A stretch of DNA of 12,966 nt, taken from the UHGV virus genome UHGV-0144896. One strand, given 5' to 3'. The translations under genes were made by a program, and so were the position numbers. The notes under the pieces were generated by a model. That model saw only the letters and a program-made list of their open reading frames with translations, was not told the origin of the DNA and searched no databases. Position 1 is the stretch's first letter. The number at the start of each line of letters is the position of its first letter. The stretch comes from a virus. This document shows positions 1 to 12,966 of this stretch, one piece after another.

Positions 1-172
1 CATCGTCTTCTTCCTCGTACATTGAGCTATTCGGATCGCTCATCAGTTCTGCGCAGCACGCTTCACATACATGAACTTCCAGCACATGCAGCTTCTGACC
101 GCAGTTAGCGCACGTTAAAGCCCGCTCGACGCTTTCTTTCTGGTATTGAAGGGATTGTGATGGGCTAAGCAT
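1..172 (-). CDS. ninF: NinF-like protein, 3' end truncated by the window edge
   Basis: Minus-strand ATG at 172..170 overlaps the stop of the upstream gene. Translation reads [57 protein letters not shown] and runs off the window. It has a Cys-rich CxxC...CxxCC pattern and matches my recollection of lambda NinF. Not in the ORF track because it is partial. Confidence 0.6.
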
Positions 173-503
173 TATTGGCGTCCTGCATCAGGAGAAAGAC
201 AATCATGGCGGCGCGGAGAGGTCTGATATCAAATATTGGACTCACGCCTTTTGCATCTACACACCATTCAGTTAACTGGTCTAAGAAAGAAATTCTGTAT
301 TTCTCAATAATCGGCCATGCGTCTGCCGGGTTATTACATGGGTCAAACGCGCCTATTTTAGTTGGACCTCTTACTATCACTGCGCTACAACTGTCTTCTT
401 GTGTCCCTTGCCATCCCAGGCCGTTAAACTTCTTATGCCCTGTCGCTATCGCGACTCGCTTGTTAATTTCAAAATCACTTAACTGTGAATAATCCATTGT
501 CAT
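165..503 (-). CDS. nin-region protein, NinX-like (P22 arrangement), function unknown
   Basis: Track ORF 165..539, trimmed to the ATG at 503..501, which overlaps the stop of the upstream small gene as ATGA (TGA at 502..500). A GAGGAA Shine-Dalgarno sits directly upstream. Position between NinE and NinF matches P22 ninX. The family name is from memory, not verified. Confidence 0.5.
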
Positions 504-676
504 TTCCTCGCACGATGTCTTAGCCACCGGATATCCCACAGGTGAGCCGTGTAGTTGAAGGTTTTTACGTCAGATTCTTTTGGGATTGGCTTGCGTTTAT
601 TTCTGGAGCGTTTCGTTGGAAGGTATTTGCAGTTTTCGCAGATGATGTCGGTGATACTTCGTCGCTGTCGTCTCAT
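500..676 (-). CDS. ninE: NinE-like small basic protein (58 aa)
   Basis: Not in the ORF track (<60 aa). ATG at 676..674 overlaps the NinC stop as ATGA. Translation is [58 protein letters not shown], ending at TGA 502..500. Matches my recollection of lambda NinE. Confidence 0.55.
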
Positions 677-1518
677 GCAGCATCCTCAAAATTAAATCCA
701 AGCTGACATGAAAATGCTTCACATGATTCAGAACACGAACCTGAATCATACTGTCGCATTGATGTCATTCTTGAGGCTAACTCATCTCTTGATATATCAC
801 TAAACAAGGCAATCAGTGATTTAAGTGTATTATTCCCTCGATACATAACCGGTTCCTTTCCTGTTTTTATTTCTGTATCAAGGATGTTGATAAATGCATC
901 TGCAAGTTCTGGCTCATCCATGGCTGCCAGCGCCACCTTTTGCATACTTTTTTTTATGCAGAAAACACAATTACCAAGATGCTCCTGTATGCCAAGATCA
1001 AACTTCTGCTCACTCCACCAATCAAGCACATCCTGTTTTTCAAAATCGCTTATATCAGCCAGGTACCGAAAACCATTAGCCCTTTTAAGCCTGTTTGGTT
1101 CATCTGTGCGAATGCCAAGCCATGTGATGAAATTTCCTTTCCCAAACTTTTCCTGACAATATTTGGTGAATGGAACAGACTTCATTCTGTCGGTACAGAA
1201 CGCACCGCCGATATATGGATGTCCGTATTTATTCAACATCCTTTTCCACGGTATAAGATCTGGACCAATATCATTGACACCTATCTCTTCATAACTACTG
1301 GCCTTCCCCATTTCTGGATTAGGTATTACACGAAGGCAATGTAAGTCTATTTTCCAGTTACTGACGATATTTCGGATGAACTCATATGTTTTAGGGTGCT
1401 CTGCCCCTGTATCCATGAAAACGTAATGCACGTCTTCACCTGCCTGTCGCTTTTGCTCCATTAGCCAGAGCAAATATGCTGACGTCCTGCCACCGGAGAA
1501 ACTAACGACATTTATCAT
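673..1518 (-). CDS. ninC: NinC-like protein, PAPS reductase / adenine-nucleotide alpha-hydrolase family
   Basis: Track ORF 673..1578, trimmed to the ATG at 1518..1516, which overlaps the NinB stop as ATGA. N-terminus [17 protein letters not shown] carries a PP-loop SGGxxS motif typical of the PAPS reductase family. Size (281 aa) and position after ninB match lambda NinC (orf290). Confidence 0.7.
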
Positions 1519-1955
1519 GCAGCCCTGTCTCCCCATCTCGCTTTCCACTCCAGAGCCAGTCGCGCTTCGTCTGACCACTTAACGCCACGTTCTGTACCGA
1601 ATGCCTGTATAAGCTCTAATAGCTCCGCAAATTCGCTTACACGCATCCTGCTGGTTGACTGGCCTATTACCACAAAGCCATTCCCGGCAAGGTTAGGAAC
1701 AACGTCCTGCTGCTTTAATGCTGCGGTAAACACACACTTCCAGCTTTCTGCATCCAGCCAGCGACCATGCCATTCAACCTGACGAGAGACGTCACCAAGG
1801 CAAGCCCAAAGCTTCCGATTCTGGTCTAAGCTGCGGTTGCGCTCCTGAATGATCACTACGATTGGCTTGGTTGGGTCTGGAAGAATTTGCTGTACCGCGT
1901 GAATAGCGTTTTGCTGATGTGCTGGAGATCGAATTTCAAAGGTTAGTTTTTTCAT
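1515..1955 (-). CDS. ninB: NinB recombination protein (Orf-family recombination mediator)
   Basis: Track ORF 1515..1973 begins at a TTG; the first ATG is at 1955..1953 and is preceded by a strong SD (GGGAGAGGGAAG). This gives 146 aa starting MKKLTFEIRSPAHQQNAIHAVQQILPDPTKP, which matches lambda NinB (orf146) closely from memory. Confidence 0.85.
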   Translation of the reverse strand: MKKLTFEIRSPAHQQNAIHAVQQILPDPTKPIVVIIQERNRSLDQNRKLWACLGDVSRQVEWHGRWLDAESWKCVFTAALKQQDVVPNLAGNGFVVIGQSTSRMRVSEFAELLELIQAFGTERGVKWSDEARLALEWKARWGDRAA

Positions 1956-1970
1956 GACTTCCCTCTCCCC

Positions 1971-2003
1971 CAAATAAAAAGGCCTGCGATTACCAGCAGG
2001 CCT
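1971..2003 (-). terminator. Intrinsic terminator downstream of the helicase gene (tR2-like position)
   Basis: On the minus strand an 8-bp perfect stem (aggcctgc / gcaggcct, loop 8 nt) is followed by TTTTTATTTG. It sits between the helicase stop (2029) and the ninB SD, where lambda tR2 lies. Confidence 0.5.
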
Positions 2004-2028
2004 GTTATTAGCTCAGTAATGTAGATGG

Positions 2029-3405
2029 TCATACGTCAGCCCCTTGTGCATATCGTCTGCCACGCGCAGCAGGTGCATTTGATGCTGTGCAAATCTGTCT
2101 GGCTTCATCCTGATCACATGCAACAAAGTGTCCGTTGCAGAACCGCTGGTAAACCGTACCAAGTGAGCCAAAACGGTTTTTCGTCACGATGATTTCAGCA
2201 AATGGCGCGGCGCTACTGTTCTCGTCATATACCGCTTCCCGATAGAGCATGATGATTGAGTCTGCGTCCTGCTCAATGCTTCCTGAATCACGCAAATCTG
2301 CGTTTGTCGGGCGTTTGTTTGGTCGCTTCTCAACATCGCGCGAAAGCTGACTTAGGGAGATCACAGGCGTTTTCAGGTCTTTCGCCATCGCCTTAAGGCT
2401 TCCGGAGATGTGAGCAATTGCGAGGTCGTTGCGATCTGCTTTCGGCTTCTCAATCAGGCCAAGATAATCCGCCATGATGAGTGACAGGTTTGGATTTTCC
2501 TGTTTGTGCCGTTCTGCGATTGAGCGTATTTCTTCGACCGATAACCGCGAGGCATCGACTACCCATACATCCAAATCTGCAAGCTGACTCATGCCGTTAG
2601 CAACGCGCGCCCAGCCTTCGTCATCCATCGATGCAGGATTTCGCAGCACGCTAACCGACATCCTCCCGGCGTTGGCAATACTTCGCTCTGCAATCTGCAA
2701 TGCGCTCATTTCCATTGAGAAAATCAATACCCCGCGCCGGACGTCAGAACCAGGAATAACGCGGCTTGCAACGCCTTCGGCAATCTTCAGCGCCAGTTCG
2801 GTTTTCCCCATACCAGGACGAGCAGCGATTATCACCAGGTCTTCCGCGTTCATCCCTCCGGTGATGGCATCAAGTTCTTCGATTCCGGTCTTCAGGGTAT
2901 CTGACTCTTTTCCGTTCCTCAGACGCCTGTCAAGCGTGTCAGTGTAGTCGGTGATGATTTCCCCTAACCGTACAGGTTTAACCTCGTCACGGGGCTTTCT
3001 GATGGCTGAAAGACGCTTTACAAGTTCATCCATCGCCTGACTTGATGCGTCGATGGTTCCGCTCTGAATTGGTTCACGCATTTCATCCATGATTTCCAGC
3101 ACCAGACGGCGGTGATAGTTATCCGCGACCATTCCGGCATATCCCTTCAGGTTTGCGGCACTCGGGCAGTTTTTGCTGGTCATCAGGATTGACGTGAAAT
3201 GCTCCTCTCCGCACGCCTCGGCAACCATCAGCGCGTCGATTAGGTTTCTGTTTCGCGCCTGTTTGCGGATAACCTCGAAGGCTTTCCGGTAGAGCGGAAT
3301 TGAAAACGCTTCCGGCTCAAGCGTTGCCAGAACGTCACTGGCAGTTGGTGTTAATCCACCAATCAGCAGGCCACCGATAACGCTCGCTTCGATATCCTGT
3401 CTCAT
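2029..3405 (-). CDS. Replicative DNA helicase, DnaB family (phage-encoded, P22 gene 12-like)
   Basis: 458-aa ORF. ATG at 3405 overlaps the O-like gene stop as ATGA. Contains a Walker A-like [17 protein letters not shown] and a Walker B-like hydrophobic stretch ending in D ([12 protein letters not shown]), plus an N-terminal DnaB-like domain. Lies directly after the initiator gene, as in P22-type replication modules. Confidence 0.85.
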
Positions 3406-4349
3406 GCAATCCCCCTGTCTGCAAACTTCCCTTCCCGTACTCCCGTTAACGAATCTTCCCTCAGCAGGTAATCAAAATCTGCCGTCCAGCCAGTGTCGTT
3501 GTCTCCGAAGTAAAACGGCTTGGCCTGATGTACAAACGCCCTGACATACGCTCTGAAACCGTCCACGTTTGGCGTTTTCAGTTGCGGGATGATTTTCTTC
3601 AGGCGGCGTTTGCGTTTCTCGTTGACCGCAACAGCGTGTGGCAGTCTGTCACCGACTTCGGTGTTGTAGGCGTTAAGGAAGGATTCGTAGTCGATGCGTT
3701 CTGCCTTGCGACGTTCAGGCTTAACCTGCCCATCGCCGCCCCCATTGGGGGGTAGGGGGGTATTATTTATATTCTTGTTAATACCTTCTTGTTCATGATG
3801 TGCGGTTGTTTGTGCGACATCATGTGCGGTTGTTTGTGCGGCATGTACTCTGAAAGCCGCGCCATTACTGGCTTCGTCATGTGCGGCATCATGTGCGGTT
3901 GTTTGTGCGGCTTCATGTGCGGGTGAATCGTCCATTTTTTGAGCATATTCATGGTAATTTGTGATGGTAATCACACGACCTTTTTGCTTCTCTCCATCAA
4001 TGGTGATCATCCCCTCTTTCACAAAAACCTGAAGCATCCGCTCAACCTGATCGCGGCTTGCTGGCTTGCCATGCCTGTCGCATAACTGAAGACCTAAATC
4101 AGCTGCTGTCACAACCAGTTGACCGGGTTGCAGATGCCATTCATGACCTTTGAAATTCGCTTTGTATGGCTTTCTGGCGGCATTCAGGAGAAGGTTTTCC
4201 CACAGGGTGCGAAGATAAACATCTTTCGCCCATGACTGTTTCAGAATGCTCCGGTACAACGGAATGTAACCAGTTTTCTGGTTCTCCATCCTGTTGCTCC
4301 TGCGCTCGTGTGCGGCGCTGAAATCGTAGATTTTTGCTGTGTTGCTCAT
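3402..4349 (-). CDS. Replication initiator protein, lambda O-like / P22 gene 18-like
   Basis: 315-aa ORF starting [10 protein letters not shown], similar to the lambda O N-terminus. The central region has repeated peptide segments ([27 protein letters not shown]) encoded by DNA iterons. Position is between cII and the helicase. Confidence 0.75.
3760..3925. repeat. Putative origin of replication: iteron array plus adjacent AT-rich tract inside the O-like gene
   Basis: At least four direct copies of a ~19-20 bp unit (catgtgcggttgtttgtgcg and variants; TGTGCGG core) lie between ~3795 and 3925. An AT-rich stretch (tattatttatattcttgttaatacc) and a G-tract lie at 3735..3795. Same architecture as lambda ori within O. 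Confidence 0.6.
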
Positions 4350-4351
4350 AA

Positions 4352-4624
4352 CTACCTGCCTTGACGAAAGACCTTAAGAACATCGTTAAACTGACTTACG
4401 GATATGTCTTCTTTGAGCAGCTTTTCCAGAAATGCGTTTGGAATGAACGTATATCCATCCTCTTTTGGTAGAGACGGGAGCAACGCCCTCGCCTCAGCCT
4501 TCAGAAGCTCAGTTCTGGCAACTTTCACAAAAGAGATTTGAGTTCTTTCATCAATGGAACGAAGGAAGCGCAAACGCTTAGCTTCTTTGTGTGTATCAGG
4601 TGGATTAAAGCCTTTGTTTCGCAT
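4352..4624 (-). CDS. Hypothetical protein (90 aa) between cII and the replication initiator
   Basis: Track ORF 4352..4789, trimmed to the ATG at 4624..4622 with a GAGG SD 8 nt upstream; the longer form would overlap cII by ~140 nt. Stop at 4352 is 2 nt from the O-like ATG. No family recognised. Confidence 0.45.
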   Translation of the reverse strand: MRNKGFNPPDTHKEAKRLRFLRSIDERTQISFVKVARTELLKAEARALLPSLPKEDGYTFIPNAFLEKLLKEDISVSQFNDVLKVFRQGR

Positions 4625-4646
4625 ATAATTACCTCGTTGGATGTTG

Positions 4647-4943
4647 TTAAAATTCCATCTGGATTTGTTCAGAACGCTCGGTTGCCGCCGGGCGTTTTTT
4701 ATTGGTGAGTCCATCAAGCGCATACTTAAAAGCCCTGCTAATCGGACTGATGTCTGATGCCATTCCGAAAGCACACAAGACCGAAGCAATAAATCTCCAG
4801 TCCGTTCTGCTTATCTTCGATTCATGACAGCCAATCATCTTTGCCAGACCGCGCTGGGTAAGCGTTGACAGGTTGATGAGTAAATCAGTTTCAGCGCGAT
4901 CAATTTCTCGCTGTGTTGGCTTGCTGTAGCTTGCTTGTGCCAT
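4647..4943 (-). CDS. cII: Transcriptional activator CII (lambda cII / P22 c1 homologue)
   Basis: 98 aa. C-terminus LTNKKRPAATERSEQIQMEF matches the lambda CII C-terminus from memory. Central HTH-like segment TQRGLAKMIGCHESKISR. AGGAAA SD upstream of ATG 4943. Confidence 0.8.
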   Translation of the reverse strand: MAQASYSKPTQREIDRAETDLLINLSTLTQRGLAKMIGCHESKISRTDWRFIASVLCAFGMASDISPISRAFKYALDGLTNKKRPAATERSEQIQMEF

Positions 4944-4976
4944 TTGTTAATTTTCCTATATTGATATTGAGTTATA

Positions 4977-5001
4977 GCGGCACACCCAATGGATTTGCCG
5001 C
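4977..5001 (-). terminator. Hairpin in the tR1 position (possible rho-dependent terminator)
   Basis: 6-bp perfect stem (gcggca / tgccgc) with a 13-nt loop between nutR and the cII start. No U-tract follows on the minus strand, so any termination would be rho-dependent as for lambda tR1. Weak call. Confidence 0.3.
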
Positions 5002-5011
5002 TGATGTTTGC

Positions 5012-5052
5012 TCACCCGGTTAGAGGTGAAAGGCCAGAACTGTTAAAGAGCA
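5012..5052 (-). promoter_or_regulatory. nutR site (boxA plus boxB hairpin), phi21-type
   Basis: Minus-strand boxA TGCTCTTTAACA (5041..5052) lies immediately downstream of the cro stop. It is followed by a hairpin tcacc-TCTAACCG-ggtga (5012..5029) that shares the CTAACCG loop with the nutL hairpin at 6160..6179. Confidence 0.55.
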
Positions 5053-5058
5053 ATTTGC

Positions 5059-5244
5059 TTATGCCGCTTGGCGGTAAGCACTTTCTTGATACTTCAGGGC
5101 GCCAGCTGTAACGATTTCCAATCGATAGGCGTCTTTCTCTGGGATAACTTCTTTCCACTGAGAGACTGCTGCATCGCTAATGCCTAGTGCTTTAGCAACA
5201 GCACGCTGGGTTCCGAAGTGGTCAATAACATCTTTTTTGTACAT
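5059..5244 (-). CDS. cro: Cro repressor, P22-type
   Basis: 61 aa, MYKKDVIDHFGTQRAVAKALGISDAAVSQWKEVIPEKDAYRLEIVTAGALKYQESAYRQAA. Near-identical to my recollection of P22 Cro. HTH QRAVAKALGISDAAVSQW. Divergent from the repressor gene. Confidence 0.85.
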   Translation of the reverse strand: MYKKDVIDHFGTQRAVAKALGISDAAVSQWKEVIPEKDAYRLEIVTAGALKYQESAYRQAA

Positions 5245-5324
5245 AGACTCGCTCCGAAATTAAAGAACACTTAAATTATCCACCAAAGGAATCTTAAGTC
5301 AAGTTTATTTAAGATGTCTTAACT
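5245..5324. promoter_or_regulatory. OR operator region with divergent PR / PRM promoters (P22-type operators)
   Basis: Three 18-bp sites fit the P22 operator pattern ANTNAAG-N4-CTTNANT: 5259..5276 (attaaagaacacttaaat, perfect palindrome), 5282..5299 (accaaaggaatcttaagt, one mismatch) and 5307..5324 (atttaagatgtcttaact). The last abuts the repressor ATG. Confidence 0.7.
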
Positions 5325-5975
5325 ATGAATACACAACTGATGGGTGAGCGTATTCGCGCTCGCAGAAAAGAACTCAAGATTAGGCAGGCTGCCCTTGGCA
5401 AGATGGTTGGCGTGTCTAATGTTGCTATTTCCCAATGGGAGCGATCTGAAACTGAGCCCAATGGCGAAAACCTATTGGCCTTAGCCAAGGCTTTGCAGTG
5501 CTCCCCTGATTACCTGTTGAAAGGAGAGGATAGTCTTTCAAACATTGCCTATCACAGCAGGCATGATCCAAGAGGTTCGTATCCTCTAATTAGTTGGGTA
5601 AGCGCAGGATGTTGGATGGAAGCTGTAGAGCCATATCATAGGCGTGCAATAGATAACTGGTACGACACAACGGTAGATTGTTCTGAAGACTCTTTTTGGC
5701 TCGATGTTAAAGGCGACTCAATGACTGCCCCGGCAGGACTGAGTATTCCTGAGGGGATGATTATTCTCGTCGACCCAGAAGTCGAACCACGTAATGGAAA
5801 GCTGGTAGTCGCCAAACTTGAAGGAGAAAACGAGGCGACATTCAAAAAGTTAGTTATTGATGCCGGTAGAAAATTCCTGAAACCACTCAATCCACAATAC
5901 CCAATGATTGAAATCAATGGGAACTGTAAAATCATTGGCGTTGTCGTTGATGCCAAGCTAGCAAACCTTCCTTAA
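5325..5975 (+). CDS. c2: Prophage repressor C2 (P22 c2-like), LexA/S24-type self-cleaving repressor
   Basis: 216 aa. N-terminal HTH (QAALGKMVGVSNVAISQWERSE) and a C-terminal S24 peptidase-like domain with GDSM (Ser) and a downstream Lys. Very similar to P22 C2 from memory. Confidence 0.9.
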   Translation: MNTQLMGERIRARRKELKIRQAALGKMVGVSNVAISQWERSETEPNGENLLALAKALQCSPDYLLKGEDSLSNIAYHSRHDPRGSYPLISWVSAGCWMEAVEPYHRRAIDNWYDTTVDCSEDSFWLDVKGDSMTAPAGLSIPEGMIILVDPEVEPRNGKLVVAKLEGENEATFKKLVIDAGRKFLKPLNPQYPMIEINGNCKIIGVVVDAKLANLP

Positions 5976-5998
5976 GGGGCTTTCGCCCCTTTTTTATT
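5975..5998 (+). terminator. Intrinsic terminator after the repressor gene
   Basis: aggggc-tttc-gcccct stem-loop followed by TTTTTTATTT, immediately after the c2 stop codon. Confidence 0.6.
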
Positions 5999-6039
5999 TC
6001 CCGTTAAAAATCAAAGACAAACTAAATTCACGCCCATAA

Positions 6040-6093
6040 AATTAAGTTTTCTTCAAAAATGCACTTGACCAATAAATTAAGAAGTCTTAAATT
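6040..6093 (+). promoter_or_regulatory. OL operators and PL promoter
   Basis: P22-type operator aattaagaagtcttaaat at 6075..6092 and a one-mismatch copy at 6040..6057. Candidate -35 TTGACC (6065..6070) and -10 TAAATT (6088..6093) with 17-bp spacing, directed toward the N gene. Confidence 0.55.
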
Positions 6094-6139
6094 TAAGCCA
6101 TCAGCAGGACGCTGGAAGCCAAACGGAACAGATTGGCAG

Positions 6140-6179
6140 GCTCTTTAACATCGACGGACTCTCAACCTAACCGTTGAGA
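6140..6179 (+). promoter_or_regulatory. nutL site (boxA plus boxB hairpin), phi21-type
   Basis: boxA GCTCTTTAACA at 6140..6150, then a perfect 7-bp stem hairpin tctcaac-CTAACC-gttgaga at 6160..6179. Located between PL and the N start. Confidence 0.55.
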
Positions 6180-6289
6180 CCAGAACTTGAGTGGTTTTGG
6201 GGATGGCGCGAATTGCAGCTGCAAGACAGCGATCGAGAAGATAAGCACCTCGACGCGTCATGCGCCAAAGCCACTTAAAGGAGACCATC

Positions 6290-6595
6290 ATGGTAACCAT
6301 TGTCTGGAAAGAATCCAAAGGTACGGCAAAAAGCCGCTACAAAGCTCGCAGAGCAGAACTTATTGCCGAGCGACGCAGTAATGAAGCACTGGCGCGAAAA
6401 ATTGCGCTAAAGCTCTCTGGTTGCGTCAGAGCAGACAAAGCAGCATCACTAGGAAGCCTTTGCTGCAAGAAGAAAGAAGAAGTCGTTCGAAAAAATAGAA
6501 GTATTTATTACAAGGATTCAAACCCATTAGGAAACAAAATACATGCAGTCCAAAAAATAAAATTGTACAGTAAACCACCGTACGGTGCTTATTGA
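6290..6595 (+). CDS. N: Antitermination protein N (phi21-type arginine-rich motif)
   Basis: Track ORF 6260..6595, trimmed to ATG 6290 with an AAAGGAG SD 6 nt upstream. The N-terminal arginine-rich motif GTAKSRYKARRAELIAERR matches the phi21 N boxB-binding peptide as I recall it. ~101 aa, first gene after PL/nutL. Confidence 0.75.
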   Translation: MVTIVWKESKGTAKSRYKARRAELIAERRSNEALARKIALKLSGCVRADKAASLGSLCCKKKEEVVRKNRSIYYKDSNPLGNKIHAVQKIKLYSKPPYGAY

Positions 6596-6597
6596 GT

Positions 6598-6936
6598 ATG
6601 CTTATGGTGAAAAAGACTATTTATGTTAATCCCGACCACGGACAAAATAGAAAAGTATCTGATAGAGGTCTTACATCTCGAGACAGGAGGAGAATAGCGA
6701 GATGGGAAAAGAGGATAGCATATGCATTAAAAAACGGTGTAACACCTGGCTTTAATGCTATAGATGACGGTCCTGAATATAAGATTAATGAAGACCCAAT
6801 GGACAAAGTTGACAAAGCATTAGCAACACCATTTCCTCGCGATGTTGAAAAAATTGAAGATGAAAAATATGAGGATGTAATGCACAGGGTTGTTAACCAC
6901 GCTCACCAACGAAATCCAAATAAAAAATGGTCATAG
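6598..6936 (+). CDS. Hypothetical hydrophilic protein (~113 aa), AT-rich accessory gene
   Basis: Track ORF 6592..6936 starts at a TTG; the first ATG is at 6598, another at 6604. No clear SD, so it may be coupled to the N stop at 6595. Visibly more AT-rich than the flanking genes and followed directly by a strong terminator. No family recognised. Confidence 0.5.
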   Translation: MLMVKKTIYVNPDHGQNRKVSDRGLTSRDRRRIARWEKRIAYALKNGVTPGFNAIDDGPEYKINEDPMDKVDKALATPFPRDVEKIEDEKYEDVMHRVVNHAHQRNPNKKWS

Positions 6937-6958
6937 CCCACTTCGGTGGGTTTTTTAT
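6937..6958 (+). terminator. Intrinsic terminator (tL1-like)
   Basis: cccac-ttcg-gtggg stem-loop followed by TTTTTTATT, immediately after the stop at 6936. Confidence 0.65.
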
Positions 6959-7072
6959 TGTCTGAACTAACCGAATTTACTACAGCAAACCACGCAGTGA
7001 AATGGGCGTGACTTGTGTTGGTCGCCAGAAAATGAAATTAGGCAGCAAACCACTTATTTGAGAGGAATTAAT

Positions 7073-7696
7073 ATGTCATCAATCCGCTTAACAACGAGTA
7101 TGAAAGAGAAAATCGCTCGTAACGCTTTAATTAAATCTGGGGTTTTCACTGAGCTTGAAGAAGTAACAAAGTTAAAGAACCAGCTTGCACTTGACGCCAG
7201 AGTTGTTGTGTTTGGCGGTAAAAAGAAAACTGAGGAAGTGGATCAGTTATCATCCAAGTTAATGGCTATAAGCGAAGAACTTGAAAAGCTGGGATGTTCA
7301 TTTTACTCATGCGATGCCCGTTCAACTTCAATTTATCTGACTGTATCTGGCAGAAGGGTTGGCTGGTATTCATATGGGAAAGACGGCAACGGCGAAGATA
7401 TATTGCTCCCTACTCCGACCAAAGATAAATGCATGTTTAGCGCAGAACACGAAATAACAAAAAGGTTTGATGAAATCTGCGCATTGCAACAAAAACTTGA
7501 AGCCAAGAAAAAGGATATCGAATCAAATGTATGGGCTGCTTTGAACTCAGTCACAACAGTTAAGCGACTTATTGAAGTTTGGCCTGAAAGCAAAGAGTTG
7601 CTACCAAAAGAAGCAGATAAAGCAAGTACAGCACTTCCTGCTTTACGGGTAGAAGATTTGAATAAGATGATTGGACTTCCTTCCGAGGTCGCATAA
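7073..7696 (+). CDS. Hypothetical protein (207 aa), AT-rich accessory gene in the PL operon
   Basis: Track ORF 7013..7696, trimmed to ATG 7073 with a GAGG SD 7 nt upstream. Hydrophilic, lysine/glutamate-rich, with no obvious transmembrane segment, so it is unlikely to be SieB. Bracketed by terminators at 6937..6958 and 7831..7856. No family recognised. Confidence 0.5.
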   Translation: MSSIRLTTSMKEKIARNALIKSGVFTELEEVTKLKNQLALDARVVVFGGKKKTEEVDQLSSKLMAISEELEKLGCSFYSCDARSTSIYLTVSGRRVGWYSYGKDGNGEDILLPTPTKDKCMFSAEHEITKRFDEICALQQKLEAKKKDIESNVWAALNSVTTVKRLIEVWPESKELLPKEADKASTALPALRVEDLNKMIGLPSEVA

Positions 7697-7740
7697 TCGT
7701 CCTTTATTTTTGGCATAAACAACAGAATAAACACTGCACT

Positions 7741-7768
7741 GTGTATTCATTCCAATGAGTGAATACAC
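7741..7768. repeat. Perfect 9-bp inverted repeat with 10-nt spacer
   Basis: gtgtattca (7741..7749) and tgaatacac (7760..7768) are exact reverse complements; the pairing extends to 11 bp with one T/G position. Intergenic, not followed by a T-run. Confidence 0.5.
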
Positions 7769-7830
7769 GGAGCAATGTCGCTCGTAACTAAACAGGAGCC
7801 GACTTGTTCTGATTATTGGAAATCTTCTTT

Positions 7831-7856
7831 GCCCTCCAGTGTGAGGGCTTTTTTAT
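7831..7856 (+). terminator. Intrinsic terminator upstream of cIII (tL2-like)
   Basis: gccctc-cagtgt-gagggc stem-loop followed by TTTTTTAT. Confidence 0.6.
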
Positions 7857-7920
7857 ATGCATACCAATAACGCTTCACTCGAGGCGTTTTCGTTATGCAA
7901 TCAAATATAAGGAGTTACCC

Positions 7921-8055
7921 ATGATGCACTTTCAGCTCGCGGGTAGCGGCGTCATGTCCGCTTTCTACCCGCACGAATCTGAATTATCACGCCGAGTTAA
8001 ACAATTAATCAGAGCAGCAAAGAAACAACTGGAGGCGTTATGCGCAATGAAATAG
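7921..8055 (+). CDS. cIII: CIII-like protein (lambda cIII / P22 c3 homologue, FtsH inhibitor)
   Basis: Track ORF 7816..8055, trimmed to ATG 7921 with an AAGGAG SD 6 nt upstream. The 44-aa product MMHFQLAGSGVMSAFYPHESELSRRVKQLIRAAKKQLEALCAMK resembles the lambda CIII core (..AGWPVAGCPSESLLERITRKLR..) from memory. Confidence 0.6.
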   Translation: MMHFQLAGSGVMSAFYPHESELSRRVKQLIRAAKKQLEALCAMK

Positions 8056-8192
8056 CCATTAATCACCAGATGCTTCGTGCTGCACAGAACAAAGCAGTAA
8101 TAGCCAGATTTATTGGTGATTCAAAAATGTGGCTTGAAGCAAATAAAGCGATGAAATCAGCTATCAACCTTCCATGGTATCGCAGGAAATGA
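8040..8192 (+). CDS. kil: Kil-like small protein (host cell-division inhibitor), 50 aa
   Basis: Not in the ORF track (<60 aa). ATG 8040 has a GGAGG SD (8031..8035) and overlaps the cIII 3' end. Product is MRNEIAINHQMLRAAQNKAVIARFIGDSKMWLEANKAMKSAINLPWYRRK. The call rests on position (after cIII, before erf) and a remembered FIGDxKM-like pattern in lambda Kil; it is unverified. Confidence 0.45.
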   Translation: MRNEIAINHQMLRAAQNKAVIARFIGDSKMWLEANKAMKSAINLPWYRRK

Positions 8193-8359
8193 GTTTTACA
8201 GATAACTGGTCAGACGAAGAATTCATTCGTCAGATGAAAGAATTAATCGGTAACGAAGGAGATATTCATGTCACTTGCAACCACCGTGAAGGAGAGCAAG
8301 TTACAGAGACGCATGTACACGCAGCAGGCGTTAATGTATCGCCAGAAGGGAGATCGTGA
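8189..8359 (+). CDS. Small hypothetical protein (56 aa) in the position of P22 arf
   Basis: Track ORF 8174..8359. ATG 8189 overlaps the Kil-like stop as ATGA. Acidic protein with no family recognised. Assignment is positional only. Confidence 0.4.
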   Translation: MSFTDNWSDEEFIRQMKELIGNEGDIHVTCNHREGEQVTETHVHAAGVNVSPEGRS

Positions 8360-8448
8360 AGGTGTTCGCGTCTTTTTAAATGCGGCAAAGACTGAAGTAT
8401 TAAATCAGCGTTATTTCCTTGGGCCATGCCCATTCTGAGAACAAACAT

Positions 8449-9054
8449 ATGAGCAAAGAATTTTACGCAAGACTGGCAGCTATTCAGGAGAACTTGAACG
8501 CGCCAAAGAATCAGTACAACTCATTCGGTAAATATAAATACAGAAGCTGCGAAGACATTCTTGAAGGAGTTAAGCCGTTACTGAATGGCCTGTTTTTATC
8601 AATCAGCGATGAAGTTGTGTTGATTGGTGATCGGTATTACGTGAAAGCAACGGCAACTATTACCGATGGCGAAAACAGTCATACGGCAACCGCACTAGCA
8701 CGAGAGGAAGAAAGCAAGAAAGGAATGGATTCTGCACAAGTTACGGGAGCTACAAGCTCTTATGCACGCAAGTATTGCCTCAATGGTTTGTTCGGCATTG
8801 ATGATGCGAAAGATGCAGATACAGACGAGCATAAACATCAGCAGAACGCAGCAGCAAAGCAATCAAAACCATCACCTACATCTGAACAGGTTCTAAAAGC
8901 ATTCACTGACGCAGCAATGCAGAAAAACACCGTAGAAGAGCTTAAACAGGCGTTCGCCAAAGCGTGGAAGATGCTCGAAGGCACACCGGAGCAGCACAAA
9001 GCGCAGGACGTTTACAACATCAGACGAGGCGAATTAGAAGGAGCGGCAGCTTAA
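8449..9054 (+). CDS. erf: Erf-family single-strand annealing recombinase (P22 Erf-like)
   Basis: Track ORF 8419..9054 begins at a TTG; the first ATG at 8449 gives MSKEFYARLAAIQENLNAPKNQYNSFGKYKYRSCEDILEGVKPLL, close to P22 Erf from memory (~201 aa). The alternative start at 8419 cannot be excluded. Confidence 0.8.
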   Translation: MSKEFYARLAAIQENLNAPKNQYNSFGKYKYRSCEDILEGVKPLLNGLFLSISDEVVLIGDRYYVKATATITDGENSHTATALAREEESKKGMDSAQVTGATSSYARKYCLNGLFGIDDAKDADTDEHKHQQNAAAKQSKPSPTSEQVLKAFTDAAMQKNTVEELKQAFAKAWKMLEGTPEQHKAQDVYNIRRGELEGAAA

Positions 9055-9437
9055 TGGCACATTCGATTACTGTAAGACTAAACAAGCCCGCAAGAGAGTT
9101 TCAGGCCGGGGAAAATATCGGATTCAACATCCGTGCTGGCGTTCAGTATTACGATCGCCAGACAAAAAAGAAAGAATGGACAAACTACAGCGCCGTTGTA
9201 TTTGCCAAGCCGGGAGCGCAAGTGGATTACTACCGTAGTGTTCTTGTTGAAGGTGGCATTGTTGAAATTACCGGAGAAAACATCAGGGTTGATGTTTATC
9301 AGGGGCAAAATGGTCAATCAATCACTCTTGAATTACTGAATGCAAAGATTGGATTTGCAGCTTCAGGAAATGGCCCGCAGCAGCAAAGTAGTAACCAGCA
9401 GAACACTCCTGTATACGACGATTCCATCCCATTCTGA
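9054..9437 (+). CDS. SSB-like protein with C-terminal acidic DDSIPF tail (127 aa)
   Basis: Track ORF 8964..9437, trimmed to ATG 9054, which overlaps the erf stop as TAATG. The C-terminus ..NTPVYDDSIPF matches the canonical SSB tail (DDDIPF), preceded by a Gln/Gly-rich linker and a ~100-aa probable OB-fold. Confidence 0.5.
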   Translation: MAHSITVRLNKPAREFQAGENIGFNIRAGVQYYDRQTKKKEWTNYSAVVFAKPGAQVDYYRSVLVEGGIVEITGENIRVDVYQGQNGQSITLELLNAKIGFAASGNGPQQQSSNQQNTPVYDDSIPF

Positions 9438-9460
9438 TTCAGAAAAATAAGGATTTAATT

Positions 9461-9754
9461 ATGCCAGCGCCTCTGTATGGTGCGGATGACCCGCGCCGCT
9501 GTTCCGGCAATTCCGTATCGGAGGTGCTGGATAAATTCAGGAAAAACTACGACCGGATAATGTCTCTACCGCAGGAAACGAAAGAGGAAAAGGAATTTCG
9601 CCATTGTATATGGCTTGCAGAGAAAGAAGAACGCGAGAGAATTTACCAGACATCAATCCGACCATTCCGCAAAGCCACATATACCCACTTCCCTGAAATT
9701 GACCCGCGCCTGCGTAATTACCGCTCACGCTATGGCGCTATCAGTAATGACTGA
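9461..9754 (+). CDS. abc2: Anti-RecBCD protein, Abc2-like (97 aa)
   Basis: AAGGA SD upstream of ATG 9461. [26 protein letters not shown]... matches my recollection of P22 Abc2 in sequence and size, and sits downstream of erf as in P22. Unverified. Confidence 0.5.
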
Positions 9755-9764
9755 GGAATTTACC

Positions 9765-9932
9765 ATGAGAGGACTTGCATACAATCCCGGCATTCTTCCG
9801 GCAGAAATGATTATTCGCCAACGCGTAAAGCCAATGCCATCGAGAGAGGAATTACTTAAGCGAAACTCGCTTCCATCAGTGAATCAGAACAAATATCTGA
9901 ATGCGATGTGGCGCAAAGGAGGCAACCAGTGA
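9765..9932 (+). CDS. Small hypothetical protein (55 aa)
   Basis: In frame with track ORF 9615..9932. ATG 9765 has a GAGGAA SD. Its stop overlaps the GTG start of the next gene (GTGA). Confidence 0.4.
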
Positions 9933-10372
9933 GCGAAATTAACTATCAGGCACTGCGCGAGGCGGCAGAGAAAGCAACGTGTGGTGTGTGGTCGCTCGAA
10001 TATGGAGATGGCCGATTTGATGGTGATGATGCACTAATTCATCGCGATGCTGCTGGATATGTTCCCATTTGCAGAATTGAAGGAGCGCATCCTGAAAGCG
10101 GTTTCGATGAAGATTTCCAAATGGAACAGCAGGCCAATGCTGAATTCATCGCTGCAGCCAATCCGGCTACCGTCTTAGCTCTGCTGGGCGAGCTGGAAAC
10201 AGCAAAAAAGCGCATAGCAGAACTGGAGGTGCGGGAAATACTGCTCCCGGAACGTAGCAGCATGCTTCATCGAACAGATTTTCACGATGATTACCAAACG
10301 GTAATGGCATACAAAGTTTCTGAAGTCATCGATGCAATCCGCGCTACTGGCATTCGCATCAAAGGAGAGTGA
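9929..10372 (+). CDS. Ead/Ea22-like family protein
   Basis: Track ORF 9908..10372 starts at a GTG. I prefer GTG 9929, which has a strong AAGGAGG SD (9916..9922). N-terminus ..[27 protein letters not shown] is the motif I associate with Ea22-like proteins of E. coli prophages. The start choice is uncertain. Confidence 0.55.
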
Positions 10373-10373
10373 T

Positions 10374-10889
10374 ATGGCGTTAACACACCACGAACTCTGT
10401 CAGATTGCGTACAAGTTCCTTAAGCGCAACGGGTTCAAGGTTTGCTTTCATGACCGCTTTGTTGCTGTAACCAGTACCGGAGAACAGCCAGATGCTATGG
10501 GATTCAGAAATTCAGCATCATGCCTGATAGAGGCGAAGTGTTCTCGTGCTGATTTGTTGGCAGATAGAAAAAAGCGTTTCCGTAAAAATCCCTCACTTGG
10601 CATGGGCGACTGGCGATTCTTTATTAGTGAGCCGGGGATTATTTCAATTGAGGATTTACCACCTGGCTGGGGATTACTTCACGTTGTTAACGGAAGAGTA
10701 CGGAAAGTACATGGGTGGCCAAAGGGCAATTGCTGTTGGGGTAATCCTGACGATAAGCCATTTACTGGAAATAAGCAGGTTGAATGCGATTACATGTTAT
10801 CTGCATTAAGGCGCATGGAGTTGAGAGGGCACCTTAATGAAATATATGACGGTGTAATTGTTAATAAGAAAGAAGGAAACGCGGCATGA
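10374..10889 (+). CDS. Hypothetical protein with candidate PD-(D/E)xK nuclease motif (171 aa)
   Basis: Track ORF 10332..10889, trimmed to ATG 10374 directly after the upstream stop (GAGAGTGATATG, SD-like). Contains ..QPDAMGF..(14 aa)..LIEAKCSR, i.e. PD...ExK spacing typical of restriction-endonuclease-fold nucleases. Possibly MmcB-like. Confidence 0.5.
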   Translation: MALTHHELCQIAYKFLKRNGFKVCFHDRFVAVTSTGEQPDAMGFRNSASCLIEAKCSRADLLADRKKRFRKNPSLGMGDWRFFISEPGIISIEDLPPGWGLLHVVNGRVRKVHGWPKGNCCWGNPDDKPFTGNKQVECDYMLSALRRMELRGHLNEIYDGVIVNKKEGNAA

Positions 10890-11527
10890 CCACTATTACC
10901 AAAGAGCGACTGCTGACAATCAAGCAGTGGCGCGAAACATACGGACCTGGTAGCAACGTTGTACTGCCAGCAGAAGAAGCGGAAGAACTGGCACGAATTG
11001 CTCTGGCATCGCTGGAACGCGAACAGATTCGCCACGAGCATGCCAAATGGTCTGACTCCACATTTGGCTGCGTTGGCCCCATTGGTCCACTGAAACACCT
11101 CTCAAAAGAGGCTCTGGAAGCCGCAGCCGAACCTGACGATCTCAGCGAGTGGGCTGATATGCAGTTCCTGTTGTGGGATGCACAGCGCCGTGCTGGCATC
11201 AGCGATGCTGAAATTACCGCTGCTATGGAAGATAAATTGAAGATCAACATGGAGCGCCAGTGGCCTGAGCCAAAAGATGGTGAGCCTCGCTTGCACATTA
11301 AAGAACCCGGCAACTCTCCGGGAACTCCGGATAGTTGGATAAGCTGTAGTGAGCGAATGCCGGAAGAAACGGGTGACATTATTGTTGTTTCGGATGGCAT
11401 TGTAATGTCAGGGATTTCTTATTCTCGTCGTGACGGGTTCTATATGGCCGCATTGGAGTACGACGACGACGAACCAATTGACGGTGTAACCCACTGGATG
11501 CCGCTGCCAGAACCGCCGCAGGGGTGA
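10886..11527 (+). CDS. Two-domain phage protein (DUF550-like N-terminus, DUF551-like C-terminus)
   Basis: 213 aa. ATG 10886 overlaps the upstream stop as ATGA. The C-terminal segment SCSERMPEE..GDIIVV...THWMPLPEPP resembles the DUF551 pattern common in enterobacterial prophages. Domain names are from memory. Confidence 0.55.
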   Translation: MTTITKERLLTIKQWRETYGPGSNVVLPAEEAEELARIALASLEREQIRHEHAKWSDSTFGCVGPIGPLKHLSKEALEAAAEPDDLSEWADMQFLLWDAQRRAGISDAEITAAMEDKLKINMERQWPEPKDGEPRLHIKEPGNSPGTPDSWISCSERMPEETGDIIVVSDGIVMSGISYSRRDGFYMAALEYDDDEPIDGVTHWMPLPEPPQG

Positions 11528-11593
11528 AATGATGCTTGGCCTGAAGTATTTTATGTAATTGGTATTGCTATATTTTTATCTGGGGATAAACGA

Positions 11594-11836
11594 ATGTTCT
11601 CTCTGATTCAACGTGGTCAGATATACACCGATAGCGCTGGCTATCCAGTAAAAATCATTCGTAGTACTGATCACTCAGTATTCTTCAAGAGGATGGATGG
11701 CTATCCTGGAAGAGTGTGCATCAGAAAATTCAATAATTTATTCGAACACATTGATCACAGAGAATATCACCAGATCCTGGCTGAAACAGAGCAGGAGAAC
11801 CATCTGAAAAAATTACGTGCCATGCAAAGGAGATAA
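11594..11836 (+). CDS. Small hypothetical protein (80 aa)
   Basis: Track ORF. Preceded by a TGGGGATAA motif that recurs upstream of the next gene. No family recognised with certainty. Confidence 0.45.
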   Translation: MFSLIQRGQIYTDSAGYPVKIIRSTDHSVFFKRMDGYPGRVCIRKFNNLFEHIDHREYHQILAETEQENHLKKLRAMQRR

Positions 11837-11924
11837 ACCGGTAAAGGTGTTCGCGATAAAGGTGAATATCGGCAATGAATAACAATCCTCGAACTCGCGG
11901 GGATTTCTTTTATATGGGGATAAT

Positions 11925-12725
11925 ATGACCATCCACTTTCACGGCAGCCCAATATGGGGGGATGAGCATGCCCCTACAGATATGCTGATTAAAGCCCTTT
12001 ACCGTGATGGTGGGGCTTTTGTTTCATTTGCCAGACCAGAGCAGATGAAAAAGATTGCCATGTTCCCTTGTGATATACGCCTTGATAACGGCGCTTTTAG
12101 CGACTGGATGAAAGCATTAAAGAAAGGCACTCCGGTAGACTGGAGTAAGAGACGAGCAAAATTCTACGACTTTGTTGGGAAGTGGTTCAGCAGAATTGAA
12201 TGGTTTCTTATACCTGACGTTATCGAAGGGACAGAGGCAGAAAACGACGAGCAGATTGAGTTGGTTCCTGATTGGCTAAAATCAAAAGCGGTTCCGGTCT
12301 GGCATACCGACGAATCAATTGAACGTCTTTTACGCCTTTCTAGCAAATTTGAATGGGTGGCGATTGGATGCTGCGGACCACACAGGCACATACGCTCTAA
12401 ATGGTGGGAACAGAGAATGGATGAAGTTTTCACTGAGCTTTATATCAATCGTAATTTGAAAGTGAAAATTCATGGTCTTCGAATGCTCGACGTGAGAGTT
12501 CTTGGTATGTATCCGTTCGCCAGTGCGGATTCTACTAATGTTGCTGTTAACGTACCGAAGACAGAGAAGCGATTTCCTGAGATTACCGACAAACTGGCAC
12601 GCACAGCTGTACTTCGCGCTGCTATTGAAAAGGTGCACCCGCCATCGATATCAGCATGGGTAGACAGAAAGATGAGAGAGCCGGCGCAAGCCGGTTTTTT
12701 ATTTGAATTCACCGACGCCGCTTAA
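11925..12725 (+). CDS. Hypothetical protein (266 aa); tentative TGT-fold (DpdA-like DNA-guanine transglycosylase) candidate
   Basis: Track ORF with a GGGGA SD-like sequence upstream. Several short motifs occur in the same order as catalytic motifs of bacterial tRNA-guanine transglycosylase: RDGGAFVSF / LDNGAFS (cf. TDSGGFQVF), AIGCCG (cf. AVGGLAVG), KIHGL (cf. YLMGVG) and FASADSTN (cf. MFDCVMPTRN). There is no C-terminal zinc domain. The product assignment is speculative. Confidence 0.6.
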   Translation: MTIHFHGSPIWGDEHAPTDMLIKALYRDGGAFVSFARPEQMKKIAMFPCDIRLDNGAFSDWMKALKKGTPVDWSKRRAKFYDFVGKWFSRIEWFLIPDVIEGTEAENDEQIELVPDWLKSKAVPVWHTDESIERLLRLSSKFEWVAIGCCGPHRHIRSKWWEQRMDEVFTELYINRNLKVKIHGLRMLDVRVLGMYPFASADSTNVAVNVPKTEKRFPEITDKLARTAVLRAAIEKVHPPSISAWVDRKMREPAQAGFLFEFTDAA

Positions 12726-12746
12726 TGCGGATTTCTTTTATCTGAA

Positions 12747-12770
12747 CTCGCTACGGCGAGTTTTGTTTTA
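12747..12770 (+). terminator. Intrinsic terminator after the 266-aa gene
   Basis: ctcgc-tacg-gcgag stem-loop followed by TTTTGTTTTA. Confidence 0.5.
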
Positions 12771-12782
12771 TGGAGATGATAA

Positions 12783-12950
12783 ATGCACTTCCGAGTCACA
12801 GGAGAATGGAATGGAGAACCATTCAACAGAGTTATCGAAGCAGAGGACATCAACGACTGCTATGACCACTGGATGATATGGGCACAGATAGCACATGCAG
12901 ACGTAACCAATATTCGAATTGAAGAACTGAAAGAACACCAAGCCGCCTGA
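12783..12950 (+). CDS. Small hypothetical protein (55 aa)
   Basis: Not in the ORF track. ATG 12783 (upstream GGAG, short spacing). Product MHFRVTGEWNGEPFNRVIEAEDINDCYDHWMIWAQIAHADVTNIRIEELKEHQAA. Its stop is embedded in a terminator hairpin. Confidence 0.45.
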   Translation: MHFRVTGEWNGEPFNRVIEAEDINDCYDHWMIWAQIAHADVTNIRIEELKEHQAA

Positions 12951-12966
12951 TGGCGGTTTTTTATTG
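12942..12966 (+). terminator. Intrinsic terminator at the window edge
   Basis: gccgcc-tgat-ggcggt stem-loop followed by TTTTTTATTG, overlapping the stop codon at 12948..12950. Confidence 0.55.

Follow-up and report, generated by a model that had tools for sequence, protein, structure and literature searches.

Comparative analysis indicates that the 90-aa open reading frame (hereafter, the ORF) lying between cII and an O-like replication initiator gene in the 12,966-nt stretch of viral DNA that we analyzed (hereafter, the window) is a functional protein-coding gene under purifying selection, and that it belongs genetically to the replication module rather than to the lysis-lysogeny (cII) module. 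We propose, at a little short of an even chance but as the best explanation overall, that it is a replication-module gene that is translationally coupled to O, falls under oop-type control, and encodes an accessory of the initiator or origin.

The early right (PR) operon occupies the minus strand of the window. Upstream of the ORF are cI (5325–5975, plus strand), a PR promoter predicted by promoter scan (5302–5275), cro (5059–5244, minus strand), and the immediate neighbor cII (4647–4943, minus strand; Pfam Phage_CII, E = 3.9e-36). Downstream, all on the minus strand, are the genes for the 315-aa O-like replication initiator (3402–4349; Phage_rep_O, E = 3.5e-15; phrog_345), a DnaB-type replicative helicase resembling P22 gp12 (2029–3405; DnaB_C, E = 9.5e-78; DnaB N-terminal domain, E = 4.4e-13), and NinB (1515–1973). 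Within the O gene (3794–3925), a CATCATGTGCGGTTGTTTGTGCG-type repeat occurs in five overlapping copies, presumably the origin iterons, which also encode a repetitive AQTTAHD segment of the O-like protein.

The ORF itself (4352–4624, minus strand) comprises 91 codons counting the TAG stop and specifies a 10.5-kDa, basic, helical protein with a pI of 9.99 (MRNKGF...VFRQGR; full sequence, MRNKGFNPPDTHKEAKRLRFLRSIDERTQISFVKVARTELLKAEARALLPSLPKEDGYTFIPNAFLEKLLKEDISVSQFNDVLKVFRQGR). Its Shine-Dalgarno sequence, GAGG (4632–4635, minus strand), stands 7 nt upstream of the ATG, and the block GGT.AATTATATGCGAAA around the Shine-Dalgarno sequence and start was the same in six diverged loci. The stop codon occupies 4352–4354 and is followed by 2 nt (TT) and by the ATG of the O-like gene at 4347–4349, whose ribosome-binding site, GGCAGG (4355–4360, minus strand), is homologous to the CAGGAG of lambda O and lies within the final codons of the ORF (Gly-Arg). 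This ORF/O junction, GGCAGGTAGTTATGAGC, was kept in 76 of 82 copies. A preliminary description of the ORF, made from the letters of the DNA, had given the same position between cII and the O-like initiator, the same GAGG, and a stop separated by 2 nt from the O-like ATG, all of which we confirmed, adding the strand (minus) that it had left unstated; the basic N-terminus that it reported was also borne out, with 8 K+R against 4 D+E in the first 30 residues. A 145-aa version beginning at TTG 4789 in a mechanical call, and the 120–164-aa versions found in databases, were rejected as over-extensions into cII because the diverged homologs all begin at the conserved ATG after GAGG.

Selection on the ORF acts at the protein level. 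Compared with copies 68–79% identical, it had a dN/dS of 0.06–0.20 (Nei-Gojobori), in pairs whose synonymous differences, at 0.52–0.85 per site, were near saturation. No in-frame stop occurred in five copies 68–100% identical, and all five other frames carried stops (1–9 each); the corresponding ratio in the other frames was ~1 or more, apart from 0.15–0.36 in one antisense frame that shares third positions. Both halves of the protein were constrained, with pN/pS of 0.33 for residues 1–53 and 0.19 for residues 54–90. The 82 full-length copies fetched were all intact; they fell into 18 haplotypes at the nucleotide level and 8 variants at the protein level, with third codon positions accounting for 12 of the 17 segregating sites. 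Among near-full-length members, the length of ~90 aa and the C-terminus were kept down to 51–63% identity. The low dN/dS, the frame that is open in all copies, and the stops in the other frames together indicate a real gene, and the low dN/dS and intact copies uphold the earlier proposal of a compact protein-coding gene in the PR operon that abuts the initiator gene.

A 2-kb query from the window (3300–5300) was 99.9% identical to Escherichia phage vB_EcoP_Kapi1, a P22-like Lederbergvirus, in which the ORF is Kapi1_024, labelled “hypothetical protein”. The Kapi1 record cites phrog_2519 and a CDD Phage_rep_O motif, and the ORF is not discussed in the Kapi1 paper. Residues 1–90 of the product matched positions 1–90 of the 90-position profile of phrog_2519, a family of unknown function (E = 3.4e-57); the product had no match in NCBIfam and none above threshold to any Pfam family. 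The description of the ORF as unrecognised is thus accurate with respect to named Pfam and NCBIfam families but not with respect to annotation, given that the gene already carries the label hypothetical protein from Kapi1 and PGAP and a place in PHROG 2519. The PGAP label was “hypothetical protein” in 29 of 30 E. coli rows among the matches listed.

The ORF was held by 57 phage records, including CUS-3, JEP4, HF4s, Gally, TL-2011a, and 48 Stx2a-converting phages, and by 279 of 5,426 complete E. coli genomes, with at least 80% coverage in 278 of the 279; one E. coli genome, H177, contained just 79% of it. Conservation of the ORF at the same position, which had been proposed as a check, was found, and the 82 intact copies and the coverage in E. 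coli give no sign of disruption. Full-length homologs 68–79% identical occurred in Scandinavium, Pseudescherichia, Salmonella, and metagenomes. A HMMER profile search of 1.84 billion representative proteins returned 15 matches, consisting of the family itself and two long repetitive proteins. Judging from these searches, the ORF family is genuine and very narrow, and it is restricted to enterobacterial lambdoid and P22-like prophages. In four database proteins (P0023, P0024, P0031, and P0011) the N-terminal part of the ORF was frameshifted or fused to other sequence (a Dam-like tail, a cII N-terminus, or a PF09306 protein); these probably come from recombination junctions or decayed prophages in E. 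coli genomes. A 2,692-bp record named ‘Staphylococcus phage SA 1298 Kay’ (OR850084.1) contained the ORF at 74% identity and the O-like gene at 63%, and is almost certainly a mislabelled or contaminant sequence.

The sequence around the start of the ORF has the features of an oop locus, namely an intrinsic terminator antisense to the cII 3′ end and a predicted promoter over the start of the next gene. The terminator hairpin (4671–4698) is identical to that of lambda. A perfect TATAAT on the plus strand (4624–4629) reaches into the start codon of the ORF and is a candidate for the −10 of Po, the oop promoter; the accompanying −35 is weak. The oop-like antisense RNA, with inferred ends at 4636 and 4703 (plus strand), would be ~68 nt long compared to 77 nt in lambda; it matches lambda oop exactly over the 3′ two-thirds and departs from it in the 5′ third, its predicted fold has a free energy of −22.5 kcal/mol (z = −3.4), and its 5′ end abuts the Shine-Dalgarno sequence of the ORF. 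Both the TATAAT and the block AATTATATGCGAAA were invariant across six diverged ORF-bearing loci, and a simple promoter scan gave no call for the candidate Po. A gathering-threshold search of the whole window against Rfam returned no family, so the oop assignment rests on identity with lambda.

Alignment with lambda shows where the ORF was accommodated. The two sequences are identical across the cII 3′ end and the oop terminator as far as the cII stop, and homology resumes at the ribosome-binding site and start codon of O (CAGGAGTCATTATGACAAATACAGCAAAAAT in lambda, CAGGTAGTTATGAGCAACACAGCAAAAAT in the window); the 22-nt spacer of lambda gives way here to an ORF-bearing segment of ~290 bp. Counting from oop, the first cistron is therefore the ORF in the window, as against O in lambda, and the oop 5′ end adjoins the Shine-Dalgarno sequence of each, CAAC being followed directly by GAGG for the ORF here and by AGGAG for O in lambda. 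As read from the lambda sequence, the −10 of Po likewise overlaps the ATG of O, and in the P22 record the oop promoter is annotated over the orf48 start.

The preliminary description had named as an alternative that this stretch is regulatory DNA alone (oop/PRE in its terms, oop/Po in ours), with no coding function. That reading would account for the oop terminator and the TATAAT, which coincide with or border the 5′ end of the ORF, and for lowered synonymous divergence in codons 1–8 (pS 0.29 vs about 0.7), which fits an overlapping oop promoter signal. However, the oop and Po signals touch just the first ~10 codons and so do not explain the ORF away, while the remaining ~240 nt show codon-position-specific constraint, and coding constraint extends over the whole length; we give a purely regulatory stretch almost no credence.

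A gene in this slot is not the departure from the known layout that the preliminary description took it to be. The lambdoid arrangement has been given as “cII-oop-orf-O-P” (Hayes et al. 2012, PMC3349717), with lambda naturally lacking orf48, which in P22 sits between oop and gene 18 (PMC3349717), and with homologues of orf48 and gp53 tabulated for other phages (Hayes et al. 2012, PMC3349717). The premise that cII or c1 is closely followed by O or gene 18 is correct for lambda, where we found no ORF in the slot, and incorrect for P22, where orf48 occupies it. In our comparison, P22 orf48 (48 aa, Pfam PF10872 DUF2740) and HK97 gp53 (53 aa, phrog_1331) each lay in the slot, overlapped the initiator start, and were followed after the initiator by a DnaB-type helicase gene. 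In three Cronobacter loci (L096–L098) and three Klebsiella loci (L093–L095), a DUF2740 gene and the Phage_rep_O gene behind it always shared 8 nt at the Phage_rep_O start, again with a DnaB-type helicase gene following; the link to the O start persists where a gene of 178 aa has come between cII and DUF2740. In a Yersinia phage the slot contained a KilAC antirepressor gene together with an ORF of 59 aa, and in a Klebsiella phage it contained a gene for a putative 265-aa regulator.

The ORF of the window falls into the same positional class, being located on the PR strand between the oop terminator and promoter and the O-like initiator, whose start it abuts. Like P22 orf48 and HK97 gp53, it is small, basic, and uncharacterised, comes after a cII-type gene and an oop terminator, has the −10 of a known or predicted oop promoter over its start codon, and abuts or overlaps the start of an initiator gene that precedes a DnaB-type helicase gene; unlike them, it carries an additional C-terminal module and runs to roughly twice their length. 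By these comparisons it is a third, longer family in a known slot, the family being new and the positional class known. We do not claim homology with P22 orf48/DUF2740, because a single-sequence comparison gave E = 0.0021 but a profile-profile comparison gave only E = 0.043, with a probability of 1.2% over 18 columns. A HKxxxRxRFLxS motif is common to the ORF family and the single P22 orf48 sequence (P = 0.002), none of 19 members of the ORF family matched Pfam DUF2740 at E ≤ 1, and HK97 gp53 had no visible similarity to the ORF. P22 orf48 is labelled ‘tail protein’ in RefSeq, as is PHROG 1913, which from the position of orf48 looks like an annotation error. The ‘orf48’ of the Silas et al. preprint is unrelated, a coincidence of numbering.

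The arrangement of signals suggests how expression of the ORF and of O might be connected. We propose that PR drives transcription of the ORF, that ribosomes enter at its own GAGG, and that those ending at its stop would reinitiate on O, making O synthesis dependent on translation of the ORF; the coupling is suggested by the GGCAGG of O within the last codons of the ORF and by conservation of the junction. The initiation region of the ORF would in turn be exposed to antisense pairing with oop RNA. With its Shine-Dalgarno sequence beside the 5′ end of oop RNA and the candidate −10 of the oop promoter over its start codon, the ORF appears to have taken the place that O has in lambda in oop control. 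Transcription from PR, coupling, and oop control are in our judgment more likely than the accessory function proposed below for the protein.

Much of this would also be seen if the ORF were a leader cistron, in which the act of translation brings ribosomes to O and places O under oop control while the protein itself contributes little. In favor of this are the conserved abutment of stop and start, with the ribosome-binding site of O inside the last codons of the ORF; the placement of three unrelated slot-ORF families (the ORF, DUF2740, and gp53) directly against or across the initiator start; and the oop 5′ end, which adjoins the Shine-Dalgarno sequence of the ORF exactly as it adjoins that of O in lambda. 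A pure leader would tolerate change, however, and the ORF is under purifying selection on amino acids over its whole length, strongest in the C-terminal module, with a length fixed at ~90 aa across near-full-length members of 51–100% identity. We consider it improbable that translation is all that the ORF contributes.

The preliminary description had suggested, at most as a guess, a regulator or accessory factor; comparison of loci assigns the ORF to the replication side of the operon. Across 80 viral contigs the ORF was 98–100% identical, and the adjacent cII was either the window allele (89–100%) or a lambda-like allele (40–44%); a near-identical ORF beside a diverged cII points to a mosaic boundary at the conserved block formed by the cII 3′ end and oop. 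A sliding identity profile contained three conserved islands, at the cII 3′ end with the oop terminator, at the ORF start, and in the first ~50–80 nt of O, the last of which was 83–100% identical in four of five diverged loci, including one (L003) with an unrelated O body, and was not seen in L088. The order cII, ORF, O-like initiator, and DnaB-type helicase was found in every locus examined (the window, L002, L003, L085, L086, L088, L099, and L024), with the ORF and O separated by a 2-nt gap in the window and overlapping by 4 nt in L088 and L099. In the phage collection, 57 records carried the ORF and 57 carried a full-length O of the window’s type.

What lies behind the ORF is nevertheless varied. 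At least three types of O origin-binding (N-terminal) domain followed it, as did helicases of several lineages, down to 31–37% identity with that of the window; Klebsiella and Yersinia phages had an O N-terminal domain 67–74% identical but other genes in the slot. Co-variation of the ORF with the O origin-binding domain was rejected because the ORF precedes at least three O N-terminal types. We conclude from these distributions that the ORF is attached to the start of the replication module without co-varying with a particular origin specificity.

The O-like gene behind the ORF had features of its own. Its first ~26 codons (4270–4349, minus strand) were unusually conserved at the nucleotide level, with 83–100% identity in four of five diverged loci, loci with another type of O body among them and L088 the exception, and with a pS of 0.37 compared to ~0.7 in the ORF. 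This block contains a conserved internal AGGAG-N7-ATG (Met21), which gene callers took as the O start in L085 and L086, and the opposite strand carries a degenerate CATAAC resembling lambda Po. The block may be a linker for recombination, a second start site, or an element acting in cis. The O-like initiator is also modular: in L024 and L050 (3273–5586), residues 1–165 match the O of the window, but an O C-terminal domain of another type comes together with a DnaB-type helicase of another type, a joint swap that would be expected if the two interact.

The linkage between the ORF and O could simply reflect adjacency, and the unrelated genes in the slot of other phages are what would be expected of an insertion site for accessory genes. 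The ORF might then be a ‘moron’-type gene in a permissive slot that acts on the host or on competing phages, through takeover, exclusion, or anti-defence, with no role in replication initiation. Slot contents do differ among lambdoid phages (orf48/DUF2740, gp53, KilAC with the 59-aa ORF, or the 265-aa regulator, with lambda empty), and the ORF family is narrow, lineage-restricted, and tied to no single initiator type. Set against this, the ORF is always at the O start, with the 2-nt gap or 4-nt overlap, and was never found elsewhere; it bears a consistent weak likeness to the initiator N-terminus; and it is predicted to be expressed from the early lytic PR operon, with no autonomous promoter-terminator cassette found, unlike typical morons. 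An accessory gene of this kind is in our view somewhat unlikely, though a serious contender.

The likeness to the initiator lies in the C-terminal module. Residues 55–88 matched positions 6–39 of the 95-position Pfam profile PF04492 (Phage_rep_O) at E = 0.01 and 16.8 bits, below the gathering threshold of 28.7 bits, and the O-like family phrog_678 matched the protein at E = 0.0056. The Phage_rep_O match recurred in the same register in 17 of 19 family members (best E = 5.2e-5). With hhalign, the family aligned to residues 1–110 of lambda O with ORF residues 54–88 on O residues 25–59 (E = 3.1e-4, probability 40%, 35 columns, 31% identity), and to the O family encoded beside the ORF in the same register at a non-significant E = 0.19. 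The pattern G-Y/F-x-x-I-P-N...L-S-x-x-Q-F...L of the lambda O-type N-terminal domain is shared by ORF residues 54–88, and an AF2 model (pLDDT 79) places a β-hairpin and two helices in this region, as would suit the opening part of such a domain. No initiators appeared among the HMMER matches from the 1.84 billion representatives, a sequence profile search of the PDB had zero matches at E ≤ 10, no fold relative of the protein was found, and tblastn of the C-terminal 39 residues against phages (E ≤ 10) returned the family alone. The ORF does not encode a complete winged-helix domain of ~95 residues, since the protein ends after profile position 39; compared with the Phage_rep_O domain it covers about one third, without the recognition helix and wing, and the product is a protein in its own right, 90 aa long, whose first 53 residues form an unrelated helical N-terminus. 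As a lead only, the C-terminal module is plausibly derived from the start of a lambda-type O winged helix (the strand and first two helices).

Such a derivation would also fit a decaying 5′ fragment of a lambda-type O gene that was stranded by recombination between modules and is open by chance and functionless. Residues 54–88 do align with lambda O residues 25–59, the ORF sits where O begins in lambda, between the cII stop and the Shine-Dalgarno sequence of O, and lambdoid genomes are mosaics with junction scars. A functionless remnant is hard to reconcile with dN/dS of 0.06–0.20 and the absence of stops and frameshifts across lineages in which synonymous sites are saturated, with 82 intact copies out of 82, or with persistence of the family in Escherichia, Salmonella, Scandinavium, Pseudescherichia, and others. 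On this comparative evidence, an origin as an O fragment is possible and present-day decay is excluded, which leaves the whole reading very unlikely.

Returning to the replication-module gene that we favor, we tentatively suggest, as a possibility about which we have considerable doubt, that the ORF protein is an accessory of the initiator or of the origin complex that acts via its O-like half-domain. The most conserved part of the protein (residues 54–88) is without a recognition helix and wing, and a partner-binding or modulating role would fit this better than DNA binding. More speculatively, and with little expectation that every element will prove right, we imagine a lambda-type initiator ‘half-domain’ that was exapted on a new helical N-terminus. 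It would bind the full-length O-like initiator, or the 26-residue peptide conserved at the N-terminus of that initiator, and adjust how the origin complex is built or how it passes to the phage DnaB-type helicase. Such a small protein would modulate initiation in trans, be specific to lambdoid modules that encode a helicase, be kept by coupling in constant proportion to O, and be restrained by oop antisense RNA. That the ORF occurs in front of three or more O N-terminal types, and of helicases from several lineages, argues against a close, specific interaction with the origin-binding domain.

Lambdoid and P22-like phages, Stx2a-converting phages among them, repeatedly carry small genes between oop and the initiator, all of them uncharacterised. 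Our findings add that one of them is under strong purifying selection and travels with the replication module, always before an O-like initiator and a phage DnaB-type helicase. A specialist would not be surprised by an already annotated small gene that forms a new family in a known positional class, but the ORF is a concrete and cheap genetic target in a tractable phage, Kapi1 of E. coli MP1. Should it have no part in replication, it would simply join the accessory genes already seen in this variable slot. Should it modulate initiation or O dosage, lambda/P22 replication control would gain a new component, with possible effects on induction and the propagation of Stx phages.

What the first reader, a model, noticed from the sequence alone, without database searches (positions are those of the whole stretch)
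5012..6595. Mosaic immunity region: P22-type repressor/operators combined with phi21-type N and nut hairpins
The c2/cro proteins and the 18-bp operators match P22. In contrast, the N arginine-rich motif (GTAKSRYKARRAELIAERR) and the boxB hairpins of both nut sites (shared CTAACC(G) loop; boxA GCTCTTTAACA in both) look phi21-like rather than P22-like. The cognate pairing of N ARM and boxB on both sides of the immunity region is visible directly in the sequence and is a clean example of modular exchange.
Basis: partly seen in the sequence, partly recalled or inferred. Interest (0 to 1): 0.45.

Follow-up and report, generated by a model that had tools for sequence, protein, structure and literature searches.

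The report
Canonical phage 21 immunity region
This stretch is the long-studied immunity and N-antitermination control region of coliphage 21, sitting in a P22-like E. coli prophage, so a P22-like repressor next to a phi21-type N is the textbook arrangement and not a new hybrid.

Summary
There is a P22-family Cro and a LexA-like repressor. There are 18-bp operators at pR and pL. The N protein carries the exact phi21 arginine-rich motif. Two nut sites each have boxA GCTCTTTAACA and a boxB hairpin with a CUAACC loop.

The combination is not a fresh mosaic. Window 4651-6512 is 98.7% identical to phage 21 itself. Cro and the repressor are 100% identical to phage 21's proteins, against 98.4% and 93.5% for P22's. 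The region is 100% identical to phage Kapi1 and 99.6% to mEp235, and at least 80% of window 5000-7100 is matched in 180 of 5,426 complete E. coli genomes.

Similarity to P22 (84%) starts and stops between boxA and boxB on both sides. The modular-exchange idea is therefore correct, but it is the classical P22/21 case, studied since the 1980s.

N's last ~35-40 residues are not phage 21's; most of that tail belongs to a 476-bp cassette shared with HK022. The cassette also carries the lambda-excluding termination factor Nun (108/109 identical), its promoter and a terminator. A relic of the phage-21-type N tail follows it. This N-Nun arrangement is already annotated in mEp235.

Verdict: real, ordinary, already known.

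The parts
4647..4943 (-). cII-type activator gene (phage 21 type, not P22 c1 type)
   Evidence: Pfam Phage_CII E = 4e-36. 96% aa identity to phage 21 cII and 20% to P22 c1.
5011..5030 (-). nutR boxB hairpin, UUCACCU-CUAACC-GGGUGAG
   Evidence: Identical in phage 21, mEp235 and Kapi1. Annotated as nutR in the phage 21 record.
5041..5051 (-). nutR boxA, GCUCUUUAACA, 7 nt after the cro stop codon
   Evidence: Similarity to P22 ends just downstream of it.
5059..5244 (-). cro
   Evidence: Pfam P22_Cro E = 6e-28. 61/61 identical to phage 21 Cro and 60/61 to P22 Cro.
5259..5324 (.). Right operator region: three 18-bp sites at 5259-5276, 5282-5299 and 5307-5324. They overlap pR (-35 TTGACT / -10 GATAAT, 5302-5275 on the - strand).
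   Evidence: 100% identical to phage 21; 95% to P22 over the cro-repressor intergenic stretch 5245-5324 that contains it.
5325..5975 (+). Prophage repressor (cI of phage 21 / c2 of P22 family), 216 aa, HTH plus LexA-like S24 self-cleavage domain
   Evidence: Pfam HTH_3 and Peptidase_S24. 216/216 identical to the long reading frame of phage 21 and 202/216 to P22 c2.
5974..5991 (+). Terminator-like hairpin plus T run after the repressor gene
   Evidence: A terminator is annotated at the same place in phage 21.
6011..6092 (.). Left operator region: OL1 6075-6092, OL2 6040-6057 and a weaker third site near 6011-6028. It overlaps pL (TTGACC-17-TAAATT, 6065-6093).
   Evidence: and the phage 21 annotation.
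6140..6150 (+). nutL boxA, GCUCUUUAACA
   Evidence: Similarity to P22 ends 4 nt after it (6154).
6160..6179 (+). nutL boxB hairpin, UCUCAAC-CUAACC-GUUGAGA
   Evidence: Identical in phage 21, mEp235, mEpX1, Kapi1 and PA28.
6188..6277 (+). Long predicted hairpin in the N leader, between nutL and the N ribosome-binding site
   Evidence: Fold of 6100-6300: -70.7 kcal/mol, z = -4.85, 0 of 200 shuffles as stable. Function not tested.
6290..6595 (+). N antiterminator, 101 aa. Residues 1-57 are identical to phage 21 N (ARM at 11-29). The C-terminal part is of a different, nun-linked type.
   Evidence: PHROG 271 'anti-termination protein N-like' E = 4e-32.
6478..6953 (+). Cassette shared with HK022 (95% identity): N-tail coding sequence containing the annotated nun promoter (-35 at 6543-6548, -10 at 6566-6571), nun, and a terminator
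6598..6936 (+). nun, the transcription termination (lambda exclusion) factor
   Evidence: 108/109 identical to PDB 6ALG chain N. ARM identical to PDB 1HJI chain B. PHROG 5632 E = 2e-70.
6935..6952 (+). Terminator-like hairpin plus T run after nun
6969..7062 (+). Relic of the phage-21-type N 3' end (encodes RIYYSKPRSEMGVTCVGRQKMKLGSKPLI*), displaced by the nun cassette
   Evidence: 95.7% identical to the end of phage 21 N.

Best explanation
The window carries the immunity and early-control region of coliphage 21 (imm21) inside a P22-like (Lederbergvirus, Kapi1-type) E. coli prophage.

It should work as in the lambda/P22/21 paradigm.
- The LexA-like repressor binds three 18-bp operators at pR and three at pL, which keeps the prophage silent.
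- Cro binds the same sites during lytic growth.
- Transcripts from pL and pR each carry a nut site: boxA, a 9-10 nt spacer, then a boxB hairpin with a CUAACC loop.
[quoted passage not shown] With host Nus factors assembled on boxA, it makes RNA polymerase resistant to downstream terminators.

The repressor/Cro/operator cassette is a homologue of P22's. The N motif and boxB belong to a different specificity class from P22's. Phage 21 itself has exactly this combination.

The only departure from phage 21 is at the 3' end of N. A cassette also found in HK022 supplies an alternative N tail. Inside that tail lies a promoter, followed by nun and a terminator. Nun recognises lambda-type boxB, which this window lacks. 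It can therefore exclude lambda without harming the resident phage.

Shown here: sequence identities, site positions, predicted hairpins and co-variation of motif and boxB across phages. Inferred from the literature on lambda, 21, P22 and HK022: binding, antitermination and exclusion.
For: Identity to phage 21 and close relatives:
- Window 5000-6600 is 100% identical to Kapi1, 99.6% to mEp235, and 98.9% over 95% of its length to phage 21, lambda imm21 and DE3.
- The contiguous match to phage 21 runs 4651-6512 at 98.7%. P22 matches only 5041-6154, at 83.8%.
- Cro and the repressor are 100% identical to phage 21's.
- The phage 21 record annotates operators, boxA-L/R and nutL/R at the equivalent positions.

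N and boxB:
- The N motif equals the PDB 1NYB peptide 22/22.
- The CUAACC hexaloop is the published phi21 boxB loop.

Motif and boxB co-vary across phages:
- P22 has the GNAKTRRHERRRKLAIERD motif with GACAA-type loops.
- Phage 21, mEp235, Kapi1 and PA28 have GTAKSRYKARR(A/E)ELIAERR (E in PA28) with CUAACC. mEpX1 has the same motif and the same nutL; its nutR was not fetched. PA28's nutR loop is CUAACA.
- HK620, N7, CUS-3 and Gally have DNARNRRRARRQAQREQ with a CGAAAU loop.
- In every phage where both sites were read, both nut sites match the motif. boxA is GCTCTTTAACA at every junction outside P22, whose two boxA each differ by one base (GCTCTTTAACT, GCTCTTTACCA).

Nun: identified. The cassette and the N-tail relic are shown. 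The nun promoter is conserved. No lambda-type boxB occurs in the window, even with up to 3 mismatches.

Frequency: at least 80% of window 5000-7100 is matched in 180 of 5,426 complete E. coli genomes.
Against: - No functional assay was possible.
- The fold z-scores of the isolated nut hairpins are not significant.
- Rfam has no matching family.
- The N C-terminus differs from phage 21's, so full equivalence of N function is assumed from the fact that plaque-forming phages (mEp235, mEpX1, Kapi1) carry this allele, not tested.
- That the P22 and 21 repressors share specificity is inferred from the identical recognition-helix region and near-identical operators, plus my memory of Poteete et al. 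1980. I could not read that paper.
Confidence: 0.93

Rival explanations
1. The region is a recent recombinant in which a P22 immunity cassette was joined to phi21-type N and nut sites.
For: Cro, the repressor and the operators are close to P22's. Similarity to P22 stops sharply between boxA and boxB on both sides.
Against: The cassette is only 84% identical to P22 at the DNA level but 99.5-100% identical to phage 21 segment by segment. It is contiguous with phage-21-type cII and N in one 98.7% block. Any exchange predates phage 21 and is shared by all imm21 carriers.
Confidence: 0.03
2. N in this window was disabled by the nun cassette insertion. The prophage would then rely on something else for antitermination, as HK022 relies on put RNA, or would be defective.
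For: The tail of N is replaced from about residue 58-68, and a relic of the original tail lies downstream. HK022 carries the same cassette and has no N.
Against: The N reading frame is intact at 101 aa. Its tail is homologous in pattern to phage 21's (Y-Y, QKIKL-SKP). The same allele is present in the isolated phages mEp235, mEpX1 and Kapi1, and the same tail without nun in PA28 and Stx1a phages. Both cognate nut sites are intact. C-terminal swaps in functional N homologues are documented for P22 versus L gp24 (PMC8022706). No put-like family was reported by Rfam, though it may not be modelled there.
Confidence: 0.04

Closest known systems
imm21 region of coliphage 21 (OL657228; also in lambda imm21 and DE3)
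   Same: cII, nutR, cro, the three right operators, the repressor, the left operators, pL, nutL, the N leader and N residues 1-57 are the same, at 98.7% DNA identity over 4651-6512. Cro and the repressor are 100% identical.
   Different: The N C-terminal part (from between residues 58 and 68) is of another type. nun with its promoter and terminator follows N, where phage 21 has ral. The replication genes left of cII are P22-like (DnaB-type helicase), not lambda O/P-like.
Phages Kapi1 (MT813197) and mEp235 (JQ182731)
   Same: Identical arrangement, including the N allele and nun: 100% and 99.6% identity over 5000-6600. The mEp235 record annotates N, Nun and both boxA sites.
   Different: Essentially none within the finding. 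The window departs from Kapi1 outside 1965-7847.
P22 immC region with gene 24 and its nut sites
   Same: Homologous Cro (98.4%), repressor (93.5%), operators (two of the five clear sites are identical, three differ at 1-2 bases), pR/pL layout and boxA.
   Different: Gene 24's arginine-rich motif, both boxB hairpins (GACAA-type loops) and c1 are unrelated in sequence. DNA similarity ends between boxA and boxB on both sides.
Lambda N / nut antitermination
   Same: Same architecture and presumed mechanism: an arginine-rich helix on a boxB hairpin, boxA for the Nus factors, and one nut site per early operon.
   Different: A different motif and a hexaloop boxB in place of lambda's GAAAA/GAAGA pentaloop. 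The specificity is orthogonal, which is what lets Nun coexist with N here.
HK022 Nun
   Same: 108/109 residues identical, with the same upstream promoter sequence and terminator.
   Different: In HK022 the sequence upstream of nun is only a relic of an N tail and the phage has no N. Here the same sequence is the live 3' end of N.

Membership tests
N/nut antitermination, phi21 specificity class | N protein with the phi21 arginine-rich motif at its N-terminus | tested here: met
   Residues 8-29 are identical (22/22) to the PDB 1NYB chain A peptide. PHROG 271 N-like, E = 4e-32.
N/nut antitermination, phi21 specificity class | boxB hairpin with a CUAACC hexaloop in both early transcripts, each preceded by boxA | tested here: met
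   nutL 6140-6179 and nutR 5051-5011. The loop matches the published phi21 boxB.
N/nut antitermination, phi21 specificity class | N-dependent read-through of downstream terminators | not testable with these tools
   Needs a reporter assay. Terminator-like sites exist downstream.
P22/21-type immunity cassette | LexA-like repressor (HTH plus S24 domain) and a P22_Cro-family Cro, transcribed divergently | tested here: met
   Pfam hits. 100% identity to phage 21's proteins; 93.5% and 98.4% to P22's.
P22/21-type immunity cassette | Tripartite 18-bp operators overlapping pR/pRM and pL | tested here: met
   Five clear sites plus one weak site, overlapping promoter-like hexamers.
P22/21-type immunity cassette | Cross-immunity with P22 c2 / phage 21 cI | not testable with these tools
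   Inferred only. Residues 1-68 of the repressor differ from P22 c2 at two positions (K16E, S54A), outside SNVAISQWERS.
imm21 region of coliphage 21 | Contiguous near-identity from cII through N | tested here: inconclusive
   Met from 4651 to 6512 at 98.7%. Not met for the last ~35-40 codons of N, which are of the nun-linked type.
HK022 Nun | Nun arginine-rich motif and C-terminal HAHQRNPNKKWS segment | tested here: met
   108/109 identical to PDB 6ALG chain N.

The most novel reading that the evidence does not exclude
The 476-bp cassette (N tail containing the nun promoter, nun, and a terminator) may be a mobile accessory unit that inserts into N genes while supplying a replacement N C-terminus. 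Three observations fit this: the relic of an N tail upstream of nun in HK022, the displaced phage-21-type tail at 6969-7062 here, and the different crossover point in PA28. If so, nun arose and spread within N-dependent phages, where the orthogonal phi21 motif/boxB code shields the host phage from its own Nun. HK022 would then be a descendant that lost N. I could not establish whether this has been described. The co-occurrence of N and Nun is at least already annotated in mEp235.
Probability: 0.2. Interest if true: 0.3.

Novelty: already known. Interest (0 to 1): 0.1.

Why it matters
It matters little as a discovery. This is the reference phi21 N/boxB system (NMR structure 1NYB) next to the phage 21 repressor and operators, in a prophage type found in about 3% of complete E. 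coli genomes.

It is useful in two ways.
- As annotation: PGAP labels N and Nun here as 'hypothetical protein' or 'regulator'.
- As a clean illustration of three points. The immunity cassette and the N-motif/boxB pair reassort independently. boxA is the constant junction. N and Nun, two arginine-rich RNA-binding proteins, can share one operon because their boxB codes do not overlap.

Tried and rejected
- An Rfam gathering search of the whole window found nothing, so there is no curated family for nut sites of this type.
- Fold z-scores for the isolated nut sites were uninformative. I relied instead on loop identity, on the two stems differing yet both pairing, and on comparison across phages.
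- Cilley and Williamson 2003 (PMC1370434) is not held. The boxB loop sequence was taken from a later paper that describes PDB 1NYB.
- I looked for a held paper stating that P22 and phage 21 are homoimmune. I found only citations of Poteete et al. 1980 and Franklin 1985, so that point remains inference plus memory.
- I first read the phage 21 match breaking off at 6512 as a simple insertion truncating N. The protein alignment and the four-way DNA alignment showed instead a homologous but different tail, followed by a relic of the original one.
- I considered contamination by DE3 or lambda imm21 laboratory constructs. I rejected this because the flanks are Kapi1-like and the N-tail/nun cassette is absent from those constructs.

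Full report
**What is there.** In this window pR points left (- strand) and pL points right. From left to right the region contains:
- cII, 4647-4943 (-)
- nutR: boxB 5030-5011 and boxA 5051-5041, both on the - strand
- cro, 5059-5244 (-)
- three 18-bp operators at 5259-5324, overlapping a TTGACT/GATAAT promoter
- the repressor gene, 5325-5975 (+), followed by a terminator
- the left operators and a TTGACC/TAAATT promoter, 6011-6093
- nutL: boxA 6140-6150 and boxB 6160-6179
- a structured leader
- N, 6290-6595 (+)

Pfam assigns P22_Cro, HTH_3 plus Peptidase_S24, and Phage_CII to the three regulators. PHROGs assigns N to 'anti-termination protein N-like'.

**Checking the observation.** The N residues ESKGTAKSRYKARRAELIAERR match the phi21 N peptide of PDB 1NYB at 22 of 22 positions. 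Both boxB hairpins have the loop CUAACC, which a 2025 structural survey describes as the hexaloop of phi21 boxB in 1NYB. Both hairpins appear in the minimum-free-energy folds. The short-fragment z-scores are not significant. The better argument is that the two stems (UCUCAAC/GUUGAGA and UUCACCU/GGGUGAG) share almost no positions yet both pair, while the loops and boxA are identical.

Five operator sites match the P22-type pattern with at most one mismatch. All five lie in the two control regions, against one such match elsewhere in 12.9 kb. Aligned to P22, OR1 and OL1 are identical, OR3 and OL2 differ at one base, and OR2 differs at two. Cro is 60/61 and the repressor 202/216 identical to P22's.

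**What it is.** A search of phage genomes shows window 5000-6600 to be 100% identical to phage Kapi1 and 99.6% to mEp235. It is 98.9% identical, over 95% of its length, to coliphage 21 itself, lambda imm21 and DE3. The match to phage 21 is one contiguous block, 4651-6512, at 98.7%. P22 matches only 5041-6154, at 83.8%.

Segment by segment, the shared cassette is 99.5-100% identical to phage 21 and 76-95% identical to P22. Cro and the repressor are 100% identical to phage 21's proteins. The phage 21 record annotates operators, boxA-L/R and the nutL/nutR stem-loops at the equivalent positions. That genome was published by Feiss et al. 2022 (PMC9119081).

The region is therefore imm21. The P22-type repressor is phage 21's own repressor, and the pairing with phi21 N is the native one.

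**Is there modular exchange?** Yes, but it is old and general. The P22/21 similarity ends between boxA and boxB on both sides. Across phages, the same cro-repressor cassette occurs with three N-motif/boxB classes:
- P22: loops of the GACAA type.
- Phage 21, mEp235 and Kapi1: CUAACC.
- N7, CUS-3 and Gally: the HK620-type motif DNARNRRRARRQAQREQ with a CGAAAU loop.

Conversely, the phi21 motif and boxB occur with a 933W-like immunity region in PA28 and with a VT1-Sakai-like CI in mEpX1. In every phage where both sites were read, both nut sites match the motif. boxA reads GCTCTTTAACA at every junction outside P22, whose own two boxA each differ from it by one base.

This fits the classical modular picture. 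The P22 and 21 operators were analysed together by Poteete et al. 1980. The N/nut determinants of lambda, phi21 and P22 were compared by Franklin 1985. I confirmed that both references exist; their content is from my memory.

N is identical to phage 21 N only through residue 57. The rest is a different, loosely homologous tail. From 6478 to 6953 the window is 95% identical to HK022. That stretch holds four things:
- most of the alternative N tail;
- the promoter annotated for nun in the HK022-derived phage O276, which maps to 6543-6548 and 6566-6571 and is unchanged here;
- nun itself, 6598-6936, 108/109 identical to PDB 6ALG chain N, with its motif identical to PDB 1HJI and PHROG 5632 at E = 2e-70;
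- a terminator at 6935-6952.

Immediately after, 6969-7062 is a 95.7% copy of the 3' end of phage 21 N, encoding RIYYSKPRSEMGVTCVGRQKMKLGSKPLI*. So a cassette bringing its own N tail sits inside a phage-21-type N gene. In HK022 only a relic of that tail survives upstream of nun.

Nun arrests transcription on lambda by binding lambda boxB (PMC5386594). The window has no lambda-type boxB, even allowing three mismatches. The resident phage should therefore be untouched by its own Nun. The N-Nun arrangement is already annotated in mEp235. C-terminal swaps in working N homologues are documented for P22 and L (PMC8022706).

**Context.** At least 80% of window 5000-7100 is matched in 180 of 5,426 complete E. 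coli genomes, including strain MP1, the host of Kapi1, at 100% identity. Left of cII the window leaves phage 21 and carries an O-like initiator and a DnaB-type helicase, as in P22-like phages.

**Verdict.** It is the canonical phage 21 immunity region, already sequenced, annotated and structurally characterised. The N-tail/nun cassette is a modest extra.

Noticed in passing
window 6598-6936 (+), cassette 6478-6953: An HK022-type nun gene (108/109 aa identical), with its annotated promoter inside the N coding sequence and its own terminator, lies directly after N. PGAP calls it 'hypothetical protein' or 'regulator' in E. coli genomes.
   Followed up: yes
window 6969-7062 (+): A relic of the phage-21-type N C-terminal coding sequence (95.7% identical) lies downstream of the nun terminator. 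This shows that the nun cassette displaced the original N tail.
   Followed up: yes
window 6100-6300 (+), hairpin about 6188-6277: The N leader folds far better than shuffled controls (z = -4.85). A long hairpin lies between nutL and the N ribosome-binding site. There is also predicted pairing of the boxA region (6139-6146) with the Shine-Dalgarno region (6278-6286). This resembles the lambda N leader, which from memory is processed by RNase III and autoregulated by N. It was not tested.
   Followed up: partly
alignment A3; loci L008, L009, L010, L011: N proteins are themselves three-part mosaics. HK620, N7, CUS-3 and Gally share the phi21 central segment (ARKIALKLSGCVRADKAASLG) but have a different arginine-rich motif. 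Their tails are either P22-like (HK620) or phage-21-like (CUS-3, Gally).
   Followed up: partly
L007 (PA28), nutR near position 876 (- strand): The PA28 nutR boxB has the loop CUAACA instead of CUAACC on the phi21-type stem. Its N motif has one change (RREELIAERR). It sits beside a 933W-like immunity region.
   Followed up: no
L001 (phage 21 record OL657228), locus 1760-1825 and 1904-2476: The deposited annotation starts the repressor at an internal codon (190 aa), although the 216-aa frame aligns end to end with P22 c2. It also labels the three right operators OR3, OR2, OR2.
   Followed up: partly
window 7073-7696 (+): An Nmad5-family protein (Pfam E = 1e-70, 'nucleotide modification associated domain 5') follows the N-tail relic in the early left operon.
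   Followed up: no
window 3794-3832 and 3887-3925: A short internal repeat lies within the O-like replication initiator gene (3402-4349, -), coding for repeated AQTTAHD motifs. It is possibly origin iterons.
   Followed up: no
window 1-4650 and 7850-12966: Outside 1965-7847 the window is a patchwork relative to Kapi1, with 94-99% blocks separated by unrelated DNA. It also differs from phage 21 in its replication and recombination genes. This is typical lambdoid mosaicism.
   Followed up: partly

Follow-up and report, generated by a model that had tools for sequence, protein, structure and literature searches.

Nun and an Nmad5-family gene as probably independent accessory modules between N and cIII of an immunity-21 type lambdoid prophage

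Layout of the N–cIII interval

The window, by which we mean the whole stretch of 12,966 nucleotides analysed here (virus genome UHGV-0144896), carries two ORFs between N and cIII: ORF1 at 6598..6936 (112 aa, ATG start) and ORF2 at 7073..7696 (207 aa, ATG start). Both had been described as hydrophilic in the initial annotation, and the GRAVY values of -1.13 and -0.31, respectively, confirmed this. The features referred to in the text are as follows, in window coordinates.

673..1578: PAPS-reductase-like gene (PAPS-reductase homolog)
6140..6179, + strand: nutL of the phage 21 type, with boxA and the boxB hairpin (6160..6179), an exact match to boxB21
6290..6595, + strand: N antiterminator of the phage 21 type; residues 1-57 equal those of phage 21 N, and the diverged C-terminus is encoded by the nun leader
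6478..6953, + strand: nun module, the HK022-homologous block comprising the nun leader, the gene and the stem of its terminator
6543..6571, + strand: putative nun promoter (-35 ATGCAG, 6543..6548; -10 TACAGT, 6566..6571), within the 3′ end of the N ORF
6598..6936, + strand: nun, 112 aa, a transcription-arrest and lambda-exclusion factor by homology (6ALG_N, 1HJI, phrog_5632)
6935..6958, + strand: intrinsic terminator after nun, with a 7-bp stem (6935..6952), a 4-nt loop and a T run; -11.0 kcal/mol
6975..7900, + strand: Nmad5 module, a block common to lambdoid prophages as judged from blastn coverage
7073..7696, + strand: Nmad5-family gene, 207 aa (PF18757; phrog_1965, unknown function)
7735..7774, + strand: hairpin 3′ of the Nmad5 gene, without a T tract; -22.5 kcal/mol, z -6.6
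7831..7856, + strand: intrinsic terminator ending the Nmad5 module, with a GC-rich 6-bp stem (7831..7848) and TTTTTT; -11.1 kcal/mol
7921..8055: cIII (Pfam cIII, E 7.8e-30)
11925..12725: TGT-like (DpdA-like) gene, homolog of phrog_887 'queuine tRNA-ribosyltransferase' (E 1.3e-102)

The two-gene tract lies in the most AT-rich part of the window, with a GC content of 39.85% against a mean of 46.1%. When GC was calculated over windows of the same length, as the initial annotation had proposed, 2.5% of them were as low as the tract, the minimum of 38.8% being found in the one starting at 6464. The shift is modest, as GC values of the same order were obtained for N (42%), kil (40%) and DUF4222 (40%). 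Together with the mosaic breakpoints described below, these values bear out the description of the interval as a variable, AT-rich and horizontally mobile slot for accessory genes.

The same slot is usually taken by ral and sieB in lambda and phage 21, with ral immediately after N in phage 21. Like the two genes found here, these are accessory, non-essential genes that are expressed early or in the lysogen. However, neither ORF resembled Ral or SieB in a Pfam scan carried to E 0.1, which assigned no family to ORF1 and only Nmad5 and a sub-threshold P4Ha_N match to ORF2. In addition, SieB has a membrane segment, whereas none was found in either ORF with a 19-residue Kyte-Doolittle window (maxima of 0.13 for nun and 0.61 for Nmad5), in agreement with the earlier remark on SieB.

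A terminator had been predicted after each gene and both are present. The first directly adjoins the stop codon of nun. The second is separated from the Nmad5 stop codon by 135 nt, which include the much stronger hairpin at 7735..7774. None of 200 shuffled sequences folded as well as this hairpin, and it is retained in approximately 75 of the 81 loci that carry an Nmad5 gene at least 92% identical to the present one. An Rfam scan of the whole window gave one sub-threshold chance match, snoZ30, and the intergenic hairpin region was without any match. Homology to phage Kapi1 stops at 7847, inside the second terminator.

ORF1 is the exclusion factor Nun

ORF1 was identical to HK022 Nun (PDB 6ALG, chain N) at 108 of 109 residues (E 2.4e-71), the sole substitution being serine to histidine at residue 10 of the 109-aa form (S10H), and it matched phrog_5632, 'Nun-like transcription termination factor', with an E value of 2.3e-70. 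The arginine-rich motif is complete, as residues 22-47 are identical (26/26) to the Nun peptide in the boxB complex 1HJI. The C-terminus, ...HAHQRNPNKKWS, is also intact and contains H98, K106, K107 and W108, which are needed for Nun function (PMC5386594; important residues are also given in PMC4496710). Its end, ...VVNHAHQRNPNKKWS, is identical to 6ALG_N, so that the segment that arrests RNA polymerase is present, including the penultimate aromatic residue W108. At the DNA level, the homology to HK022, O276 and HK75 covers precisely 6478..6953, with 95.2% identity. By sequence, ORF1 is the well-studied exclusion factor Nun of HK022.

Both proteins had been left unrecognised in the initial annotation, which proposed the interval as its best candidate for an undescribed exclusion function. 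An exclusion function is indeed predicted, but it is not undescribed: the clear homology to characterised proteins that the initial annotation had set against its own proposal was found for ORF1, which is Nun, and applies partly to ORF2, which falls into Pfam family Nmad5, a family without an assigned function. A leading candidate for undescribed defence is thereby corrected to a mostly known system. Of the complete E. coli genomes, 220 of 5,426 carried nun. Because RefSeq and the Kapi1 record label it 'hypothetical protein', this widespread putative capacity for lambda exclusion is missed in inventories of prophages and defence systems.

Nun behind an intact N gene

As in HK022, nun occupies a PL-proximal position in a lambdoid prophage and is directly followed by a terminator, although the terminator stem differs by compensatory changes (CCCAC/GTGGG versus CCCGC/GCGGG in HK022). 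The upstream context is different. HK022 nun follows putL in a phage that lacks N and uses put RNA instead, whereas here nun follows an intact N gene of the phage 21 type. This arrangement, with nun 2 nt past the N stop codon, is found in the window, mEp235, mEpX1, Kapi1 and PA28-like Stx1 phages, placing nun directly behind N in N-dependent immunity-21 phages. The absence of the N replacement of HK022 concerns the context of HK022 and not the Nun protein. Moreover, the HK022 "nun leader" appears to be a 3′ remnant of an N gene, which bears on the origin of N-independent antitermination in HK022.

The PL-nutL region differed from that of phage 21, in which boxA-L and nutL are annotated, at one of 260 aligned positions. 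The product of the N gene is 80% identical to phage 21 N overall and identical over residues 1-57, and the DNA from 6478 onward is HK022-like, so that the last ~40 codons of N come from the nun leader. A 21-like nutR is located on the minus strand of the window, and a search of the window for a lambda-type boxB with up to three mismatches allowed found none. Judged from N21, the nut sites of the 21 type and the missing lambda boxB, the resident phage is of the immunity-21 type. Nun is reported to spare 21-type nut sites (Robert and colleagues, 1987). Because the N protein and nut sites of the resident phage have phage 21 specificity, Nun should arrest lambda-type invaders while sparing its own phage.

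The O276 record annotates a 'nun gene promoter', and the window has the same two hexamers and the same spacer; the hexamers are nevertheless weak matches to the consensus and were not called by a consensus promoter scan. The 120-bp leader that contains the annotated promoter is the same in the window as in HK022, whose nun promoter was reportedly the subject of work by King and colleagues in 2000. Since the window does not differ in sequence from the nun promoter that GenBank annotates for HK022, nun is probably expressed from its own putative promoter without the need for N antitermination, contrary to the dependence on N considered earlier. The gene would therefore form a self-contained cassette of promoter, gene and terminator, essentially identical to that of HK022. 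Nun is made constitutively by the repressed HK022 prophage. The C-terminal segment of Nun acts as a wedge in RNA polymerase and halts its translocation, which would keep an incoming lambda-type phage from expressing its early genes. Because nun here lies directly behind N and PL, unlike in HK022, large amounts of Nun would be expected in lytic growth as well.

ORF2 belongs to the Nmad5 family

ORF2 matched Pfam PF18757 (Nmad5) over the entire profile (positions 1-206 of 206) with an E value of 1.3e-70 and 238.1 bits, the cut-off being 27, and its NCBI/RefSeq name is 'Nmad5 family putative nucleotide modification protein'. Its sequence is that of a member of a curated and already catalogued family, which has 2,246 representatives at 50% identity; NCBIfam had no models for either ORF. 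Nmad domains are reported to have been first defined by Iyer and colleagues in 2013. The Kapi1 record starts the gene at an in-frame TTG at 7013, but the homologs begin with MSSIRLT, so ATG 7073, which is preceded by GAGAGGA, is the real start. Homologs of Nmad5 also occur in virulent phages.

In an alignment of homologs, W170, P171, E172, N197 and G201 are invariant, and in a family alignment of 47 sequences only W, P and N remain so, all in the C-terminal WPE...DLN..IGLP region. ORF2 contains the motif of this region, T-x-K-[K/R]-L-I-x-x-W-P-E ... D-L-N-x-x-I-G-L-P. The confident AF2 model (pLDDT 85) comprises three long helices, a small sheet, one more long helix and, at the C-terminus, a small domain. 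It matched none of the solved folds with which it was compared, the family alignment showed no catalytic signature, and a search of the sequence against the PDB gave no match below E 0.46. Domain fusions offered no clue, as the long or distant members tested carry the Nmad5 domain alone. The near-neutral pI of 7.6 does not suggest direct DNA binding. Taken together, the Nmad5 product is soluble, near neutral and, in the model, largely helical, and no catalytic site could be recognised in it; an enzymatic role is unlikely.

Like most members of PF18757, a family that includes Yuavirus SN1 gp19 and Dhillonvirus SM_S22 CDS6, ORF2 is a single-domain protein of ~200 aa. In Dhillonvirus, the annotated Nmad5 (334 aa) is encoded antisense among head genes, whereas ORF2 lies in the PL operon, and ORF2 and the SM_S22 protein are only 31% identical over the C-terminal 100 residues.

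nun and the Nmad5 gene are carried separately

The 81 loci with an Nmad5 gene at least 92% identical to that of the window were compared, including up to 10 kb of flanking DNA on each side. nun was present in eight of them, where the nun module was carried as a unit. The blastn coverage was 15 loci at position 6950, rose to 80-81 of the 81 across 7050-7724 and dropped after ~7850-7900, and the Stx phages matched 6969..7897. Mosaic breakpoints thus flank each gene, and nun and Nmad5 lie in separate homology blocks. Conversely, nun is found without an adjoining Nmad5 gene in mEpX1, HK022, HK75 and O276. The co-occurrence in 8 of 81 loci and the separate blocks led us to reject a conserved pair or a toxin-antitoxin-like cassette, and the two-gene cassette of the initial annotation does not hold. 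The interval is probably composed of two unrelated accessory modules of an immunity-21 lambdoid prophage, each mobile on its own, and not of a two-gene system, with nun being HK022 Nun and Nmad5, as a best guess, an early adaptor.

Possible roles of Nmad5

A promoter scan of 6953–7072 found no promoter-like site for Nmad5 at the scan threshold. Its transcription therefore most likely starts at PL, as for a delayed-early gene, with N antitermination carrying RNA polymerase past the nun terminator.

The genes around Nmad5 were surveyed in 22 diverse clusters with 88 flanking ORFs, a sample that depended on the pattern WPE[ASV]xEL[LI]P and the content of IMG/VR and is therefore biased. The DUF2800/PD-(D/E)XK nuclease (7), the Enc34 ssDNA-binding protein (5) and DNA polymerase A (5) recurred, and none of the 88 ORFs encoded a modification enzyme. 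In N4-like phages the order is ThyX, Nmad5, exonuclease, primase, Sak4 and SSB; in Athena1, Nmad5 adjoins replication protein O, with RecT and ExoVIII nearby; and in the window it heads the stretch of kil, erf and abc2. The position among head genes in Dhillonvirus fits neither a replication-adaptor nor a modification model. We tentatively prefer to regard Nmad5 as a non-enzymatic adaptor or accessory of phage replication or recombination rather than a base-modifying enzyme, a role that is possible although somewhat short of an even chance. The proximity to replication genes is weak evidence and counts little, since the early regions of most phages carry replication and recombination genes.

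The family name itself, used in Pfam and NCBI, points to another role, in which Nmad5 would be an accessory of base modification and act with the TGT-like and PAPS-reductase-like genes of the window, rendering the DNA resistant to restriction. Besides these two homologs in the window, this reading is favored by Yuavirus SN1, where Nmad5 is flanked by aGPT-Pplase1 and by the thymidylate synthase/hydroxymethylase of the thymidine hypermodification cluster, and by the N4-like phages, where it abuts ThyX. However, modification genes are linked to Nmad5 in SN1 but not in the lambdoid phages: among the 81 loci, the TGT-like gene was found in four and the PAPS-reductase-like gene in three, and Kapi1, with the same nun and Nmad5 genes (Nmad5 being identical), has neither. 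The link to these two genes was rejected for this reason; a look-up of the literature and PDB for the TGT-like gene gave nothing useful. Considering also the 0 of 88 flanking modification enzymes and the lack of a catalytic fold or conserved catalytic residues, the base-modification role appears improbable. A link to nucleotide metabolism may still exist, given the Yuavirus cluster and the thymidylate synthase adjacent in N4-like phages. For most members, this comparison suggests that the label "nucleotide modification protein" is misleading and that replication or recombination, or immune sensing by Tmn, are better leads.

Immune sensing is suggested by Dhillonvirus SM_S22, in which mutation of Nmad5 residue K296 allows escape from Tmn defence (PMC11846954). 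ORF2 R165 aligns with this residue, within the motif TVKRLIEVWPE. The Dhillonvirus gene is non-essential, and escape results from the point mutation and not from deletion, a pattern interpreted in that study as a possible gain of function (PMC11846954). The wild-type protein gives no protection from Tmn, whereas a separate anti-Tmn gene does, and the homolog appeared toxic when cloned (PMC11846954). By homology, Nmad5 may be a determinant of sensitivity to Tmn. It is rather unlikely, however, that the lambdoid protein is a conserved early factor at the interface of defence and counter-defence that either is monitored by Tmn (a KAP NTPase) or modulates it, and that acts on a partner in replication or recombination through its invariant WPE/DLN motif at the C-terminus. 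If this were true, Nmad5 would define a new class of phage proteins, without enzymatic activity, that link DNA replication with immune sensing, and 'nucleotide modification' would be the wrong name.

An early inhibitor or decoy directed against a host immune system would suit the position of the gene, in the PL slot that holds ral in phage 21, as well as its likely early expression from PL, its small helical and non-enzymatic product and its presence in virulent phages; the non-essentiality and the Tmn escape by point mutation in Dhillonvirus (PMC11846954) are also consistent with such counter-defence. Nevertheless, no inhibitory activity is known and the Dhillonvirus wild type fails against Tmn. 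The breadth of the family and the conservation of its motif across unrelated phages fit a housekeeping partner better, and Nmad5 recurs inside replication modules, so that we consider counter-defence unlikely, if conceivable.

It is hardly credible that Nmad5 is a prophage defence or exclusion gene, alone or with nun, as had been suggested for ORF2, although it occupies a variable AT-rich slot beside nun, a genuine exclusion gene, and the apparent toxicity of the cloned Dhillonvirus homolog (PMC11846954) is shared by some abortive-infection effectors. PADLOC-DB 2.0, searched to E 0.01, had no family for either ORF; Nun was unmatched too, and the database is therefore silent on Nun-type exclusion. 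Furthermore, no promoter-like site lies upstream of Nmad5, and between it and the nun promoter stands the nun terminator. Homologs are frequent both in phages that are strictly virulent and within replication modules, and nun accompanies it in just the eight loci noted above. The 'NMAD' domain of a validated DefensePredictor system was also considered and rejected, being Nmad2 (PF18753) and not Nmad5.

For the adaptor role that we prefer, as for the others, Kapi1 or mEp235 would be tractable genetic models. The Nmad5 gene is found in ~4% of complete E. coli genomes as well as in many Stx phages.

Layout of the early region

The window comes from a mosaic lambdoid prophage and holds its early region, in which ORF1 (nun, 112 aa) and ORF2 (the Nmad5 gene, 207 aa) lie between the N gene and cIII.

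Genes and sites of the window
Minus strand: PAPS-reductase-like gene, ninB, DnaB-type helicase gene, O-type replication gene, cII, cro
5325..5975 (+): cI
Between cI and N (+): terminator, PL, nutL
6290..6595 (+): N gene
6598..6936 (+): ORF1
7073..7696 (+): ORF2
7921..8055 (+): cIII
After cIII (+): kil, ERF recombinase gene, abc2, ead/Ea22-like gene
After the ead/Ea22-like gene (+): dATP/dGTP pyrophosphohydrolase-DUF551 gene, TGT-like gene

Both ORFs were found where the initial annotation had placed them. They are hydrophilic as described (GRAVY -1.13 for ORF1 and -0.31 for ORF2), and the membrane segment said to be absent from the 207-aa protein is absent from both. The AT-rich tract was borne out by windowed GC calculation: 6598..7696 has 39.85% GC versus 46.1% for the window, a value matched or undercut by only 2.5% of windows of this length, and the lowest value anywhere in the window (38.8%) starts at 6464. 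This compositional shift is modest and is common to N, kil and DUF4222. Each gene was also said to be followed by its own terminator; scanning found hairpins at 6935..6952 and 7831..7848, each of about -11 kcal/mol folding energy and followed by a T run, but the second lies 135 nt past the stop codon and not immediately after it. The proteins, previously unrecognised, are a classic, structurally solved exclusion factor (ORF1) and a member of a family that is catalogued but has no assigned function (ORF2). The finding holds up as a description and is, biologically, largely ordinary; both genes are already in published phage genomes, and the remaining interest lies in the N-nun arrangement and in what Nmad5 does.

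Over 6200..7847 the window shares 99.9% identity with phage vB_EcoP_Kapi1 and 97% with mEp235, and no complete E. coli genome spans more than 70% of the window at a single place. The Kapi1 identity stops at the stem of the terminator 3′ of Nmad5 (7847/7848), so this terminator coincides with a mosaic recombination junction. The recombination module (8419..9754) is of P22 type, with an ERF recombinase (Pfam E = 1.9e-44) and the anti-RecBCD protein Abc2 (6.1e-64). P22-type recombination, phage 21 immunity and HK022 nun in one phage indicate that the PL operon is highly mosaic.

ORF1 and the N-nun arrangement

Against PDB 6ALG chain N, named 'Transcription termination factor nun' and derived from HK022, the 112-aa ORF1 product is identical at 108 of 109 residues (E = 2.4e-71), and against the Nun peptide in the 1HJI boxB complex at 26/26. 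It also falls in PHROG 5632 (E = 2.3e-70), which is labelled 'Nun-like transcription termination factor'. By homology, ORF1 is Nun, the HK022 transcription-arrest factor that excludes lambda. The sole change from the crystallised HK022 protein, S10H, is outside both functional segments, and the arginine-rich motif and C-terminal H98, K106, K107 and W108, which Nun needs for function (PMC5386594; also PMC4496710), are all intact.

The HK022-like DNA block (6478..6953, 95% identity) takes in 120 bp 5′ of the nun ATG, where a 'nun gene promoter' is annotated in the GenBank record of phage O276. The promoter hexamers (6543..6548 and 6566..6571) are identical in the window, and the terminator stem shows compensatory changes relative to HK022. 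With the promoter and terminator in the same block, nun seems to form a promoter-gene-terminator cassette that probably does not need N antitermination, and the dependence on N proposed earlier is probably wrong. The gene is labelled 'hypothetical protein' in the Kapi1 record (Kapi1 8399..8737) and in RefSeq E. coli genomes (8/8 among the matches listed, out of 220 matching genomes).

Phage 21 has boxA-L and nutL annotated in its PL-nutL region, from which the window departs at 1 of 260 aligned positions. The N protein shares residues 1-57 exactly with N of phage 21, a stretch that holds the RNA-binding motif. A 21-type boxB is located at 6160..6179, and the minus strand carries a 21-like nutR downstream of cro. 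Robert et al. reportedly observed in 1987 that phage 21 nut sites are spared by Nun. Lambda boxB localises Nun (PMC5386594), and no lambda-type boxB was found in the window with three mismatches allowed. A lysogen would block lambda-type invaders, and the resident phage's own antitermination would be untouched.

The last ~40 codons of the N ORF lie in DNA that matches the HK022 'nun leader' at 95% identity (6478..6597). Since they still align to the C-terminus of phage 21 N (KK-EEV-RK...IYY...QKIKL-SKP), HK022 seems to keep a 3′ remnant of an N gene 5′ of nun, which suggests, from sequence comparison, that N-nun is the ancestral arrangement.

Distribution of nun and Nmad5

Co-occurrence was determined with the window's proteins as queries in 80 viral contigs encoding at least 92%-identical Nmad5, together with Kapi1.

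Occurrence in the Nmad5 loci
nun: 8/81
TGT-like gene: 4/81
PAPS-reductase-like gene: 3/81

Per-base coverage formed two separate blocks, a nun block (~6500..6950) in those 8 loci and an Nmad5 block (~6975..7900) in essentially all 81, and HK022, HK75, O276 and mEpX1 have nun without adjoining Nmad5. On these grounds, the idea of a conserved pair, which the initial annotation had put forward for checking, was rejected. Each gene is present in ~4% of complete E. coli genomes (nun in 220/5,426, Nmad5 in 211/5,426).

The TGT-like and PAPS-reductase-like genes flank the immunity region, one on each side. The former (TGT/DpdA-like; 11925..12725, +) matched phrog_887 'queuine tRNA-ribosyltransferase' (E = 1.3e-102) and nothing in Pfam, NCBIfam, PADLOC or PDB sequences; the latter (673..1578, -) is SspD/DndC/BrxP-like in PADLOC. 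They could be a DNA-modification pair; in the flanks examined of the 81 loci they are rare and never together.

The Nmad5 family

ORF2 is matched end to end by Pfam PF18757 (E = 1.3e-70, 238 bits versus a cut-off of 27), and on this profile match it is an Nmad5-family protein. It belongs to PHROG 1965 ('unknown function'), its close homologs are named 'Nmad5 family putative nucleotide modification protein' at NCBI, and neither PADLOC nor NCBIfam covers it with a model. Clustered at 50% identity, the family has 2,246 representatives, almost all of which stand alone at ~200 aa, and no further Pfam domain was found in long or distant members.

The AF2 model is confident (pLDDT 85, pTM 0.69), with three long helices (8-72), a small sheet (86-125) and a long helix (127-158), followed by a small helical C-terminal domain and, joined through a disordered linker (183-191), a conserved tail; in a viral structure library it retrieved nothing but other Nmad5 proteins, all uncharacterised. 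A 47-sequence family alignment has W, P and N as its sole invariant residues; the near-invariant ones group in the motif SVTT-KKLLE-WPE-ELLP...LPA...DLN-IGLP, and no catalytic-like constellation was seen. The protein is near-neutral (pI 7.6).

The Kapi1 Nmad5 CDS (Kapi1 8814..9497) begins at an in-frame TTG (window 7013); the conserved ATG, which has a Shine-Dalgarno sequence, lies 20 codons further downstream. In Escherichia phage SM_S22 (Dhillonvirus), the annotated 334-aa CDS (4296..5300, +) overlaps the opposite-strand head scaffolding gene (3683..4501, -) by ~200 bp, and the Pfam domain does not begin until residue 81; the N-terminal extension in the annotation is possibly over-called.

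Possible roles of Nmad5

In Yuavirus SN1 the gene lies within a thymidine hypermodification cluster, presumably the origin of the family name. Its order in two N4-like phages is DNA polymerase, ThyX, Nmad5, exonuclease, primase, Sak4, SSB; in Vibrio phage Athena1 it is followed by a replication initiator, with RecT and ExoVIII near, and in Dhillonvirus it is antisense among head genes. We grouped 80 further, more divergent loci into 22 clusters at 80% identity and scanned two ORFs per side against Pfam. The 88 flanking ORFs included DUF2800/PD-(D/E)XK nucleases (7), Enc34-type ssDNA-binding proteins (5), family-A DNA polymerases (5) and cI-type repressors or N proteins (4 to 5), and modification enzymes were absent from them. 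Several prophages have the gene first after the repressor, heading an operon with nuclease and SSB and mirroring its PL position in the window. These flanks and gene orders make replication/recombination functions the most consistent company of Nmad5. The neighbour sample is biased and this context evidence circumstantial, and we only tentatively, at somewhat below even chances, regard Nmad5 as a non-enzymatic replication or recombination accessory.

No sigma-70-like site was found between the nun terminator and the Nmad5 ATG, and the shared block starts only 25-100 bp 5′ of this ATG; the gene is therefore probably delayed-early. Transcription from PL would reach it past the nun terminator, aided by N. 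This pattern, together with the presence of the family in virulent phages, speaks against a role in defending the lysogen.

The only experimental study of Nmad5 found in the literature concerns Dhillonvirus escape from Tmn, a host defence system (PMC11846954); two other papers do no more than cite it. Escape mutants carry K296E in nmad5 (K216E in a shorter homolog), reversion restores Tmn sensitivity, deletion does not confer escape, and the gene is seemingly toxic when cloned (PMC11846954). SM_S22 K296 aligns with R165 of the window's Nmad5, within the family's most conserved motif. On homology alone, the lambdoid protein is thus a candidate Tmn determinant.

A hairpin (7735..7774, +) with a 14-bp perfect stem and no T tract after it (-22.5 kcal/mol, z = -6.6, 0/200 shuffles folding as well) lies 3′ of the Nmad5 stop codon and 5′ of the terminator. 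It might serve RNase III processing or mRNA stability, or be a palindrome bound by a protein; it has no match in Rfam and is kept in ~75 of the 81 loci.

Follow-up and report, generated by a model that had tools for sequence, protein, structure and literature searches.

A small early protein of a lambdoid prophage with a predicted PD-(D/E)xK nuclease fold is placed next to MmcB

We analysed a gene in a 12,966-nucleotide stretch of viral DNA (UHGV virus genome UHGV-0144896, hereafter the window), which is part of a lambdoid prophage. The gene encodes a 171-aa protein whose predicted structure has the PD-(D/E)xK (restriction-endonuclease-like) fold and which carries a complete, invariant acidic/lysine active site made of D/E27, E37, D40, E53, and K55. 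Judged from sequence comparisons, its family is placed as a divergent sister family of MmcB within the PD-(D/E)xK superfamily, and not as a member of MmcB as Pfam defines it. With a probability of roughly 60%, we consider the protein to be a small DNA endonuclease of this sister family, made of a single domain, dependent on a metal (probably Mg2+), and serving phage DNA replication, repair, or recombination. There is nothing unusual about a PD-(D/E)xK nuclease in the early operon of a phage, and it makes no new kind of system; the novelty lies in recognising a very large family that had no annotation and in placing it beside MmcB.

Results

Gene boundaries and position in the pL operon

The open reading frame on the + strand (Table 1) is genuine and translates into 171 aa plus a stop. 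Its start at ATG 10374 was preferred over an in-frame ATG at 10332 because of the position of the AGGAG sequence, because the N-termini of the homologues coincide at M1 in an alignment of 30 sequences (A1), and because the dominant cluster, of 171-aa proteins, has 1363 members, whereas the 185-aa form has 20. The first two of these points led us to reject the 185-aa reading that would begin at ATG 10332. Two minus-strand ORFs, 10448-10603 and 10790-11098, overlap the gene, and the frame conserved in all homologues is the one on the + strand.

Genes on the + strand of the window run in the order cI, Nun-like, Nmad5 ('nucleotide modification associated domain 5'), cIII, kil, erf, SSB-like, abc2, Ead/Ea22-like, and the nuclease-fold gene, beyond which come a DUF550/DUF551 gene, a DUF4222 gene, and a DpdA-like gene. 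The - strand carries cro, cII, the replication genes, and ninB. This arrangement therefore puts the gene in the pL operon, and the early-left setting proposed in the initial annotation is borne out by the cI-to-Abc2 genes found upstream. The gene is expressed as one cistron of this early operon and occupies part of the variable accessory region that separates the recombination genes from xis/int. As a separate observation, the first of the long pL-operon genes gave a match to a Nun-like transcription termination factor and not to a lambda N-type antiterminator.

Both flanking genes had been named from the sequence as Ea22-like (upstream) and DUF550/551-like (downstream), in agreement with their Pfam matches (Table 1). 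They had also been described as translationally linked to the nuclease-fold gene by overlapping stop and start codons. This holds downstream, where an ATGA at 10886-10889 makes the stop of the gene overlap the start of the DUF550/DUF551 gene. Upstream, the stop codon of the Ead/Ea22-like gene at 10370-10372 is followed by a 1-nt spacer and then by the ATG, and the junction is one of close coupling, not overlap. On the + strand, no promoter-like or terminator-like site was found from 9400 to 11880, which agrees with translation of the three genes by read-through.

Table 1. Features of the window and their coordinates, in nucleotides from its first letter
Feature	Coordinates	Strand	Remarks
PAPS-reductase-like gene	673-1578	-	phrog_33262
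cI	5325-5975	+	
Nun-like gene	6592-6936	+	phrog_5632, E 2e-70
Nmad5 gene	7013-7696	+	
erf	8419-9054	+	
abc2	9461-9754	+	
Upstream Ead/Ea22-like gene	9908-10372	+	Pfam PF13935 (Ead_Ea22), E 6.8e-23
Mosaic module shared with phage P7	10220-11017	+	97% nucleotide identity; blastn of the window against P7
Shine-Dalgarno AGGAG	10363-10367	+	Read from the sequence; 6 nt before ATG 10374
Gene for the 171-aa MmcB-like PD-(D/E)xK nuclease-fold protein	10374-10889	+	Stop included
Active-site codons E37-x2-D40 ... E53-x-K55	10482-10538	+	Strands beta2 and beta3; invariant in A1 and A2
Signature-helix codons S57-R-x-D60-x3-D64-x-K-K67-x2-R70	10542-10583	+	Common to MmcB; D60, D64, K67, R70 invariant in A2
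Downstream dATP-dGTP_PPHyd (the 'DUF550' of the initial annotation) + DUF551 gene	10886-11527	+	PF04447, E 3.4e-42; PF04448, E 1e-15
DpdA-like gene	11925-12725	+	phrog_887 'queuine tRNA-ribosyltransferase', E 1e-102; no Pfam match

Active-site motif and its conservation

In the protein, PDAMGF occupies residues 39-44 and IEAK residues 52-55, which gives the motif D40-x12-E53-x-K55. The motif was thus present as first noticed, and the spacing of 14 residues given for it was slightly off. A D-x8-20-[DE]xK pattern appeared in 52% of 20000 composition-preserving shuffles of the protein and its PD version in 4%, so the bare D...ExK motif is not significant alone; it is conservation and structure that make it real. 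We looked at conservation in A1 and in a broader alignment of 108 sequences at 34-85% identity (A2). E37, D40, E53, and K55 were invariant in both, and the full set of positions invariant over the 108 sequences was E37, D40, E53, K55, D60, D64, K67, R70, G78, and R81. Among 147 representatives of 50% clusters, 142 had the D...ExK motif, the five exceptions including N-terminally truncated fragments. Conservation of the motif residues among homologues, on which the initial annotation had staked the nuclease reading, therefore extends to distant members of the family.

Predicted structure

An AlphaFold2 model computed from the 108-sequence alignment reached a pLDDT of 95.7 and a pTM of 0.89; it replaced an earlier, mediocre model (pLDDT 69.9) built from 30 close homologues. 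Its elements are alpha1 (5-18), beta1 (23-26), beta2 (41-45), beta3 (48-54), an alpha helix (58-64), and beta4 (80-85), after which come a beta hairpin and helices at the C-terminus, and these include the alpha-beta-beta-beta-alpha-beta core of the PD-(D/E)xK superfamily. In this model, D40 is predicted at the start of beta2 and E53-x-K55 at the end of beta3, which is the classical PD-(D/E)xK geometry. The best solved structural match of the model was the MmcB-like protein SPO1766, so that the fold anticipated from the motif was recovered in a confident prediction. When viral models were searched with Foldseek, phage proteins named 'MmcB-like' or 'MmcB family DNA repair' were matched at E 3e-8 to 6e-7.

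Relationship to MmcB and Hjc

Searched as a single sequence against Pfam, NCBIfam, PADLOC, and PDB sequences, the protein had no significant match: none at E<=1 in Pfam, none at E<=10 in NCBIfam, and none at E<=10 among the defence-system models of PADLOC-DB. Copies of the protein in databases are all named 'hypothetical protein', and in PHROGs it matched families of 'unknown function', plus a weak 'DNA repair protein' match (E 0.003). A literature search on Upf89.0, phrog_631, phrog_9263, and Cba120 orf107 found nothing.

The relationship with MmcB was detected with profiles. The structure 3dnx (SPO1766 from Ruegeria pomeroyi) represents Pfam PF06319 (DUF1052, now 'MmcB-like') (PMC3424549), and the profile of the family matched it at E 2.3e-5. 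A search of the protein database with a 53-residue fragment of 3dnx returned MmcB fragments only. For comparison, we drew on plasmid and chromid records, which supplied seven proteins or domains annotated as MmcB. When the alignments of the two families were compared with hhalign, they matched over 99 columns with a probability of 97.7% and an E of 2.2e-12. Both share the whole fold, as predicted for the protein, and the same order of elements, namely an acidic residue after beta1, D, E-x-K, S-x2-D-F-x2-D-x-K, beta4, and G-L-L, and the signature helix of the protein aligns with the S-x2-D-F-x2-D-x-K motif of MmcB and 3dnx. The residues invariant in the MmcB alignment (A3, S. meliloti numbering) are R50, D52, E66, K68, S70, D73, D77, K79, W80, Y83, C87, and G108. 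Eight of these 12 positions (D52, E66, K68, S70, D73, D77, K79, and G108) have identical counterparts in the protein, in order D40, E53, K55, S57, D60, D64, K66, and G100; the counterparts of R50, W80, and C87 differ in the family, and Y83 falls within a gapped stretch of the alignment. Homology to 3dnx and the hhalign match thus single out the MmcB-like repair protein among the three functional options offered in the initial annotation.

The two families nevertheless differ in several respects. Identity between the protein and MmcB is about 16-25%. G-E-x-P-D in the protein stands against G-R-R-x-D in MmcB, K67 against an invariant W, and G-D-x-R-F against C-D-x-F-Y-F, and the protein has, beyond MmcB, an extra conserved L-P-x-G-W-G-L-L and a K-P-F-x2-N-K-Q-x-E C-terminal region. 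Carriers differ as well, being mainly gamma-proteobacterial phages and prophages and Acidobacteriota for the family under study, and alpha-proteobacterial chromosomes for MmcB (PMC3424549). Weak matches to the Pfam MmcB-like model were obtained for 20 of the 108 family members (best E 2.9e-4), and an acidobacterial member scored 19.5 bits versus a Pfam cut-off of 22; none of the members tested reached the curated Pfam cut-off (PF06319). The family was placed as a putative sister of MmcB because homology is detectable but no tested member reaches the Pfam cut-off.

Like the protein, archaeal Hjc (PF01870) is a minimal PD-(D/E)xK domain, and its P-D ... E-x-K-S-R segment is similar. The protein might accordingly be a Hjc-type resolvase of Holliday junctions or branched DNA that completes Erf-mediated recombination. 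Weak Pfam Hjc matches were obtained for 41 of the 108 members (best E 1.3e-4), the family profile matched the Hjc structure 1hh1 at E 0.07, and the small, single-domain protein shares its operon in the window with Erf, an SSB-like gene, and Abc2. Against this, the structural similarity to Hjc is weak, and a match to the Hjc family model (PF01870) combined with close structural similarity was looked for and not found. Moreover, the lambdoid NinG/Rap, RusA, and YbcO proteins are, like the protein under study, small stand-alone phage nucleases of early operons, but their folds and families are unrelated to it; NinG or RusA genes adjoin the gene in some phages and co-occur with it, neither replacing the other. 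We therefore regard a Hjc-type resolvase as unlikely.

Spread of the family

At 95% nucleotide identity or more, the gene was found in 137 phage records, many of them Stx1- and Stx2-converting phages, and in P7 (upf89.0); it is present in 928 of 5426 complete E. coli genomes. At the protein level, 641 phage records matched, and an exhaustive profile search yielded 3281 cluster representatives (clustering at 50% identity), of which 2422 had E<=1e-10. Virulent phages and acidobacterial chromosomes are also among the carriers. Phage Cba120, which is virulent, carries its homologue, orf107, directly upstream of the gp61 primase gene, whose start orf107 overlaps, and in Vibrio phage vB_VpS_C2 the homologue lies between helicase and primase genes with abutting or overlapping junctions.

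Scanning bacterial genomes with the most distant members retrieved mainly chromosomes of Acidobacteriota (Terriglobales), where the homologue is full-length (32% identity, E 4e-26). Its neighborhood there is conserved and non-phage, with a CHAD/HD (Ppx-GppA-like) gene upstream in 33/80 loci and, convergent downstream, recR in 29/80, dnaX in 29/80, and an Ogt-like gene in 12/80. Because recR and dnaX run on the opposite strand, this synteny may be due to nothing more than common descent. Examples from this neighborhood lie at 5001-5567 of locus L118, 5942-6541 of L131, and 6995-8824 of L144.

Some homologues are fused to other domains. In one, a TniB/IstB-like AAA+ ATPase domain precedes the nuclease domain (P0136, 5001-6287 of L097, on one metagenomic contig); in another, the nuclease domain is followed by a DUF550 domain (P0217, 547-1278 of L096, on a single 2.2-kb metagenomic contig); a further one is fused, weakly, to DUF551.

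Neighborhood in temperate phages and mosaic exchange

Neighbors were surveyed, with a crude ORF caller, around homologues at 53-74% identity in 80 temperate viral contigs. Immediately upstream, Pfam identified NinX in five contigs, helicase domains in three, DUF551 in two, and Ea22 in two of the 80. The immediate downstream neighbors at 72 loci included NinG (4), DUF551 (4), dATP-dGTP_PPHyd (3), YbcO (3), and NinB (2), with RusA, SSB, and a methylase once each. By tblastn, within 4 kb of the homologues, NinB was detected in 14/80 contigs, DUF550/551 in 6/80, DpdA in 3/80, Erf in 1/80, and Abc2 in 0/80. The gene has no constant partner gene, and the co-occurrence with Erf and Abc2 that had been put forward for checking did not appear.

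The module shared with P7 (upf88.3-upf89.0-upf89.5) comprises the 3' end of the Ea22-like gene, the whole nuclease gene, and the 5' end of the downstream gene, with sharp breakpoints inside both the Ea22-like and the DUF550/DUF551 genes. Consequently, when the nuclease gene moves, it takes along the coding sequence for ~50 C-terminal residues of Ea22 and ~44 N-terminal residues of the downstream protein. The 97% identity, with breakpoints in both flanking genes, thus indicates that the gene moves as a mosaic cassette.

Variable accessory slots together with a mosaic cassette make a pattern that is also typical of defence, anti-defence, and exclusion genes. The protein could then be an offensive or defensive accessory nuclease that degrades host or competitor DNA, counters host defence, or acts as an effector of prophage exclusion or abortive infection. 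The position between the recombination genes and xis/int, the cassette shared between lambdoid prophages and P7, the want of a fixed partner, and the abundance in prophages of pathogenic E. coli would all suit such a role. Several observations argue otherwise. The protein matched no PADLOC defence model; exclusion by the prophage is disfavoured because genes of the pL operon are repressed in the lysogen; virulent phages keep the gene in their replisome operons, and bacterial chromosomes keep it near recR/dnaX; and its closest characterised relatives are repair proteins. The anti-defence option of the initial annotation found no positive evidence, given the PADLOC result and the occurrence of the gene inside virulent-phage replisome operons. 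Altogether, we give an offensive or defensive role a small chance.

The stop/start overlap raises another explanation, in which the protein would form a unit with the DUF550/DUF551 protein or with the DpdA-like modification genes, for instance by cutting unmodified DNA while its partner controls the nucleotide pool. The one DUF550 fusion and the weak DUF551 fusion, the downstream neighbors carrying DUF551 or dATP-dGTP_PPHyd, and the presence of DpdA-like, PAPS-reductase-like, and Nmad5 genes in the window speak for it. These associations are, however, a minority pattern at the 80 loci, the DUF550 fusion was seen on one short contig and a single sequencing error can fuse an ATGA overlap, and the homologues of virulent phages and Acidobacteriota occur without these partners. 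A unit of this kind is very improbable, and a link to the DpdA-like modification genes of the window was rejected on the count of 3/80 loci. Considered in their own right, the DpdA-like, PAPS-reductase-like, and Nmad5 genes suggest that the prophage has a DNA modification system of the 7-deazaguanine type, with its genes divided between the early-left and nin regions.

Discussion

We favour a stand-alone DNA endonuclease made early after induction for phage DNA replication, repair, or recombination, whose substrate and exact step we infer. A role in these processes is proposed because of the homology to MmcB and the known role of MmcB, and because of the contexts in which the family is found, namely primase/helicase genes, the nin region, the AAA+ fusion, and recR/dnaX. 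MmcB has been described as an SOS-induced PD-(D/E)XK endonuclease that shields Caulobacter from mitomycin C and cisplatin (PMC9578287), a role known for the Caulobacter protein only, and it has been proposed to act with translesion polymerases (PMC9578287; bioRxiv 10.1101/2022.06.10.495655). The phage protein would work alone, given that no partner gene is conserved beside its own. By analogy with MmcB, whose proposed action in Caulobacter is the incision of crosslink-damaged DNA, it may cut damaged or branched DNA arising in phage replication, recombination, or repair. In a prophage, its production would await induction and the start of replication, for which the template is often freshly damaged DNA.

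A narrower version of this endonuclease reading, which we offer tentatively and hold to be rather doubtful, is that of a widespread phage lesion- or fork-processing nuclease that rescues the replication of damaged or stalled phage DNA, as a phage counterpart of the MmcB pathway. Temperate phages that DNA damage induces (mitomycin C in the case of Stx phages) and virulent phages that have a replisome of their own may carry it for this purpose. If true, it would bring a counterpart of the MmcB pathway to hosts not known to have that pathway. At the other end, a catalytically dead fold acting only in DNA binding or regulation, as some PD-(D/E)xK folds are inactive (PMC3424549), is hardly credible, since the canonical catalytic residues are all invariant over thousands of divergent sequences, which would be the pattern of an active enzyme.

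Through its placement beside MmcB, the protein gains a testable annotation as a predicted metal-dependent DNA endonuclease whose catalytic residues would be E37, D40, E53, and K55. Its copies now go by 'hypothetical' in about one-sixth of complete E. coli genomes, in the matching sequenced Stx-converting phages, in P7, and in Ackermannviridae. The family also provides abundant, easily handled proteins for finding what MmcB-type nucleases cut.

Two groups of database entries carry other names. Salmonella entries of 240-252 aa called 'ead/Ea22-like family protein' (P0090, P0093, and P0101) have a Pfam Ead_Ea22 match and cover more than 90% of the protein; they are either real fusions of Ead_Ea22 with the nuclease or over-extended gene calls. 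Homologues from ~80-kb Vibrio siphoviruses (e.g. CAU_VPP01, 4929-5717) bear the label 'adenylosuccinate synthase'. These proteins are 262 aa long, give no Pfam match, and align through their N-terminal part with residues 5-170 of the protein, and the label was judged an annotation error.

What the first reader, a model, noticed from the sequence alone, without database searches (positions are those of the whole stretch)
11897..12770. 266-aa protein with TGT-like motif order, flanked by a 13-bp direct repeat: candidate DNA 7-deazaguanine modification enzyme
The 266-aa ORF (11925..12725) has several short motifs in the same order as the catalytic motifs of tRNA-guanine transglycosylases (D-x-G-x-F twice near the N-terminus, AIGCCG, KIHGL, FASADSTN) but lacks a zinc-binding C-terminal domain. 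That is the architecture described for phage/prophage DpdA-type DNA-guanine transglycosylases, which insert preQ0-type bases into DNA as anti-restriction modifications. The 13-mer GGATTTCTTTTAT occurs exactly twice in the window, just upstream (11901..11913) and just downstream (12729..12741) of the gene, each close to a GAACTCGC 8-mer. That is consistent with a gene cassette exchanged by recombination at linker sequences. No queC/D/E or folE genes are present, so any activity would depend on host preQ0 synthesis.
Basis: partly seen in the sequence, partly recalled or inferred. Interest (0 to 1): 0.7.

Follow-up and report, generated by a model that had tools for sequence, protein, structure and literature searches.

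The report
Known phage DpdA gene, inserted cassette

Summary
The window is the early region of a lambdoid E. coli prophage.

**The protein**
- It is 98.5% identical to HK106 gp29, which Hutinet et al. 2019 already list as a phage DpdA in their "DpdA only" group.
- It is 58% identical to the DpdA of Salmonella phage 7-11. That phage's DNA carries only trace dADG, about 0.02% of G.
- Pfam, NCBIfam, PADLOC and PDB sequence searches find nothing. PHROG 887 matches at 1e-102.
- A profile comparison with the verified CAjan DpdA family gives 95.9% probability.
- Close relatives sit directly after a YhhQ/Vut transporter gene, and one is fused to a Dam DNA methylase.

**The repeat**
- A repeated 13-mer on its own is expected by chance in this window.
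- HK022 and lambda carry the empty site with a single copy, so the gene is an 828-bp indel bracketed by the repeat.
- Copy 1 is the 3' arm and T-tract of the HK022-annotated tL4 terminator.
- The GAACTCGC 8-mer match is coincidental.

**Verdict:** already known, modest interest. The enzyme's activity has never been measured.

The parts
11884..11913 (+). tL4-type intrinsic terminator. Hairpin AATCCTCG-AACTCG-CGGGGATT (11884..11905) followed by the T-tract TCTTTTAT. It closes the upstream DUF4222 gene and forms the left border of the insertion.
   Evidence: Terminator scan. RNA fold -10.6 kcal/mol, z = -3.25. The same element is annotated 'tL4 terminator' in HK022 record X51962 and is conserved in HK106, HK022 and lambda.
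11901..11913 (+). Direct repeat copy 1, GGATTTCTTTTAT. It is the 3' stem arm plus T-tract of tL4.
11914..12741 (+). 828-bp segment present here and in HK106 but absent from HK022 and lambda. It could equally be written 11901..12728. It holds a Shine-Dalgarno-like GGGGA (11916..11920), dpdA, a short 3' tail and repeat copy 2.
   Evidence: Megablast splits the query at exactly 12729 and joins the flanks in HK022, HF4s, APC_JM3.2 and Stx1a phages. Sequence alignments.
11925..12725 (+). dpdA, 266 aa. A singleton phage-type 7-deazaguanine DNA transglycosylase homologue. Predicted active-site residues are D54 (in D-N-G-A-F), D98, H183 and D202.
12675..12706 (+). Terminator-like hairpin GCCGGC-GCAA-GCCGG plus T6ATTT, inside the last 50 nt of the ORF. 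It encodes the poorly conserved, low-confidence tail REPAQAGFLFEF.
   Evidence: Terminator scan. The hairpin is conserved with a different loop in the 81%-identical homologue L011. The tail is found only in the closest relatives. pLDDT is below 50 at residues 257-262.
12729..12741 (+). Direct repeat copy 2, GGATTTCTTTTAT. Homology to HK022 and lambda resumes at its first base. In HK106 it matches 12 of 13 (GGGTTTCTTTTAT).
12744..12771 (+). Second hairpin GAACTCGC-TACG-GCGAGTTT plus TGTTTTAT, ahead of the orf55-like gene. It is conserved in HK022, lambda and HK106 and contains the downstream GAACTCGC 8-mer.
12783..12950 (+). 55-aa lambda orf55/lambdap35-like gene (phrog_676). This is the conserved right-hand neighbour, followed by xis and int in related phages.

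Best explanation
The ORF encodes a phage DpdA, a TIM-barrel transglycosylase of the TGT superfamily without the zinc subdomain.

**Proposed chemistry (inferred from the family).** After replication it swaps guanine in double-stranded phage DNA for a 7-deazaguanine base. That base is preQ0 made by the host FolE/QueD/QueE/QueC pathway, possibly appearing as ADG. By analogy with bDpdA and TGT, D202 would form a covalent ribosyl-enzyme intermediate, D54 in the D-N-G-A-F loop would act as general acid/base, and D98 and H183 would read the base.

**Expression (inferred).** The gene has no promoter of its own. It lies at the far end of the leftward early (pL) operon, behind the tL4 terminator. It should therefore be made only when N-antiterminated transcription runs through, during lytic growth or induction.

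**Expected benefit (inferred).** Protection of progeny DNA from host restriction.

**Origin (shown for the structure, inferred for the mechanism).** The gene arrived or is lost as an 828-bp cassette whose ends share 13 bp with the tL4 T-tract. This is the kind of short-homology junction that builds lambdoid mosaics.

**Shown versus inferred.** Shown: homology, fold, conserved motifs, indel structure and genomic context. Inferred: activity, substrate, expression route and anti-restriction role.
For: **Family**
- phrog_887, E = 1.3e-102.
- 98.5% identical to HK106 gp29, which is listed as DpdA in the 'DpdA only' group of PMC6884629.
- 58% identical to the phage 7-11 DpdA. That phage's DNA contains dADG at 50 per 10^6 nt.
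- hhalign to the verified CAjan DpdA: 95.0% against the single sequence and 95.9% against its family profile, with catalytic motifs aligned.

**Fold**
- pLDDT 91.5, eight beta-alpha units.
- The 28 significant BFVD hits (E <= 0.001) are unnamed phage proteins or proteins named 'queuine tRNA-ribosyltransferase'; none carries any other functional name.

**Substrate and target hints**
- The 81%-identical P0004 and the 76%-identical P0006 have a Pfam Vut_1 gene overlapping their start. YhhQ, a member of this family, is the E. coli preQ0 transporter (PMC6884629).
- In PEAT2 (64% identical) the overlapping upstream gene passes the Vut_1 cut-off.
- In Phleasolo (40% identical) the overlapping upstream gene is annotated 'putative VUT family protein' but matches Vut_1 only weakly: E = 0.07, 13.9 bits against a cut-off of 27.2.
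- P0006 is fused to a Dam DNA methyltransferase domain, E = 4e-58, which argues that DNA is the target.
- Phage 9g DpdA expressed alone in E. coli inserts dPreQ0 from the host pool.

**Expression**
- No sigma-70-like promoter in 11400..12966.
- The gene lies downstream of the N-like, cIII, kil and erf genes on the same strand.

**Cassette:**
Against: - No member of this gamma-proteobacterial singleton clade has been assayed as an enzyme.
- The only relative whose DNA was analysed (7-11) had just ~0.02% of G replaced, by dADG rather than dPreQ0. Another singleton phage, Orion, had none.
- Hutinet et al. note that singleton DpdAs cluster apart and may have diverged functionally.
- No hit to Pfam PF01702, NCBIfam, PADLOC or PDB sequences. 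hhalign to E. coli TGT is null.
- The middle Asp (D98) is offset by two columns in the hhalign alignment to DpdA1.
- The TGT/bDpdA zinc site is absent.
Confidence: 0.72

Rival explanations
1. The protein is a true DpdA/TGT-superfamily homologue but has diverged in function. It might modify only very rare specific sites, use another base, or act on a non-DNA target such as tRNA. It might also act on a protein N-terminus, as Cap10 does in type IV CBASS. In any of these cases it would not be a bulk anti-restriction modifier.
For: - Singleton DpdAs form their own similarity clusters, and the authors raise functional divergence.
- Phage 7-11 carries only trace dADG.
- The zinc subdomain is lacking.
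Against: - No Cap9/QueC-like or CD-NTase partner is nearby.
- A close relative is fused to a DNA methyltransferase, and relatives show operon coupling with Vut transporters.
- The catalytic motifs align with a verified DNA-modifying DpdA.
- NinC and Nmad5, the other candidate partners in the window, are absent from another prophage that carries the same cassette. NinC is present in lambda, which has no dpdA.
Confidence: 0.18
2. The motif matches are spurious and the protein is an unrelated TIM-barrel enzyme or a non-functional remnant.
For: - No Pfam, NCBIfam or PDB sequence match.
- The Foldseek PDB top hits are generic barrels.
- hhalign to E. coli TGT is null.
Against: - hhalign to the DpdA1 family gives 95.9% over 150 columns, with four motifs in register.
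- The verified CAjan DpdA also has no Pfam hit, so the Pfam negative carries no information.
- The family has 2229 homologues and 35 invariant columns in a 41-sequence sample, so it is under selection.
- The intact ORF is conserved at 99% or more in 79 complete E. coli genomes.
Confidence: 0.03
3. The 13-bp repeat is a chance match or a generic element with no relation to how the gene got there.
For: - Repeated 13-mers are expected by chance in this window.
- The 13-mer is part of tL4, which occurs in many lambdoid phages without dpdA.
- No significant similarity extends upstream of the repeat.
Against: - The two copies coincide to the base with the breakpoints of the indel relative to HK022 and lambda.
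- HK106 keeps both copies, 13/13 and 12/13.
Confidence: 0.1

Closest known systems
Singleton ('DpdA only') phage DpdA of gamma-proteobacterial phages: HK106 gp29 YP_007151699, Salmonella phage 7-11 gp032, PEAT2, BTP1, SPN3UB (Hutinet et al. 2019, PMC6884629)
   Same: - 98.5% identical to HK106 gp29, with the same position next to orf55-xis-int.
- 58% identical to the 7-11 protein.
- No preQ0 synthesis genes in the phage.
- No Pfam TGT hit.
   Different: - Nothing substantive at the protein level.
- Here the upstream neighbour is a DUF4222 gene rather than HK106 gp30 or the ASCH gene seen in most E. coli prophages.
- Both repeat copies are exact here.
DpdA1 of Queuovirinae (Escherichia phage CAjan gp35, phage 9g DpdA). 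Experimentally shown to insert preQ0 into DNA.
   Same: Homologous by profile comparison (95.9%). Shared motifs are D-x-G-A-F-S, P-x-x-H, K-x-H-G and S-x-D-S. Neither has a Pfam hit.
   Different: - About 19% identity. This protein is 40 aa shorter at the C-terminus.
- CAjan and 9g encode FolE/QueD/QueE/QueC (plus YhhQ) beside dpdA and replace 25-32% of G.
- This phage has none of those genes, and the level of modification is unknown.
Bacterial DpdA of the Dpd restriction-modification island (S. Montevideo, PDB 7ui4, PMC10164549)
   Different: - bDpdA is 413 aa, with a large Ins8 insertion, a structural Zn site and an obligatory ParB-like ATPase partner, DpdB.
- None of these is present here.
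Cap10, the TGT-like protein of type IV CBASS (PDB 9ntn; bioRxiv 10.1101/2025.04.06.647259)
   Different: Cap10 works with Cap9 (QueC-like) and a CD-NTase whose N-terminus it binds. No such genes are in the window.
Lambdoid mosaic junction at the HK022 tL4 terminator
   Same: - A single gene is present or absent between conserved flanks.
- The junction lies in a terminator or intergenic element.
- The cassette carries a terminator-like hairpin at its own 3' end.
   Different: No promoter of its own was detected, so it is not a self-expressed cassette. It depends on pL read-through.

Membership tests
Phage DpdA (DpdA1-like / singleton clade) | Detectable homology to an experimentally verified phage DpdA | tested here: met
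   hhalign of A1 against CAjan DpdA gives 95.0%. Against its family profile it gives 95.9%, E = 5.5e-9, over 150 columns. phrog_887 matches at E = 1.3e-102.
Phage DpdA (DpdA1-like / singleton clade) | Orthologue already catalogued as DpdA | tested here: met
   HK106 YP_007151699 is 98.5% identical and is listed in Supplementary Data of PMC6884629.
TGT superfamily | (beta/alpha)8 barrel whose nearest solved structures are TGT/DpdA | tested here: met
TGT superfamily | Match to Pfam PF01702 (TGT) | tested here: not met
   No Pfam hit even at E <= 1. The verified CAjan DpdA fails as well, so this does not exclude DpdA.
TGT / DpdA | Invariant general acid/base Asp in a D-x-G-x-F loop, and an invariant nucleophile Asp | tested here: met
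   D54 (with invariant N55 and A57 and near-invariant G56 and F58) and D202-S203 are invariant in A1. They align with the invariant D63 and D206 of the DpdA1 family. The roles are taken from bDpdA D95 and D256 (PMC10164549).
TGT / DpdA | Third invariant Asp, which binds the base | tested here: inconclusive
   D98 is invariant in A1 but sits two columns from the invariant D105 of DpdA1 in the hhalign alignment. No residue-level structural superposition was available.
TGT / bacterial DpdA | Structural Zn2+ site (Cys/His cluster in the C-terminal insertion) | tested here: not met
   Only C49, C149 and C150, none invariant. The protein ends about 60 residues after the nucleophile Asp.
Bacterial Dpd system | Partner DpdB (ParB-like ATPase) and DpdC, in a dpd island | tested here: not met
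   Pfam scans of the window ORFs of roughly 50 aa or longer, including all the long ones, show only lambdoid early genes.
Phage 7-deazaguanine modification module | Linked preQ0 synthesis or uptake genes (folE, queD, queE, queC, yhhQ) | tested here: not met
   None in the window. Close relatives do carry an overlapping Vut_1/YhhQ-family gene.
Phage DpdA | 7-deazaguanine nucleoside present in phage DNA and dependent on the gene | not testable with these tools
   Needs LC-MS/MS. The only data for the clade are 50 dADG per 10^6 nt in phage 7-11.
Type IV CBASS Cap10 | Operon with Cap9 (QueC-like) and a CD-NTase | tested here: not met
   No such genes. NinC is a PAPS-reductase-type PP-loop protein that is also found in lambda.
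Self-expressed gene cassette (own promoter plus terminator) | Own promoter and terminator flanking an inserted gene | tested here: inconclusive
   Terminator-like hairpins at 12675..12700 and 12744..12763, but no promoter-like site in 11400..12966.

The most novel reading that the evidence does not exclude
The gamma-proteobacterial singleton DpdAs carried by lambdoid prophages may not be bulk anti-restriction modifiers. They might place a 7-deazaguanine, possibly ADG as in phage 7-11, at very few specific sites using host preQ0. Or they might act on a non-DNA substrate in the way Cap10 acts on a protein. Either would give a function not yet described for phage DpdA, such as marking particular sites or countering a specific defence.
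Probability: 0.15. Interest if true: 0.6.

Novelty: already known. Interest (0 to 1): 0.25.

Why it matters
About 1.5% of complete E. coli genomes (79 of 5,426) carry this cassette in a lambda-like prophage, and PGAP still calls the product 'hypothetical protein'.

If it is active, temperate coliphages could acquire 7-deazaguanine protection with a single 0.8-kb gene by using the host's queuosine precursor pool. That would bear on restriction barriers to lysogenic conversion, since related flanks occur in Stx phages.

The family and this orthologue were already catalogued in 2019. The value here is confirmation, a precise map of the insertion site, and a reminder that the activity of the 'DpdA only' clade has never been measured directly.

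Tried and rejected
**Sequence and profile searches**
- Pfam, NCBIfam and PADLOC scans of the protein found nothing.
- phmmer and a profile search against PDB sequences gave only noise.
- hhalign of the family profile against E. coli TGT gave 0.4% probability. The link to canonical TGT rests on fold and on the DpdA1 bridge, not on direct sequence similarity.

**Structure search**

**Possible partner genes in the window**
- I considered whether the PP-loop protein at 673..1578 (weak QueC similarity, E = 0.029) is a QueC-like partner. Rejected: it is NinC (lambda Nin290, 58% identical), present in lambda without dpdA and absent from another dpdA-carrying prophage.
- I considered whether Nmad5 (7013..7696) is a partner. 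It is also absent from that prophage and from the HK106 stretch examined.

**Repeat**
- I tested whether the repeat extends beyond 13 bp as a degenerate second tL4. There is no significant similarity upstream (82.75% of shuffles score at least as well).
- Downstream, the RBS regions are only marginally similar: ATGGGGATAATA against ATGGAGATGATA, p about 0.05.
- The GAACTCGC pair was rejected as part of the repeat. The upstream copy exists only because of a window-specific C-to-A change in the tL4 loop (HK106 and lambda have GCACTCGC, HK022 has GCATTCGC). The downstream copy is the 5' arm of a different hairpin.

Full report
**1. The observation**

The ORF listing gives one 266-aa ORF at 11925..12725 on the + strand. 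The five quoted motifs can be read directly in its translation. GGATTTCTTTTAT occurs exactly twice, at 11901..11913 and 12729..12741, with no further copy even at two mismatches. GAACTCGC is at 11891..11898 and 12744..12751.

A repeated exact 13-mer is not remarkable in a window of this size. First-order Markov randomisations of the window carry on average 2.1 repeated 13-mers, and 74% have at least one. The real window also holds unrelated repeats, namely a 15-mer at 7142/12426 and a 13-mer at 8847/9376. The meaning of the repeat therefore has to come from its position and from comparison with other phages.

**2. Setting**

Pfam scans identify the window as the early region of a lambdoid prophage.
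- On the minus strand: NinX, NinC (PAPS-reductase-like), NinB, a DnaB-type helicase, an O-type initiator with iterons, cII and a P22-type Cro.
- On the plus strand: a cI-type S24 repressor, an N-like protein, an Nmad5 protein, cIII, Kil, Erf, Abc2, DUF2737, Ead/Ea22, a dATP/dGTP pyrophosphohydrolase-DUF551 protein and DUF4222.
- After those come the ORF in question and a 55-aa lambda orf55 homologue.

In related phages xis and int follow directly. The gene therefore lies at the far end of the leftward early operon. No sigma-70-like promoter was found in 11400..12966.

**3. What the protein is**

Curated libraries are silent. There is no Pfam (including PF01702), NCBIfam or PADLOC hit, and no PDB sequence hit with either the single sequence or the family profile. 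This negative carries little information, because the experimentally verified DpdA of phage CAjan also has no Pfam hit.

The positive evidence is as follows.
- **PHROGs:** phrog_887, 'queuine tRNA-ribosyltransferase', matches at E = 1.3e-102.
- **tblastn against phage genomes:** 105 records match. HK106 is 98.5% identical, PEAT2 64%, and Salmonella phages SE131 and 7-11 about 58%.
- **Large protein collection:** 2229 homologues. A 41-sequence alignment has 35 invariant columns, among them D54, N55, A57, D98, H127, G148, G151, H183, D202 and S203.
- **Profile comparison:** the profile aligns to CAjan DpdA at 95.0% probability and to a 20-member CAjan-family profile at 95.9%, E = 5.5e-9, over 150 columns. 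LDNGAFS pairs with LDSGAFS, PVWH with PCFH, KIHGL with KVHGF and SADS with SCDS.
- **Structure:** the AlphaFold model is confident (pLDDT 91.5, pTM 0.88) and has eight beta-alpha units.
- **BFVD:** the 28 significant hits (E <= 0.001) are unnamed phage proteins or proteins named 'queuine tRNA-ribosyltransferase'; none carries any other functional name.

The second is the real one. The protein has only three non-conserved cysteines, so it lacks the zinc site that TGTs and bacterial DpdA share.

**4. It is already catalogued**

Hutinet et al. 2019 (PMC6884629) list Enterobacteria phage HK106 YP_007151699 as a DpdA. PEAT2, 7-11, SE131, SEN1, SPN3UB and BTP1 appear in the same list. All are in the group of 76 phages that 'encode DpdA but no G+ or preQ0 biosynthesis protein homologs'.

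The authors make several relevant points.
- Such phages could rely on host preQ0 or on uptake.
- Singleton DpdAs form separate clusters for Mycobacterium and gamma-Proteobacteria, and may have diverged.
- 7-11 DNA carries dADG at 50 per 10^6 nt, about 0.02% of G, whereas Orion carries none.
- 9g DpdA expressed alone in E. coli inserts dPreQ0 into plasmid DNA. This shows that a phage DpdA plus the host pool can suffice.

RefSeq annotates the HK106 gene as queuine tRNA-ribosyltransferase. PGAP calls the E. coli copies 'hypothetical protein'.

**5. Context in relatives**

The closest non-cassette relatives sit directly behind, and overlap, a Vut_1 (YhhQ-family) transporter gene.
- P0004 (81% identical) and P0006 (76%) both have a Pfam Vut_1 gene overlapping their start.
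- In PEAT2 the upstream gene passes the Vut_1 cut-off.
- In Phleasolo the upstream gene is annotated as a putative VUT protein but matches Vut_1 only weakly, at 13.9 bits against a cut-off of 27.2.
- CAjan's annotated preQ0 transporter also matches Vut_1, at E = 2.2e-5 and 25.3 bits, just under the 27.2-bit cut-off.

P0006 is a fusion of the DpdA-like domain to a Dam DNA adenine methyltransferase, E = 4e-58. It lies in the same early-left region of a P22-like prophage next to int.

Together these point to a 7-deazaguanine base as substrate and DNA as target. The cassette in this window has lost, or never had, the transporter.

**6. The repeat and the cassette**

Megablast of 11500..12966 against phage genomes splits at query position 1230, which is window position 12729 and the first base of repeat copy 2. 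In HK022, HF4s, APC_JM3.2 and several Stx1a phages the two flanks are contiguous.

Read side by side:
- **HK022 and lambda:** ...AATCCTCGCAYTCGCGGGGATTT(C/A)TTTTAT|CTGAACTCGCTACGGCGGGTTTTGTTTTATGGAGATGATAAATG..., with one copy of the 13-mer.
- **This window and HK106:** the same left flank through GGATTTCTTTTAT, then ATGGGGATAATATG-dpdA-...TAATGC, then GG(A/G)TTTCTTTTAT|CTGAACTCGC....

The gene is thus an 828-bp indel bracketed by the repeat.

The left copy is the 3' stem arm and T-tract of a hairpin annotated in HK022 (X51962) as the tL4 terminator. That hairpin folds well here too.

The upstream GAACTCGC exists only because this window has an A where HK106 and lambda have C in the tL4 loop. 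The downstream GAACTCGC is the 5' arm of a different, conserved hairpin. The 8-mer match is therefore coincidental.

Similarity does not extend upstream of the 13-mer. Downstream, the two ribosome-binding regions are marginally alike (p about 0.05).

Upstream neighbours vary: DUF4222 here, ASCH in most E. coli prophages, gp30 in HK106 and ea8.5 in lambda. The block tL4-(dpdA)-orf55-xis-int stays constant. That is what a mosaic boundary looks like.

Among 5,426 complete E. coli genomes, 79 have the cassette and 2,507 have at least the flanks. A short-homology recombination event at the tL4 T-tract, either insertion or deletion, is the simplest account. The direction cannot be told from these data.

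**7. How it most likely works**

After induction or infection, N-antiterminated pL transcription reads through tL4 into dpdA, which has an SD-like GGGGA at 11916..11920. The enzyme then exchanges G for host-made preQ0 in replicated phage DNA through a covalent Asp202-ribosyl intermediate, with D54 acting as acid/base. This follows the mechanism established for TGT and bDpdA. The modified DNA would resist restriction in the next host.

Homology, fold, motifs, cassette structure and context are shown. Activity, substrate, extent of modification, expression route and phenotype are inferred. The trace modification seen in 7-11 is the main reason for caution.

**8. Rivals**

- **A diverged function.** This could be rare-site marking, another base, or a non-DNA target as with Cap10. 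It cannot be excluded (about 0.18). The Dam fusion, the Vut coupling and the absence of Cap9 and CD-NTase argue against it.
- **A spurious motif match.** This is essentially excluded.
- **Partnership with NinC or Nmad5.** Rejected. NinC is in lambda, and both genes are missing from another prophage with the identical cassette.

**9. Verdict**

The gene is a known, catalogued member of the phage DpdA family, so novelty is low. The exact mapping of the insertion at tL4 is a small addition. The open question is an experimental one, namely what these singleton DpdAs actually do to DNA.

Noticed in passing
window 7013..7696 (+): A 227-aa protein matches Pfam Nmad5 ('nucleotide modification associated domain 5') at E = 1.8e-70. 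It sits between the N-like gene and cIII. Its biochemistry is unknown, and in Dhillonvirus a point mutation in nmad5 lets the phage escape Tmn defence (PMC11846954). It is not obligatorily linked to dpdA, because another dpdA-carrying prophage lacks it (L015).
   Followed up: partly
window 673..1578 (-): NinC (lambda Nin290 homologue, 58% identical). It is a PP-loop, PAPS-reductase-like protein with PADLOC similarity to SspD, BrxP and DndC, and only sub-threshold similarity to QueC. It occurs in 540 phage records including lambda. Its function is unknown and it is not specifically tied to dpdA.
   Followed up: partly
window 12675..12706 (+): A strong terminator-like hairpin (GCCGGC-GCAA-GCCGG plus a T-tract) lies inside the last 50 nt of dpdA. 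It encodes a C-terminal tail found only in the closest relatives and modelled at low confidence. The hairpin is conserved with a different loop in an 81%-identical homologue (L011 3755..3780). It could be an internal terminator or attenuator that the ORF has read through.
   Followed up: partly
L008 4540..6383 (also L009, L010): A 460-aa protein fuses a DpdA-like domain (76% identical to the window protein) to a Dam DNA adenine methyltransferase domain. It is preceded by an overlapping Vut_1 transporter gene, in a P22-like prophage next to int. This would be a two-modification enzyme that, as far as I know, has not been described.
   Followed up: partly
window 3798..3912 (-strand O-like gene): There are three copies of a 19-mer, ATGTGCGGTTGTTTGTGCG, at 3798, 3822 and 3891. 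The last two extend to about 25 nt. They lie inside the replication-initiator gene and are probably the origin iterons.
   Followed up: no
window 7142..7156 and 12426..12440 (+): An exact 15-mer, GTTTTCACTGAGCTT, is shared by the Nmad5 gene and dpdA. It is in frame in both and encodes VFTEL. It is probably chance (my own rough estimate is about 0.1 such repeats expected in a window this size), but it is the longest non-iteron repeat here.
   Followed up: no
window 6260..6595 (+): The N-like protein has no Pfam hit. It carries the arginine-rich stretch GTAKSRYKARRAELIAERR, which from my own memory resembles the phage 21 N boxB-binding peptide. This was not verified with the tools.
   Followed up: no
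window 11910..11927 versus 12762..12785: The T-tract plus ribosome-binding region ahead of dpdA (TTTCTTTTATATGGGGATAATATG) resembles the one ahead of the orf55-like gene (TTTGTTTTATGGAGATGATAAATG). The similarity is marginal (p about 0.05) but may hint at a shared 'terminator tail plus RBS' linker.
   Followed up: partly
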